This document shows positions 1-64,000 of a DNA stretch of 64,000 nt, piece by piece. Below the pieces are notes generated by a model. The model had not been told where the DNA came from. It searched no databases and worked only from the letters and a program-made list of their open reading frames with translations. Source of the stretch: Podarcis cretensis (taxonomy: Eukaryota); assembly GCA_951804945.1 (NCBI GenBank), contig OX638166.1, forward strand, positions 38,440,001 to 38,504,000. The letters run 5' to 3'. Each line of letters opens with the position of its first letter. Position 1 is the first letter of the stretch. The translations under genes were made by a program, and so were the position numbers.

Positions 1-963
1 TATCGATTTAAGATGTTCTAATTCCAATGTAGGTTTTGTATGACATTATTATAACTGTTTCCTAAGCCCCCTTGAGAACCCTTGTGGGGCTAGTAGACAT
101 ACCTTTTCACACAAATAAAGATACTTACAACACAAATCAAACACTGGCATACACCTGACAAATATGACTGCCTAGGGCATAAAGCATGTACTGATCTTAG
201 CTCCTTTACAGCAGCCAGCATGGCACATGACATTGGCAGAGAACAGGAGTGTAACCCATGCCAGAGGTTCATCATGAATTTCCTCTTCTTGTTGTGTGGC
301 TATATCCACGAAAAGTCCACCAGCTATATGAAGCTGTGGCAGTAGTTTAAAAACAAAAAACTAAACAAACAAAAATGTGATGCTGAAAAAATGCACCCTG
401 ACCCCCCAAGAGTCATGCTGTGACTCCTTTTTCTAGACCTAGCCTAATCCCATTATATCTCTATACAGAAGTTGCTGAACTACAAATTCCATCATGTCTG
501 ACCACTGGCTATGCTGTGCCTGATGGGAGTTGGAGTCCAACATCAGGAGAACTACCAGCCCCTATATGCTCCACTCCTCTTCCAGAGCTAGGGACAGAAA
601 TCTTAGTTTTTATTAGCCTTGGTCCAAACTGCATTTCTCCCACTTGTCTGAAGGACAAATGTCGTACGGAGTTCAAGTAGAGCTATCCTCAGCATCACCA
701 CTCTAAACATCAGAGCCACCCTTTCCCAGAACTGTTTTCAAAAGCACTGCTTCTCCCACCGCTCCTCAGAAACAATCATGTCTCCCAAGAGTTGTGGACA
801 AAAGATTTTGGAGTGCTAGTTCCCATCCACCTCACAAGTCTTTTTTCCTTAAGACACCACTGCACCAGTTCATTCCCCAAAGGGCAATCCATTTGCAGCC
901 CTTTCAGTCCAGGGTTTCCTGCCTTGCTGCCCTCAAGACAGGACAAGGGGAGGCTGGCACTAC

Positions 964-1046
964 CTTGAGTGAAGCTAGTGGGTGGTCTGGTCCAAGAAGG
1001 CTCCAATGGAAGGCAGCCAAATCTTCATCTGGAAGGATGTGGTTCC
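964..1046 (-). CDS. FAM120C: FAM120C coding exon 3 (83 nt, phase 1 to 0)
   Basis: Encodes (G)NHILPDEDLAAFHWSLLGPDHPLASLK; acceptor ttttgctcccag, donor AAG|gtagtg; phase matches exon 2. The gene continues beyond the window start. Confidence 0.93.
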
Positions 1047-1225
1047 CTGGGAGCAAAAAGGGGATAATAACTGAACAGCTGCCAACAAACAAGAGGATTC
1101 AAACCCTCTGCCCCCGCCCATCCAATTTATTTCTCTGCCTTTCCAATAGGTAAAACACAGGTATGCAGAAACAGGTCTCACTGGACTGAACCTGCTAGTG
1201 TTAAGGTTCAAGCACATTAAGTATA

Positions 1226-1482
1226 AAGGTAAAGGTAAAGGGACTCCTGACATTTAAGTCCAGTCACGAATGACTCTGGGGTTGCACGGAAACGCCGTTC
1301 ACCTTCCCGCCAGAGTGGTACCTATTTATCTACTTGCACTGCATGCTTTCGAACTGCTAGGTTGGCAGGAGCTGGGACCAAACAACAGGAGCTCACCCCG
1401 TTGCAGAGCCTCAAACCGCCAACCTTCCAATCGGCAAGCCCAAGCGGCACTGTGGTTTAAACCACAGTGCCACCCACGTCCC
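1226..1482 (-). mobile_element. Sauria SINE, internally deleted
   Basis: (ACCTTT)n tail, tRNA-like head, TSD acattaagtata at 1214-1225 and 1485-1496. Confidence 0.88.
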
Positions 1483-2234
1483 ATACATTAAGTATAGCGT
1501 GATGCTAAAGACTCTCCTGCACACAACACACACATATCCACATTCTAGTACAGAAGTTATAAAAATTTGCATGGAGCTACTTAATTTGCACATATTCCTC
1601 CAGGTGAAACAAAGCACAAATTGAATCCAAGCCCAACCAAGGTGGCGGAAGTTCCTAAGGAGAGCATGTCTGGAGTTATCAATAACTCATTCTGAAAGGA
1701 GCAACTTGAATTCTCTGTCCACATTCAATTTCTCTCTGTGGAAGCTTCTTATGCCAGCAACGACCCAGAAACTGCAAGCATATTTGGCTTCCATCCACAT
1801 TCTAGACTTCTGTTCAGCTGGACTCATAGGGATTGTTCTTATGGCCTTGACCAAGGCATCTCCTAAAGTTTTCTGAGGTCATAAGGTATGGTGGATCACT
1901 TACAGAACCACTTTCCAGATGCTCCCAGCCTCACTCAAAGCCTTTTCCCTGAGGAAATATTAAGCACTCATGTCCTGAACAGAATTTAAGTTCTCTCTCA
2001 TCTTCACTGCACATTCCTCTTCTTTCTCATATTGAAAAGACACACATTGGCATGGGGCTGTAGCCCAGAGGTAATGCCATCCCAGTTAAAAATATCTTAT
2101 CCAGGAGAGCTGCTGCCAGTCAGAGCAGACAATACTAGGCAGGATGATCTAACTCTGCACGGATCAGATATAGCAGAAGGCAGCTTCACATGTTCAGACA
2201 ACCTTCCAGTTTCTTTCTAGTTCCTACCAATACT

Positions 2235-2438
2235 AGTGCAGTGTAGTGATTTAGCGTGTTGCACTAGGACCCCACTCAGCCATGAATGGTGACCTTGGGC
2301 CAGTCAGTCTCTTAGCCTAACCTACCTCACAGGGTTGTGGTGAAGATAATTAAGGGTGGCGGTGAAGAACCATGTGTCCCACCTTGAACTCCTTGGAGGA
2401 AAGGTGAGATATAAATATAATAATTAGATAAATAAATA
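2235..2438 (+). mobile_element. tRNA/CORE-type SINE (Squam3/MIR-like)
   Basis: gaccttgggccagtc...gcctaacctacctcacagggttg core and AATA tail; shared with copies at 5806, 12509 and 43144. Confidence 0.7.
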
Positions 2439-2949
2439 CACAGCAGCCCTTCGCCAGTATCTGGACACATCCTAACCCTCTTTTTCTTTCCCCCAGATCA
2501 GACACTCCCAGCTTGAGTAGCACCAAACACTGAAGTTGGGGGGAAGTTGGGAGTGTGAAAATGAATTTAGCACCTGTGATCTGACAGCCCTTCCTGGGTC
2601 TCTCATTAGCTTGAGAGATACCAGACATTCCATGTGAAAAATTAAGCCAGATCTTGGGACACCCTGGGAATGCTATAGTTAGGCAGAGAAAAGACTGTGT
2701 GTGAAACAATTCATTTTAAAGTCAAGGCACTGAAATATATGCTGCTGAACTGTGCCACTGCCTACTCCTGCTGATTTAATGTTTCACTCTTTTTACAGCC
2801 TTCACAACAACTGTGGGAGGTGAGTTAGGCCAAGGGAGAGCATCTTGCTCATGGCTGCCTAGTGAGCTTTTTGCCCAAGCAGGGAATTGGACCCAATCCT
2901 CTGAAACCTTCACTCACTTCACCACTCAGCCAATCCAGTTTCAACATAC

Positions 2950-3196
2950 CGAGCAAGGCAGCGAAGATGGGAAAGCTGCTTAGCTTGAGGCCCAGCTGCT
3001 TGGCCACTTCTTGCATCAGGAACTGGTTGGTGGTGAGGTTCTTGCCATTCCAGCTCAGTTTGAGGGCATGGGAGCTATAATAGGAAGGTATGTTGCAGAG
3101 AGCATACTCGGAGTCATGGGCAATGAGCCCATGGAAACCATTCTCCCGGAAGAAGGATACCACTTCCTGATGATGATCCTCCAGGCTCTGGAACAC
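2950..3196 (-). CDS. FAM120C: FAM120C coding exon 2 (247 nt, phase 0 to 1)
   Basis: VFQSLEDHHQEVVSFFRENGFHGLIAHDSEYALCNIPSYYSSHALKLSWNGKNLTTNQFLMQEVAKQLGLK...FPIFAALL, FAM120 PIN-like domain; acceptor ttttctgcag, donor G|gtatgt. Confidence 0.95.
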
Positions 3197-3562
3197 CTGC
3201 AGAAAAGAAGGGACGAGGCTGAGTAAAAAGGCACACTGCAGCAAAGCTCTTTTTCGTGCTTTCTGTTAAGCCCACCCAGTACAGAATTCACTTCAGGGCA
3301 ATTCCTCCACAGACTCCATCTGCTTATATATGCAGGAAAGCGGTTCACTTCCCTTTGGAAGCTGAAAGGTATGGCATGTGAATATCAAAAATGTCATCAG
3401 AACAAGGTGTTTCAGTTTCATGCTGTTCTGCAAACTCTGGTTAAAAGTCAACCGTGGTCTGTGATAAATTCAGGGCAAATATAACACTAAAGAGGACGGA
3501 GGAGAATTAGAAGGGGAAAGGGAGTGGGGAGGAAGGAGGTTCCTATCTCTTAACCATGATTA

Positions 3563-3910
3563 AAGGTAAAGGGAACCCTGACCATTAGGTTCAGTTGTGA
3601 CCGACTTTGGGGTTGCGGCGCTCATCTCGCTTTATTGGCAGAGGGAGCCGGCGTACAGCTTCCGGGTCATGTGGCCAACATGACTAAGCCGCTTCTGGCG
3701 AACCAGAGCAGCACACGGAAACACCGTTTACCTTCCCGCCAGAGCGGTACCTATTTATCTATTTGCACTTTGACATGCTTTCAAACTGCTAGGTTGGCAG
3801 AAGCTGGGACCAGACAACGGGCGCTCGCCCCGTTGCGAGGATTCGAACCGCCAACCTTCTGATTGGCAAGTCCTAGGCTCTGTGGTTTAACCCACAGCGC
3901 CACCCGCACC
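3563..3910 (-). mobile_element. Sauria SINE, full length
   Basis: Homologous to the other four copies; TSD ccatgatta at 3554-3562 and 3911-3919. Confidence 0.9.
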
Positions 3911-5805
3911 CCATGATTAGGAGGTTGTAAAATATTACATGTACACTAGATTTAGGTGTTGAGAATTTTCAAGAGAGATCCCACACTACAGGTTTTATCT
4001 CCTATCAAGTGGGTCAACAGCCTTCCTTCCTTTCTTCCCAAGAAAAAGACATATAAATTACACCTTCCTTGTTTCTCAAGAAAAAGACATGATAAACATG
4101 AGAGATCACAACTATGCTGCTTTCAGGTGCCATCTGGCACCCATGAATTTCTGAGTTTTTCTATTCCCTTCCCCCTTTGGTCATGAGGTGGTGAGGATGG
4201 TTATCTGTTTCTCACTTGAAAAGTACACAGGTCTGAAGGAGGAAGCTGGAAGACTGATGTTCTTTGTCACTTCCCTTTTCAGCTCTATGTGCTTCTCAGG
4301 ACTCACAGTCCCAGATCTGACTTTTACCTAGACCCCTTGGGAAAGTGTAGTGTGTGCACTTCTATCGTTCAGTCCTGGTGGTGTGAGGGTGGAGAAGAGA
4401 AGTTATTGGAGGGCATGGCACCCACAGCACTCGCTCCAAATGTGCCCAGAGGCCCAAAATGGTTGGCACCCGTAACCTATACAGTTAATGGTTTACTGTG
4501 ATTCCCTACATATTTCTCAAGAGGGGACAGAGGCTGGAAAGCTATTTTAGTGTGAGAAAGAAACCAAGCAAAACAAACTGGAAGAAAGACAGAAACTCTT
4601 AAAAACCAAAGGTGATTAATGGCAAAGCAGCGAGAACACGGCTGTTTATAAAGTTTCAAATCAGGATTTTAAAAAACAATATAAAGGCAGATCCTGGGAT
4701 TTTTTTGACAACCCTATTATCCAACTATTGAACATTTAAGGGATTGGGTCCTGTCACAGTAATCTTAAGGCTTTATTCCTCTGCCCCAACCCAAAAATAA
4801 ATAATTTTTTTGACATTTAATGGGAAGCAAGACGTTACTCTTGCTATAAATGGCGGCCACTAGCATTTCCTTAGTGATCGTTGGTCCTTTAGCTGAAATC
4901 TTTAGCCCTTTCAGAAGAACATGTTGCAAACCCCTAAGGCTTAAAGATCCTGTCCCTGAAGAACATGAAAAGGGCCTCCTGAAGATGATGAAGAATTTGC
5001 TAGGGAGGGTTAATGGATAAAATGATGGAATTCGTTCCTACAAGACACGGTGATGGTTCACTAGCTCAATTAGCTTGTATAAACTATTTTTTGTCAAATT
5101 CACGGAGAATATGACCATCCATACTCACATCCATGATAAATACCTTTGATATTCAGAGGCATAAAACCTACTGAATACCAGGAGCAAGCCATCACCTGTG
5201 TGTTCCCAAAGACTAGGCTGGTTGCTAGACTACATAGACATCAGGCTGATTCAGCAAAGTTGGCTGCCTTCTCCCACCTGCAATTTTGGAAATTTAACTT
5301 CATTGGATCAGAAATTGAAGTGTGTCTCTGCTTCTCCTGCCGCCTCTCAAACATCTGTCAATTATTATTTTTATTTGTGTCCTTTCCTGTTTCCTGCATT
5401 GAATGATTCCATGCCCACCCACCCAGTAAATACAGAATGCTGGTATTGCTGCTGATTGTCTTACTTCATCTAAGAGCTTAAATCATACTCTGTCCTTCCT
5501 TTCTTATAGATTCATTGCCCTGAGAAACACTTAAGAGCCATAGCAATCACCAGAAAAATAGCAAGACAAGTACCAACATACTGATATACAACACCTAGCA
5601 TCATCACAATCTGTCCCCACACAAGCCAACAATAAGACACAATAATTTCAGGACAGTGTTAGAACTTCACCAGGCGCCAGGTGTGTTTTGTGACTGGAGC
5701 AAGTCCAATTGTGACCACGTGGAGATCTCTGAGCACCAAGTTGGTGACTGACATCTCCATCTGGCTGCCCCTCCAACTTTCTTAAGCAGGTAAGCAGAAG
5801 AGCGT

Positions 5806-6012
5806 ATTTATTGCATTTATACCCCACCTTTTTCTCCAAGGAGTCCATGGTTCACCCCCCTCCTCAGTTAATTCCTACAATGACCCTATGAGGTAGGTTA
5901 AGAGGCTGTGACTGGCCCATGGTCACCCAGTGAGCTTCAAGACTGAGTGGAAATTTGAACCCTGATCTCCCAGGTCCTGGTCTGAGACTCTAACCACTAC
6001 ACCACCCTGGCT
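5806..6012 (-). mobile_element. tRNA/CORE-type SINE (Squam3/MIR-like)
   Basis: Reverse-complement match to the 43144 copy. Confidence 0.72.
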
Positions 6013-8238
6013 TCCTAGAGTATTTCTGCTATGGGGCACCTATATAAATTAGGAAGGTAAATAAATATGGGGGAAATCAAATGTCCCTTAGAGAAGGATC
6101 TGAAATATTTTCCTTGAAGTTTGAATTTGTTTTATTCTGGATTCTTTTATTTGCTGTTTTAATGTGTTGTAAACTGCTATGATATTTTTTTCTTTAAAAT
6201 ATAAAACAGTATAGAAATGAAGCAAATAATCATAACAAACTTCATTTAAAAAAAGATGCATAGACATTGTGTTGTGGCAACCATAACCTTGGTTTAAGGT
6301 GCCATTAGCTGATATACATGAGTTTCTAACACTGTTTCAGGACCAACCATCCACACTTCGAAAAGACTACACTCCTAAGGTAACACACTCACATGGTAGG
6401 TCACCGAAAGCCAAATTTACATTCCAAAAATGAACAACAAAACAATTTGAAAAGTTATTTCTTGTAACTAAAATCTTCGTTTAAGAGATTAAAGCCACAA
6501 TCATGATAGACAGCACAGAACATGGCCTCTGCTCCAGTACACAGCCCCATAGTTTTTTCTTTTAAGGAAGGGGGGGGGAGCAAATTCCTAGATCTCTCCC
6601 TCCCTCTCTTTTTTACAGGAAGAGAACCTTAAAAACATGAAGGGCTATTTATGCTAAATGCCTACAAGTGACAGGGTATCTCAGTATAGAATCCAGCAGA
6701 AAGTTGCCATACTTCACTGTGTATGAATCCCCATCCTTCCACATGTCTCTCTTGCTTTATATCCACACACTTACTGCTTCCAACCATTTTAAGAGCCTCA
6801 CTCCCTGCTCTCCCATGACACACAGGACTGAAAACAAAATGGTTTCGTGCAACAGAGCAAAATTTAGACACACAGGCTTCAAATGGACTTGAAGTAATGG
6901 ACTTGAAGCACTGATTCTGAACTGCGAGAGACTGGGATTTCTTTAGCGCAAAACCCAAGACCTCTTAGCAAAAATGAACAGGGAGAATGGAATGGAATGC
7001 TCAGTGGCAAACTATTAAGAACTTTTGCTCTGATTTGAGGCTTCGGTTCCCTTCAATCCATCCAGCCCACAATATACAGAAATACACAGGTCAGGATCCA
7101 AAGAGCTGCTGCTATACTAGCCCAGGCTTGGGCATGCCCAGTGGGGTTCCATTCCTCTTTTCTCTGCCCTGACACAATGAAACAGCCGACCAACCTGGAT
7201 TATTATAATCTGCTTTTGAAATCTCCCTCAGTTTTCAAAACTGCCCTGTGGTATGGAAACTAACATTTTGAGAAGCCCACGTTCAAAGCTTCTTTGGATA
7301 TATGGGACCTAATGTGGAATTGTTTGGATCCTGCCCACTGCAGAGATAACTGTACAAGACCAAAACCTAGTTGGGTTCAACTGTTTCCCACCCCTAAACA
7401 ACATACAATCTAGATTTAAAGTACGTTTTATGTCTCACTTACTTCAAATGGAATGATTTAAGGGCAGATTCAATTCTCTCTCTGAAATCAACAGGGCTTT
7501 ATTAAAAGAGTGTGCCCAATATTGTAAAACTGCTTTTCCAAATGCACTCAAAGTGGTGCTGAGAACACACTTTTTAAAAATGGGTTGATCATTTATTAAA
7601 TGAGGCTGTATTTAAAGCTCATCTGTTTCAGGTCAGCTGTTTCCAAAGCTTATTCAACTTCAGCTGATCTCCAAGCCTTTGCTTGCCAATTTACCTTTGG
7701 CCTCAGGAGGTTACATGCAGCTATTTGAGGGAATTTAGCTGAAATCCAGTATTCTCCATCTGCAGCCAGACACGTTGCTCCAAGCACGCCATACGAACAG
7801 TCTTGTTGGATCATACCAAAGGCCCATCTAGTCTGCATCCTATTTTCACACTGGCCAAGGAGTTGCTTGTGCTTCTTGTAAGTGTCTTTAATGTGTGTCT
7901 TTAAAAAGGCCAGCAAACCCATCAGGTTCTACACAGGAGATGAGCAGCTTGTTCATCACTGAACGCTGTGACCAATTTCATATCTCACACATGAATGACA
8001 GAAATTGCACTGCATTTTTAAATGACCCTAGAAGATAACCAAGTTCCAGTTCACCATGGGCATACTGCAGTTATTCTAGAATTCTCAAATGGCTATCCTC
8101 AAATGTGAAGAACTTGTTGATCAACATTTGGAAAACCCCGGTAACAGGGACCTAGAAATCACAAGGATTGGATATACAGCTTTGGGCTTGGCCTTTACTT
8201 GCTTTACACACAGCTTTGAAAGGTGTGTGTGAGAGAGA

Positions 8239-8269
<31 letters not shown>

Positions 8270-8291
8270 GGGAGGGAGGGACTAACTAATG

Positions 8292-8428
8292 CAGGCTTCC
8301 TCAACCTCGGCCCTCCAGATGTTTTTGGCCTACAACTCCCATGATCCCTAGCTAGCAGGACCAGTGGTCAGGGATGATGGGAATTGCAGTCTCAAAAACA
8401 TCTGGAGGGCCGAGTTTGAGGAAGCCTG
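8292..8428. mobile_element. hAT-type MITE (137 bp)
   Basis: Long inverted arms CAGGCTTCCTCAA...TTGAGGAAGCCTG; perfect 8-bp TSD aactaatg. Confidence 0.9.
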
Positions 8429-10483
8429 AACTAATGTCCATCTTTTACATTCTTAAATTGCTTTGCAGACATTAGCAATCAGTAATCATGACACCAACCC
8501 TGTAAGGTTGGTCAGCATATGGGAGGCTGAGACCACATAGCAAGTTTGTGGCCGAAGTGAGATTTGAACATGGAACTTCCTGGCCTCACGCTAACAGCCA
8601 CTATGTGACACCAGCTGACATGGGACAAGCTCACATACCCACTTTTCCCACTGCTGCTGCTTAATTCTATTCTCACCGCTCGGTTTTTCTCACACACATC
8701 TGCCTACAGAGACCTTTTTGATTGTCATTTCCACCAGCCCCCTAACCCTGTAAGGATCATGCAAAATGCTGTGCAACGTCTAGGCAGGGCAACTCAGGGA
8801 CTTCTCTTGGTCAATTTCAGATTTGAATTCCAGTTGCCAGAACCAAAGACTACAAGAAGCACTGCATCATACCGTGCTGTAAGGGGATTCACCAATTCTT
8901 GTTCTTCCTGAGCGTGTCTGCGTTACCTACTATGGGGGGGGGGGCTGGCGGGGGCTACCCTATATTGCCTTACATCACTTCATCTAAAGTACTTCTGCCA
9001 TTTGCCCACTGTTAGGTATGGGGAGCAAACAATCACCCTTCACAGGGCGAAATGATTCAAATATATTTTGATCTGGATTAGCAGTATAATGCTTCAGACT
9101 AGAGCACTTCTGTGTGAGCATGAGGGTGTGGGTTCTAATCTTGTTGAATGTCATTTTCTTGTATAAAGCATAGTATGCACCTTGCTCTTATACCAGAAGC
9201 CTACAGAAGCAACTGCACATCCAACTGTGTCCTAGATACTAACTTTAGGTGTTGGTCCAGTCCACATTTTTCTAGGAAATTTTCGTTTTCCTAGCAAAAG
9301 CAATCTGTATAGAGTTCATACAGCCATAGAAAACTCAACCCATGACACTTTGCTAATTTCAATCCTACAATTGTCCAGGCTTGGCTTAAATAGGTGACGC
9401 AAACACTCTTGCTATTATTTCTTATTGCACAGATGGTTACACTGCGAAGATCTGCCCAGAATTAGTCATGTTATTCTTTCAGCCAAAGAAAAATCTAATG
9501 CCAAAAACCTTGGGTTCAAGAATATTAATGAATCAATTAAAGAGAGATTACCAAAATTTAAGTACTTAAAAATAGAATAAAGAAGGAGAAGGGACAGAAT
9601 GTAACAGGCTTGAAAAATGGATGGGTAGTGTGAAAAGACACAGTACAGATTTGGTTAATAAGCTGCCAGTCACTTGTGTTAAGGAAGAATTGTAGCCTGT
9701 GGTAACTTTGTAAAAACTGTGCCTGTGGTAAGGAAGAATCACTTCCAGTTGACCAAGCAGTGGAGGTTTTATAACTAGGTAGAAAACTGATTGTTTCAGG
9801 CTGCCAATATGTCATAAATCAGGGGTGAGGAAAACAGTGGCTCTCCAGATGTCACTGGCTGGTGCTAATGGGAGATGAAAGCCATTAATATCTAGAAGGC
9901 CACATGTTCTCCACCCCTGCCCAGTGAAAACAGATGCACTTGGATGGACAACATAGTAGACGTTTTCCAGAGTTAGAAACCTCTGCAAATTTTATTTTAT
10001 TTTTTTGCAAGGCCAGGCTATATGTCAAGAAGGATGCTCCACTGCTTGATGTTTGGCTCTCAGGTGAACTACAACTGACATATTGACTTTGTCAGGAACA
10101 TAATAGTCTAGGCATTAGAATTAAAAACGCATAGGGCAAAATAAAAGGAAGGCAATAAGAAATATCAGTGGCAGACAAGGTGAGGGCAACACCTTTGCAA
10201 AATTAGTAGGCAGAGGGCCTTAGCTGTAAAGAAAGGTGCTGGAGCTGCTCGACAGGGAAGGCAACAGGTGCTGAGTGACAAGGAATTCTGAGATAGAATG
10301 AAACCTGGAAAACCATGATGGGCAACAGATGAACGGAATATAACAAAAATGCCCACTAAAATGGGAGTCAGGAAACAATTGAGCGTGAAGACGTGCAAGA
10401 ACCAACAGAGATGGTCAACGTTTCCGAAGCAGAACTCTACGAAATGCAATGGGATGCGTTTGGGGTGGTGGTGTGGGCCTTAC

Positions 10484-11095
10484 CTTGACCCGGAATCGGA
10501 TCATGGCCAAGCGGACGCAGTGCCCCAAGCAGGCCGGGGGAAGGAACCAGGCCCGGGGTGGCGGGGTCCCCTTGTTGCCCACATGCCCCGCGATGAGCTG
10601 GGCTGTCTGTCTCTCCGCCTGCGCCTTCCTGCCCCACTCAGGCAGCCTCTCCTTGCCGAGCCCTCCGTTGAAGATGACAGCCAGCTCCAGCCCGCCTTGG
10701 TAGAGGCAGGCCTGCGAGAGGGCAGCCAGGTAGCCCACCATAGCATTCCACTGGCCCCCGCACACCCAGTCCGTCTGGTAGCCGCCGTAGAGGCGCTGCA
10801 AGGCCGAATCTGCGTCCACCAGGAGCCGAGCGGGGCACGGGGGGGCGGCGGCGGCGGGGCCGGGCAAGCCGGGCTGCGGGTGACCGTAGGGGCCAGCACC
10901 CACCACGGCTCCCAGGCCCGGCGCGGGCCCGGCGGGGGGCGGGTAGCCGGCGGGGGGCGGGTGGAAGGCGGCGCAGTAGGCAGGGCCCCCGCCGCCCCGG
11001 CCCCCGACGGCCCGCGCCAGCTTCAACAGGTCCACGGGCACCACAGCCCCCGGGCAGCGCTTCTCCACGAACTCCTGGAAGCCCTGCACCCCCAT
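10484..11095 (-). CDS. FAM120C: FAM120C coding exon 1 (612 nt, 204 codons)
   Basis: Kozak gccATGG; MGVQGFQEFVEKRCPGAVVPVDLLKLA...RLYGGYQTDWVCGGQWNAM...GNKGTPPPRAWFLPPACLGHCVRLAMIRFRVK; donor AAG|gtaagg. C-paralog residues and adjacency to WNK3 favour FAM120C over FAM120A. Confidence 0.95.
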
Positions 11096-11187
11096 GGCCG
11101 CGCGCCCCACTTCCGCGACGGGGCGGGCACCCCCGGAACCAGGACCTGGCACAGGCAGAGCTGCTCCAGCTCCTGGCGCTTGGCTCC

Positions 11188-11226
11188 TCACAGCGCCCGG
11201 TTCGTGGGAATGGACGCGGCCGCCAT
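11188..11226 (-). other. Candidate upstream ORF MAAASIPTNRAL* in the FAM120C 5' leader
   Basis: aacATGG strong Kozak context, 13 codons ending TGA 92 nt before the main ATG; requires a TSS upstream of 11226. Confidence 0.5.
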
Positions 11227-12039
11227 GTTGTAGCTTTCTTCTCCTTCTCCTCCTCCTCCTCCGCTCCTCCTCCTTCCCCCGCAGCTGAAGCCGGAGCCCG
11301 TCGGGAAGTGTAGTCCCGTTTCTGCTGGTCTCTCATTAAGTCAGAAGGACCATGCGAGGCCACACGACTACAACTCCCGGCAGGGCGGGAAAGGCGCCAT
11401 CTTGTTATGATTTCTTCGCGCTTTCCAGGGGCCGCATAGCTTCATGGGACTTGTAGTCTCAGGGAAAGTTGTTCTCCGGGCCGCCAAAAAGCTGGAGTCG
11501 GCCGACTTGGGACTACAACTCCCGGTGGCCTGAGGGGTCCGCCATGTTTTTGTACGGACTGATCTCCCCCTTGTGAGTTTGCGCGGCCTCACGGGAGGGG
11601 CGGAAGTCGGAGGCTCATTGCGAACATAGACTTGCAAAGCGCCACAACCTGCAGCCGGCCTCGCGCCGCCTCATACGAAGGCCTTCGTACGTTTTTATTT
11701 CGCTGCTCGGTTTCACCGGCTCATGGGCAATGTAGTTCCCCCACCTGGAAGGAAACAACATCGCCTCAGGGTTGGGCTCCAGTAACGGGCGAAAGGCCGC
11801 CCGGAAGGGGAGCGGGTGCCTGGTTGGGCCTTCGTTGGGCGCCATATTGTCACGTTTCTGTGTCCCGCTTGGCATGCTGGGAGACGTAGTCCGGATCGCC
11901 AGGTCGAGGAAGGGCCTCAGAGGAGCCGAGGCCGCCGGGAGTCGCGCGGTGTTTGCTGGGAAGGACGCCGCGGACAGAATCAGTCGGGACTGGTTGCCAG
12001 GCAGACTGGCCCCGCCATGAGGGAAGGCGAGGTAACTGC

Positions 12040-12303
12040 TGTTATGTACTGAAGTTCTCACCCTGGGCCAGCAGGGGGATACTGTAGATAGTTTTCACTC
12101 AGGTCCACACATGCAAATAAGGGATTGAAAGTGACATTCAGTGATTGGATAGTTACAGAAAGTTGTTACAGTTGCATTGTAGTGGAGCTCTATATAAGCC
12201 GGCTGGCTGAACCCTTCAGTTCAGTTCTGTTCTGGCCTGTGAATAAACGAGCTGTTTGAAGAATTGCTGTGTCTCATCTGATATGTTCACCCACAGCTTA
12301 ACA
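12040..12303 (+). mobile_element. Solo LTR (264 bp) inserted in the CpG island
   Basis: TGTTA...TAACA termini, 5-bp flanks actgc/gctgc, ATGCAAAT at 12111, inverted CCAAT at 12144, TATATAA at 12191, AATAAA at 12242; abrupt drop in GC inside the island. Confidence 0.8.
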
Positions 12304-12508
12304 GCTGCCTCGGGCAGCAGATCCCCGTGCAACTCTTTCTTCCCTGCTTGCTCCCGAAGCAGATCTTCACTCCGCTTGGGTCGGGTTGGGGCTTCTCCTG
12401 CTGCCATGTAAACAAGAAGAGCCGCTTCCTCAGGATTCGCACAAGGCCTGAGACCCCAGCCTGCCTTTGGCAGAGGCGCCCAGAGCCCGGCGGATGGGGC
12501 GGTGCGGA

Positions 12509-12727
12509 GGCAGCGTGGCACAGTGGTTAGAGTGGCCCAACTAGGACCTGGGAGAGACTACAGTTCAAATCTCCCGCTCGGCCACGAAGCTCACTGGATG
12601 TGGCCGGTGGGGGGCAGTCGCTGCCTCTCAGCCTAGCCTACCTCACAGGATAGTTGCGGGGTAGTAGCTGAGGATGGGGGAACGCAGCATCTCTGGAAGA
12701 AAAAGTGGGATCTAAATGCTACAAATG
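12509..12727 (+). mobile_element. tRNA/CORE-type SINE (Squam3/MIR-like)
   Basis: agtggttagagt...gttcaaatc head and gcctagcctacctcacagg core. Confidence 0.72.
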
Positions 12728-13132
12728 AAGAAACACACACACACACGGGAAGAAAGCGCAGTAGGAGATAAGCCGAGTTTCTGAAAATGGGGAAACTAAA
12801 GGCCTAGACCACTGCAATGTTGTCGGTGGTAACAAGACCATTGGGCCACAAGCCTCCCGTGAAAAGGAAGGAATAACTTCTCCCAGGGCAAGCCATGCAC
12901 TCCTACCTGCCCAAGCACAGCCGGCACACACCTGTCAGGGGAGGCTGCATATTTCCCTGCACATTTCGCCAGGCGGGGCTGCATGCTCAGCAGTGACAGA
13001 GCATCTTATGAGGGTTGCCAGACTTTGGCCCTCTTTGCGGGGGGGGGGGGGGCGGCAACCCTGTAAGCAAGTTCGGAGCATTGTTTCCAGCCTGGAAACA
13101 GCCTGTTTTTAAACCGTTCCTAAAGGTAAAAT

Positions 13133-13493
13133 GTTAGAGACACAGATGGCGCTGTGGTCTAAACCACAGAGCCTAGGACTTGCCGATCAGAAGGTTGGCG
13201 GTTCGAATCCCCGCGACAGGGTGAGCTCCCGTTGCTCGGTCCCTGCTCCTGCCCACCTAGCAGTTCAAAAACATGTCAAAGTGCAAGTAAATAAACAGGT
13301 ACCACTCTGGCAGGAAGGTAAATGGCATTTATGTGCACTGCTCTGGTTCGCCAGAAGCAGCTTAGTCCTGCTGGCCACATGACCGGGAAGCTGTACGCTG
13401 GCTCCCTCGGCCAATAAAGCGAGATGAGCGTCGCAACCCCAGAGTCATCCGTGACTGGACCTTATGGTCAGGAGTCCCTTTACCCTTTACCTT
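13133..13493 (+). mobile_element. Sauria SINE, full length
   Basis: A/B-box head (GGTTCGAATCC), CCTTTA tail, TSD taaaggtaaaat at 13121-13132 and 13494-13505. Confidence 0.9.
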
Positions 13494-15295
13494 TAAAGGT
13501 AAAATACTCATGGCCATGTGTACGGTATTTTCCCTTTTTAATGCGAGCGTGGATTTAGGCGAATTTCTCCTCTGTCTAGATAACTCTTTTACCAATGTGC
13601 ATTTTATAGGGTGGGAGGGAACGATAAAAAGAACCGCAGCCTCAATTGCACGGTGATCTGGTTCCGCAGTCCTCCACTGCTGGCAATTGGTATGGGTGAA
13701 ATTGCAACCACACCCAGCAAAATACTGCTAGCTTGCAACCAAGCCCTGCAGTGCTGTGCAGCTGCACCTGAGGCAGCCACACTCACCTACCTTCCCTGAG
13801 AAGCAAAGCTGTGTCTGATAATAAACACAAAGAAATCCACAATCCCAGAGTGGGCATTATTGGGACCAACCAAAATTTCTTCAAAATAGTGGGCCAGCTG
13901 TTGGGTTTTCCGTAACTCTTCATCCTTCTGGATATTAAATGTGTGAGGGTGTAATAGGAAAAAGCTTGCTTGAAATTGAAATGACAATGTGTGCAATTAC
14001 TCTTAGCATGGAGATTGCAGGCTTAACTGGATGAGGCTCTTAACAGGTATTGCACAGGTTTCAAGTTGCACCCAGGATCACCAAGTGGCTAATCCCCATA
14101 ATGCAGGGATTGCCAGTGTGCCATGGTACCCTCCATGTGTCCCCCTAGTGCCCACAAAGCCTCAGCCGTCTGCCCCCTTGGGTTGGAAGGGAGGTTTTTC
14201 TTCCTTGAGAGAAGTTAGAAGAGTGGCACTATTTTTCAACTCCTCTTTCAACTCTGCTTTTCAAGGCTCAAGTTAATTCTACTGGATCAAAATTTTACCA
14301 AGATCCCTTGGGAAAGTGAGTGCATGTGTGTGCTTTCTTTTCAGTGCATGTGTGGTAATATGACTAAATGATGTGATGTCCATGACGCTCACTCAAAAAA
14401 CGAAATGTGCCCCACAGACCTAAAAGGGTTGGCCACCCTGTTCTAATGCTTTGCTTAATGTCCAATCTGATGAACAGTGGTGAAGAACTCAAAAACTTAT
14501 TTACTACTTTCCTAGTAAAGGTACTGCATAACTGTGGATTTTAGAATATTTTTTACCCCACATGGCTGTTAAAGAGGATAGATGGGGTTGGGGGACAAGA
14601 TTAACACTGCCTTGTATGAAGGCCAAGATAAAATTATAGATAGTATTACATTCATGCCACAACAAAGTAATAATTTGAATAATAGAATATTAGGGAGGGG
14701 GGTTCTCTTGTGACCGATCAGGACTGGATATAATCCATAACTTACCTTTATTAATTGAAAAATAAAGAATGAATCAGTTTTTTAAACAAAAACTAAGATT
14801 TTTATCTAAGATTGTAGACTAGATAAGAAGGTGCAAACTATTACAGCAGAAATTAAATAGATTGTTTTGAGGTAAGGGAATGTAGCCACCCCAAATCTTG
14901 GTGTTTTCTTTTTCTACCTCTGGAATCTCTCTGGACTGCTGGTGTTTTAAATTTATATACTCATTTAACAGATTTTTCTGCCATCCTAACAAAAAGTTTT
15001 TAGAGCACTCTTCAAAGTTACAAACGAAGAGTGCATATTCAGGGCATACTTCCTATCCCAAACTTCCATAGCACTTGAAGTTTTTGCTCCCGGGCTTCAA
15101 TGTATCTAAAATGCAATGTATCAATGAATTAGTAGATGAACAAGTATTGCTAAGAAAGAAGCCACAATGTCGTAATATTTACACTGTATTTTCCAGCAAT
15201 ACTATTTATTTCCTTTGGCTTTCCCTCACCCCTCTTTAGCAGAAATTGCAGTAACATCCAGACTATATTTAATTGGGTTTTTTTTCAACACAGCC

Positions 15296-15301
15296 TTTAT
15301 T
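15296..15301 (-). terminator. Candidate distal polyadenylation signal of WNK3
   Basis: AATAAA on the minus strand with upstream TGTA and U-rich tracts; alternative hexamers near 15205, 15668, 16812 and 17352. Confidence 0.45.
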
Positions 15302-18300
15302 TTCCTTTATAACAGTTTAAAAAAATATTTGTTAATGGTTGTGTACAAATGAAGTCAACTCACAGCTTGCAAAAATAATTAAAAAACACATGGAAACAAC
15401 TGCTGATAAAAGACATTCGTTTTCTACCATAAAGTTCTGGGCTATGATTTTTCAAAAACTGAATGGGATGCCTCATCCCTGTTAACAATGAACCGGTCAC
15501 CTGCATCCTCTATGCAGCCATAAAAATCTCAGCCTTAATGTAAAAAAGTAAAGAAAGGGTTTTTTAAAAAATAAGTCCTAAGATGCTACATTAAAGTATA
15601 ATTCACATACATAAAAAATATTTCTGAAATTCAGAAGTTGTTAGCAAGTATGGAAATCTAAGGAGACATTTATTCACAGCATATACCTGAATTTATCATG
15701 CTGTTTTAGTAGGCCTGCATGCTCCTCAGCAATCTCTAGCAAAAACAAAAACAAAAAACAGAATGAAAGACCTTTTCTAAATAGAATATAGTAGTTTTAA
15801 CTGAGAGGTCTTTTGTTTGCTTGTTTGAAGCTGCATTAGGAACCTCAAAGACAATTGCACTTCCAAAATGGCTGCCAAAATGTATGGTTAGGAGTTCTCT
15901 AAGGCATAAATGAACCAAAACAACACCCTTCTAGGATGCTTTGAAAATACAAAAACAGAAGTTTGTTCCTAGTCTTGCAAATTAAATCTATGGCCCTGGA
16001 AGGGAGAATTAAAACCTTACTCTTTTGCATTTTCTTCCAACAATCTATGTATATTTGTGCTTGCCTCTATCTGTGGTACAACTCGGATATATTTTACCAC
16101 AGATTCCAATAAAAAATGTTTTCCTTGCTACTTGACAGGACAGGGACACCTCTTTTTCCCTCCTCTGCAGCCACCATCTTCTTCCTTCTGTCAGATGGAA
16201 GTGAGAAAAAAGAGCTTTGTATATAACAAATGCCCTACAAGGGGTTGGTTAAAGCATAACAGGCCACAACCTGCTCCACAGGACTTTCTGCACTTTCTGC
16301 ACCATCACTAAGGGCTACTTCATGCATAATTTTTTTTCCTACATACAGGTAATCTCACTGTAGGAAAAGCATTGTCCATCATCATATGTGAAGTATATGG
16401 CAAGTATACAGGTTCTTACAGGCACTGGCTTCCAAAGTCATGCTTTCTACTGACTTGCAGCGAAGCAGTTGCCCATGGCCATATTCCACATTTTTCTACA
16501 TGGAGATTGTCTCTACATAATAAATACATCCTGTGAAGGAAGCATTTTATGCGGGAGGATACAAGTAAGGCCTCCGTTTAGCAGACAGTTTATAAATTCA
16601 TGCTTAGCCTTTTAAAGATTTTTTTTTCATTGGAAACCAACTCCTTCCGCACTCCAAAAGAATAAGATAAATGGTGATTTTTAAAAAGGAGGGGATTTGT
16701 TCTTACATACTATATGCGATAATCATTGCTGGTTTAAGCTGGATCAGTTCCATTAGCTTCAATGAGAGCTGCAAGGTAGTAAGTAGAAAATGCATAATGC
16801 CTTAGCAGCATTTTATTCTCAGGGCTCTAGAGGGGGCAGGGGCAGAATAGCATCCCATCAGTTGTACCAGGCCCTTGTGAACAACTGTTCACATGCAAGG
16901 GGTAGAATTTGGTTTGGTGAACCAATTTTATTGTACTACACTGCTCACAGTTACAGCTTCTTATAGAATGAAATGTGAATAAATTATAGGTGTGGGGTGG
17001 AATATAGACACCATAAATATTTACTAAGAAGAATAGTTTTTGAAGACAACCAGGAGGCAGGGGATGACCCAAGTCTGTATAGTGACTCCTTACAGAATCA
17101 GTTTTGCCGTTCCACCATCTAACTGCTGTATAAGTATAAAAAATACACAACCCTTCCCCCCCTTGCAAAAAAAACCAAAAAACCACGACAACATTCCAGG
17201 AGAGATGCTAAACTGGACTTCAGCTGATTAACTGAAGCAACTTTGAAATCATACAATTCACCTTTAAAGAGGTACAGCCTACAAAAATGACAGCACTTAC
17301 AATAACAGTGTTGCTGGGTTTCAGAATTCAAAATAACCAGGAATGTATCATTTTATTGCCTAAATGCAACAGAAGGCCCCTGCCGTCCACAGGTACCCTG
17401 CACACCTTGTTCAGAGCCTATGCCAATCTAACACTCCCAACACTTTAAACTTGGTTAAGGCATCAAGCTGCGGGAGGAGACCGTGTGTTCCCTCCACATC
17501 GGTCTTAATCACAGTTAAAGGTAACAGGTCGCATCCAACAGAGTCACTCAGCTGATGGTTAGGCTTCTTTTTGTCAGTGCAATAGGGAGGCAATCCGTTT
17601 TCTGTGATTCCCCCTACAGCCCCCCAACTCCCATCCTAACTCTGCTCCAGAGGATTGGGAGGCCACAGCAGATTTGGGGGGGGGGCTGCAGGGGGGCGAG
17701 GCAGTAGCTGGAAATTGCTTCCCTCCCTGTTCCCACTGGAAGTCTTACCATCAACTGAACAAAAACTCTGGATCCAACCCAATGTCGGTACAAAGCTTAG
17801 CTGTGACTAATACAAGGGGGTTTGCTTTTAACCAGAAATTTGGCTTTAGCTGGGAAACAGCACACCCTGGTTTTAACATTAACCACTGTTGAGATTGGGG
17901 CCAACGCAAACTATAACTGTGAGTCAGGCCAGCAGAAGGGGAGGGTGGGAGGAATTTGCACCCCAAAAAAGTAGAGACTGAAGAAGGGAGTGCAATTGCA
18001 CATTCTGCTGTGGATCCCTTGACCATGGTTAAGAGATCAGGAGCATTATGTTGGCACCGCCCTCAGTAGTTTAATTGTCAGCAATAATTCAATGCATATA
18101 CAAAGGAAGAATTCCTTCCTAAACAAAGCAAGCTTTTTGCACTAATTTTTCCCATTGTCAAATGGAAGACTAATGAGGCAGTGGGTCACACACTTTGCTA
18201 AGCTGCCACAACCAGTTGCAACATACAGTAGACAATGCATGGACTTGTTCTCTTCATTCACATTTCGCTATAAGTTTAACTCAATGTGATGAATAAATCT

Positions 18301-20804
18301 CTGAAGTCTTCCTTGTGAAAGTTAAATATCCTCCTTAAAACAGTAAACAGCTTGAGTGGCTAGTGCCAAATTACAAACAGGGAAATGGGCTGGGGGGGGG
18401 GGAGTGAAGAGCCATGTGTGTAAAAACACCACCTCAAATTTAAAATAGACAAGAAATATACAGGAATGGTAGTTTAGTTCACAGCCTAGACTGAAACAGC
18501 ACTAACAAATGAGGTAGATAAGAAAATGAAACTTGAAATGTAACATGGAAAAGCAACTCAGCTGGAATACAACTGAAAAATCCACCCAGTTATTAAAATG
18601 ATACATTCCATTAATATCATACAAGCTTAGTCTCAAAGCATCACAGCAGAAAAAGTGCCTTTTAAAACCCAAAACCAAATTCACAGTTTGATCCTTGTCA
18701 GGATTAAAGTTTGAAAGAACAGCAAAATGTAAGAAGGAAGGGGGGGGGAACTGGATAGTAAATGTTTTGCATTAAATGTAGAGATTCAAAACCCAACGTA
18801 TAAAACATACCAAATATTTTTCCTGTTTTGTCAAACGTACATTTCAGTGCCTCTCTCCATTTTCTAGACTGTGGTTCACTCAGGTCTCCCTAGCTGCAGA
18901 GATGGGAGTCAGGTCAAGTTTGTCTTTATTTCCTCTGAAGTTAGAAGGTGATGTGAGAAGAAGCATCACTGCCCACTGTGCACTGATTCGCCACCCCCTC
19001 TGCTGTCACCGATGGTGAAACAGGCTTTGGTTATGTTTCAAAATCCCACAAACACATGTTTAACCAAAGAATTGTGGGGCAGGGGAAAAAATCACACACA
19101 CTTAAGGGCAACAATGGCTCCATCACACCCTGGTATGGACTTATCCTCTGATTTTTGGCCACATATGGCAGGAAACCAGATGTTACAAAGTACACATGGC
19201 AGCCGCTGAAAACAGTAGCCCCCCATACTCTACAAGAAGAATATGTGAGCACAATGATGTCACATCACATGTTCCTTTGCCAGAGGTTATGGGGAAGAGG
19301 AGGAGAGGTGTGGCAGTTCTTTGGGGCAGCAGCCACTTACCCTAAGTAATCCTTAATTCCATCCTAGCTTTTAATGCCACAGACAGTGGTATAAGCACTG
19401 GCGAACATAGGTTACTTCATGACCACCATTTTCATTCCATTATCAGAAGTGAGACAGACAAACAAACCATGTCAGGATTTGCAAAAGGGAGCCCCCTATT
19501 GTCAAATGTGAAGCAATGGCTCTGGGAACTCCGAGCAGCATGGAATGGTCAGATGGCTCAATGCACAAGACACAACGTGAGATTTACAACAATAAGCAGG
19601 AAACCTTGATTGGACCAATGGAACCCTGACACATGAACACCAGTGTTCAAGGACACATGCTTGCCATTTGCACTGTGCACGTCTGCCACAAAAAACACTG
19701 GTGTACCACTGGTGTACCCAACGCACACACAATTGCTGGGGGGAATAAGGCCCTCTACCATTTCCTAGCAGATTTGTGTTTTCAAGGCTTTCAAGTCGGC
19801 TAACTTGGCAACAGTTTTCAAAGACAGCACACAATTCCATGTTTTCCTACAAGTTATCCTAACTAGAAAACATGTATTTGTAGTCAAAGTGTCCGTTTTA
19901 AAAGAGATAGCAGGGGAACATTTTTTAAAAAAACAAACAGGATTGTGTTTCTATTTTGCAAAAAAGAAAGAAAAAATATATAACACTGTTCTCTCAGTTC
20001 TTCAAACTGAACCCCCACCCCCACGTATATATAATTCAGCTGCTGCAGATCCTAATGAGAGATGCAGCAATGCACTGTTTAAACATCATCAAACTTCAAA
20101 AGACTAGAACTACTTTTTTTGACTTTCCAGTAAAAATCTGAAAAGATACTAAAGATTATCTATCACAAGGCACTGCAAATCTTTGCAGGCAGAACAAGGA
20201 GGCTGCATAATGCATGGGAAACAGGATCTTTTGTTCATGGTGGGGAGGGAAGGAAAGCCACAAAACTTCCAGAGGCTCCCAAATTCACTGGAGCTTCAAG
20301 TGTCCCTTTGAGAGGCTGAGTTCAAACAAGCAGCTTGTCTCTGCAGCTACTCCAAAAAAAGGGGGTGGGATTACAGGTAGGCCCAAACCAAAGTACTCTG
20401 ATTTATTTAATCCCATCATTTTAAACAGGATTTATCTAGTTGAAGTCCAAATCACTTTAAGGTAGAGAGATACAGCCTCCCTCCTCTTCATTCTCTAAAT
20501 ATTCATCAGCAAAGCAAGCCAGCTTCCATGTTCAACAGCATTGCAAATCTCTTACAGCACTCAGAAGACAAACATTTAACTTTGTTAACTCAAAGTGAAC
20601 CAGAGCTTGAAATATCAGTTCCCTGACATATCAGTCCAGATATATCAAGGGAGAAAACAGGTCAAGGTGTGCATCAGGAATATATTTCAAGGATTCTGGG
20701 GTCCAAAAGAATCAACTGCTACATGAAATATTACCTTGAAAAAAGTTTAAGACTATAAGTCTTATAGTCTTAAGACTCAGTAAATTAAGACCTCCATAGT
20801 CTAT

Positions 20805-21150
20805 GGCCCAGTTCGCATGTAACATTAAATAATAGTTTAAAATAAACTATGGTTTAAAACACAGGACTATATCATGCAAGGGAGGAAACAAGCCAGAGTC
20901 TGGCTTGTTGTGATGTGTGAATTCGGTTTGTGGTTTGTTTCCTGCAGATAAATCATGTGGCAAGCCAAGAACAAACCTTGGCTTCTATTCTCTGGGCAGA
21001 AAAAAACCATAAGTGAGGATTCACATGTCACATCGTGATAAACAAGCCTTCGCCTTATTTCCTGGCTCCACAGTCAGGGATGGGGGAAGAGCAAGGAACT
21101 CATGTAGGCTAAACCATAGTTTAAACTATAGTGCAATGTTGCATTGCCCT
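20805..21150. mobile_element. Old palindromic MITE-like element in the presumed 3'UTR
   Basis: Multiple AAACCATAGTTT / AAACTATGGTTT inverted subrepeats; boundaries approximate. Confidence 0.5.
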
Positions 21151-21595
21151 TGGCCCAATAAGGTCAATGTAACTGACTTAGTCTCCTGCAGAGATGAACT
21201 TGCAAGCATGGGCCTTAAAGGGCAGCTGAAGTTTAGTTTATAAAATAAGGGGGTTATGTGAGGTACAAGACTCCAGCAGGAAACGGACTTTCATGCATGT
21301 AACCTATTCAAAATAGTTTTAGATCTCTTGCTATTTTTGAACAGGCACATTTTTCTCTTTAAGTCAGAAAACCAGAAAGCCTGTCACAGCGGACCCTGGC
21401 ACTACTTTCTTGCCATCATAAATGCATGTACAACCTACTCAGTTTTCAAAAGTTCTCCGTAAAGATGGGACTTCTTAATCTTGGCAGTAGGTGATCAAAG
21501 CACAGCAACCACTTAGGTGTTTTATGCTGCAAGAGACAACACTAATCAAAAGTAGGAGCATCTATCCATTCAAATCCACTGTAAGGCAGTCAACT

Positions 21596-21650
21596 CAATG
21601 CAAAACTCTGTGCACCTGTTCCAATGCAAAACTCTGTGCACCTGTTCCAA
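21596..21650. repeat. Perfect 26-bp tandem duplication
   Basis: caatgcaaaactctgtgcacctgttc x2 plus caa. Confidence 0.95.
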
Positions 21651-22563
21651 CCTGTTTCAGTCCTTAAAACTGTGAAGTATGGATCATAAAAGAGAGGCAA
21701 AGGGGTGAGATGGGAGATGTTTTTAAATACCGTTTGGCTGTTTCCCACTCTGTTCCCACCCTTTCTGCAGCTTCCTCTCCACCACAACAAACTAACTGCA
21801 AAATAAATTTTTAAAAAGCTACATCCCCCAAACTCAAGTACTAGGTTTAGGCCAACAGCCCCAAAGGATCCACTGAATGTCATGTGCGTATGAGGATTGA
21901 GCTGCCATTATATAAACAGCTGTACTAAATTGCTCAAGAACAACTACAAGCCTTTCAGTAACAGGTAATAGGTGGCATTTGTGTCTCTTCCTTCAATGGT
22001 CCTCCAACTGTAAAAGGCCTGTCACTTGGGGTAGGAGAGGGGAGAATTTAAGACAGGATTCAGTGACAGCAAATCTTTCTGCAAATAAAATCCGCCCCCC
22101 CCAACCCGTCAATGAAAGCTGCCAATGAAACCAGACAGAAATGTAAAATTAAAAGAGGATCCAAAGTGTCACTTTCCCTGCTGCTCCCACTCCTTCAATA
22201 AATTAACTCAGATGCCAGTATGTGAACAATTTAAAAAGGGTTGCTATCAGCCTCAAAAACTCAAGGGACCTGGGGCCAGAATGACAGGGAAGGGTCATTA
22301 ATAAGCAGCACATGGGCATGCTGTCCATCTCAGGAACAATGAGATGCACAGGCCAAAGCTCTCTCAAGTATGATATAAAAAAAATCCCCCCAAAGAATAT
22401 TATATCAAGTATTCAAATAAGAGAATGCAAAGGCAATCTCCCACCACACTGCTGCTCTGGGGAATTCACCCCAAAATCCAGGCCGCAGAATGCAAGGCAG
22501 AGGAATGGAATCATGAGTTATAGGCACAGTCCCCATATCTATCATCCTTTTAGCCGTCCGCCT

Positions 22564-22893
22564 TCATTTGGGACTTGGGGGGATGGGAGCTGGGTTTTGC
22601 ACAGGTGATGCTGGAAAGGCTGGCATGCTTATCCCTGGCTGAAATGGTCCCACAGGCTGGGCAGGGACAACAACAGACTGCTGGGCTGTCCCTGAAATGC
22701 CCACCCATTGCACTGGGTAAGTTGTCCCTGTCATGGTGTTATACTGGCATACGTGGGGTACTCCATATGGCGATAGTGTGCCGGTAAAGGGGGACAGGGG
22801 AAGTCCTTGGGGCAAAGCAGCTGGTACGGTCCCTCGGATCTGGGAAAGCGAGGAAATCCATGTGGACGTGTAGCCCACTGTAGATGTTGTCGT
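22564..22893 (-). CDS. WNK3: WNK3 last coding exon
   Basis: [21 protein letters not shown]...[10 protein letters not shown]...[11 protein letters not shown], matching the WNK3 C-terminus; acceptor ttttgtttttaaag, phase 0. Confidence 0.93.
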
Positions 22894-22919
22894 CTTTAAA
22901 AACAAAAGAAACAAGAAAC

Positions 22920-23760
22920 TATTATTATGATGATTATTAGTATTATTAAAATTTGTATACTGCCCTATACCTGCATGTCTCAGGGCAGTCACAACTTAAA
23001 ATCACAATATAAAAACAGAAAATACATAATAGAAACAAAAACAACCCAATAACCACCCCACCCCCCACATTTTAAAAGGGCATGCCAATCAGCCAAAGGC
23101 CTGGTTAAAAAGGAAAGGTGTATAATGAAGGTGCCAGCCAAACCTCCGTGGGGAAAGCATTCCTCAAATGGGGAGCCACACTGGCAGATGAAGATGATGG
23201 ATTTTTTGGAGCTAGCTGACCTGACTGGAAGAGTTCGTGACCAGAAGGAGGAGGATCACCAGGAAGAATGGACAAAATTTAAAGATTATTTAGTTAAATA
23301 TCTTAAGTTAAATTAATTGGAAAACTTGCAAATACCAGATAGGCTTAGGATGTAAACATGTAATGTGATAAAATTGAAATTTAGATTGGGAAAGAAAGAA
23401 AGATGTTAAGTGATTAAGTTAATTTTATGAGAATATAGGTTTTGGAAAACCGTTAAACTGATATACACTGAAATTCAACCAAGGGGATACAAGGAACTCA
23501 CTTACCAATGTTAATAAGATTAGTTTTAATAAGGCTAGGATTTATGTTTGTTTATTTGTTTGTGTGTTTAAAAATTTTGTGGAAAACTAATTTAAAAATT
23601 GGGGGGGGGGACAAATGGGGAGCCACTGCAGAAAAGGCCCATTCTCATGTTGCCACCCTCTGGACCTCTTATGGAGGAGGCACATGATGAAAGGCTTCAG
23701 AAGATGACCTCAGGGTCTGGGTAGGTTCATAGGGAAAGAGGCACTACTTGAGGTACTACT
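22920..23760 (-). mobile_element. L2-like LINE 3' fragment interrupted by an L1 fragment
   Basis: (AAT)n tail at 22920-22950; the sequence resumes after the duplicated caaatggggagccac. Confidence 0.55.
23180..23611 (+). mobile_element. 5'-truncated L1-like insertion
   Basis: 15-bp TSD caaatggggagccac (23165-23179, 23612-23626); frame WQMKMMDFLELADLTGRVRDQKEEDHQEEWTKFKDYL resembles non-mammalian L1 ORF2 C-termini. Confidence 0.7.
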
Positions 23761-24725
23761 TAAAATGAGAGGAAGTCGTTGCTTCAATTGATTCTGTACC
23801 TTTTGCTGTATCTTCCTAACAAAGGAGCACAGGAGAGGATTGAAATGTAGGAAGTGAAACAACTCAACCCTGCCAGTGGCTAAGAAATCAAATGAGGACT
23901 AAGGAGACCCAGGTTCAAACCCTCAAACAGTCATAGAGTTAACTGAGTGGCACTGGGTCAATCATCATATCTCCGCTGAACTTATTACACAGTGTTGTTT
24001 CGAGGATAAAATAATGAGAGCAGCCTGAACTCTGCCGAGCTCCTTAAAGGAAAGGCAGGAGACAAATATAATAAATAAATCCTCATGATCACCATGAAAA
24101 CTAAAAGCCTGGATTTTTCCAGTCTAACTGAACTGGAGATGGCTCTCAATATGGTAATATTTCCAACTGTTGTAGAGACTCTAAGAGGTGGGTAGACACA
24201 CCTAAGCACAAATTCTTTCACGTGGGAGGCAGCAAGGATGTTCCTTTCAGATCTTTATCTCTTTTCCAAGACTTATACAATTTTATAGGGAGAAGCTACT
24301 CTTTTTAGACACCTGCATCCTAGAACTGATGTTGGGCCTGTGTCCCCATTCCTCCATCTGTCCATCCTTCTGCGGCTTCCCAGGTCCATTAATGCAAGAC
24401 CGGGGGGGGGGGAGCTTCTATAACTCTTTGGTTTAGATCCACTCCGCTAGTTTTGGAGTGAAGTCTTGGAGATTAAACCTAGGAGCAACCCTCTCTCCTC
24501 CCCTCCCTGAAGAGGTGACAATCCTGAGTTCACATGGACTCCAGCTATTACACATAGTGTAATAGCTAGAGAAAAACAGGTGCCTCCCCATAATGCCTGG
24601 GTTGTGAAAATGATTAAGTGGGGGTGGGGAGCAAGGTCACCCCCAGCAGGACAACAGCTAAGGTATCTCAGCTTGCACAAGCTCACCCTTGTGAACTTTA
24701 TTTTATGAAATCCCACCCCCCTCAC

Positions 24726-24928
24726 CTCATATACTTTGCTCCAGCTGTCGGAGTCCAGCCGATGCTTGTTCTGTTTGATCTGGTTGAGACTTGGCTTGAT
24801 AAGGGAGTTCCCCACCTTTTCTTTTGTCCAGTCGTCCACCAGTTTGTGCAAGTCATCTGTGAACATCCCTTTCTTACTGGCCGTCGTCTGCTGACAAGAA
24901 GCAGTGCTGCTGACGATGCAGAGCTGGT
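24726..24928 (-). CDS. WNK3: WNK3 penultimate coding exon (203 nt, phase 1 to 0)
   Basis: Contains the WNK-conserved [16 protein letters not shown] motif; acceptor cccttag, donor GAG|gtgag. Confidence 0.93.
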
Positions 24929-25268
24929 CTAAGGGCGTGGGAAATATTTTAAAGCACATTACAGAAAGCAGAAACAATCCGTAAAAATGGGATGTGCCGT
25001 TTGGGTCTCTTCCCACAGGGGAGGGTAGCGGCGTAGATTGCGTGGCTGGTGTGGGTACATGTGCCCCGGAGTGGAGTGTGCGTGAACAGAGCCCTCACCC
25101 AGCCCACACCACTAATGCCGCTGGAGTGCCCTCCCCCTGCCACCAAGTAGGGCTGCTCTGCGCCCCTGCCACCTGCAGCCCTTGGAGGGCGCAATGCACA
25201 TATATCCTAAGGGCGCACTCTGCCTTCCAGCTCTGCACCACTTAGCAATGCTGCAGGGCTGGGTGAAG

Positions 25269-25844
25269 CAGTGGCGTTGCAACAAGGGGGGGCAGTGCGC
25301 CCCAGGTGCCATGTCGGGGGGGGGGTGACAAGAAGGCACCCCGCAGGTGCCTCTGCTGCAGCCGCGAGCAGAGGATTCCAGTGTCGGCAGCAAACCGCTA
25401 TGTACAGCATATGTGCGGCGTCGCATGCATGCGCTGTATGTAACACGTGTAGAGGATCTTCCGTTCGCAACTGCAGCCACAAGCAGAGGATCCCGGCACC
25501 GTCCATATGGCCCTGGAGCGGCGGCGCCGACAAACCACTATGTACAGTGTATGTGCGGTGTTGCTATGTGCAGCGCATGCATCGTACATAGTGACGCCGC
25601 ACATGCACCCTACATAGCGACGCCCTGCCCCAGGTGTCACACGCCTTCGTTCACCCCTGGCGTGAGGAGGATGCAACAGGCATGCACCCCAAACAGGGAA
25701 GGGCACCTGTCTGCTGCGTCTTCCTCCCACAGTCCTGCAGCATCACAAAACAGCACTGGGCTGGCAGGACGGTGAGGAGCAAAATGCCCGCCCCAATGCG
25801 CCTGAGCTCACTGCCCCTCTGGCCCTGCCCACGTGATGCCACTG
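25269..25844. mobile_element. GC-rich non-autonomous DNA transposon (hAT-like), with a related element at ~25026-25241
   Basis: CAGTGGCGT / ATGCCACTG termini, internal direct and inverted duplications; TSD degenerate. Confidence 0.5.
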
Positions 25845-26644
25845 GGCGAGGGGAAGAGCGATCATGAGAGGCAGGACCGTGGTGTTGAACTTCAAAAAGT
25901 ACATATTTCCGTAGCAAAGAAAATCAGATTTGCACTCTGAGTAAGCCTTGCCACTTCAACAGATTTGCATATATAAGCTTATTTTATTTTATCTCCAAAT
26001 GTAGGTTGCCGGTTACAATTTAGATTTGCTTTTAAATCAATGACAGGAGGAGCAGGGGGAGGGAAAAATGAGGGGATTTAGGTTAGGTGGTCTGGCGATA
26101 GTTTAGAGCAGGAAATGGTAGCTGGTTGTGAAAGAGGGAGCTAGGTAGGTCAGTCCTACTCAGTGGTGGGAAGGTTTGCCCACAGGCTCCAGTTTCAGGG
26201 CTTCTAAATACATTAAACCTTTAAAGCACATTTCCCCCCCTCAATTAATTCTCACACTGTAGTTTACCCCTCACAGTTACAATTGACAGCAGCCATTAAA
26301 CAAGCTGAGATTTTTTTGAGAAGAAAAATGTGTTTTAAAGGTTTAGCCTGTGTTACTGCCTTCTTATTTCCCAGATTCTCAGCTTCCCCATTTACACAGC
26401 ATCAACACTACATTGACAGGATAAGCAGAAACAAGTGAAGTGGAAAGAGATGCATCCCCCAAACACTCGAAGATTGGAAGCCACAGAAGTTTGCAATCTC
26501 CTGCAATGCCTCTATAACAGGTACTGAAGTATGTATCCCCTTTCCAAACTCTAGATGTTTACGGCAAATACTGGTGTACCAAAAGCACTATATAAAATAT
26601 GAATCACCTCTCAGTCATGGCAGCTAGAAACTTGTTTTTACACA

Positions 26645-26645
<1 letters not shown>

Positions 26646-26731
<86 letters not shown>
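26646..26731. repeat. Compound microsatellite (TTTC)n(TC)n(CA)n
   Basis: Directly visible. Confidence 0.95.
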
Positions 26732-26732
<1 letters not shown>

Positions 26733-26920
26733 CCCCACAATGCTAGCTATCAGATTCTGTTTGCATGGTGAAGTTGCAGAGATGTGAAAATTATTAGTCT
26801 GCAAAATATACATCTGTCATCCACAGACCTACAATGGAGTGGTGGTGTCATCTACCAACAGGAAGATATTAAATATAAAGCATTGGCATTTCAGAAGAGA
26901 AGAATGGAATGTGCAAATAC

Positions 26921-27022
26921 CTTGGCTAGTCTCTGCTTGTGAACAGCTCTGGTGCAGCAAATGGGCCTGAATGCTCAACTGATAGTCTATCACAGAGGCA
27001 GCAGTGGTAGCACAACAGCATT
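26921..27022 (-). CDS. WNK3: Candidate WNK3 cassette exon (102 nt, phase 1 to 1)
   Basis: Acceptor ctttccttcgccttacag, donor AAG|gtattt; open in the required frame: ECCCATTAASVIDYQLSIQAHLLHQSCSQAETSQ. Confidence 0.55.
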
Positions 27023-27447
27023 CTGTAAGGCGAAGGAAAGTTGGGGGGGAGGCACATGATTAGAGGTAACAAAACTATGGGGTGGGAATGGAGAAGATGA
27101 CAAATGAATGGATCTGTATCCAAGGGATTTGGGCACCCAACTTGTGACACTTGTCAAGAGATTTTTGAAAAGTTCAGCTCACCAGGGCAAAACATAACAA
27201 AGGAAAGTGGCAATGGGGAAGCTCTCTAGACTTCTACTACATCACGTGTAATGAGTCAACAAGGAAATAATATAGAATTCCCATGGCAAAGAATGCAAAG
27301 TGGAAAGGAAAACTTATTTTGTGAACCGGACTCCTTCATGCATTCGTGAACTTCAGACTTTTCTTCTACATTAAGGAACCCTTCAGCTTTGACAATTCCC
27401 TACACCGGCACCCATATTCTGAACCACCTCCCACTCCCATCTCTTAC

Positions 27448-27659
27448 CGGGAGCAACGATGCCATTGTCAACATGCGACAGAGACTGTGGCCTGCTACGC
27501 AGCTTGCTTTTGAAAGACTTGGGCCGGCGTGGAGATGACAGTTGCAGGGAGACGTCAGAGGATTCTGACCTGCTATCTTTGATGGAACGCAGTCGCTCAT
27601 ACAACTCCTGCAGCTCCCTGTTCTGTTGAGCCTGAAGGTTCACTACCTCCTGAATGTGT
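27448..27659 (-). CDS. WNK3: WNK3 exon, C-terminal coiled coil (212 nt, phase 2 to 1)
   Basis: [25 protein letters not shown]...[19 protein letters not shown]; acceptor tgtgtag, donor G|gtaaga. Confidence 0.93.
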
Positions 27660-29734
27660 CTACACAGAAGAGGAAGAGAACAAAGCCTTAAGACAAAGCC
27701 AAGCCCTGGCTTACTCAATACCCACCTCAGCAGCCACTAGATGCAGGCAAAGAGTGATGGACCAGCTGTGAGACTTTCAGCCCAGGGAACAGGCAGAGAC
27801 TTTTTTGTGCCAAGGCTCAGGGTTAGGAGCTCGTTTACCTTCTCCTCACTCACATGGGTTGCTGTGGGAGAGGAGGGCCAAAAGGACTCCTCCCAATTGG
27901 CTCAGCAGTTCCTAAGTCTGCCCCCCCCCATTTGTAGCATTGGATTGTACTTTTTATTGAGACCTGGAACACACAGCATGTGTAACTTAAGCTGCTCCAC
28001 AGGCGAGAGGTTTCTCCTGCAGCCCATGTGTTCCTGGTATAAATGACTATGGACTCAGCTAGACCGGTAAAGAAAAAGCATTTTATATGTGTTGTATATG
28101 CAATCTGACACAGTGACACCAGATGGCGCTGTGGAGTCCTGTCTTTCCCTACCGGATTTCCCTGTATGAGCTTGCAACGTGTTTAACTGAATCGCTTCTT
28201 TGACGTGTCTCAATCCAGCATATGTCTTGAAACTGAGGGAAGCAAATGTCCCATAAGGTATCTGCTTCCTGTTTGCTGCAATGGCTAAATAGTTAGGGAA
28301 CTGTTCTGTGGCGTCTCCAGTGTGGGTTCATGTGCACGAGCTCCCTGTCTTTTGCCTCTGCGATGACTACTGCTGGCTCAGGCATACTAAAAGTGCATGG
28401 GAGTCATATTCCCCTTGTTGGGGCATGCTCTTGCATCTCTCGTTTCCCAACCATGTTCCCTACACTGTGAGTTACTGGAGGCTGCTGCTGTCAATGTGTG
28501 GCTGTGGCTCCTCTTGGGCCTATCCTCTCCTTCCCTTTCCCCAAGTGGCAAAATGCTCTTTTTCTCCTTTGGTGGCCTTGAATTCTCGTCCCTTTGCAAG
28601 CATTCTCCCAAGGCAGCAGTTTGGATGTTGTGTTATATGGCTTCTCTTTCCTTTCTTTTGTGTTGTGAAGAAAAACAGTACTTGTCAGCAGTGTGCAGTG
28701 TAAGAGGAACTGGACTCGTCTGTTCAGGGATGCCTGCGGCTCTTGGCCACTCACACAGCAGAAGGTGCTGGGACATCATTGTATATTTGTATTGTATTGT
28801 ATATTTGGCAGACTGCATGCTGCGGGTGTGGCACGGGTGCAGCAGGGGTGCCTCTATGTCAGCATAAGTCAGTTGGCTCTGTCTGGTGGCCATAGGGCAT
28901 TTTTGCCACATTGGCCACAATTAAATGTTCAAGTGCAGGTGGCGTTGCCATGGCTGCTGGGGGTGGAGCTGCTGCTGCTCCACCCTACTCTTTTCAGAGC
29001 CATGTGTCCCCCACCCACCTTCTGTGACGGGCAAGGGTTGGATATGGCAAATGTTGTGCCAGTTTAGTGGCAGCTTCCCTGTCTCCCTAGGGTACTAGAG
29101 GATAAGGTTGCTCTGCCCTACTTCTACTTAATTTATCGCACGTCTATCGTAAGGGCTGCAGTGTTTAATAGATTCACCTAGACTGATGTATTAATTAACT
29201 TTTTTGCTTGATTAAAAAGCTGCCCTTTGCTAACCAGGCAAAATATTTTGTAAGGTAATTATTTGTAAGGTAAGTACTTACAACTCTGTGGCTGAAAGTT
29301 CCTTCTTAGAAGAGGCAATGCTCCTTCTCTCACCCAGAAGGGAAGGCCACTTCTAAGATTAAGACTACTATGATGCAATTATACATAATCTAAAAAGAAG
29401 AAGAAATAACGACTCCCCCCTTCAGAATTAGTTTCCTTCATATGAAAATTTATGTAGATTCAGTTACATTGATTGGTTGTATGACAGATCACCTGAGAAT
29501 TCCTTCATCAAATGGCCATCCAATCTGGCTTGCTAAATAGTGGCAGAATCATCTGGAAATAGCAGACCCAGACTTACCGAAGCTTTGTGATATTATCTAA
29601 CTTCAAAATCAAAAAATGAATGTAATGGAGCACAAAGAAAATCTTACTCTGCTCCACCCTTTCCACATTTCAGTCCCTTGTTATAATGAGAACCTTGATG
29701 AATATGTTACAAGGCCCCATTTTAGTGCCCTTAC

Positions 29735-30195
29735 TTCTCCCGCAAACGCTGCAGCTCCACCTTCAGGTCCTCATCTTCAATCTCAGACTCATCATCGCTG
29801 CTCATTGGGGAAGAGGGGGAGTAAAAGAGTGAACTGCGCCTCTTTACGTGGGTGCCATCCCTCTCCTCTTGCGACTGCTGGCTTCGCTCCCAGCCCTCCA
29901 GGCTACCACCCATGGGGGCAGAAAGTTCACTGTCAGAGCTAGGCTGCTTCCGCACAAAACTGCCTTTGGCCCATGGCTCTGAGAAGGACTGCATCCTGCT
30001 AGCGATAGCAGACTTCTCCTCCAGGTCCCGCTGCTCAGGGGTGGTAGGGGATGCATCTGTTTCACCCATGGCACCAGCCAACATAGCAATTTCTCCTTTT
30101 CTGGGAGCCTCTTCTTCTGGACCAGGTTCTGAGGAAGGAGGCATCTCACAAGGTTCACTATCTGAACCACCTGAAGCCTGTGGCACTGTGATGAC
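29735..30195 (-). CDS. WNK3: WNK3 exon (461 nt, phase 0 to 2)
   Basis: VITVPQ...RRSSLFYSPSSPMSSDDESEIEDEDLKVELQRLREK; acceptor gcttcag, donor AA|gtaagg. Confidence 0.93.
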
Positions 30196-33100
30196 CTGAA
30201 GCATACACAGAGAAAGAGAGAGGCAGAGAGAGAACGTCAGCTGAGTAGGTTCCCTTTCATAGAAAAGTTGGCCTAGTGTGGGGCAGAAAAATGGGCAGGA
30301 TTTGGTCCCCAAGGAATATTTTTTTACAACTTCAAGCCCAGGCGGCAGCTCCCACTTTGGTGTCTTCAACATGACACACTTGTACTACTGGGCCTCAGAT
30401 TGTAGTTAAGAGTCGACGAGGAATGAGCAGGGGTTGCAAAGAGCCAGGATTCCTGGGGTTTCATTTCCTTAGTTGGATTTTTAACCTACTTTATCTCCAA
30501 ATGCTTAACCCGGGAACAAGATACATTTATAACAATATCATTTAAAATAGATTTAAAATATGAAATATTAAAAATATTGCATATATTTTTTTAAAATGTT
30601 CAACCACACCTTGCACAGATAAAAAGGTTTTATGTATGTTAGCTACTAAATGCACACAAAAGCTTTGACTTACATGACCTAAATAGGAGAGCAAATTCTT
30701 ATCTTCCATTCAGAAAAAGGGGGAAACAGTGTATCATGTCATGCCAAGAGAGACCTGGACTACAGGGACATAAATGTCAGCTGACCCTACTGCTAAAAAG
30801 ACCACACCAAACAAAGAATAAACTCCCCTCACCCCATGTATTAAATATCTATGAAGAGAGGACTTCAAAGAGAAAATACCAGATACACTAAGAAAACTGT
30901 CAATAATCAGCTTCATAGATTTCTTTAAAAACTACTTTGAATTAATATGCATTAATATGCCTTGCAAAGGCCTGCTAGGAGATCCTATAGCAACTGCAGC
31001 AAAACTATCCACAGTCAAGACAAAACTGAGTGGTTTTATAAGGACTGCAATACATTGATGGGGGAACAGAGAGAGTGAGAGACAGACAGGGGGAAAACGT
31101 ACAGCAATTTAAAGCACAGGGAGCTACATGATACAGACCTACATACGGTTCACCAGGAAAGATACACTATAAGAATGCAAAGTACTTAGAGTGCATGAAG
31201 AATTACTGCAGAGAGATGGAGCAACAGACACAGCCCTTTTCATTATCTGAAAAGAACCCATAGGTACTGGTAACTATTCTTTCAGACAATTTTTTACTAA
31301 GAACTGTTTATCATAGAGAGTCCCCTCTAGTATTAGGACAACACTCCCTTGACCCATCTGGTCAAGCATCATGCCACCTCTGAAACCGCTTGTTGCAGGA
31401 TTTTCTCTAGTCACTGCAGGTAGGCAGACAGCTCCTCTCATCACCTTTGCATGTTGCTATGAAATCTATAGATAAGTTCCTCAGCACTTTTCATACTCCC
31501 AAATGTAGGTTCCAAAGCTTCTAAATATTCATGTACCCTGATTTGGGGGGTTACCTCTCTGGTAGGCTGAGTATGATACCTGTTGCAAGCCACACATATT
31601 GCAAGAACACAGCTCAAGGCTCAGGGGAAGCTGACTGTAGCAGACACACTTACTGATAGCAGAGAGTCACAACAGGCAAGTCAGGGGTTTTTCAGGACCC
31701 TGGACAGAGCACCACAGATGGTGCTGGCTCGTGTGCTCGCATTTACACACAAGGAGAACTGTTGCCTCAGCAGAGTGCAGAGGCTGGCTGATCTGGTATT
31801 GTTCACACTCCCTCTGAGGAACAGCCAGTGTTCTCAAAAGGCCACTGCCCAATTCTGCAGCCTTTGCCTCCTACATTATGCAACAGTGAGGACTGTACTG
31901 GGCATGTGTCATCTGAGTCCAAGGAGTCTGGCAAGGTTGTAGAGTGGGAAATGATCCCACCCCAAGCAGTGCCCCCACCTCCTTTATGACTTCCTTTGAG
32001 CCTAAGGGTGACTGAGGCCAGAGAATGTGAAGAACACCTCCTTTTTAAATCTCTAGTACAGTGCTGTAACATGCTTGATTCATGCGTGAAGATTGTTCCT
32101 CCCCAATCCCTGGGTAACATGTACACAGAGGACCCTCAGTTTTCAGTAAGGAATAGCTTCAGGAAGGTTTTAGCATCCTCCCCAATATCTTCCCCACAAT
32201 ATGTATCATTGTAGCACTGGGAGCACGGGTTTCAAAGTAAAAACTGCCAGACCGTAGCTGCAAAGGTATTCTCCTGTTGCTCTAGAAAGTATACAAGGTT
32301 TTTCTTCCCAGTAACTACATTTTGTATTCAATATACTTTTTATGACTGCTAAGTGTCCAGACTCAGTTTGGTGTATACACAATTGTCCCGCAGGGTGTGC
32401 CATTCAGGCAATGTGCCTTCCCACCTAAAGAGCAACCAACTCAACCTTGCATAATCCCCCCCCCCTACATCCTCATCAAAGTCTTCAGATCTCTGTTGAC
32501 CAATGTCTATATGACCCAATGCTTTCTTGGTATCATGACCCCAATCCCAGGCTCTTGCACTACACTGAGAAAGATACTGATGAGGAAATAATACATGCTG
32601 CTCTACTTAGAGGGGACCTCAGCATCTCTCCCTGGGCTCTTCTGGCCCAACAACGGAGCTCTCAACCTTCCTCAAACAATGAGCCTCCAATAATATTGAT
32701 ATCCCTTCCATGGCACAGGAATCAATGCTTGCAGAATAGGACGAGGCCCTTTAGGTCATCAAGGTAGTTGAGGCCAACTACCTTGCCAGCCTACTTTAGG
32801 CTTCAGATGGTCCTAGCTCTCTGCTGAGACACCGCTTTCCAAAACTCAGCCAGAAGGGCTATTGGGGATTTCCCAGGGTCCTGACTGGCTTAGGCAATCT
32901 GCCATTCTTTCCTCCCTGCTAGAAAGTTGTAGGAGTTATCTTCATTTACACAACTTTTGGCTCAAGCTGCAACTCAGGAAAATTTGGACCTCAATTTGTC
33001 TATTTGGGTAAAGGCTTCCTCCCTCACAGATCTGAGATGTAGTAAAAATAAAAGTATTTAATCCAATTACAAAAAAGAAAGAAGAAAGAAACAACAGCAT

Positions 33101-33549
33101 GAAAAACTGGCTGCTTTGTCAAATAGCCTGTGCACTCTGTTTATGGGGTGACCTTCAATGGAAAACATTGTTCTTTGTAAAATACATGGCTTGCTCCACA
33201 GTGATGCTCTGACTGATGTGTGGGTTTGTGGGTGGGGAGATGTTTCTCATATCCACTCAGCAAACTGAACAAGAGTAGATGGAAAGAAAGACCCATGTCA
33301 AGTAGGGATTTTAGCTCACTTAGCTCAGCTCAAAGCAGTGATAAAAACTAAGATGACAACAGCTTCTTTACTCTTCATGAATCAGATTAGCAAAGCTTGC
33401 AATAGTACCAGCCTCTTCCTTTCAGAAGAGTCAGCTCACAGTCCTTTAAAAGCTCTCACATCTGGAGGGTTTACAGCAAAAGATTAGCTCTGAGCAGCGA
33501 CCAACTATGTCCCTGGAAAGTTCAGTAAAAATGATCTCTCCTTATTCTA

Positions 33550-33795
33550 AACAAAATAAAAAAAATCCTTCCAGTAGCACCTTAAAGACCAACTAAGTTA
33601 GTTCTTGGTATGAGCTTTCGTGTGCATGCACACTTCTTCAGATACACTGAAACATGTGTATCTGAAGAAGTGTGCATGCACACGAAAGCCCATACCAAGA
33701 ACTAACTTAGTTGGTCTTTAAGGTGCTACTGGAAGGAATTTTTTTATTTTGTTTTGACTATGGCAGACCAACACGGCTACCTATCTGTAACTGGA
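33550..33795. mobile_element. Penelope-like retroelement remnant (inverted pseudo-LTR)
   Basis: ~98-bp near-perfect inverted arms around an 8-nt loop (33648-33655), 3' extension, 13-bp TSD tctccttattcta (33537-33549, 33796-33808), hammerhead core in each arm. Confidence 0.82.
33608..33645 (-). ncRNA. Minimal type-I hammerhead ribozyme motif
   Basis: GTAT-CTGAAGA-A-GTGTGCATGCACAC-GAAA-GC-TC|ATAC: stem I GTAT/ATAC, CUGANGA and GAAA cores, palindromic stem II, UH cleavage site. Confidence 0.72.
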
Positions 33796-34493
33796 TCTCC
33801 TTATTCTAGTATTTGTTTCTTGCCACTAGGTGGCTCCAATTTGATACCTCCCATTCCCTGAAGTTTTATACCTCCAAGAGTATGAGTTGAGTCACAATAT
33901 GAAGCTGTGACAAAGATTTGTTTCATAAATGTGAACTATAGATAAACTTGGCAAAAGCTGAAATTGTGATTTTCACAATAAATGAAATAGTGGACTGAAC
34001 ATGCATTATATAACTCATAATTGGCGCATCATAACTTTAGACCAATTATCCAAGCCCTTTACTGCTTTAATGCAACGAACAAGCCACAGCCAGAATGCAA
34101 ATCTCCAACAAAGCCGTAGTTCAAACTTCAGATTAAATCAAATGCTTTATCTAGTTAAAATAAGATGGCTCAAACCTACACCAGCTGCAAAAAATAAAAT
34201 AAAAATCCAAATATAGGGAAATGCCAGCAAAACCTGGTCCAGAAGGTATGCCTAATAGTCAACATATCAAAAGAGTTGGTGGGGCAATGGTAAATTTTGC
34301 CTTCATTTTGCCTCTGTCACACTCTCCCAGAAGGTTGTCCAGATGGGAATGTGGCCATTAGCCTGAAGACAGTCCCCCACCCTTGAGCTCTTTTGAGCAA
34401 AGCAAGGTAGTAATGAAAACAAACAGCGGAAGTAAGACAATCATTGCATGTATATTTGGATTTACATGGTTTTGTGGATTACATTATACGTAC

Positions 34494-34609
34494 CTGAAAT
34501 CGGCCTCGCTGGAATGATCCAGCCACAGATTGACCGGGTGCTTTATTCTGCACTGTTGCATGCTCAGAGAGAGAAATCCAATCAGGAGCAACATCGCCAG
34601 TCATCTCCT
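34494..34609 (-). CDS. WNK3: WNK3 exon (116 nt, phase 1 to 0)
   Basis: EEMTGDVAPDWISL...SFQRGRFQ; donor CAG|gtacgt; completes RFQV with the next exon. Confidence 0.85.
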
Positions 34610-34991
34610 CTGTTGTGTAATTTATTTTATTTTTGTCGAAAACGAACACAAAGAAAAAGAACACAGTCAGGCAAAGCTGGGACCCTGATAATACTAAAAA
34701 GCAACATTGCATTATAAAAAGAATGATTCTATTATACATGTAGGCTTTTTATTTTATTTTTTGTATCTAAAGACCTACACTTCTATGTGGAATGAAAAAA
34801 CTGGTTAATCAAACTGGAAAACAAAGTGGTTGTGGGTGAAATGTTACACAAATGAGTAAAGGAGCAAAAATGTATAAATGGAAGAGGCAGGAAATGCTAA
34901 AAAAGGGGGGAGAGAGAAAATAAAACAACCATACTTAAATAAATCAAAACAGATGTTACCTAGTCTAGATCCCTGACTGTAAGCACACTAC

Positions 34992-35220
34992 CTTGCCGGA
35001 CTTTTGATTTCTTGAAAAAGCTGGTCTGCCGTAGCCTGTATGCCCAGCTTTTTAATTTGCGAGTCCAGGATTTCTTGCTAATAGGGTTTTTGAGACTAGG
35101 GCAAGTAAAGCTTAGGCCAAAATATCCACCTCCTGCATGCAGGTGCACAGCTCCACCACTTGATGCTGAAGCAGGACAGGCCACAGGGTTCTCAGGAAAT
35201 GAAGCCTCCGGGGACATCTC
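34992..35220 (-). CDS. WNK3: WNK3 exon-18 equivalent (long form 229 nt; internal alternative donor after 35130)
   Basis: [46 protein letters not shown]; acceptor tttgttcag, donors G|gtggat and G|gtagtg, both phase 1. Confidence 0.9.
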
Positions 35221-35945
35221 CTGAACAAAAGAAGTGGGTGGGGAAGGGACAGAAGAAAGTGGTGTCTGAATAATGGCAAGGGGGAGTCTTGCACTATACA
35301 AGTCGAACCTTAAATATTTTAGAGCAGGGGTAGCCAACGTATTGTTGGACTACCAACGCCCATCATCTGGACCACTGGCCATCCTGGCTGGGGTTGGTGG
35401 GAGCTGGGAGTCCAACAACATCTGCAGGGCTCCTGGTTAGCTATCTGTTTTAGAGATAGCTTTCTTGCTGAGGGTTGCACATTCAAATCTCCAAGCTCAA
35501 TGAAGTGCCTATTTTTAAAAAAGATCAATTTGTCAGGTTAAAATAGCCAATGACAGGTTAGGAAGTTATATGTAACTGCTCAACAATTTTACAATGCCTT
35601 TCTCCAAATAGGACATTTCCAATTCTCAGCCCAAGTAGGGCCTAGTAAAGTTCAGTTCTGTATTAATATAGGCAAACTGTTGCTGTAAAAATATCATCTA
35701 ACTCCCACCCTGTGCCTCTCCCAGCACTGGTAACTCCCAGATACCAGATATTCATCAAGCACTCTAATAAAACTGATCCAGGACAAAATGTTGGGATAGT
35801 ATGCCTGAAAAGGAAACTTACCTCTCACTTGCCAGCACCCATTAAGCTAGCAAATGGGTTTGTACAGCCATCTAGCATAGCTATAGATTTCTTGTTGCAG
35901 GAAGAAAAGATTTCAACCCCAGCCAATCTCCCTGCCAGTACTCAC

Positions 35946-36790
35946 ATGCGTACAGAGATCACCGGGAGCAGAGGTGATAGCACTGGGCTCCCTCATCAGC
36001 ACTCGCAAACTGTCTGGATGACTTGCAGATGGGATCAGCATAGCCTGGGGGGCTGAAAGCTTGGAGGGGCTTTGCTGGGTCTCTTGGGGGGAGTCTGGTG
36101 CATCAAGAACTGGGCCAGGAAGAGTTTCTTCAGCAGACGAGGAAAATGGAGACTCCACGGCACTTTGTGTGTCTTTCTGGCTCTCAGGGGAAGTGCCCGA
36201 CAAGCTGTGTTCCTGATACAGAAGCGTCCGCAGCTTCTCATCCAGAGTTTTGATGTTGTTGTCGACAAAGTCCATCTTAGGGGGGCCCTCACTGTCTGAC
36301 TCCAGAGTGGATGCGAAGGGGGCGCCTTCTTGTCCTGGGGTCTGAGCCAAAGCACTGGCCTGTTCTGTGCTCATGGCGTTATCTGCTTCCTCAGTGGTTG
36401 GGATGTGGCAGGTGGCTGGTCTGGGCACAAAGGCCTCCGTGGGCATACTTTGCTCCGCAGTGCCAGATGTTGGATGGGGTGTATATGAAGATAAGTGAGT
36501 TTCGTCAGCCTGGGTCTCTGCCTCTAAAGACTCTGGCCAAGCAGAAGAATCGGAAGCAGTAACATCATAATTGTCACCAGCAGTGGCAGACAGCAGCTTA
36601 TCCATGCTGCCTTCCACTTGGTGAGGAATTGCTGACTGCTCAGTTTCCGATGTTTGGGGTTCAGATACCATACTGTCACTTAGCTCATTTGAGCTGGAAG
36701 AGGGGATCGTTCTGTGCTGGCTGCTGAGATTTTCCACAGCCTGTGGACAATCCTGGGGGTGATCTTCTTTGCTACTCTCCTTTATATGGT
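35946..36790 (-). CDS. WNK3: WNK3 exon (845 nt, phase 1 to 0)
   Basis: Contains [33 protein letters not shown]; acceptor gttttcag, donor CAT|gtgagt. Confidence 0.9.
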
Positions 36791-36866
36791 CTGAAAACAC
36801 AAAGAGATAAAACTGTTGACAAATAACACCCTAGGGAAAGCTATGTTGCAGTATGGCCCTTTAGAA

Positions 36867-37002
36867 CAGGCTTTCTCAACCTCTGCCCTCCAGATGTTTT
36901 TGGCCTACAACTCCCATGATCCCTAGGTAGCAGGACCAGTGGCCAGGGATGATGGGAATTGTAGTCTCAAAACATCTGGAGGGCCGAGATTGAGGAAGCC
37001 TG
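36867..37002. mobile_element. hAT-type MITE (136 bp), same family as the 8292 copy
   Basis: Near-identical sequence; perfect 8-bp TSD ctttagaa. Confidence 0.9.
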
Positions 37003-38747
37003 CTTTAGAAGGACAAAACCCCTGTTAACTGCAGAGAGTGTCCCTTCTAAAACTTGCAATTCAAGATGGGATAGTTCTCAAAATTATGACTTTAAAAACC
37101 AGGGTTGCTGGCTTTAGAGAAGGGGTGTGTAACTTAGGCCAGGGGGCAAATTTGGCCTTCCTATTCAGCCCATGGGGCTCTCCACAGGTCACACCCCTTT
37201 CCACCTCAATGGTGCCTTCCTTGACTGCTTTTGCTTGGCTGGATTATGTCCTTGGAATTGTGATAATGCCTATTGCTTGCCTGGAAGGAGAGAGGTGTGA
37301 ACACATGTGTGCAGAAACCTCTGCTTTTTGCCTGGCTGGAATGCAGCCTACTGTAAGAATCGCATCTGTTGCTCTGCCCATTTTTGCCTCTCACTTCCCT
37401 GCCTCCTCTCTTTGCCCACACCCACCATATGGCACCGGGAAGATTGCTCACGAGGAAATGCCTTGAGCTGAAAGGTTTCCCACCTCTGCTTCAGAAACAG
37501 CTCAGAAAAACAAGCCCAACATATTTGCAGCAGAACAAGCTTTTAGGCTATAATAAAATAAATTCCATAGTATTTTTTATAAAGGAGTGTAATGTATATG
37601 ATTATATAAATATAACAAGCTCAAGGTGATGTATGTGTCCTATGAGGGCAGTCACTATTGTAATTCCGTATTCATCTTGAACACTCCTATGCCACTTTTT
37701 ACAAAAGCCTCATAATACTTTTCATAAATATAGAAAGACAGTAAAGTTGTGAAAACAGCAGGAAAAAAGTGAGCACAAGATAAAATTACCAGTCAAGACA
37801 AAACAAAAACATTGGGGCAACTAAAACCTTCAGTCAATTAACAAAGTCTTCACCTGGCACAGTAAGACTGTATTTTTTTAATAATAAAAAATAAGACAAC
37901 TGCATGACCACAATAACTGTGAGCACACTTCATTCCACACATTATTTCTTATCTCTGTTTAAACCTGATCTGATCCATGCACTGCTCTCCCCCATGAAGT
38001 ATGCATGGGTCTTTCATTAATGATTTTAAAGGAACATTAAAGGTATGTTTTTTTAAATCAATCTATAACATTTTATTTTAGTGATATTTTACTGCTATTT
38101 TTTTAAAGTGTAATGTAGATTTTAAATTATTCCTTTATGTTTTATACAACTGTCTTTGCATACTGCTTTGTGAGGGAACGTGCCTTGAAAAACAGATTTT
38201 TAAAAAAGAAAAGAAATAAACCTGATTTCTGGTTAGAAAAGTATAGTGCTTTTTCAGTGCTTACTGTGAAGGTACTTTCTTGTTTGGGGTAAACAATGCA
38301 CCCTTCTATGAGGCAGGGAGCACGTGACTAACTTTGTTGCTGCATTGGATGCTGATTATTATTATTATTATTATTATTATTACCCTACCTTTCCCCTAAT
38401 GGGACTCAAGGTGGCTTACATATAAAAACAAGACTCACTAAAACCATAGAAAAAACTATCATTAAAATAAAAAACAAACATCATAAGAAATAAAATTATA
38501 TTCATATCATATATAATCTATTAAAATGATGCTTGCTCCAGTTGCATCCCATGGCCAAGTTGAGACAGAGTCAAAGAAGGAAAAGGCAAAACACAGGAAG
38601 AGAGAGGTAAGAGATGACTCAGCACAGACTGGAGGTAACTGCAGATGAATGTGTGTGCCAAGACACACTGGTCAACAGGAGCTCCATGTTCCTTTCTCAA
38701 CCTGAAGAGGCATCCAACAGGAATGGGATATGCCTAAGCTACTCTGA

Positions 38748-39117
38748 GGGACGCGGGTGGCACTGTGGTCCAAACCACTGAGCCTCCTGGGCTTGCTGAT
38801 CAGAAGGTCGGCGGTTCGAATCCCCACAACAGGGTGAGCTCCCGTTGTTCGGTCCCAGCTCCTGCCAACCTAGCAGTTCAAAAGCACACCAAAAAATGTG
38901 CTTCCCGCTCCGGTGGGAAGGTAAATGGTGTTTCCATATGCTGCTCTGGTTTCAGTGTTCCCTTGCGCCAGAAGCGGCTTAGTCATGCTGGCCACATGAC
39001 CCGGAAAAACTGTCTGCAGACAAACAGCAGCTCCCCTGGCCAGTAAAGCGAGATGAGAGCCGCAACCCCAGAGTTGTCTGCGACTGGACTTAACTGTCAG
39101 GGGTCCTTTACCTTTTC
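38748..39117 (+). mobile_element. Sauria SINE, variant subfamily
   Basis: GGGACGCGGGTGG head, TSD aagctactctga at 38736-38747 and 39118-39129. Confidence 0.9.
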
Positions 39118-40110
39118 AAGCTACTCTGATTCTAGGGAGGGAATTTAAGATAAACCAGTGGGAGTAACAATGATGAAGAATATGCTGGAACATGCTGTCA
39201 AATGTCACCTCTACGGAGGCAAAGGGAAAGGGAGGAGGAGGCTCCCACATGACCACTTACATGCCATCAGCAACTGAAGGGGCAAGCATGGCTGCTGATG
39301 TTGCTGGTGCTGCTCTTGTGGAGTGTGTGCCATGACATTTTTGTGATGTAGGGAGGTGCTGAGCCAGATAGGTCAAGACCATGGAGGCTTTAGGCCATCT
39401 CACTAATATGGTGGGTGAAGTCTTTTTCCCCTAGGGACCTGGGGATTAAAGAATACAAATGGGGAGTCTGTTTGATGGAAGGCTTGAGTGCGTCTGGGAC
39501 AAGTCTTTAGAACCCTGTAGACTAAGCCTGTGACAGGGGATAGGGAGGCTGGGGCAAAAGAAGGGCAAGATCAGTTGTTCTGTTTGGTGGAAAGCAGAGT
39601 TCGTTTTTGGAAAGAAGGCTGTGGCACAGATTTATTCTACCCTCGTGAAAAGGTCACAAGATGTGCCAGGGCTCCCAGCTCTGAAACCTCATGGACTAAG
39701 ATTATGGCCACTAGGAAGGACACACTTTGGGATAACAATGATAAAAATGTGGTGGTCTGGAGGACTGCCTTTCAACTCAAGGAACTTGTGTGCTCCTGTG
39801 GCCATGAAGAAACAGGCCTCTGAGAAATCAGTGCTTGTGTGGATGTTTGCCAGGGTTCTGACGTTCTTCCCAGAGAGTCTGGATGACAGGGGTGAGGTCT
39901 GTCATTGCTGGGAGGAAAATTAGCCTTTCCACTCTGTCCCTAAGCAATAAAGTGGGTGTTCCACTGTGTTACTAAGCAGTAAAGTCTTCCGGACAGGTCA
40001 GATGGTTTTGGGGGAGCTTATCTATGGAGCTGTAGTTCTGTAAAGGCCAGAGTAACTAGGAAGTGTAGATGAGCCCTGTCTTGGGGTGAAGAGCTGAGAA
40101 AAGGCTATCT

Positions 40111-40376
40111 TAGGGATGCCATATGTCCAGAATACTGTGGGCAAAAGCAGTGTCTGGACAGAAATTGGCAAGATGTCCCAGAAAATCCGGACATATGGCA
40201 AGCCATGTCAGAAGTGCCGTTTTTGCCAATTTTCATAAATAATTATTCAAAATAGCTCAAAAATGGCAATTATTTTTGCTGTTTTGCAAGAAAAGCTCAA
40301 CAACTCTGATGCCCACCCCCAAGAAGCTCAACAACTTTTTGTCTGGATGTTCACTTTTTGAAATATGGCAACCCTA
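40111..40376. mobile_element. hAT-type MITE
   Basis: TIR TAGGGATGCCATA / TATGGCAACCCTA; 8-bp flanks ggctatct/ggctatat. Confidence 0.8.
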
Positions 40377-41874
40377 GGCTATATATGTAAGCCCTGAAGC
40401 AGGAGGTGGTATCTACTGAAATATCCACCAGCATGTCAGTGCACTTGTACCTAGCTTTACCTACTCTTCTCTCCCTGTGTGTACCCTGCGCGCTTCCCAA
40501 ATCAGCTCCAGGGGATTGAAAGAAACCCCATAACAGATTTAGGAGGTCCAGGGCATGCAGGGAGAGAAGTTTCATTGTGCAGTCAAAAGTCCTTACACTG
40601 ACAGAAGTTGAGAACCGAGCTATTTGTAGCCAAGGCCACCTAACCACCAGAACTGTTGTCTTGCTTTTTGTAGCTGGTGCCAGGGCTGTCTGATGGAGGA
40701 ATTGTGAGGTCTAGTGGAGAAATGGGAACTAGACTACACTAGCTTAGGAATTCTATACAGCCTTGGTCAAAGGAGGTCCTATTGGGCTGAAAAGAGTAAG
40801 GTTGCTTCCTTTTCGTATGTGTGCCAAGGGTCTCTTTTTTATCTTTTTTATCTACAAGGTGCACTTTGAGCAGCTCTTGACTAAATAGACAAGTCCCTCT
40901 GAAGTGGGCTGCTCACTGATTTGACCAGGAAGCTCAAGACCTTCTAGCTACTGTGAATGCTACAATGATCCTTGAAGAAGGCTAAACAGCACCTAGGTTG
41001 ACATTGGAATGAATGCTGATTCCGTAGTAAGTCTGACCAATACCCTCTGATGGGTATTGTTGTCTCGATCCTTATTTTGCAGTCTATCCTCCAGCCAAAG
41101 AATCGTAGCTATAGCAGAATTTAAAGAGGTAAAGACAGCAGCCAGGACAGGAGCCTCATGGGACTTTTTAAAGAAACGTGGTCTGCCTTCTTTCCACTTT
41201 TTTCTCAGGAAAATGTGTCATTGTGCCTAGGGGGGATTGAGTCCAATAAAAGGACTTCCACTGCAGCAACCACAACTGAGACTTTTAACTGTTCCATTGC
41301 CTGAGGGGAAACAGTATACAATCCTCTGAGCTAGTCTGGTGGCTTTTTGTTTGGTTGGCTTGGTGTTCATTTCAACTAATTTTTTTTTTTTTTTACAAAG
41401 CGGATGGAAAGGGTACTTCTTTGGAGACTGATCTGGTCTCCAAGGAGACAAACGCTGCCTGGGATGTCGGCTGAGCTGGCTCAGGAGGTGACAGTTGCAA
41501 ATCTACAGGTGATTTAGCTCTTGCTAATAAAGGTCTCAGTGGGAGGCTCCGTAGTAGCTGCAGTGGGCTTCTTTTTAATTGTTTCTTCCTTAACTAGCCT
41601 AATATGTTGCATTTTTTTTTCTTTCTTTCTTGCTGGCTTTCTGCCCACCTGAAGGAGCGATAAAGGATGAAGGGAAAGTCAATAAAAAGAGATTGATAAA
41701 GATTTTTTTAAAAGAAGGAGGAGGAGGAGGAGGAGGAGGAAGTGGGTAGCACAGGGACATCTGTTTGGGAGGAGCACAAAGAAGGGAACAATGAAGCAAT
41801 GGGTGAAGGCAGGGAATCAACTGGGGAGGAGTCAGGAGCATTGGATGCCGTAAGGAAGTTTGTCATATGTTACA

Positions 41875-42070
41875 CATAAGAAAAACCCTACTGGATCAGG
41901 ACCAAAGGCATCCTGTTCCAGCATCTTGTTCTCACAGTAGCTAATGAGATGCCGATGGGAAGTCCACAAGTAGAACATGAGTGCAACAGCACTTTTACTC
42001 TTGTGTTCCCCAGCAACTGGTATTTTTGGTCCCTTCCAACTCTGCCATTCTGTGATTCTATTATTCTATG
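41875..42070. mobile_element. CR1-like 3' end fragments
   Basis: ctggatcag..ccaaagg..cat..gtccagcatc..ttctcacagt motif shared with 7805-7860 and 62030-62170; ATTCTATG-type tail. Confidence 0.55.
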
Positions 42071-42351
42071 ACCATGCTTTCTGTACTAGACAGGAGTTGC
42101 TATGCCAAGGGATAGAGAATGACTTCTTGCCTTCAAGGGAAGGGAATTCTTCCTCACAAAGAGATTTCTGATCTTCAGCAGCATTAAAGACTTAAACCTG
42201 GAAACTTCCACTCTGAAACTCTGAGCCATTCTTACTTGAGACACAAAGCCTGAACTCAGTGCTGGCTACAGTTCCGAAACTGTACGGATGCTACACTTTA
42301 CCACAAACAAGTCAAAATTGAGTCAGGCTTTCTACAGCATCACATGTTCAC

Positions 42352-42486
42352 CTGTTATCTGACACCCCGGGGCAGCTGTAGTTGACTGTAGAAGAGTGCA
42401 AGGTGTCTGGGTTTCTCTGTTCCTTATTGTTTGATTGATGCAAAATCTCCAGCGGCCAACAGGGGATGACTGAGGAGCGGATTCAC
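42352..42486 (-). CDS. WNK3: WNK3 exon (135 nt, phase 1 to 1)
   Basis: [25 protein letters not shown] (RFxI motif); acceptor ctttcatcacag, donor G|gtgaac. Confidence 0.88.
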
Positions 42487-43143
42487 CTGTGATGAAAGAA
42501 AGAAGTACAGGAGATGATCATTCCTCTACCATCTTTCAGGTGCATAACAAGTAAACAAAATCAAGATGTGCTTAAACAGGACTATGAGAACATCACTGCT
42601 GCTGTGAGCAGAAGCCTTAGGAACAACAAGGCCTAGCAGTCAGGATTCTGGAATTGGCCTTAAGGCACCAAGGCTGCAATTCTAATAGACTAAAGGAGGA
42701 GTAAACTCAGTTGATCAGAGTGGGATTGTTGCCATGGAGCCATGTGATCTGACTTTCTCCGGTTTCCTTGGATCAGTGTACTTGCACAGAAAAAAATGAA
42801 TGCTGCCGGTGAAGCCATCCTTCCTTGGCTTTGCCCGAGTTCTGCTGCTTTCCCCTTTATTTATAGGGACTGCTAAAGCTTTCCAGACTTTTCATGTTGC
42901 TGACACTTTTTTTTTTTTTTAACATGCACGATTTCACAACGCAGTAATTCAGTTTTACTAGCAAACCAGAAGTTAAACTAACCCCTTTGCAGCCCTGGGA
43001 GGAGCGTGGGGAGCATTTGTGCGACACACCGACACACGGCAGCCGACACACTAACGTGGCATGACACACAGTTTGGAAAGCTCTGCTTTAGAGTCTGCAC
43101 TGTGCCCTGCATGTACCTCCTTTCCCATCCCTGTCTTTACTAA

Positions 43144-43524
43144 AGCCAGTGTGGAAATTAGAATGTCAGACTAGGGTCTGAGAGACCAGGCCTCAAATCC
43201 CCACATGGCCATGAAGATCACTGGGTAACCTTGGGCCAGTCGCTGCCTCTCATCCTAACCTACCTCACAGGGTTGTTGTGGGGGTTAAATGAGGAGGGGG
43301 AGAGCTATGTATGCCATGTTGAGCTCCTTGGAGAAAAGATGGGATATACCATATTTTTCCATCTATAAAACACCCCCATGCATAAGACTATTTTGGGGGA
43401 CTCAGACTTAAGAAAATGTGGGGAGATGGCCCTGTGTATAAAATGCCCCCTAATTTTTGACATGTTTTTAGGGGAAAAAACCTAGTCTTATACTTGGAAA
43501 AATACGGTAAATGCAATAAATAAA
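43144..43524 (+). mobile_element. tRNA/CORE-type SINE (Squam3-like) interrupted by a MITE
   Basis: Core motif present; the tail gggatata|aatgcaataaataaa is split by the 43347-43509 insertion. Confidence 0.75.
43347..43509. mobile_element. Tc1/mariner-pogo type MITE
   Basis: TA-CCATATTTTTCC...GGAAAAATACGG-TA termini. Confidence 0.78.
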
Positions 43525-44113
43525 GTCAGGATCAGGCATGCATTGGTGCACTTGTTGCAGGTTTTTCCATGTCACATTGCTCAGACGACAACAGGAATAT
43601 TCTGTTACACTACTATTTCTCACAAACAGTCCCACCAAATTACCAGAAACTAGCCCATGACTCTAGGCTGCAAGTTAAGAAGCTTAAATCATTTAACAAG
43701 AACATATGAATCAAATATTATCCATAAAATAATAGGGCCATTATCCAGTTTCAGTAGATTTACTTTTAATCCAGTATTTCCTTCTGGCTCAAGAAGAGAG
43801 GACTCTCTAATTTGGACCTGGGTGGCATTGTACATCTCATTTTTATCATAGTGCTTACTCTGCTTATATCATACTGTATTAAAGAACATTTGCTGGTATG
43901 AGACAAAAACCTGTAACACTCTGCCATTAGGAACAGTATCTACATTTATTGCTTGAGCACTGTTTGCTGCCTTGAACACCATTTGGTGGGATACAAATTT
44001 AACAAACAAGTAACTGTAATATGTACCTCTTATTAGTAGTCCAAATAAACATTTATCAATGTGTTCAGCACAATAACTTCAGGCTTACCCAGGGTCTAAA
44101 CATGCTTGATTTA

Positions 44114-44114
44114 A

Positions 44115-44161
<47 letters not shown>
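44114..44161. repeat. (AT)n microsatellite
   Basis: Directly visible. Confidence 0.95.
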
Positions 44162-44168
<7 letters not shown>

Positions 44169-45516
44169 CTTTGAACAGCTGATCCCTATACTATATCACA
44201 GTCTGCTTTTGAAAGGTTCTCCTCAGTTTCAGAATTGCTCCGACATGCGGTAAGGAAGACTCCTCTTTCAGAAACACACCCAAAGTTCCCCTTAATTGCA
44301 CGGAACGATGGTTTGTTGGATCCTGGCCAAAGTGTTCCAGTCCTCCAGGGACACAAAAATATATGTGCACTGGAGCAGGAAGAAATAACAAATCAAGAGC
44401 AGACAGATGCTCAACTAGTGGGTAAAAAACAAACATACCACTGGCATTGTTCTGTTGATACAAAGGTCATACCAAAATCAGAGAAAAAGAGATCATTCAG
44501 TGTTAATGGAACAAAGAGTAGCCAAGCAAAATGTTGGCCTCTTCTGATGTGCTTGAAAAGTAGTCCATCATGGTAATTAACTGCATTCGTATCACATAAA
44601 GGAACACAGTTGACTGTGTGCATTTCACTTTCCACTACGAAAAATCCCATACACAAGAGAGAGCATCTTTCCCTCTTTCAACCATTGCTTCTGTATTTCT
44701 TAAATGGAAACTCAGCCATTTAAATGTGCACGCCACATTTCACATCTGATGACACCACACGTGATATTTGCTACATAAACATAGGGGTATTTTTGTAGTC
44801 AACCTCAAAAAGGAAATTTTGAACTGGCTACATTTCCAGACACTTCAAACCACATCACCAACTGTAAGTTAGGGGTAGACAGAATGACGCCCTCTAGTTA
44901 TTATCCTACTCCAGTCCCATCAGCCCCAGGTAACTTGGCCATGTAGTCCAATGACATCTGGAGGGCACCTAATTGGCTATCCTTCTATAAGTATGAAAGC
45001 TGGCTTGTAACTTCACCTGCTTTAGGATAATGTGAAGAGTCGCTACCAACCACAATGAAGGAATTTGGATTCTAGTTTCCTAAAGGTAAAATCCAGACCT
45101 TTTTCTTTGCTCAGCTACATCAAACCACCCCCAGAATTGATACCAATTTGGCTATACTCATTAAGAACTTGTTTATTATTTATTTTAAATGTATATACTG
45201 CTTAATTGATAGAAGATTTCTAAATGTCATATTTCAGCCTTGAATAATGTCACTCAAAATCTTTAGAATCTTCCCATACAGTTATCAGGACCATTGCAGA
45301 GAATCAATTATATGTGCCAAGATGACTCCACCTAAGACGTGAGCTACCATTAGAAGATTTGAGAGACGAAAGGCAGCCTAACTGACAAGGAACAAATCTG
45401 CTTTAGTTCCTGCCAAAATATCCACTATTTTCATCACTTTCACCTTTAAGGAGGGTGGTTTTGTTTTGTTTTTTTGTTTGACCTTCAATGTTAAATGTTT
45501 TAAAATAGTTACTTAC

Positions 45517-45568
45517 TGCCAGTTTGAGTAGATGCTGGGTTTATCTGAACTTGTTCAGAAGATCCTGT
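45517..45568 (-). CDS. WNK3: WNK3 exon (52 nt, phase 0 to 1)
   Basis: TGSSEQVQINPASTQTG; acceptor ttaattcag, donor A|gtaagt. Confidence 0.88.
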
Positions 45569-45666
45569 CTGAATTAAAAATGAATAGATAAATATAAAAA
45601 GGGAATTTCCCAATACAAGCACACACTTTCCCAGAAAAGTGGTATCACTAAACAAACATAACTTAC

Positions 45667-45816
45667 TTGGGTAAGATCAGAAGGTGTAGACTCTGTGCCA
45701 GTAGTCCGCTCTTCAACTGGAAGACTGCGGATGATGTCCTGGGCCTGGCAAACAATAGCCTTCAGTTCATCAACAAATTTCTCTTTCTCATTTTCCAACA
45801 CAAAGTCATCTTCAAC
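45667..45816 (-). CDS. WNK3: WNK3 exon (150 nt, phase 0 to 0), second CCT-like domain
   Basis: VEDDFVLENEKEKFVDELKAIVCQAQDII; acceptor catgttag, donor CAA|gtaagt. Confidence 0.92.
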
Positions 45817-47629
45817 CTAACATGGGAAGGAAAAAACAGGGTAGAAGATGTAAATGCATCTTCTATCACATTTTATACAATCAGAGAAATCTTAGCTTTC
45901 CAAATGAATAATATTGTTTGGCTGAAGGAAAACTCATATATAGCCAAAACAATTGAAATTGTGCCAGTGTCTATGTAGCAAGAAGCCATCTCAAGTTTCC
46001 CCAGTAATAAGGAAGAAACATACTTATTCTAAAATGGTATCGCTATACTTAAGTATTCCTTTTTCTAAACATATTATTTTGCAAAATTCCAAAATCAGGG
46101 GCCAGAACTAATTATAATCCAGAAGCCAACCACAGGAAGAAAGTTTCCCTCAAAATCTGCTCACAGGTCCGGGCCTCACCCCTAGAAGCACCCAATGGCT
46201 CCCTGGGTGGGGTTTAGCCTCAGTGCATCCAATGGAATCCATTACCTGAGGGATGCCTGCCATCTGCAAAAAGGATAAAGTCTACTCTCACTCCACACCC
46301 CTGCATAGTACTAGAAATCACGACTGTACGTAAGCAGGGGGATCCAAGTCTTCAACAAACACCCCATTCTTACATGGGGTCTCCATCCAAGGAATGATCA
46401 AATCCACACCTACATAGTTCCAGGTGTGCTCCTGCATCAGGTGTCAAACCAGCTTGAAACTACAAGCCCCTGCACCACATCCTCATAGGAGATCAATGTC
46501 CTCCATTCAGTATTTTCTGTAGTATTAATCTAAGGTTTTAATCCTATCATACGTACCTGGAAATGAGTCCCATTAAATCAGGGATGTGGAGTCTGTGACC
46601 CTTCATATGCTGTTGGTTTACAGCTCCCAGTATTCTTGATCACTGGCCATGCTGCCTTGAACTGATGAGATATGGAAGCCACAACTCCATTAGACCCATC
46701 TTGCATGGCCAGTGATAAAGGATCAGCCTTGATGGGATTTGTAATCCACAACACCTTGAGTGGGGCTATACAAACCCCCTACCCCAGTTAAAAGATGTCT
46801 AGGATCAGGCAGCAAATTTTATGTCTAAAGAAGAAATGTGTACTATTGTCAAAGTTTTTGGCCGCTTATTTTTTAAAAAAATTAAATTTTACTGAACAAC
46901 AAAAGCAAACAATACACACGAGAGAAAAACAAACATTAACAACAAAATAATATAAGTTTAATACAAGGAGCTTTTGATGATAGTCAAAGAAAAATTAAAA
47001 ATTCAGAAGTGAATGAAATGGATAAAATTATAAACGAGATATAAAAACACAACTTGTGCAATGAAGGAAATAGGAAAAGGGGAGGAGTGTCTATAAGGAG
47101 GCAAGACCGTCTTCCATTGAATTAAATGAATTTATCCAACCTGCACTCCCCCCCCCCCCACCGATTTTCTAATGTTTAGGGCTAAAACACCATTTTGAAT
47201 CTTATTAACCCAAGGAACAACAGATGGTCCTGCAGGAGTCTGCAGCAAACCTGAAATAATAACTTAGAAGGTTAGTTCAAATGGTTTAAGGATTTTTAAA
47301 ACGTTTGTCTTGAAGTCCTTACATGCGACGTTTCCAAAGGTGACAGTGCCTGGGAGGCTGAGTTTAGTCAAACCTCCAAGCCCAGTTTTCATTGATTCCT
47401 CTAGCAGCCCCATTTTTAGGATCTTGCCCCAAGGCCTCTCAAAGTTAGTTCTCAAAATAATCTGTGCAAGTCAAGGGCATGTCAAGTGGAAGACTAAGGT
47501 TAGACCTCAGGGGTTTCCATATCTTGAGAAATGCTATGAACAAGACACAAGGCTATTGCACATTGTCCCGAGCAACCCAAGCATTTGAACAAAAAATCTC
47601 TAGCGGAAAGCAGGCTCTATGAAACTTGC

Positions 47630-47746
47630 CATGTAGTCAGCAATGTCTTCCGGAGCATCTCCATCAACATCAAATTTAAATGTGACCATCTTGTTGTTAT
47701 GAGTCTCAAGCTGGCACTCCACCGTGTTGTCCCCCGATGTTGACAC
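47630..47746 (-). CDS. WNK3: WNK3 exon (117 nt, phase 0 to 0), second CCT-like domain, GC donor
   Basis: [39 protein letters not shown]; acceptor ttcaatcag, donor ATG|gcaagt. Confidence 0.9.
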
Positions 47747-49094
47747 CTGATTGAAGGGGGGGGATTGAGTAATTAGATAGAGTCAGAACCTGCCTCTTCT
47801 TCTCCAATTCTTAGCAAACAAAGATGACCTCTACCTGACTGGTGTGACACCAATCCTGTAAAATGACAGCACTTGTCCAAAGGCTGAAGTGGCAAAGCAC
47901 CAATAACTAAAAAGGTTTAACACTACATATTATCTTTCGTGTTGTTTTAAATAGATAATTATGTACATATTATATGTTGTCCTATAGCATGATAATGAAT
48001 AGAGAAACGATTCATTTCTGTAGAATCTGGCATCTGTTGAAAATGCCAGCACTTGGTCTTTGGGATTCAGTGACCTCAGTTTCAAATATTCCATCAAAAG
48101 ACTTTATAAGCATTTTCTGGAGGCTTGAAAATATACTTCTTCACCCAAAGACTATATTCAAATTTTTCCCTCCAGTTATGACCTGATTCCAAATACTTGC
48201 CTTCAATAACATTTGGAATGGATTCTAGATCCTGTTCACACATTGTGTTGTTTTAAAAGCAACTGATCTGAACCCATTCCTTTCTGATCTTGTGAAGCTG
48301 CAAGAATAAACTTAAGCTAAAAAGATACACAAAAAACTGTGAAGTCATCTGCTATCTCTGACAGCGGACACACAAACCAGAGTAGAAACATTAATTGTGT
48401 ACAACATTGGATAAATCAATTGTTTTAATCAGTCCATTTTGCAAGTCTCAAAATTCATCCCACAATTTACCATCCACAAAGACTGATTCTAGGCAAATCT
48501 GAGATTATAGAAGTTATAAAAGTGCTCTTCTGCTCAAAGTTGGTGTTAAAAGAACAACTTGCTATTCTGTTTCCCCATATTGAGGTGCCCCCTGAAATAT
48601 GATCTGTGAATATAAGAATTGACTGAGCCAAAGGGCTTCTTCTTAACATATATTAACCAGAAAAACAAATGATTATCTGGAGTCCAAGGGCAGGATTCAA
48701 CTAAGTTGTTGCATGTCCAGAATGAGGAGTCTCCGTACAATGGAAGTTTCCATCCTCTCCTACCCCTGTGCACCCTCCTGCACCATTTAAATCTGCTCTG
48801 GGGGGTTGGGGGGAAACCCAGAAAAGGTTTGGGGTCATTCAGGGTAAGGAGAGGGTGGAAAAGTCTCATTGCATTAGTGGATCTCATTCTCTGGACACAT
48901 ACTCCAATTGAATTCCACACATAGTTGCAGAATTTATAGTCATTAAAGCATTGCTTGCAAATGGGAATTTGTACAACGGTGGTAGTAGAGCCCAGATAAA
49001 CAACCTCAGATATATTTTCCAGACAGATGTTATTCAATTGAATTCTATTCTGGAGCTATGCATGGTTTAGCCTAGATTGTTAAAACATACATAC

Positions 49095-49242
49095 CTGTAG
49101 CACAGTGAGCTGAAATTTGGTTCCCTTCTCTGTTCGGGCACATGAAGCTCTCCGTTGCTTGCTTTTGTCTTGTTTGCCATTTCCACTTGGAAGGTCACAT
49201 CCATTGGCACCTTCCTTCTGAATGGCTACATCAGGGATCGGT
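49095..49242 (-). CDS. WNK3: WNK3 exon (148 nt, phase 2 to 0)
   Basis: [32 protein letters not shown]; acceptor tcttttaag, donor CAG|gtatgt. Confidence 0.92.
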
Positions 49243-50699
49243 CTTAAAAGATAGGAAAAGAGGTGAGCACTCTTAGAAGGAGCACACCGAGACACTTCTG
49301 AGGGGAAGCTCTCTGTAACTTCTGAACATTAATTTAAGTAAATTTTTGTTTTCCTTTTATCAACTAGCCCAAATGAGGGCTTGCATTACCTCACAGCAGC
49401 AAACCTACTCAATATTTGAATAGGGAAATAGATCAAAATAGGGCTGGCAAACACTACTTTTTAAGTGAGTTGAAGGTGGCTAGGTACCATATGCAGACAT
49501 TGCTGTCTATGGTATATGCATTTAGTTTGTCACATTACCATTGATGGTTAAACACTTAAATTCACATGGGTGAAATTCACATGGGTGCCTTGGACAAACC
49601 ACATTTCTCCCAGTCTCAACTACACAGAGAGAGACAGACACACCGCATCTGTAATGGGGAGAATATTAGCTTAGCTTACAGGGCTGTTGATGGTCCTCCT
49701 ATTGTATACATTACCCTATCTGTGGGGCAGCGGGATTTCCCTGACTTCTTTCTAGGCCACTGTGGTCATGTTCAACATCCCAGTGCCACATAGATGGGAC
49801 CAACAATGCCCACCCTTCCATCCGCTGTCTTCTAGGCAATGATCAGGTGAGAAAGGCCCAGATTACTGAACTCAAGGTTACTACAACAAAATGGAAGTAG
49901 CGAAGCCATGGAGAACTGGCTCCCAAACAACTTCGTAGTTGTGTACGAAGTGTCTTCTAAAGTACTGCAAACACTCAGGAAAAGCACTTCACAAACATTT
50001 TCTTACTATTGTTCTCTTTACCTTGTCTTAGTGTTGCTTGGGGTGGTATGCAGAGAAAGTTAATGGATAGATGGCACCTTTGCAGATGTACAGAAGGGGG
50101 GTTGTGGGGAGGACCAGGACTAGTCCTTACCTTAGGGTAATAAGGCACAGGGCTGGACCCTGCAGCAAGTGGGTGGTAACATGACTGGGGAGGAGGGAGA
50201 GATGGATGTAGCAACTGCTTTTCAACTGGTGACCTTAGTCTGTGAGGTGGGGCTAGGGAAGGTGCCATTTAGTTCACATCTCATTTGGCAAAAGGTTTGG
50301 CGCTGGCATTGAGGACTGGCAAATTCTGGGAATCGCAAACCTAAAGTCTTCCAGTGAAATCCATAAGTTAACTTTCTAGCACACTACTGCTTTGATCAGA
50401 AAATTCCTAACAGTTATCCTAAGTATTTACTTCCCTAAATTTAACTGAAGTTCTTAGCAGGGAGAGAATGATGAGAGCTCCTATCTTTGTGTACAATATG
50501 CTTCAATAATGTTTCTTCCTACCACAACTCTGCCAGCTTTCTTCTGGTTGAAGTGAACTCCCCCCTTCCCACCCCTCTGCAAGCCTTGAGCTTGTCTTCT
50601 CTGTATAGAAAATGGAGATGTTCACTAGTTTTGATCTCCATGCACTTAGCATTCCTGCCTTCCACCAGGCCAAAAAAATTAACCTTGGAGCAGACTCAC

Positions 50700-50758
50700 C
50701 CTTGAACAAAATCCTGCTTTTGAACTGACGGCTGTTGTTCTGGTACCAAGATGGAAGC
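50700..50758 (-). CDS. WNK3: WNK3 exon (59 nt, phase 0 to 2)
   Basis: ASILVPEQQPSVQKQDFVQ(G); acceptor tatttctag, donor GG|gtgagt; supplies the required phase change. Confidence 0.82.
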
Positions 50759-53131
50759 CTAGAAATAGGGAGGGAGAAAATTAATTATGTTGGTTCTGCA
50801 TTTGCCATCCACACTTGGATGCAGCGATACTAAGCAAATTAAGTAATTACACAAAATGCAAACAATTTGTGTGCTTGAAATGAAACACAATCATACTTTT
50901 CCAGGCTGACATCCTCAGGACCCGGATCTGCTCCCCCCCCCCCCTTCTTCTTCTAGTAGCATTCAGCACCAGTTCTAAAGATAACCTTGAATAATATCTA
51001 GCTCTGGAGATTCTATTCCAAGCTTTGCATTTGCTTTGAAAATATTTCCCATCCATGGTTAGGAAAATATTTGCAGTCTCAGAAATGTATGCTTGCTATT
51101 TGCAATCCCAGGAGAAAAAGTGAAAATAAAAGTTATTAGAGTGGAAAGCTGAGGCAAGTTACTCTACAGTTAAAGACATACAATCTCTAAAGATCATTAG
51201 AATGAACACCTCTTGCATGAACAGCAGAAAGGATAAAACATTCTAAGGAGGTTAAACCTAGTTTATCCACAACATTTTCCCTTTTTATGGAATAGACACA
51301 GCATTGTGCTAGATCACTAGATTACAATCTGTAATCCAGTACACAGTTTGAAGGTGTCACAAATAGCTACAAATGACATTGGTGGCATGATTAGATATGC
51401 AGGAGAATGGAGAAACCTTTATCCACAGACACAACTGCAACAAGGAAAGTGCTGAGAACACAAAATAGGCAACAGGGGATGCTCAGATAGTTTCTCCTCA
51501 GAAATGAGAAATCAGGTTGTCTAGAACTGAAACTGTGTGCTAACCCTAAGAGCTATCTTGTCACGGTAGGCAAGATGAGCAAGAAGAGGTCTCAGGAGAT
51601 GATGAAGCTAAGGAACAAGAGGCTCAGGTAGCCAAAAGAACGGGAAAGAGTCTGCAATGAACAGAGATAAAAGGTGCTTCCAGGTATGGATGATTTAGCA
51701 ATCCCTCATCATTTTGGTTCTGCTTTCAGCTGAAAGTTGAAGAGCAATTCAGCCTCCACACTTCTTGAAGGCAGACCCTAACACTTTGTTCTGCAGCCAG
51801 GTTCTGAGTCCTCTTTTCCCAACTCCAGTTACTGAGAGGGGGGTCATTAGGACCAGGGGGGAGGGAAGACTACCTCCTCCTTCACGGTACTCCTTATCAT
51901 GTCGCCCCATTGCTGCAACGTAAGAAGGAGTGGGAGAAAGAGTGCAACGCTTTTTGGAAAGAGAAAGGTCAAACTGATAGAACTAATTCCTAGAGAGGAG
52001 AAACAAACCAGAGAGAGAAAAAGTAGCTACAGCAATCTAGAATAACAGCACAGTAGCCCACCAATGCCCAGGGAATGTACTGTATGCAGCTACGAAAAGA
52101 GTTGAGAAAAAGTTGCATTTTCTAAGCTCATAAAAAAGGAAGTGGAACAGGGAAAAAGTGAGAGGAAAATGTTTTGTTCATGCCATCTTGCATGAGTAAG
52201 GAAGCAGTACATGTCCAGTGTGGAAGCAGTCACAGAAACCTAAAAGAACAGCAGATGGTAGAAGCAGAGGAAAAGAGACAGGGAATTAAGGATGAAAGTG
52301 ACCGACAAAAGGAGAGGACTATTGAAACAAGGCAGTCAAAGCTGTATTAAATGGGCAGGAAAGGGGTGGAGAAGAATGCTGGATGAACACTGCTGGTTGA
52401 AAGATAGTGTGGCTGGACAAAGCAGGGCCAGCTAAGATGAAGCAGGAAGAAAATCATAGAATCATAGAATTGGGACCATGAAGGTCATCTAGTCCAAACC
52501 CCTGCAATGCAGGAATCTTTTACCAAAAGTGGGGCACAACCTCGAGATTAAGAGTCTCATGCTCTGCTGACAGAGCTACAAGGCAACCATTAGGTTGGCA
52601 GAGGTGTGACCATAGACAAAGAAAGGAGGGACTAGGGTTGACCTCTTTTTCCTGACAGGGCTACTGGATTAGAACAATTTTTCCATTGTTTAAATCCAGT
52701 CTTGCACGTAGCACTCATGGAAGGCTATACCTGCCAGTTGTCAAAAATACCACTTGTGAAGCAGATTAGAAGCACACAAATCTGATTAGCAAGAAATTAA
52801 ACACAAAACAGGAAACATTTTTGGTTAACTCTGCACCCTCTAGAAAGAACAAAAGTTTCTGGCTGAGTCTTGTTTGCGCAGAAGAAAATGTCACCACCAT
52901 CCCATGCTAAACAAACCCAAGCTGTGGGGACTGTGTAGGGTAGAGAAAGCTTTTTCTGCCAGAGAGCTGCATTTCCTCCTGGGCTGCCTTCCAGGGCCTG
53001 TGTGCCAGAAGCGGGATGGGCAAAAGCAGGCAGAGCAACAGATGCAACTCTTGCCTTGGTACACAGGAGGCTACACTCTGGGTTTCAACCCACACCTCTC
53101 CACTCTTCATTCAGGAAGCATGGGGCACATC

Positions 53132-53670
53132 TGTCAGGGCTGGATTCAGGCATAGGGCAGCAACAAAACAATAAATCAATGGAAACAAACCACAAGTCTG
53201 GCCTGTCAGTCTCAGCAACTCTTTCAAGGTCTTGCCCCAATGAAGCAGTTGTGAGGGCTGAAGATGCCTGCCTTCCCAGGGTCCACTGGGACTCCTCCTC
53301 TCCAGGGTCTTTCCCACTCAGTCTCAGGCGGCATCTGCGCACAACCCGGCTCTGCCCTGCCCTCTTGATTTCTCTGTGTGTTCTAGGAGACCAGGAGAGG
53401 AGCTGGTTGCACCGGGAGGGGGAGACTCTCTGGCTTCTTCCGCAGCCAGCCCCTCTGCCTTCTGGCCCCATTCCTCCCCAGCCTCTGGACTGCTCTCTGC
53501 CACAGTCTCTCCCTTCTCACTAAACCCTGTCACCTCTTCTGCTTCACCCTCTTCTCTCTCTGGCCACCCACCACCAAGGCCCTGGCTCTGAGCCCTCTTC
53601 CCTTGCGGGGGGGGGGGTGTTCCTCGGCTGGTGCCTCCCACCATTCCTCTGCATCCAGCCAATCCATGAT
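53132..53670 (-). mobile_element. Probable solo LTR (~540 bp)
   Basis: Ends ...CCCTGACA on the minus strand, purine-rich body; the other terminus is degenerate and no TSD was seen. Confidence 0.42.
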
Positions 53671-53914
53671 CGTACCACAGCTCAAAGACGCTTTGCAGCC
53701 CCGCAAACACACTCAAGCAAGCCAGGCCAGTGTGGAGGTGCATGACCTGACGGCCAGATACAGAAGCATGGAACATCTCGTCCAGTTTGGCCCTAAAGTA
53801 TGCAATCACCATTAAAAAGTCAAAATACTTAGCCACTTTGTTGTGACTCTCTTTTCTGTTGAAGGGGGCGGGAATCCTAGGAAACAAGTTTTTTTAAAAA
53901 AACGAATGATATAC

Positions 53915-56900
53915 CTGTGAAATGTCTTGTCCTTGAACGTGTTCTTGGTGTGGCTGTGTCCCTGCGCTAAGTGATGCTTGCTGGTTCAGGGCTGCTGCTG
54001 CTGCTCCAGAACTCGTTGAAGGGAACTGCTTCTGGACCACTGGCTCTGCAGGCAACATGGACCCCTGGCACATTGGCAGCTGCTGCTGCTGCTGCACATA
54101 TGCTGACTGTACTGAGGAAGCTGTAAATGGTTGGTTATTATCAGCTGGCTGAAATGCTGGAGGTTGCTGGAGGAGGCTAGGACCGTGCAGGTGCCCGGGA
54201 AGTTCTGGCGGCTGTTGCCTTGCATGAGCTGGCTCTGACTGTTCTGGCATGGAAGACACAGTCTGTGGTGCGTTTGGGGCAGACTGTGGGACTGTGGCGT
54301 TGAGGGGCTGAGGAATAGCATGCTGGTTGAACTCTTGATAGGGAGCCTGTGGCTGCATTTGTGGGATAAAAGATGGCTGAGATGGGACAAAAGGGGCCTG
54401 CGATCCTGGCTGTTGGCCTTCTGCAAACTTGTGTCCCGCCTGAGGAGGCTGCAGCTGCTGGTGCCCTATGCCGGAATCCTGCTGGATCAGATATGTTGAT
54501 GGCTCAGGCTGGAGCTGCTCGGAGGGATAAGCATGGGCCTCCACTGGTTGCCCTAGGCAAACCTGCTGCTCCATGCAGCCAGCGCCACTATCCTGCACCG
54601 TATATAACGATTTCTCAGGAGAGCGCATGGCAAAACTCCGTTGATCTGCAACCTGTACTGCTAAGTGAGCCTGCTGGATCTCTGGAGGCGGAATTAGATA
54701 TGGCGCTGGTTGGGTTACGAAAGCTGCCTGTCCTTGGTAAAAAGACGGCATTGGATATGTCGGTTGGTCCAAGGGCTGTCCTGGATACACTCCAGGGACT
54801 GCATAGACCAGTTGCTCTGTGCACGGAGGCTGATCGGAGCCTTGCATTGTGTAAGTGACACGCATCTGACATGGTGCTTGCTCTGGTGCCTGGAGCTGGT
54901 TGGTGGGCTGCACTTGAGGTGCCAGCTGCTCTGAAGCTGGGAGCTGGTGGGGGGGCTGCGTTTGATATATTAGCTGTTCTGGGGCTTGCAGGTGGTACTG
55001 GATGGGATAAGCCACCTGCTCTGGAGTTGAACCCGAGAGCTCGGCCTGCTGCGGCTTTTCTACAACTTGTTGAGTGACAGCTGCCAACTGCTCCGTAGAG
55101 CTGCCCTGGAAAAGAAACTGCTCTTGTTTCTGCTGCTGTAGAGGCAGGTGGTATAACATCTGTTGCCTTACACAAGGATGTTGATCTGTGGATTGGTGCA
55201 TCTGAATAGCTTGCTGCTCTTGCTGCACCAGGGAAGGCTGCGCCGAAGCATCAAGGGGCAGCGTGGGATACTGTGGGCACTGTGGAAGTTGAATCGGCTG
55301 CGGCATGGCAGAGACCTGATGTACTGGCACAACCTGCTGGGACTGCTGAATGGAACCAACCTGCTGGGGAATTTGTGGAGATTGCTGAATGGAGCCCACT
55401 TGTGGGGGAATATGCTGAGACTGCTGCATTACTGCTGCCTGTTGAAGCTGTTGAATAGAGGCCATTTGCTGGGGCTGCTGCATGGATGGAACTTGCTGGG
55501 GCTGCTGCATGGGTGCCACCTGCTGGGGAACTTGCTGGGGCTGTTGCATAGCCACCAACTGCTGAGGAACGTGCTGGGACTGCATGGATGTTGCTTGCTG
55601 AGGAACATGCTGGGGCTGCTGCATGGACATCGCCTGCTGGGGAACTTGCTGGGTCTGCTGCATGGGTGCCACTTGCTGGGGCTGCTGCATGGACATCGAC
55701 TGCTGCGGAACTTGCTGGGTCTGCTGCATGGGTGCCACTTGCTGGGGCTGCTGCATGGACATCGCCTGCTGCGGAACTTGCTGGGGCTGCTGCATGGGTG
55801 CCACCTGCTGGGAAACTTGCTGGGGCTGCTGCATGGATACCACCTGCTGGGGAACTTGCTGCATTGTCACCTGCTGGGGAACTTGCTGGGGCTGCTGCAT
55901 GGGTGCCACCTGCTGGGGAACTTGTTGGGGCTGCTGCATGGGTGCCACCTGCTGGGGAACTTGCTGGGTCTGCTGCATGGATGCCACCTGCTGGGGAACT
56001 TGCTGGGGCTGCTGCATGGGTGCCACCTGTTGGGTCTGCTGCATGGATGCCACCTGCTGGGGAACTTGCTGGGTCTGCTGCATGGATGCCACCTGCTGGG
56101 GAACTTGCTGGGTCTGCTGCATGGATGCCACCTGCTGGGGAACTTGCTGGGGCTGCTGCATGGGTGCCACCTGTTGGGTCTGTTGCATGGGTGCCACCTG
56201 CTGGGGAACTTGCTGGGGCTGCTGCATGGATGCCACCTGCTGGGGAACTTGCTGGGGCTGCTGCATGGGTGCCACCTGTTGGGTCTGCTGCATGGATGCC
56301 ACCTGCTGGGGAACTTGCTGGGTCTGCTGCATGGATGTCACCTGCTGGGGAACTTGCTGGGGCTGCTGCATGGGTGCCACCTGTTGGGTCTGCTGCATGG
56401 GTGCCACCTGCTGGGGAACTTGCTGGGGCTGCTGCATGGGTGCCACCTGCTGGGGAACTTGCTGGGGCTGCTGCATGGGTGCCACCTGCTGGGGAACCTG
56501 CTGCGTTGACACCATGTGTTGAGGAGCCTGCTGTGTAGGTGCCACCTGCTGAACAATTTGCTGGGGCTGCTGCATGGGTGCCACCTGCTGGGGTACTTGC
56601 TGGGGCATCTGTTGAACTGACACCTGCTGGGGAACTTGCTGGGGTTGTTGAATGGATGTAACTCCCTGTGGAACTGACGGCAGAGCTGAAGGGTTAGGAA
56701 GAGCCTGTGCTAAACTTGGCATATTGTTGACAAACTGAACTGAAGGCTGCCCCTGTAGCACAGGTGAATGACCAGCAGGCACAAAGCTGGCAGAAGCATG
56801 CTCCAGTTCCATTGATCCTGCAGCAGCTGGAGCCTGACTACCGATTCTAGCAGCAGAGGTCAACGGTATGTTAGCTGGCAGGTGTTGGTTCACCATCTGT

Positions 56901-57013
56901 GGTGCAGGGATAGTCTGAGGGGAAGTGGCTGTCAAGATCTGCTGGGGGACTCCCATGATGGATCCATCCAATGTCTGCCCTTCTGCACTGTAGGATACCT
57001 GTCCATCTGGAGC
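53915..57013 (-). CDS. WNK3: WNK3 giant Gln/Pro-rich exon (3099 nt, phase 0 to 0)
   Basis: Uninterrupted 1033-codon frame, including ~1.7 kb of non-repetitive sequence; acceptor tcttctcaccag, donor CAG|gtatat; in phase with both neighbours. Confidence 0.85.
55330..56660 (-). repeat. Coding minisatellite of 39-nt and 27-nt units (QQVPQQVAPMQQP / QQVAPMQQP)
   Basis: About 35 tandem units visible in both DNA and translation; homogeneous core, degenerate edges. Confidence 0.95.
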
Positions 57014-57736
57014 CTGGTGAGAAGAAGATATTTTAAAAAGTGGTTAAACTGATTGTCCTTTCTCCAAATCTTACTATAAGGAACCTCACCATCACCACCA
57101 ACAGAAGAATCACTCTGAGAAGACTATAACAAAAAGAACTTGTAGAAGGAATATCAATATTCAAGGGATTTTGTATAAGTTAATAAACAGCCGCTTGTAA
57201 AATTCCATCACCTTGGCAACACACTTTCAGTGCTCCAAAATAACCACCTTATCTGTAAGCTACCGGTATATGAAGGGTAGCAAAGAACCACTAACACTTC
57301 TTTGCAATTTCAAAAGTATTTCAGTAGCTGGACAGCCAGTATTTAACTTAGCTATGTTCCAACTAGAATGAAGGAGTGGGATGATGGATTGAATTCTTAT
57401 GTTTAGGGTGCCTGAGGAAGAACTACCGGTATTTTTCATGAAGGTTGGTCCATTCTATGAATACATTCTACAGGGAGCCGACTGCCACTGCTATATTCTA
57501 CAAGCATTTCCTAGCGTGCATTCAGTTCTGCTTAAAACAGAGCTCATAATTTATCATTCAAGCTTCAGTCTCCACTGCATCATATAAAAACTCCTACAAC
57601 TCTGACACAGGATCAGATATTCAGAGTAAAGCACGCCCCTCAGGCAGCTGCCTTAAGAAAAGGAGGACAGCATCAATTCCAGACACACCCAAAAATTACA
57701 AAGTGGTTTTTCCACAAGATGGTAAAGTAAATGGTA

Positions 57737-57909
57737 TACCGTATTTTTCGCTCTATAACACGCACCTGACCATAACACGCACGTAGTTTTTAGAGGAGGA
57801 AAATCCGTAGGCATGCCACCTGTAGACATTCCCTCCATAACACGCACAGACATTTCCCCTTACTTTCTAGGAGGAAAAAAGTGAGTGTTATGGTGCAAAA
57901 AATACGGTA
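57737..57909. mobile_element. Tc1/mariner-pogo type MITE
   Basis: TA-CCGTATTTTT...AAAAATACGG-TA termini; three internal ATAACACGCAC direct repeats. Confidence 0.8.
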
Positions 57910-58430
57910 ATTTATTTACAAAAGCGACCATTTTGGGGTTAATTGTGACTAATGTATTTCAAGTGTGAGAACTCCTCAGAGGCAAGAGTCACTTCTTGTT
58001 GCTGGAATGTGGAGTTCTTCCATCCTCTCCCAAAGCAGCGCTTTTGTAAATAAAGTATGGCACCTTGTGAGGTCCACCATGACCAAACCACCACGGCCCC
58101 ACCTAACAAGCTGATTCCCCAGCCTTGTGCAAGAGCCTTTCTGCACAATTAATTTTTATGCAACGTGCGTTTCTCCACTTGCTGCACACAACTTGTTGCA
58201 GAGATATCAGTTTCCAAGTGTTCAGAGCTAAGCTACCTTGACCTACAAATGTATGAAAGCAATGGGTAGAGAAAGGATTGAGCAATATCTTTCTTCTGCC
58301 ACTTATCCCTCCTAAAGCAGTTAGTTCAGCATACCATTGCACACATTTGCATGTAATGTATACTTTTGAGATAAAAGAGCAATACTCTGTACGTGAAAAT
58401 GTTTGCACCACCACCACTGCTCCTGATGCT

Positions 58431-58630
58431 GAGAGAACAGGGCCACAATCCAGGGGCAGAGCATCTCCTCTGCATACAGAAGAAGGTCCTCAGTTCAATC
58501 TCTGTCATCTCCAGGTAGAGCTAAGAGAGACACCCACCTGAAACTCTGGAGAGCCGCCGTGTACACTACTGAGATGGAGGGAACAATGATCTGACTTTGC
58601 ATAAGGCAGCTTCCATATGTTCCTATGTTC
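58431..58630 (+). mobile_element. tRNA-derived SINE (Squam2-like)
   Basis: Degenerate tRNA head (cagttcaatc) and ataaggcagcttccatatgttcctatgttc tail; a degenerate reverse copy lies near 61080-61305. Confidence 0.6.
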
Positions 58631-59398
58631 TTGTTATTGTGACCACTGAATGGGGTATGGGTGCCGGAGTGCCATGGCACCTACTAGGTATCATTTTGTG
58701 ATGCACTTAAGACCAAACCCCCTGTTAAAATGCAAGCAGGTGAAACATTAGATCAGTGTCTCCTCTTCCACTGCACAGTGTTCATAAGACAAGACAGTTT
58801 ATGAACAGAAGCAGCGGGGTGGAGGATGTTTAACCCTTCCCTCGCCAAGCACTTTTCTTCTGCCAGTTTTTCAAACCAAGTTTATTTCAGAAAAATGTCT
58901 GTGAAATCCCCTGGGGGGGGGGAGCAGATTGAAGTAAAAGTTTCAGAAGAAAAGTGACACTCTTTCTCCCCTGTCATTTCTTCATTGCAAATTGCCCCCT
59001 CTTGAGAATCCTTTGCAGTGAAGAAATGACCATCAGGCTTGTGTTACATACGGACATGTTGCAATGTGCAGTTTAACTTCGACTTGTGAAGCAAACTCCA
59101 TCACCTGTTCAACATTTGATGTCATTTGGGGGTATTCCCCCCACCACAACCCAGAGGCTGCGCATTTGCCCCATGCAACTTCTCCATAGCGGCACACATC
59201 ATCCGGACACATTTCTTTTTCAACAACAAGAACGCCTGCTACGTTATCTCCCACTTTATGTGACTGCCTGCTCTCATCATGGTGTGAAGTCCCTTGTAGG
59301 CGTATGGCTCAGAGTCCAAGATGCCCTTGTGAGATGCTATTTTAATGACAGTTTGAAAGGACCATCAGGTCAGTCGGACTATCCCTGGAAGCCCTTAC

Positions 59399-59551
59399 CA
59401 GCCTCGGTGTGAACTGCTGAAGTGCAACAGGAGACGCCTGGGCTTGAGGAACCACAGGGGGGGCCAAGCTGTGGGTGGGTAGGGTTGAAGGCTGACTCTG
59501 GATTAGTGGTAAAGCGCTGGGGTGGGCCACATTTGCTGGCTGTTGTTGCAC
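59399..59551 (-). CDS. WNK3: WNK3 exon (153 nt, phase 0 to 0)
   Basis: VQQQPANVAHPSALPLIQSQPSTLPTH...FTPRL; acceptor ttttgttag, donor CTG|gtaagg. Confidence 0.85.
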
Positions 59552-60418
59552 CTAACAAAAAGATAATTAAATGGACCGTTCATAGAAAAACTAATTGATT
59601 GCCTGTGCTTCAGCTCTCCTGGTCTCAGCTGCCCTGCCTGCATTCTCCGGCAACATATTCTCCTGGGGAAATGATACATCATCCTGAGACATGTTACCCA
59701 CAGCAGAGACTGTGAACCTATACCATTGGTGAGCCACACAAAACACTGTTGTAACATTACTTACATTACTGCAGAATCCAACAGCTTAAGAGAATGTATG
59801 GAAGGGCCCCAACGCATCTCTTACACCTTTCACTACCATTCTTAGGAAAACATTCCTCCTCCAAGGCATCCCTTGGGATCCCTTCCAACTCTACAATTCT
59901 ACAATTCTACGAAAAGGCAAACTCAATGGATGATAAAGGGTGCCTCTGGATACACATGGTGGAACAAGTTCAGGACTCCTCCCATTCTAGGCTATCTTAA
60001 TTCTACTACATGTATAGACTAGAGAAACCTAGGACCTTTAAACGGTTGACTTCTATATTTTTTTAAAAAGACAAAGGCCTGGTCTATACACAGAGAGCAA
60101 AAGGAAGGTAGAATGATGGGAAATCACCATTTTGTTTAATGCCCCTCTATCTGAAAAATCCATACAAGTAAATGTTGTTTATATCCTTTTAACTTATTTC
60201 CTACCATTTAGCTCAGGAAGTTTTATAATTGTCAGAGAATTCTGCACAGCTCTCAATTCTGTGTATCCTGAATCAACAGAGGCCGACTGAATAAAAGATA
60301 CTGCCTTAGCTATCTTATTTTATTCCTTCTCTAAGACTAGCACAGTCATGACAACATTTCCAGAAACTCGATACAAGCAGTTCTCTTACCATATTTAAGA
60401 AAATGATGGGTCACTTAC

Positions 60419-60612
60419 CCCTGCCATCGACTGGTAATGTCCTACCAGCTGCTGGGAAGCGTAGATGTGTCCTTGAACACTGTTTTCAGCTTGTGAGAGA
60501 TTGGGGGCCTGCTGGGGGCCCATAATCTGTTCCGAGGAGAAAGCCAGGCTATGTTGGCTGGAGGCATCCGAAAGTATAACTGAACCTGCTCCTCTCTCAG
60601 ATAAACTGTCAG
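60419..60612 (-). CDS. WNK3: WNK3 exon (194 nt, phase 1 to 0)
   Basis: DSLSERGAGSVILSDASSQHS...QQLVGHYQSMAG; acceptor ctgacgcag, donor GGG|gtaagt. Confidence 0.87.
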
Positions 60613-62905
60613 CTGCGTCAGTGTAAGAGGAGGGAAAGGACAAAAGATAAGCTGTTTCAGAGGAATCCATAACAATTCCCATCCTTCTCCCTATCACTGC
60701 CTCATGCAGACAAACCACTTGGACTTAATGAACAGGCCCCACTGGTAGAATCCCACAAAAGGATGTCCACTAGTACAATGAAGCTTTCCCACCCTTCTCC
60801 TCCCTCCACACCCCACCTCCCAAAATTGGGAACACTGTATGGGGCTAGGAGAGGAGACATCTTTCTGTCTGGTAAGATGAAAAGCTGATGGAACAACTGC
60901 TATAGTGCTACACTGAATTCAAGGGGCATAACAGGAGCTGTCTACAAATGCCTCATCTACAAGGATCAAATATTTACTTGAGAAAAGAATACAAGAAAAT
61001 GCAAGCCTGCATTCTAGTTGAGGGCAAGGAAGGGTGATCCAATCTTTTAAAAAAATAAAAATAAACCCTATGCTTTTAAGCTGGCATCAGTAAGTTTTCT
61101 ACATGGAACACAGGAAGCTGCTTTAAATCAAGAAAGAACACTGGTTCACCGCTTTCAGTGTGGTCTATGTTGTCTATACTTGCTAGGAGAAACTCTCCAG
61201 AGTTTCAGACAAGAATGAGAATTCAGGTCTATGTGGAGATGCCATGGCTTGAACCCGGAACATTACGCATGCAAACCAGGTAGTCTGCCACTGAACTATA
61301 TGCTTCAGGTACATATGCCCCAAACCTCTTTGGAATATTATCTCCTGCTTCTACTAGGAGACAGTCTGGAGCAGTGGCTAGAGTGCTGAGCTTAAACTAG
61401 GGTTCACAGACCTACAAAGTCCATGAGCTTCAGTGGTTTAAGCTCCCATAACCTAACCTACTTCACAAGATGGTTGTGAAAACAAAAGAGGATAAAGCTA
61501 CTTATCAGAACATAATCCTATGCAGACATAAACATGGCAAACTTGCATTCCATGTAAATTTTGAAATATGGGCCTTTTGATCAGGCAACAAAGGCTTTTT
61601 CATTGAATTCTTCTCAGCTCTGCCAATAACACCAATCCATGACCATGCCTTGTTTTGGGAACTATATGCTCTTTGGCAAGGACAAACTCCTGACCTTTAA
61701 GCCAGCATCCTTTTCAGAAATATTCAACACTTATGGAGCGGTTTGTGAAGGAACCAAGCAATATTATCACATGTTTATGCCAAACAAATGGTGACGAGGA
61801 AACAGAACACCAAATAAGGTCTGATTTGTAATGGAACATTACTCTGGGTTGGGAATAATCAAATGTCTTATTGTACAGTAACTGGAATTGTACTTAGTTT
61901 TGACCCTCTTGTTTTAATGTTACGTTTTAATTGTTGTAACCTGCCTGGGACCTTAAGGTGAAGGGTGGGTAAGCAACAACAACTACTACTGCTACAACTA
62001 CTACATTTGAAAAAATGTTTTTTAAAAACCCTGCTGGATCAGGCCAAAGGCTCATCTTGTCCAGAATCCTTTTCTCACAGTGGCCAACCAGATGCCTATG
62101 GGAAGCCCGCAAGCAGGACCTGAGTTCAAGAGAACTCTCCCCACTTAGGATACCCAGCAAATGGTATTCATATTCTACACTTTTTTAATCAGTTGCTTTA
62201 TTTGTGGCTCTGCCTGGCCAACAGTGCCATGGAGGTACGATCAACCTGCTGTTCTAATTTCACTACTCCAGTGTGGCACGTCTATCAATTGAACAGGGAG
62301 CAACATCATGGGTAGCTGCTGACCTCAGATGTTCTTTTATTGGGCAAAGTGGCTGCAAGCAGGTGGCTCTATGTTGTGTGAAGAGTTGCAGCGTAGAAGA
62401 GGAGGAAAAGGCTCAAAATGGCCACACAACTTGGCTACCCCCAAGCTGCTTTTCCCTTCTGAGAAAAAAAAATGGTACAAGTCTTTGAATCAGTAAAGGA
62501 GAAAGAAGCTGGGCTGAGCAGCAATTTTGAGTAGGCAAATGGTTGTGAGCAAAAGGGTTGTCCATTAGAAAACTCTCATCAGATTATCATGGCTGTGCTG
62601 GCTGAGGCTGATTGGAGATTCAGCCCAAAACATCTAATGGGAGTTCTAGTCCAAAACATCTGGAGGGCATCAGATTGGTAAAGACCGATGTACATGATAT
62701 TAGCCAACAATTCAAACTGTGGGCAACTGCCACAGATACATGTCACAGTTTACATGCTAATTGACCTCCAATAAAGCAGAAAAGAGTTCAATAAATGCCT
62801 TGTGGAGATGCATCTGGATGAACAAAATGATGCTCTGATTCACTCTTTATAACCTTAGTTCAGGATAGCATTTGGGAGGACAGGCTGCCTTTGGTTGCTC
62901 ATTAC

Positions 62906-63194
62906 CAGCAATGGAGGAGCTGTGCTGCATTTGTTGAAGGATTTGCTGTCGGACATGTTGGTCCACCTCTGTTTCCTCGCACTCCGTCCTGCTCTGTTGG
63001 GAAGGAGTGGTGAATGATGAGCCCTGTGGCTGGAGTAATGGTAGCCCACTTGGCAGCTTGCTTTGAGAGTCTCTTCTCTCCTCCAGGTAGCCCACCTGCC
63101 TCCGCTCCCTTGTCTTCTTGATTAGGGAGACACGATCCCGGATGGACTTAGCCACAGCTTTAGAATCACTTTCGTGGAAAAATCCTGACTTCAC
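62906..63194 (-). CDS. WNK3: WNK3 exon (289 nt, phase 0 to 1), end of the autoinhibitory/CCT-like domain and first coiled coil
   Basis: [30 protein letters not shown]...[14 protein letters not shown]; acceptor tgtccag, donor G|gtaatg. Upstream kinase exons lie outside the window. Confidence 0.93.
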
Positions 63195-63389
63195 CTGGAC
63201 ATCAAAAAAGAACGGTTCTATTAAGTATAACTCTGCTCCTCTGAACTGGTATCCATCGGTGTTTAGCAATGCTTTTCTGTAATTTCACATTAACTCAGGG
63301 TTCCATTACAACAGAACTTGCATTGACCACATACTAGATCAATCTTGGACCTATTGTATGGAGCGCCAAACAATACAGCAAGCAAGATA

Positions 63390-63747
63390 AAAAGGTAAAG
63401 GTACTCCTGCCCGTACGGGCCAGTCGTGACCGACTCTGGGGTTGCGTGCCCATCTCGCTTAAGAGGCCGGGGGCCAGCGCTATCCGGACTTCCGGGTCAC
63501 ATGGCCAGCGTGATGAAGCTGCTCTGGCGAGCCTGCACCAGCACAGCACACGGAAACGCCGTTTACCTTCCCACTATAAAGCGGTACCTATTTATCTACT
63601 TGCACTTAAGAGTGCTTTCGAACTGCTAGGTGGGCAGGAGCTGGGACCGAACGACGGGAGCTCACCCCACCGCGGGGATTCAAACCACTGACCATATGAT
63701 CGGCAAGTCCTAGGCGCTGAGGTTTTACCCACAGTGCCACCCGCGTC
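63390..63747 (-). mobile_element. Sauria SINE, full length
   Basis: TSD cagcaagcaagata at 63376-63389 and 63748-63761. Confidence 0.9.
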
Positions 63748-64000
63748 CAGCAAGCAAGATACAGACCCACAAATTCAAGTGCTGCTACACTTTGGCTATG
63801 GGTTAAGGTCAAGTACATTGGCTGGATCAATACTAATTAGTACTTATGTGACTGTCTTCAACATTAATATACTGTGATGAAAATGGGTAGACAGAAGCAA
63901 AAGTGGACAGAGCAACAGATCTGTCTCTTACCTTTGGATAGTACACTATGTTCTAGGCATGTAAAAGCCACACCTCTCCAGAAAACAAGAGACATCATTT

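What the first reader, a model, noticed from the sequence alone, without database searches (positions are those of the whole stretch)
53915..57013. Giant skippable WNK3 exon encoding a ~1000-aa Gln/Pro/Met prion-like module
Seen: a 3099-nt exon, phase 0 at both ends, so it can be skipped without a frameshift. It encodes a repeat array with no acidic, Lys/Arg or aromatic residues and about one Met per unit, followed by a Tyr-studded Q/P region (PEQVAYP, PEQLIYQ, TEQLVYA). The WNK3 coding sequence in this window alone is 2263 aa. Recalled: human WNK3 is ~1800 aa and the orthologues of the flanking 153-nt and 59-nt exons join directly. Established: WNK kinases sense molecular crowding by phase separation through their disordered C-terminus; WNK1 has a tissue-specific giant cassette (HSN2); Met oxidation tunes the Pbp1/ataxin-2 low-complexity domain. 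Inference: a splice-switchable, length-tunable and possibly redox-sensitive condensate module that sets the osmotic or thermal threshold of WNK3 in an ectotherm.
Basis: partly seen in the sequence, partly recalled or inferred. Interest (0 to 1): 0.82.

Follow-up and report, generated by a model that had tools for sequence, protein, structure and literature searches.

The report
Ancient disordered Gln-rich WNK3 exon
The 3.1-kb exon is a real, transcribed part of a wall-lizard WNK3 kinase gene, but it is an old reptile-and-platypus exon already in public gene models, and nothing yet shows that it is switched in and out.

Summary
Observation confirmed. Window 57013..53915 (minus strand) is a 3099-nt open exon with AG/GT borders and phase 0 at both ends. 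It has a 119-aa head, a 441-aa array of 13- and 9-aa units (Q 44%, P 15%, V 13%, M 8.4%; no D/E/K/R/F/Y/W), and a 473-aa Q/P/Tyr tail.

Spliced RNA contigs from two studies join its donor to the downstream 59-nt exon, so it is expressed. AlphaFold2 predicts complete disorder.

It is not new as an exon. The window is a Podarcis (wall lizard). RefSeq WNK3 models of many squamates, turtles, alligator and platypus carry an orthologous exon at the same position (353 to about 1136 aa). Placental WNK3 proteins join the two flanking exons directly.

The Met-punctuated repeat is shared by turtles, alligator and many lizards. In snakes, monitors, skinks and geckos the Met is mostly Ile, Val or Thr, which weakens the redox idea.

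None of the public isoforms I retrieved skips the whole exon. The annotated cassette is the upstream 153-nt exon. The models do show in-frame deletions inside the array, which could be real internal splicing or repeat artefacts. The condensate role is plausible but inferred.

The parts
53915..57013 (-). Giant WNK3 coding exon, 3099 nt, 1033 codons, phase 0/0
   Evidence: Open frame. AG acceptor and GT donor. Aligns to residues 674-1725 of Podarcis muralis WNK3 X1. Spliced to the downstream exon in RNA contigs of runs X1 and X5.
56657..57013 (-). Non-repeat head, 119 aa; the best-conserved part of the exon
   Evidence: Identity 58-78% to other squamate families, 42-46% to turtles, 40% to platypus. 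pLDDT below 50.
55334..56656 (-). Tandem array, 441 aa, about 35 units of 13 or 9 aa, one Met (or Ile) per unit, uncharged and non-aromatic
   Evidence: Gln codons are 152 CAG and 43 CAA. Mean nucleotide identity among the 13-aa units is 87%. Unit number and order differ from P. muralis (36 or 25 units in two annotations) and P. raffonei (27 units).
53915..55333 (-). Non-repeat Q/P-rich tail with Tyr/Phe, 473 aa
   Evidence: Identity 98% to P. muralis, 92% to Zootoca, 52-69% to other squamates, 25-29% to turtles, alligator and platypus over 86-95% of its length. Covered end to end, as far as the stretch laid, by the spliced X1 contig.
59399..59551 (-). Upstream 153-nt exon (51 aa, phase 0/0); this is the cassette in public isoforms
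   Evidence: Borders. Residues 623-673 are absent from P. muralis isoforms X3-X6 and X8-X11 (new annotation) and X20-X21 (old annotation), and from the Anolis, Sceloporus and Candoia models.
50700..50758 (-). Downstream 59-nt exon
   Evidence: Borders. Joint 53915>50758 in X1 and X5 contigs; joint 50700>49242 in the X1 contig.
49095..49242 (-). Next 148-nt exon ([15 protein letters not shown]...KFQLTVLQ)
   Evidence: Borders. In the same spliced X1 contig. Its loose end beyond 49093 reads, by my translation, into [10 protein letters not shown], the start of the CCTL2 exon.
47630..47749 (-). Start of the WNK CCTL2 domain exon, which fixes the giant exon's place between the autoinhibitory/CCTL1 region and CCTL2
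   Evidence: Pfam PF24889 CCTL2_WNK, E = 4.8e-15; tblastn mapping.

Best explanation
This is a normal coding exon of the wall-lizard WNK3 gene, and as far as the data go it is always included. It descends from an exon already present in the amniote ancestor. Squamates, turtles, crocodilians and the platypus kept it; placental mammals lack it (marsupials not checked).

It encodes about 1000 residues of intrinsically disordered, almost uncharged Gln/Pro-rich chain. This chain sits between the autoinhibitory/CCTL1 region and the CCTL2 domain, in the proximal part of the long C-terminal domain. In WNK1 and fly WNK that domain drives crowding-induced condensation.

The middle of the exon is a tandem array of 13- and 9-aa units, each carrying one hydrophobic residue (Met here) among Gln and Pro. 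The array changes copy number quickly, most likely by unequal recombination or replication slippage.

Shown: exon structure, transcription and splicing, orthology, phyletic spread, composition, predicted disorder, copy-number differences between assemblies and species.

Inferred: the module adds multivalent weak self-association (hydrophobic 'stickers' in a Gln/Pro 'spacer') to WNK3's crowding-sensing C-terminal domain.
For: - Exon anatomy.
- Transcription and splicing: the X1 contig (2080 nt) carries the tail of the exon spliced 53915>50758 and 50700>49242, with CT..AC (that is, GT..AG) intron ends. An independent study (X5) shows the 53915>50758 joint.
- Gene identity: CCTL2_WNK hit. Identity is 98-100% to P. 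muralis WNK3 exon by exon. All 120 best full-length relatives carry the WNK kinase/OSR1_C Pfam domains, and every one that a source names as a gene is called WNK3.
- Orthologous insert between the same two flanking exons: squamates 570-1136 aa, turtles 544-647 aa, Alligator 809 aa, platypus X4 353 aa, placentals 0-2 aa.
- Specificity: a profile search of 1.84 billion representatives returned only WNK3 proteins or bare ORFs of this exon. A word search with the turtle exon returned 61 hits, all turtle or squamate WNK3.
- Rate: the head and tail evolve at about the same rate as another disordered WNK3 exon at 35946-36794. This speaks for ordinary coding constraint.
- Disorder: AF2 with an 18-sequence alignment gives mean pLDDT 38.8 and essentially no secondary structure. 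The array has zero charged and zero aromatic residues.
- Background: WNK C-terminal-domain condensates, and the Q-rich C-terminal domain of fly WNK.
Against: - No experiment or computation here shows self-association or condensation of this segment.
- Placental WNK3 works without it.
- Length varies three-fold among lineages and the 'Met' position is not fixed. Much of the array may therefore be tolerated rather than needed.
- Constitutive inclusion is not proven. Contigs hide rare isoforms. The two raw-read RNA runs laid had no WNK3 cover. The stretch laid could not contain both 59399 and 50758.
- The RNA contigs come from 'organism A', whereas the best DNA holders are 'organism D'. The RNA differs from the window by about 1% and may be from a sister species.
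Confidence: 0.8

Rival explanations
1. One reading: the exon is a regulated cassette, included or skipped by tissue or condition like WNK1's HSN2, switching a condensate module on and off.
For: - Phase 0/0, so skipping keeps the frame.
- Placental WNK3 is functional with the two flanking exons joined.
- A partial Gekko japonicus RefSeq model joins the flanks with no giant exon.
- The neighbouring region is alternatively spliced: the 153-nt exon is a cassette.
Against: - None of the 27 P. muralis RefSeq isoforms retrieved, the 5 Alligator mississippiensis isoforms, the A. sinensis model, or the RefSeq turtle models examined lacks the whole exon.
- The short reptile and platypus models are Ensembl/UniProt entries plus one older Zootoca RefSeq model. 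They are not clean skips: they carry intron-derived residues, or a fragment of the array, in place of the giant exon (the Ensembl ones lack the 59-nt exon too). That pattern is typical of homology projection.
- The only contig covering the 59-nt exon in run X1 comes from the giant exon.
- The Gekko model is partial, sits on a 531-kb scaffold, and another gecko (Eublepharis) has the exon.
Confidence: 0.12
2. Length tuning by splicing inside the exon. The repeat unit carries both a donor-like CAG|GTG and an acceptor-like CCCCAG|CA, so in-frame 'exitrons' of whole units are removed, giving WNK3 proteins with arrays of different lengths from one allele.
For: - P. muralis RefSeq isoforms differ by in-frame deletions of 22-166 aa, all inside the array.
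- Caretta isoforms X8/X9 lack 272 aa inside the exon.
- The window's array has 24 CAG|GTG sites and 39 CCCCAG|CA sites.
Against: - Any deletion of whole repeat units can be written as a GT..AG gap in this array. Allelic length differences, reverse-transcriptase template switching or PCR slippage would therefore be called introns by a spliced aligner.
- Array length does differ between the two P. muralis annotations (459 vs 312 aa) and between species.
- The donor CAG|GTGGCA is weak by the usual consensus (my judgement).
- I had no reads across the array.
Confidence: 0.25
3. The array is a methionine-based redox sensor like the Pbp1/ataxin-2 low-complexity domain: oxidation of the roughly 37 Met residues melts WNK3 assemblies.
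For: - 8.4% Met with one Met per unit and no aromatic residues in the array, the same unusual pattern as described for Pbp1.
- Met holds this position in turtles, alligator, lacertids, Elgaria and iguanians, so it is probably ancestral.
Against: - In Candoia, Naja, Varanus, Hemicordylus, Lerista and Eublepharis the same position is mostly Ile, Val or Thr. Selection seems to want a hydrophobic or beta-branched residue, not an oxidisable sulphur.
- Nothing here tests oxidation.
Confidence: 0.1
4. The segment is a largely neutral, expandable disordered spacer with no function of its own. It is kept only because losing a 3-kb in-frame exon is rare.
For: - Lost without obvious harm in placentals.
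- Three-fold length range and fast unit turnover.
- No Pfam domain, no RFx[VI] SPAK/OSR1 motif, no predicted structure.
Against: - The frame has stayed open over 1-3 kb in every lineage examined, spanning the squamate, turtle, crocodilian and monotreme lines.
- Head and tail are as conserved as another WNK3 disordered exon.
- The same unit motif (PQQV..[ST]MQ) persists in turtles, alligator and lizards.
- Charged residues are completely excluded from 441 residues.
Confidence: 0.25

Closest known systems
The same exon in public reptile, turtle, alligator and platypus WNK3 gene models (e.g. Podarcis muralis isoform X1, 2777 aa; Alligator mississippiensis X1, 2257 aa; Mauremys reevesii X2, 2264 aa; Ornithorhynchus X4, 2173 aa)
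   Same: Same position between the orthologues of the 153-nt and 59-nt exons. Alignable head and tail. The same Q/P/V/Met unit in the sauropsids.
   Different: Unit number and order differ: 441 aa of array here, 459 or 312 in two P. muralis annotations, 362 in P. raffonei. The platypus has only one or two units. These are automatic annotations; I found no paper describing the exon.
WNK1 HSN2 / 8b / 9 / 11 / 12 alternative exons (PMC3365125)
   Same: Large or optional exons encoding disordered sequence in the WNK paralogue. From my own knowledge, they lie in the same general part of the protein, after the autoinhibitory region and before CCTL2.
   Different: HSN2 is a documented tissue-specific cassette; skipping of the WNK3 exon is not documented. 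No sequence similarity was detected: the profile search hit only WNK3.
Disordered, prion-like C-terminal domain of WNK1 and the Gln-rich C-terminal domain of Drosophila WNK (Boyd-Shiwarski et al., bioRxiv 10.1101/2022.01.10.475707)
   Same: Long, disordered, low-complexity segment in the proximal C-terminal domain of a WNK kinase. Gln-rich like the invertebrate WNKs.
   Different: That paper describes vertebrate WNK C-terminal domains as Pro/Ser-biased after a 'Q-to-P/S switch', using WNK1. Sauropsid WNK3 keeps a segment with 44% Gln. Here Gln comes as QQ pairs separated by Pro/Val/Met, not as poly-Q tracts (longest run 5). Condensation of this segment is untested.
Methionine-rich low-complexity domain of yeast Pbp1 / ataxin-2 (reviewed in PMC8394241)
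   Same: Non-aromatic low-complexity sequence with unusually many Met residues.
   Different: No homology. The Met position is replaceable by Ile/Val/Thr in several squamate families. Redox behaviour is untested.

Membership tests
WNK3 orthologue | WNK-specific CCTL2 domain downstream of the exon | tested here: met
   PF24889 CCTL2_WNK, E = 4.8e-15, at window 47600-47746.
WNK3 orthologue | Closest full-length relatives are WNK3, not WNK1/2/4 | tested here: met
   All 120 best hits carry WNK Pfam domains and every one that a source names as a gene is WNK3. Window exons are 94-100% identical to P. muralis WNK3 X1 residues 462-2777, and 86-92% in four short or variable pieces.
WNK3 orthologue | Kinase domain with the displaced catalytic lysine | not testable with these tools
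   The kinase exons lie upstream of the window (the window starts at about residue 462). The near-identical P. muralis protein has PF00069.
WNK3 orthologue | Neighbourhood with FAM120C, as recalled for mammals | tested here: inconclusive
   An ORF at 10415-11191 (minus strand) starts MGVQGFQEFVEKRCPGAVVP..., which I recognise from memory as a FAM120-type N-terminus. No family search was run.
Alternative cassette exon (HSN2-like) | Length divisible by three, same phase at both ends | tested here: met
   3099 nt, phase 0/0.
Alternative cassette exon (HSN2-like) | Transcripts both with and without the exon in one species | tested here: inconclusive
   Inclusion is shown. No whole-exon skip in the retrieved RefSeq isoforms of P. 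muralis or alligator, nor in the turtle models examined.
Alternative cassette exon (HSN2-like) | Tissue- or condition-specific inclusion | not testable with these tools
   Run identities and tissues are coded. The two raw-read RNA runs had no WNK3 cover.
Low-complexity / prion-like condensate domain | Strong compositional bias, few charges | tested here: met
   Array: Q 44%, P 15%, fraction of charged residues 0. Whole exon: fraction of charged residues 0.046.
Low-complexity / prion-like condensate domain | Predicted intrinsic disorder | tested here: met
   AF2 mean pLDDT 38.8; 1020 of 1033 residues below 50; no helices or strands of reportable length.
Low-complexity / prion-like condensate domain | Formal prion-like score (PLAAC/PAPA) | not tested
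   No such tool was on hand, and I did not trust parameters recalled from memory.
Low-complexity / prion-like condensate domain | Phase separation in vitro or in cells | not testable with these tools
   Needs an experiment.
Met-rich redox-sensitive LC domain (Pbp1-like) | Met enrichment without aromatics | tested here: met
   37 Met in 441 aa and no F/Y/W in the array.
Met-rich redox-sensitive LC domain (Pbp1-like) | Met conserved as the functional residue | tested here: not met
   Counts at the unit position: Met 30 of 37 here, 23 of 26 in Mauremys, 12 of 22 in Alligator. Against that, Ile 15 vs Met 8 in Naja, Ile 11 vs Met 5 in Candoia, Val 6 vs Met 2 in Varanus, Thr 9 vs Met 8 in Hemicordylus.
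Polyglutamine tract | Long uninterrupted Gln run | tested here: not met
   The longest Gln run in the exon is 5.

The most novel reading that the evidence does not exclude
The sauropsid WNK3 array is a functional sticker-and-spacer module: one hydrophobic (ancestrally Met) sticker per 9-13 residues of Gln/Pro spacer. Its copy number would set the crowding threshold at which WNK3 condenses. Copy number could vary by allele, or by in-frame internal splicing at the CAG|GTG ... CCCCAG| sites built into each unit. Losing the module in the therian line would then have re-tuned WNK3 osmosensing. It would also be a vertebrate exception to the proposed Q-to-P/S switch of WNK C-terminal domains.
Probability: 0.15. 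Interest if true: 0.7.

Novelty: new member of a known kind. Interest (0 to 1): 0.38.

Why it matters
WNK kinases are the cell's chloride, volume and crowding sensors. Their long disordered C-terminal domain is thought to do the crowding sensing by condensation. Almost all that work uses mammalian WNK1 and WNK3.

The data here suggest that placental WNK3 is a derived, shortened form. The amniote ancestor had an extra disordered module of 350-1100 aa, and sauropsids have filled it with a Gln-rich, Met-punctuated repeat.

This offers a natural series for testing how low-complexity length and sticker chemistry set a condensation threshold: array length from 1-2 units in platypus to about 36-40 in lacertids, and Met versus Ile/Val/Thr stickers.

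It also flags an annotation problem. Several Ensembl/UniProt reptile WNK3 models, and one for platypus, replace this exon with intron-derived residues.

It does not, on present evidence, reveal a new regulatory switch.

Tried and rejected
I therefore have no DNA for the orthologous exons, no dN/dS, and no check of splice sites in other species.

2. The first profile job failed because the alignment with full-length Varanus WNK3 gave more than 1200 profile positions. It was rerun with three exon-length sequences.

3. Raw-read RNA runs X22 and X23 gave no WNK3 cover, only a 35-nt intronic repeat. They say nothing about expression level or strand.

4. The skip junction 59399>50758 could not be tested. 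The two sites are 8.6 kb apart, the limit was 6000 bases, and only one read-laying run was allowed. I chose the donor side plus two downstream exons and avoided the array.

5. Short reptile WNK3 models of about 1600-1700 aa looked at first like skip isoforms. I rejected them as annotation artefacts after reading the junction residues.

6. Birds, amphibians, fishes and marsupials: no hit in the profile search or the two word searches. The alligator was itself missed by the word search, and the lists are capped, so absence there is not evidence.

7. Homology to WNK1/2/4 exons: none detected.

8. Human proteins appeared in the list. I did not analyse them and used seal, dog and whale sequences instead.

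9. The joined spliced coding sequence was not built or searched. Every search was exon by exon or used public protein ids.

10. PLAAC-type scoring was not run. Complex prediction, fold search and the protein atlas were judged irrelevant for a fully disordered segment.
Full report
**What is there.** On the minus strand, window 57013..53915 is one open stretch of 1033 codons. A polypyrimidine/AG acceptor precedes it and a GT donor follows it. The upstream exon 59551..59399 has 153 nt and 51 whole codons. The downstream exons 50758..50700 (59 nt) and 49242..49095 (148 nt) together make 69 codons.

The product has three parts:
- A 119-aa non-repeat head (57013..56657).
- A 441-aa tandem array (56656..55334).
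- A 473-aa Gln/Pro-rich tail with 16 Tyr and 12 Phe (55333..53915).

The array holds about 35 units, mostly of 13 aa (QPQQVPQQVAPMQ type) or 9 aa (QTQQVAPMQ type). Composition is Q 44%, P 15%, V 13%, M 8.4% (37 Met), with no acidic, basic or aromatic residue. TRF reports periods of 39 and 27 nt and higher-order periods of 105 and 144 nt. There is no poly-Q tract: the longest Gln run is 5, and Gln codons are mixed, 152 CAG to 43 CAA. The repeat is open in several frames on both strands, so its openness alone is not evidence. The evidence lies in the head, the tail, the splice sites and the RNA.

**It is transcribed and spliced.** Small contig sets from two different studies held 56-62% of the exon's sampled words. 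I laid window 49060-55059. One 2080-nt contig of run X1 carries the exon's tail joined 53915>50758, then 50700>49242, and runs on into the CCTL2 exon. Both skipped stretches end CT..AC on the plus strand, that is GT..AG for this gene. A contig of run X5, from another study, shows the same 53915>50758 joint.

These contigs differ from the window by about 1% and carry one extra GCT at 53990 (an Ala-run length difference). They bear the label 'organism A', while the best DNA holders are 'organism D'. The RNA may therefore come from a sister species or another population. Two raw-read RNA-seq runs showed no WNK3 cover at all.

**Which gene and which animal.** Window 47600-47746 matches the WNK CCTL2 domain. 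The window's exons map, in order, to residues 462-2777 of Podarcis muralis WNK3 isoform X1 at 94-100% identity, dropping to 86-92% in four short or variable pieces and to 85% across the giant exon because the arrays differ. The tail is 98% identical to P. muralis, 97% to P. raffonei and P. lilfordi, and 92% to Zootoca. The window is thus a Podarcis wall lizard, in line with what other agents of this scan wrote about this genome. All 120 best full-length relatives carry the WNK kinase/OSR1_C Pfam domains, and every one that a source names as a gene is called WNK3.

**The exon is old and already annotated.** I measured the number of residues between the orthologues of the 153-nt exon and the 59-nt exon in public proteins:

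| Lineage | Residues between the flanking exons |
|---|---|
| Squamates (lacertids, Elgaria, Varanus, cordylid, skink, amphisbaenian, iguanians, snakes, geckos) | 570-1136 |
| Turtles | 544-647 |
| Alligator mississippiensis | 809 |
| Platypus isoform X4 | 353 |
| Seal, dog, elephant seal, sperm whale | 0-2 |

- The head aligns at 42-46% identity to turtles and 40% to platypus. The tail aligns at 25-29% over most of its length.
- Turtles and alligator have the same kind of array (for example QQPQQVASMQQ and PQQVPQQVASMQ). The platypus has only one or two units.
- A profile of the exon searched against 1.84 billion representative proteins found only WNK3 proteins or bare ORFs of this exon (lizard, alligator, leatherback turtle). 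A word search with the turtle exon found 61 proteins, all turtle or squamate WNK3, some up to 3042 aa.
- Head and tail evolve at about the same rate as another disordered WNK3 exon at 35946-36794. Against Anolis the figures are 64% and 55% versus 67%; against Mauremys 42% and 29% versus 38%.

The simplest history is an exon present in the amniote ancestor, an array built up in the sauropsid line (or reduced in monotremes), and loss somewhere on the line to placentals. Birds, amphibians, fishes and marsupials did not appear in my capped lists, which proves nothing.

Two full-text searches found no paper describing the exon.

**Is it a cassette?** Frame symmetry only permits skipping. I compared 11 isoforms of the new P. 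muralis annotation with X1, and 15 isoforms of the old annotation with its longest form.
- The exon that comes and goes is the upstream 153-nt exon (residues 623-673). The Anolis, Sceloporus and Candoia models also lack it.
- No isoform lacks the giant exon. The five Alligator mississippiensis isoforms and the A. sinensis model all keep it.
- The short reptile and platypus models of about 1600-1800 aa (Ensembl/UniProt, plus an older Zootoca RefSeq model) are not skips. They carry intron-derived residues, or a small piece of the array, where the giant exon should be; an example is ...[12 protein letters not shown] just before the 148-nt exon. The Ensembl ones lack the 59-nt exon too.
- Only a partial Gekko japonicus model joins the flanks.

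I rate regulated whole-exon skipping as unlikely but not excluded.

**Length variation inside the array.** The same isoform sets show in-frame deletions of 22-166 aa inside the array. Loggerhead turtle isoforms X8/X9 lack 272 aa within the exon. Each unit contains CAG|GTG and CCCCAG|CA, 24 and 39 sites in this window. Removal of whole units can therefore always be drawn as a GT..AG intron.

That makes real internal splicing possible. It equally makes allelic length differences, template switching or PCR slippage look like introns. Arrays do differ between assemblies and species: 441 aa here, 459 and 312 aa in the two P. muralis annotations, 362 aa in P. raffonei, with different unit orders. 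I cannot separate these explanations.

**What it probably does.** AlphaFold2 with an 18-species alignment gives mean pLDDT 38.8 and essentially no secondary structure. There is no Pfam domain and no RFx[VI] motif. The array has no charge at all.

The segment lies in the proximal C-terminal domain. For WNK1 and fly WNK that domain drives crowding-induced condensation, and the fly protein is Gln-rich there. That paper proposes a Q-to-P/S switch early in vertebrate evolution, based on WNK1. Sauropsid WNK3 keeps a block of 44% Gln, a modest exception.

The most likely role is therefore extra multivalent weak self-association in WNK3's crowding-sensing tail. This step is inferred, not shown.

**The redox idea.** It rests on the Met residues. 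At the unit's Met position, Met dominates here (30 of 37), in turtles (23 of 26 in Mauremys) and in alligator (12 of 22). Ile, Val or Thr dominate in cobra, boa, monitor, cordylid, skink and gecko. The position seems to need a hydrophobic residue rather than an oxidisable one. This weakens the Pbp1 analogy without excluding it for lineages that keep Met.

**Verdict.**
- The gene assignment and the comparison with mammals are right.
- 'Skippable, switchable, redox- or temperature-tuned' is unsupported.
- The exon is not new to public annotation.
- What remains of interest is an apparently undescribed, amniote-old disordered module of WNK3, with a conserved Met-punctuated Gln/Pro repeat in sauropsids and rapid copy-number change, which placental mammals lack.

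**Limits of this work.** The joined coding sequence was deliberately not built. The human entries returned were not analysed.

Noticed in passing
window 59399-59551 (minus strand): The 153-nt exon just upstream is the real annotated cassette. Its 51 residues are missing from many P. muralis RefSeq isoforms and from the Anolis, Sceloporus and Candoia WNK3 models. Alligator isoform X2 also differs in this region, but I did not resolve how.
   Followed up: partly
window 52483-52518: A roughly 35-nt intronic piece is matched by very many RNA contigs and reads, with unlike sequence on both sides (word depth in the thousands; hundreds of raw reads in X22 and X23). It is probably a fragment of an abundant transcribed interspersed repeat.
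   Followed up: no
window 53990: RNA contigs of X1 and X5 carry an extra GCT here, which is one more Ala in the short Ala run of the tail. This matches the 474-aa versus 473-aa tail of the new P. muralis models.
   Followed up: partly
window 55163-56538 (plus strand): Long ORFs of 448, 316 and 299 aa on the opposite strand lie wholly inside the repeat array. They are open only because the repeat lacks stop codons in those frames and are not genes.
   Followed up: yes
window 10415-11191 (minus strand); GC 0.62 in 10001-12000: An ORF begins MGVQGFQEFVEKRCPGAVVP... inside a GC-rich island. It looks like the first exon of a FAM120-family gene, which would fit the WNK3-FAM120C neighbourhood. This is recognised from memory only.
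   Followed up: no
public proteins P0027, P0004, P0031, P0047, P0071, P0086 (Ensembl/UniProt WNK3 of Podarcis, Varanus, Naja, Sphenodon, Chelydra, platypus): These short models replace the giant exon and the 59-nt exon with residues read from intron sequence. They are likely homology-projection artefacts that understate reptile WNK3 length by 350-1100 aa.
   Followed up: partly
public proteins P0097/P0098 vs P0099/P0100 (Caretta caretta WNK3): Isoforms X8/X9 lack 272 aa inside the orthologous exon, running from the array into the tail. This suggests an annotated internal splice in a turtle.
   Followed up: no
window 54095: One X1 contig matches up to 54095 and then continues for 59 letters with unrelated sequence. 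It could be a chimeric contig or a rare alternative joint inside the tail.
   Followed up: no
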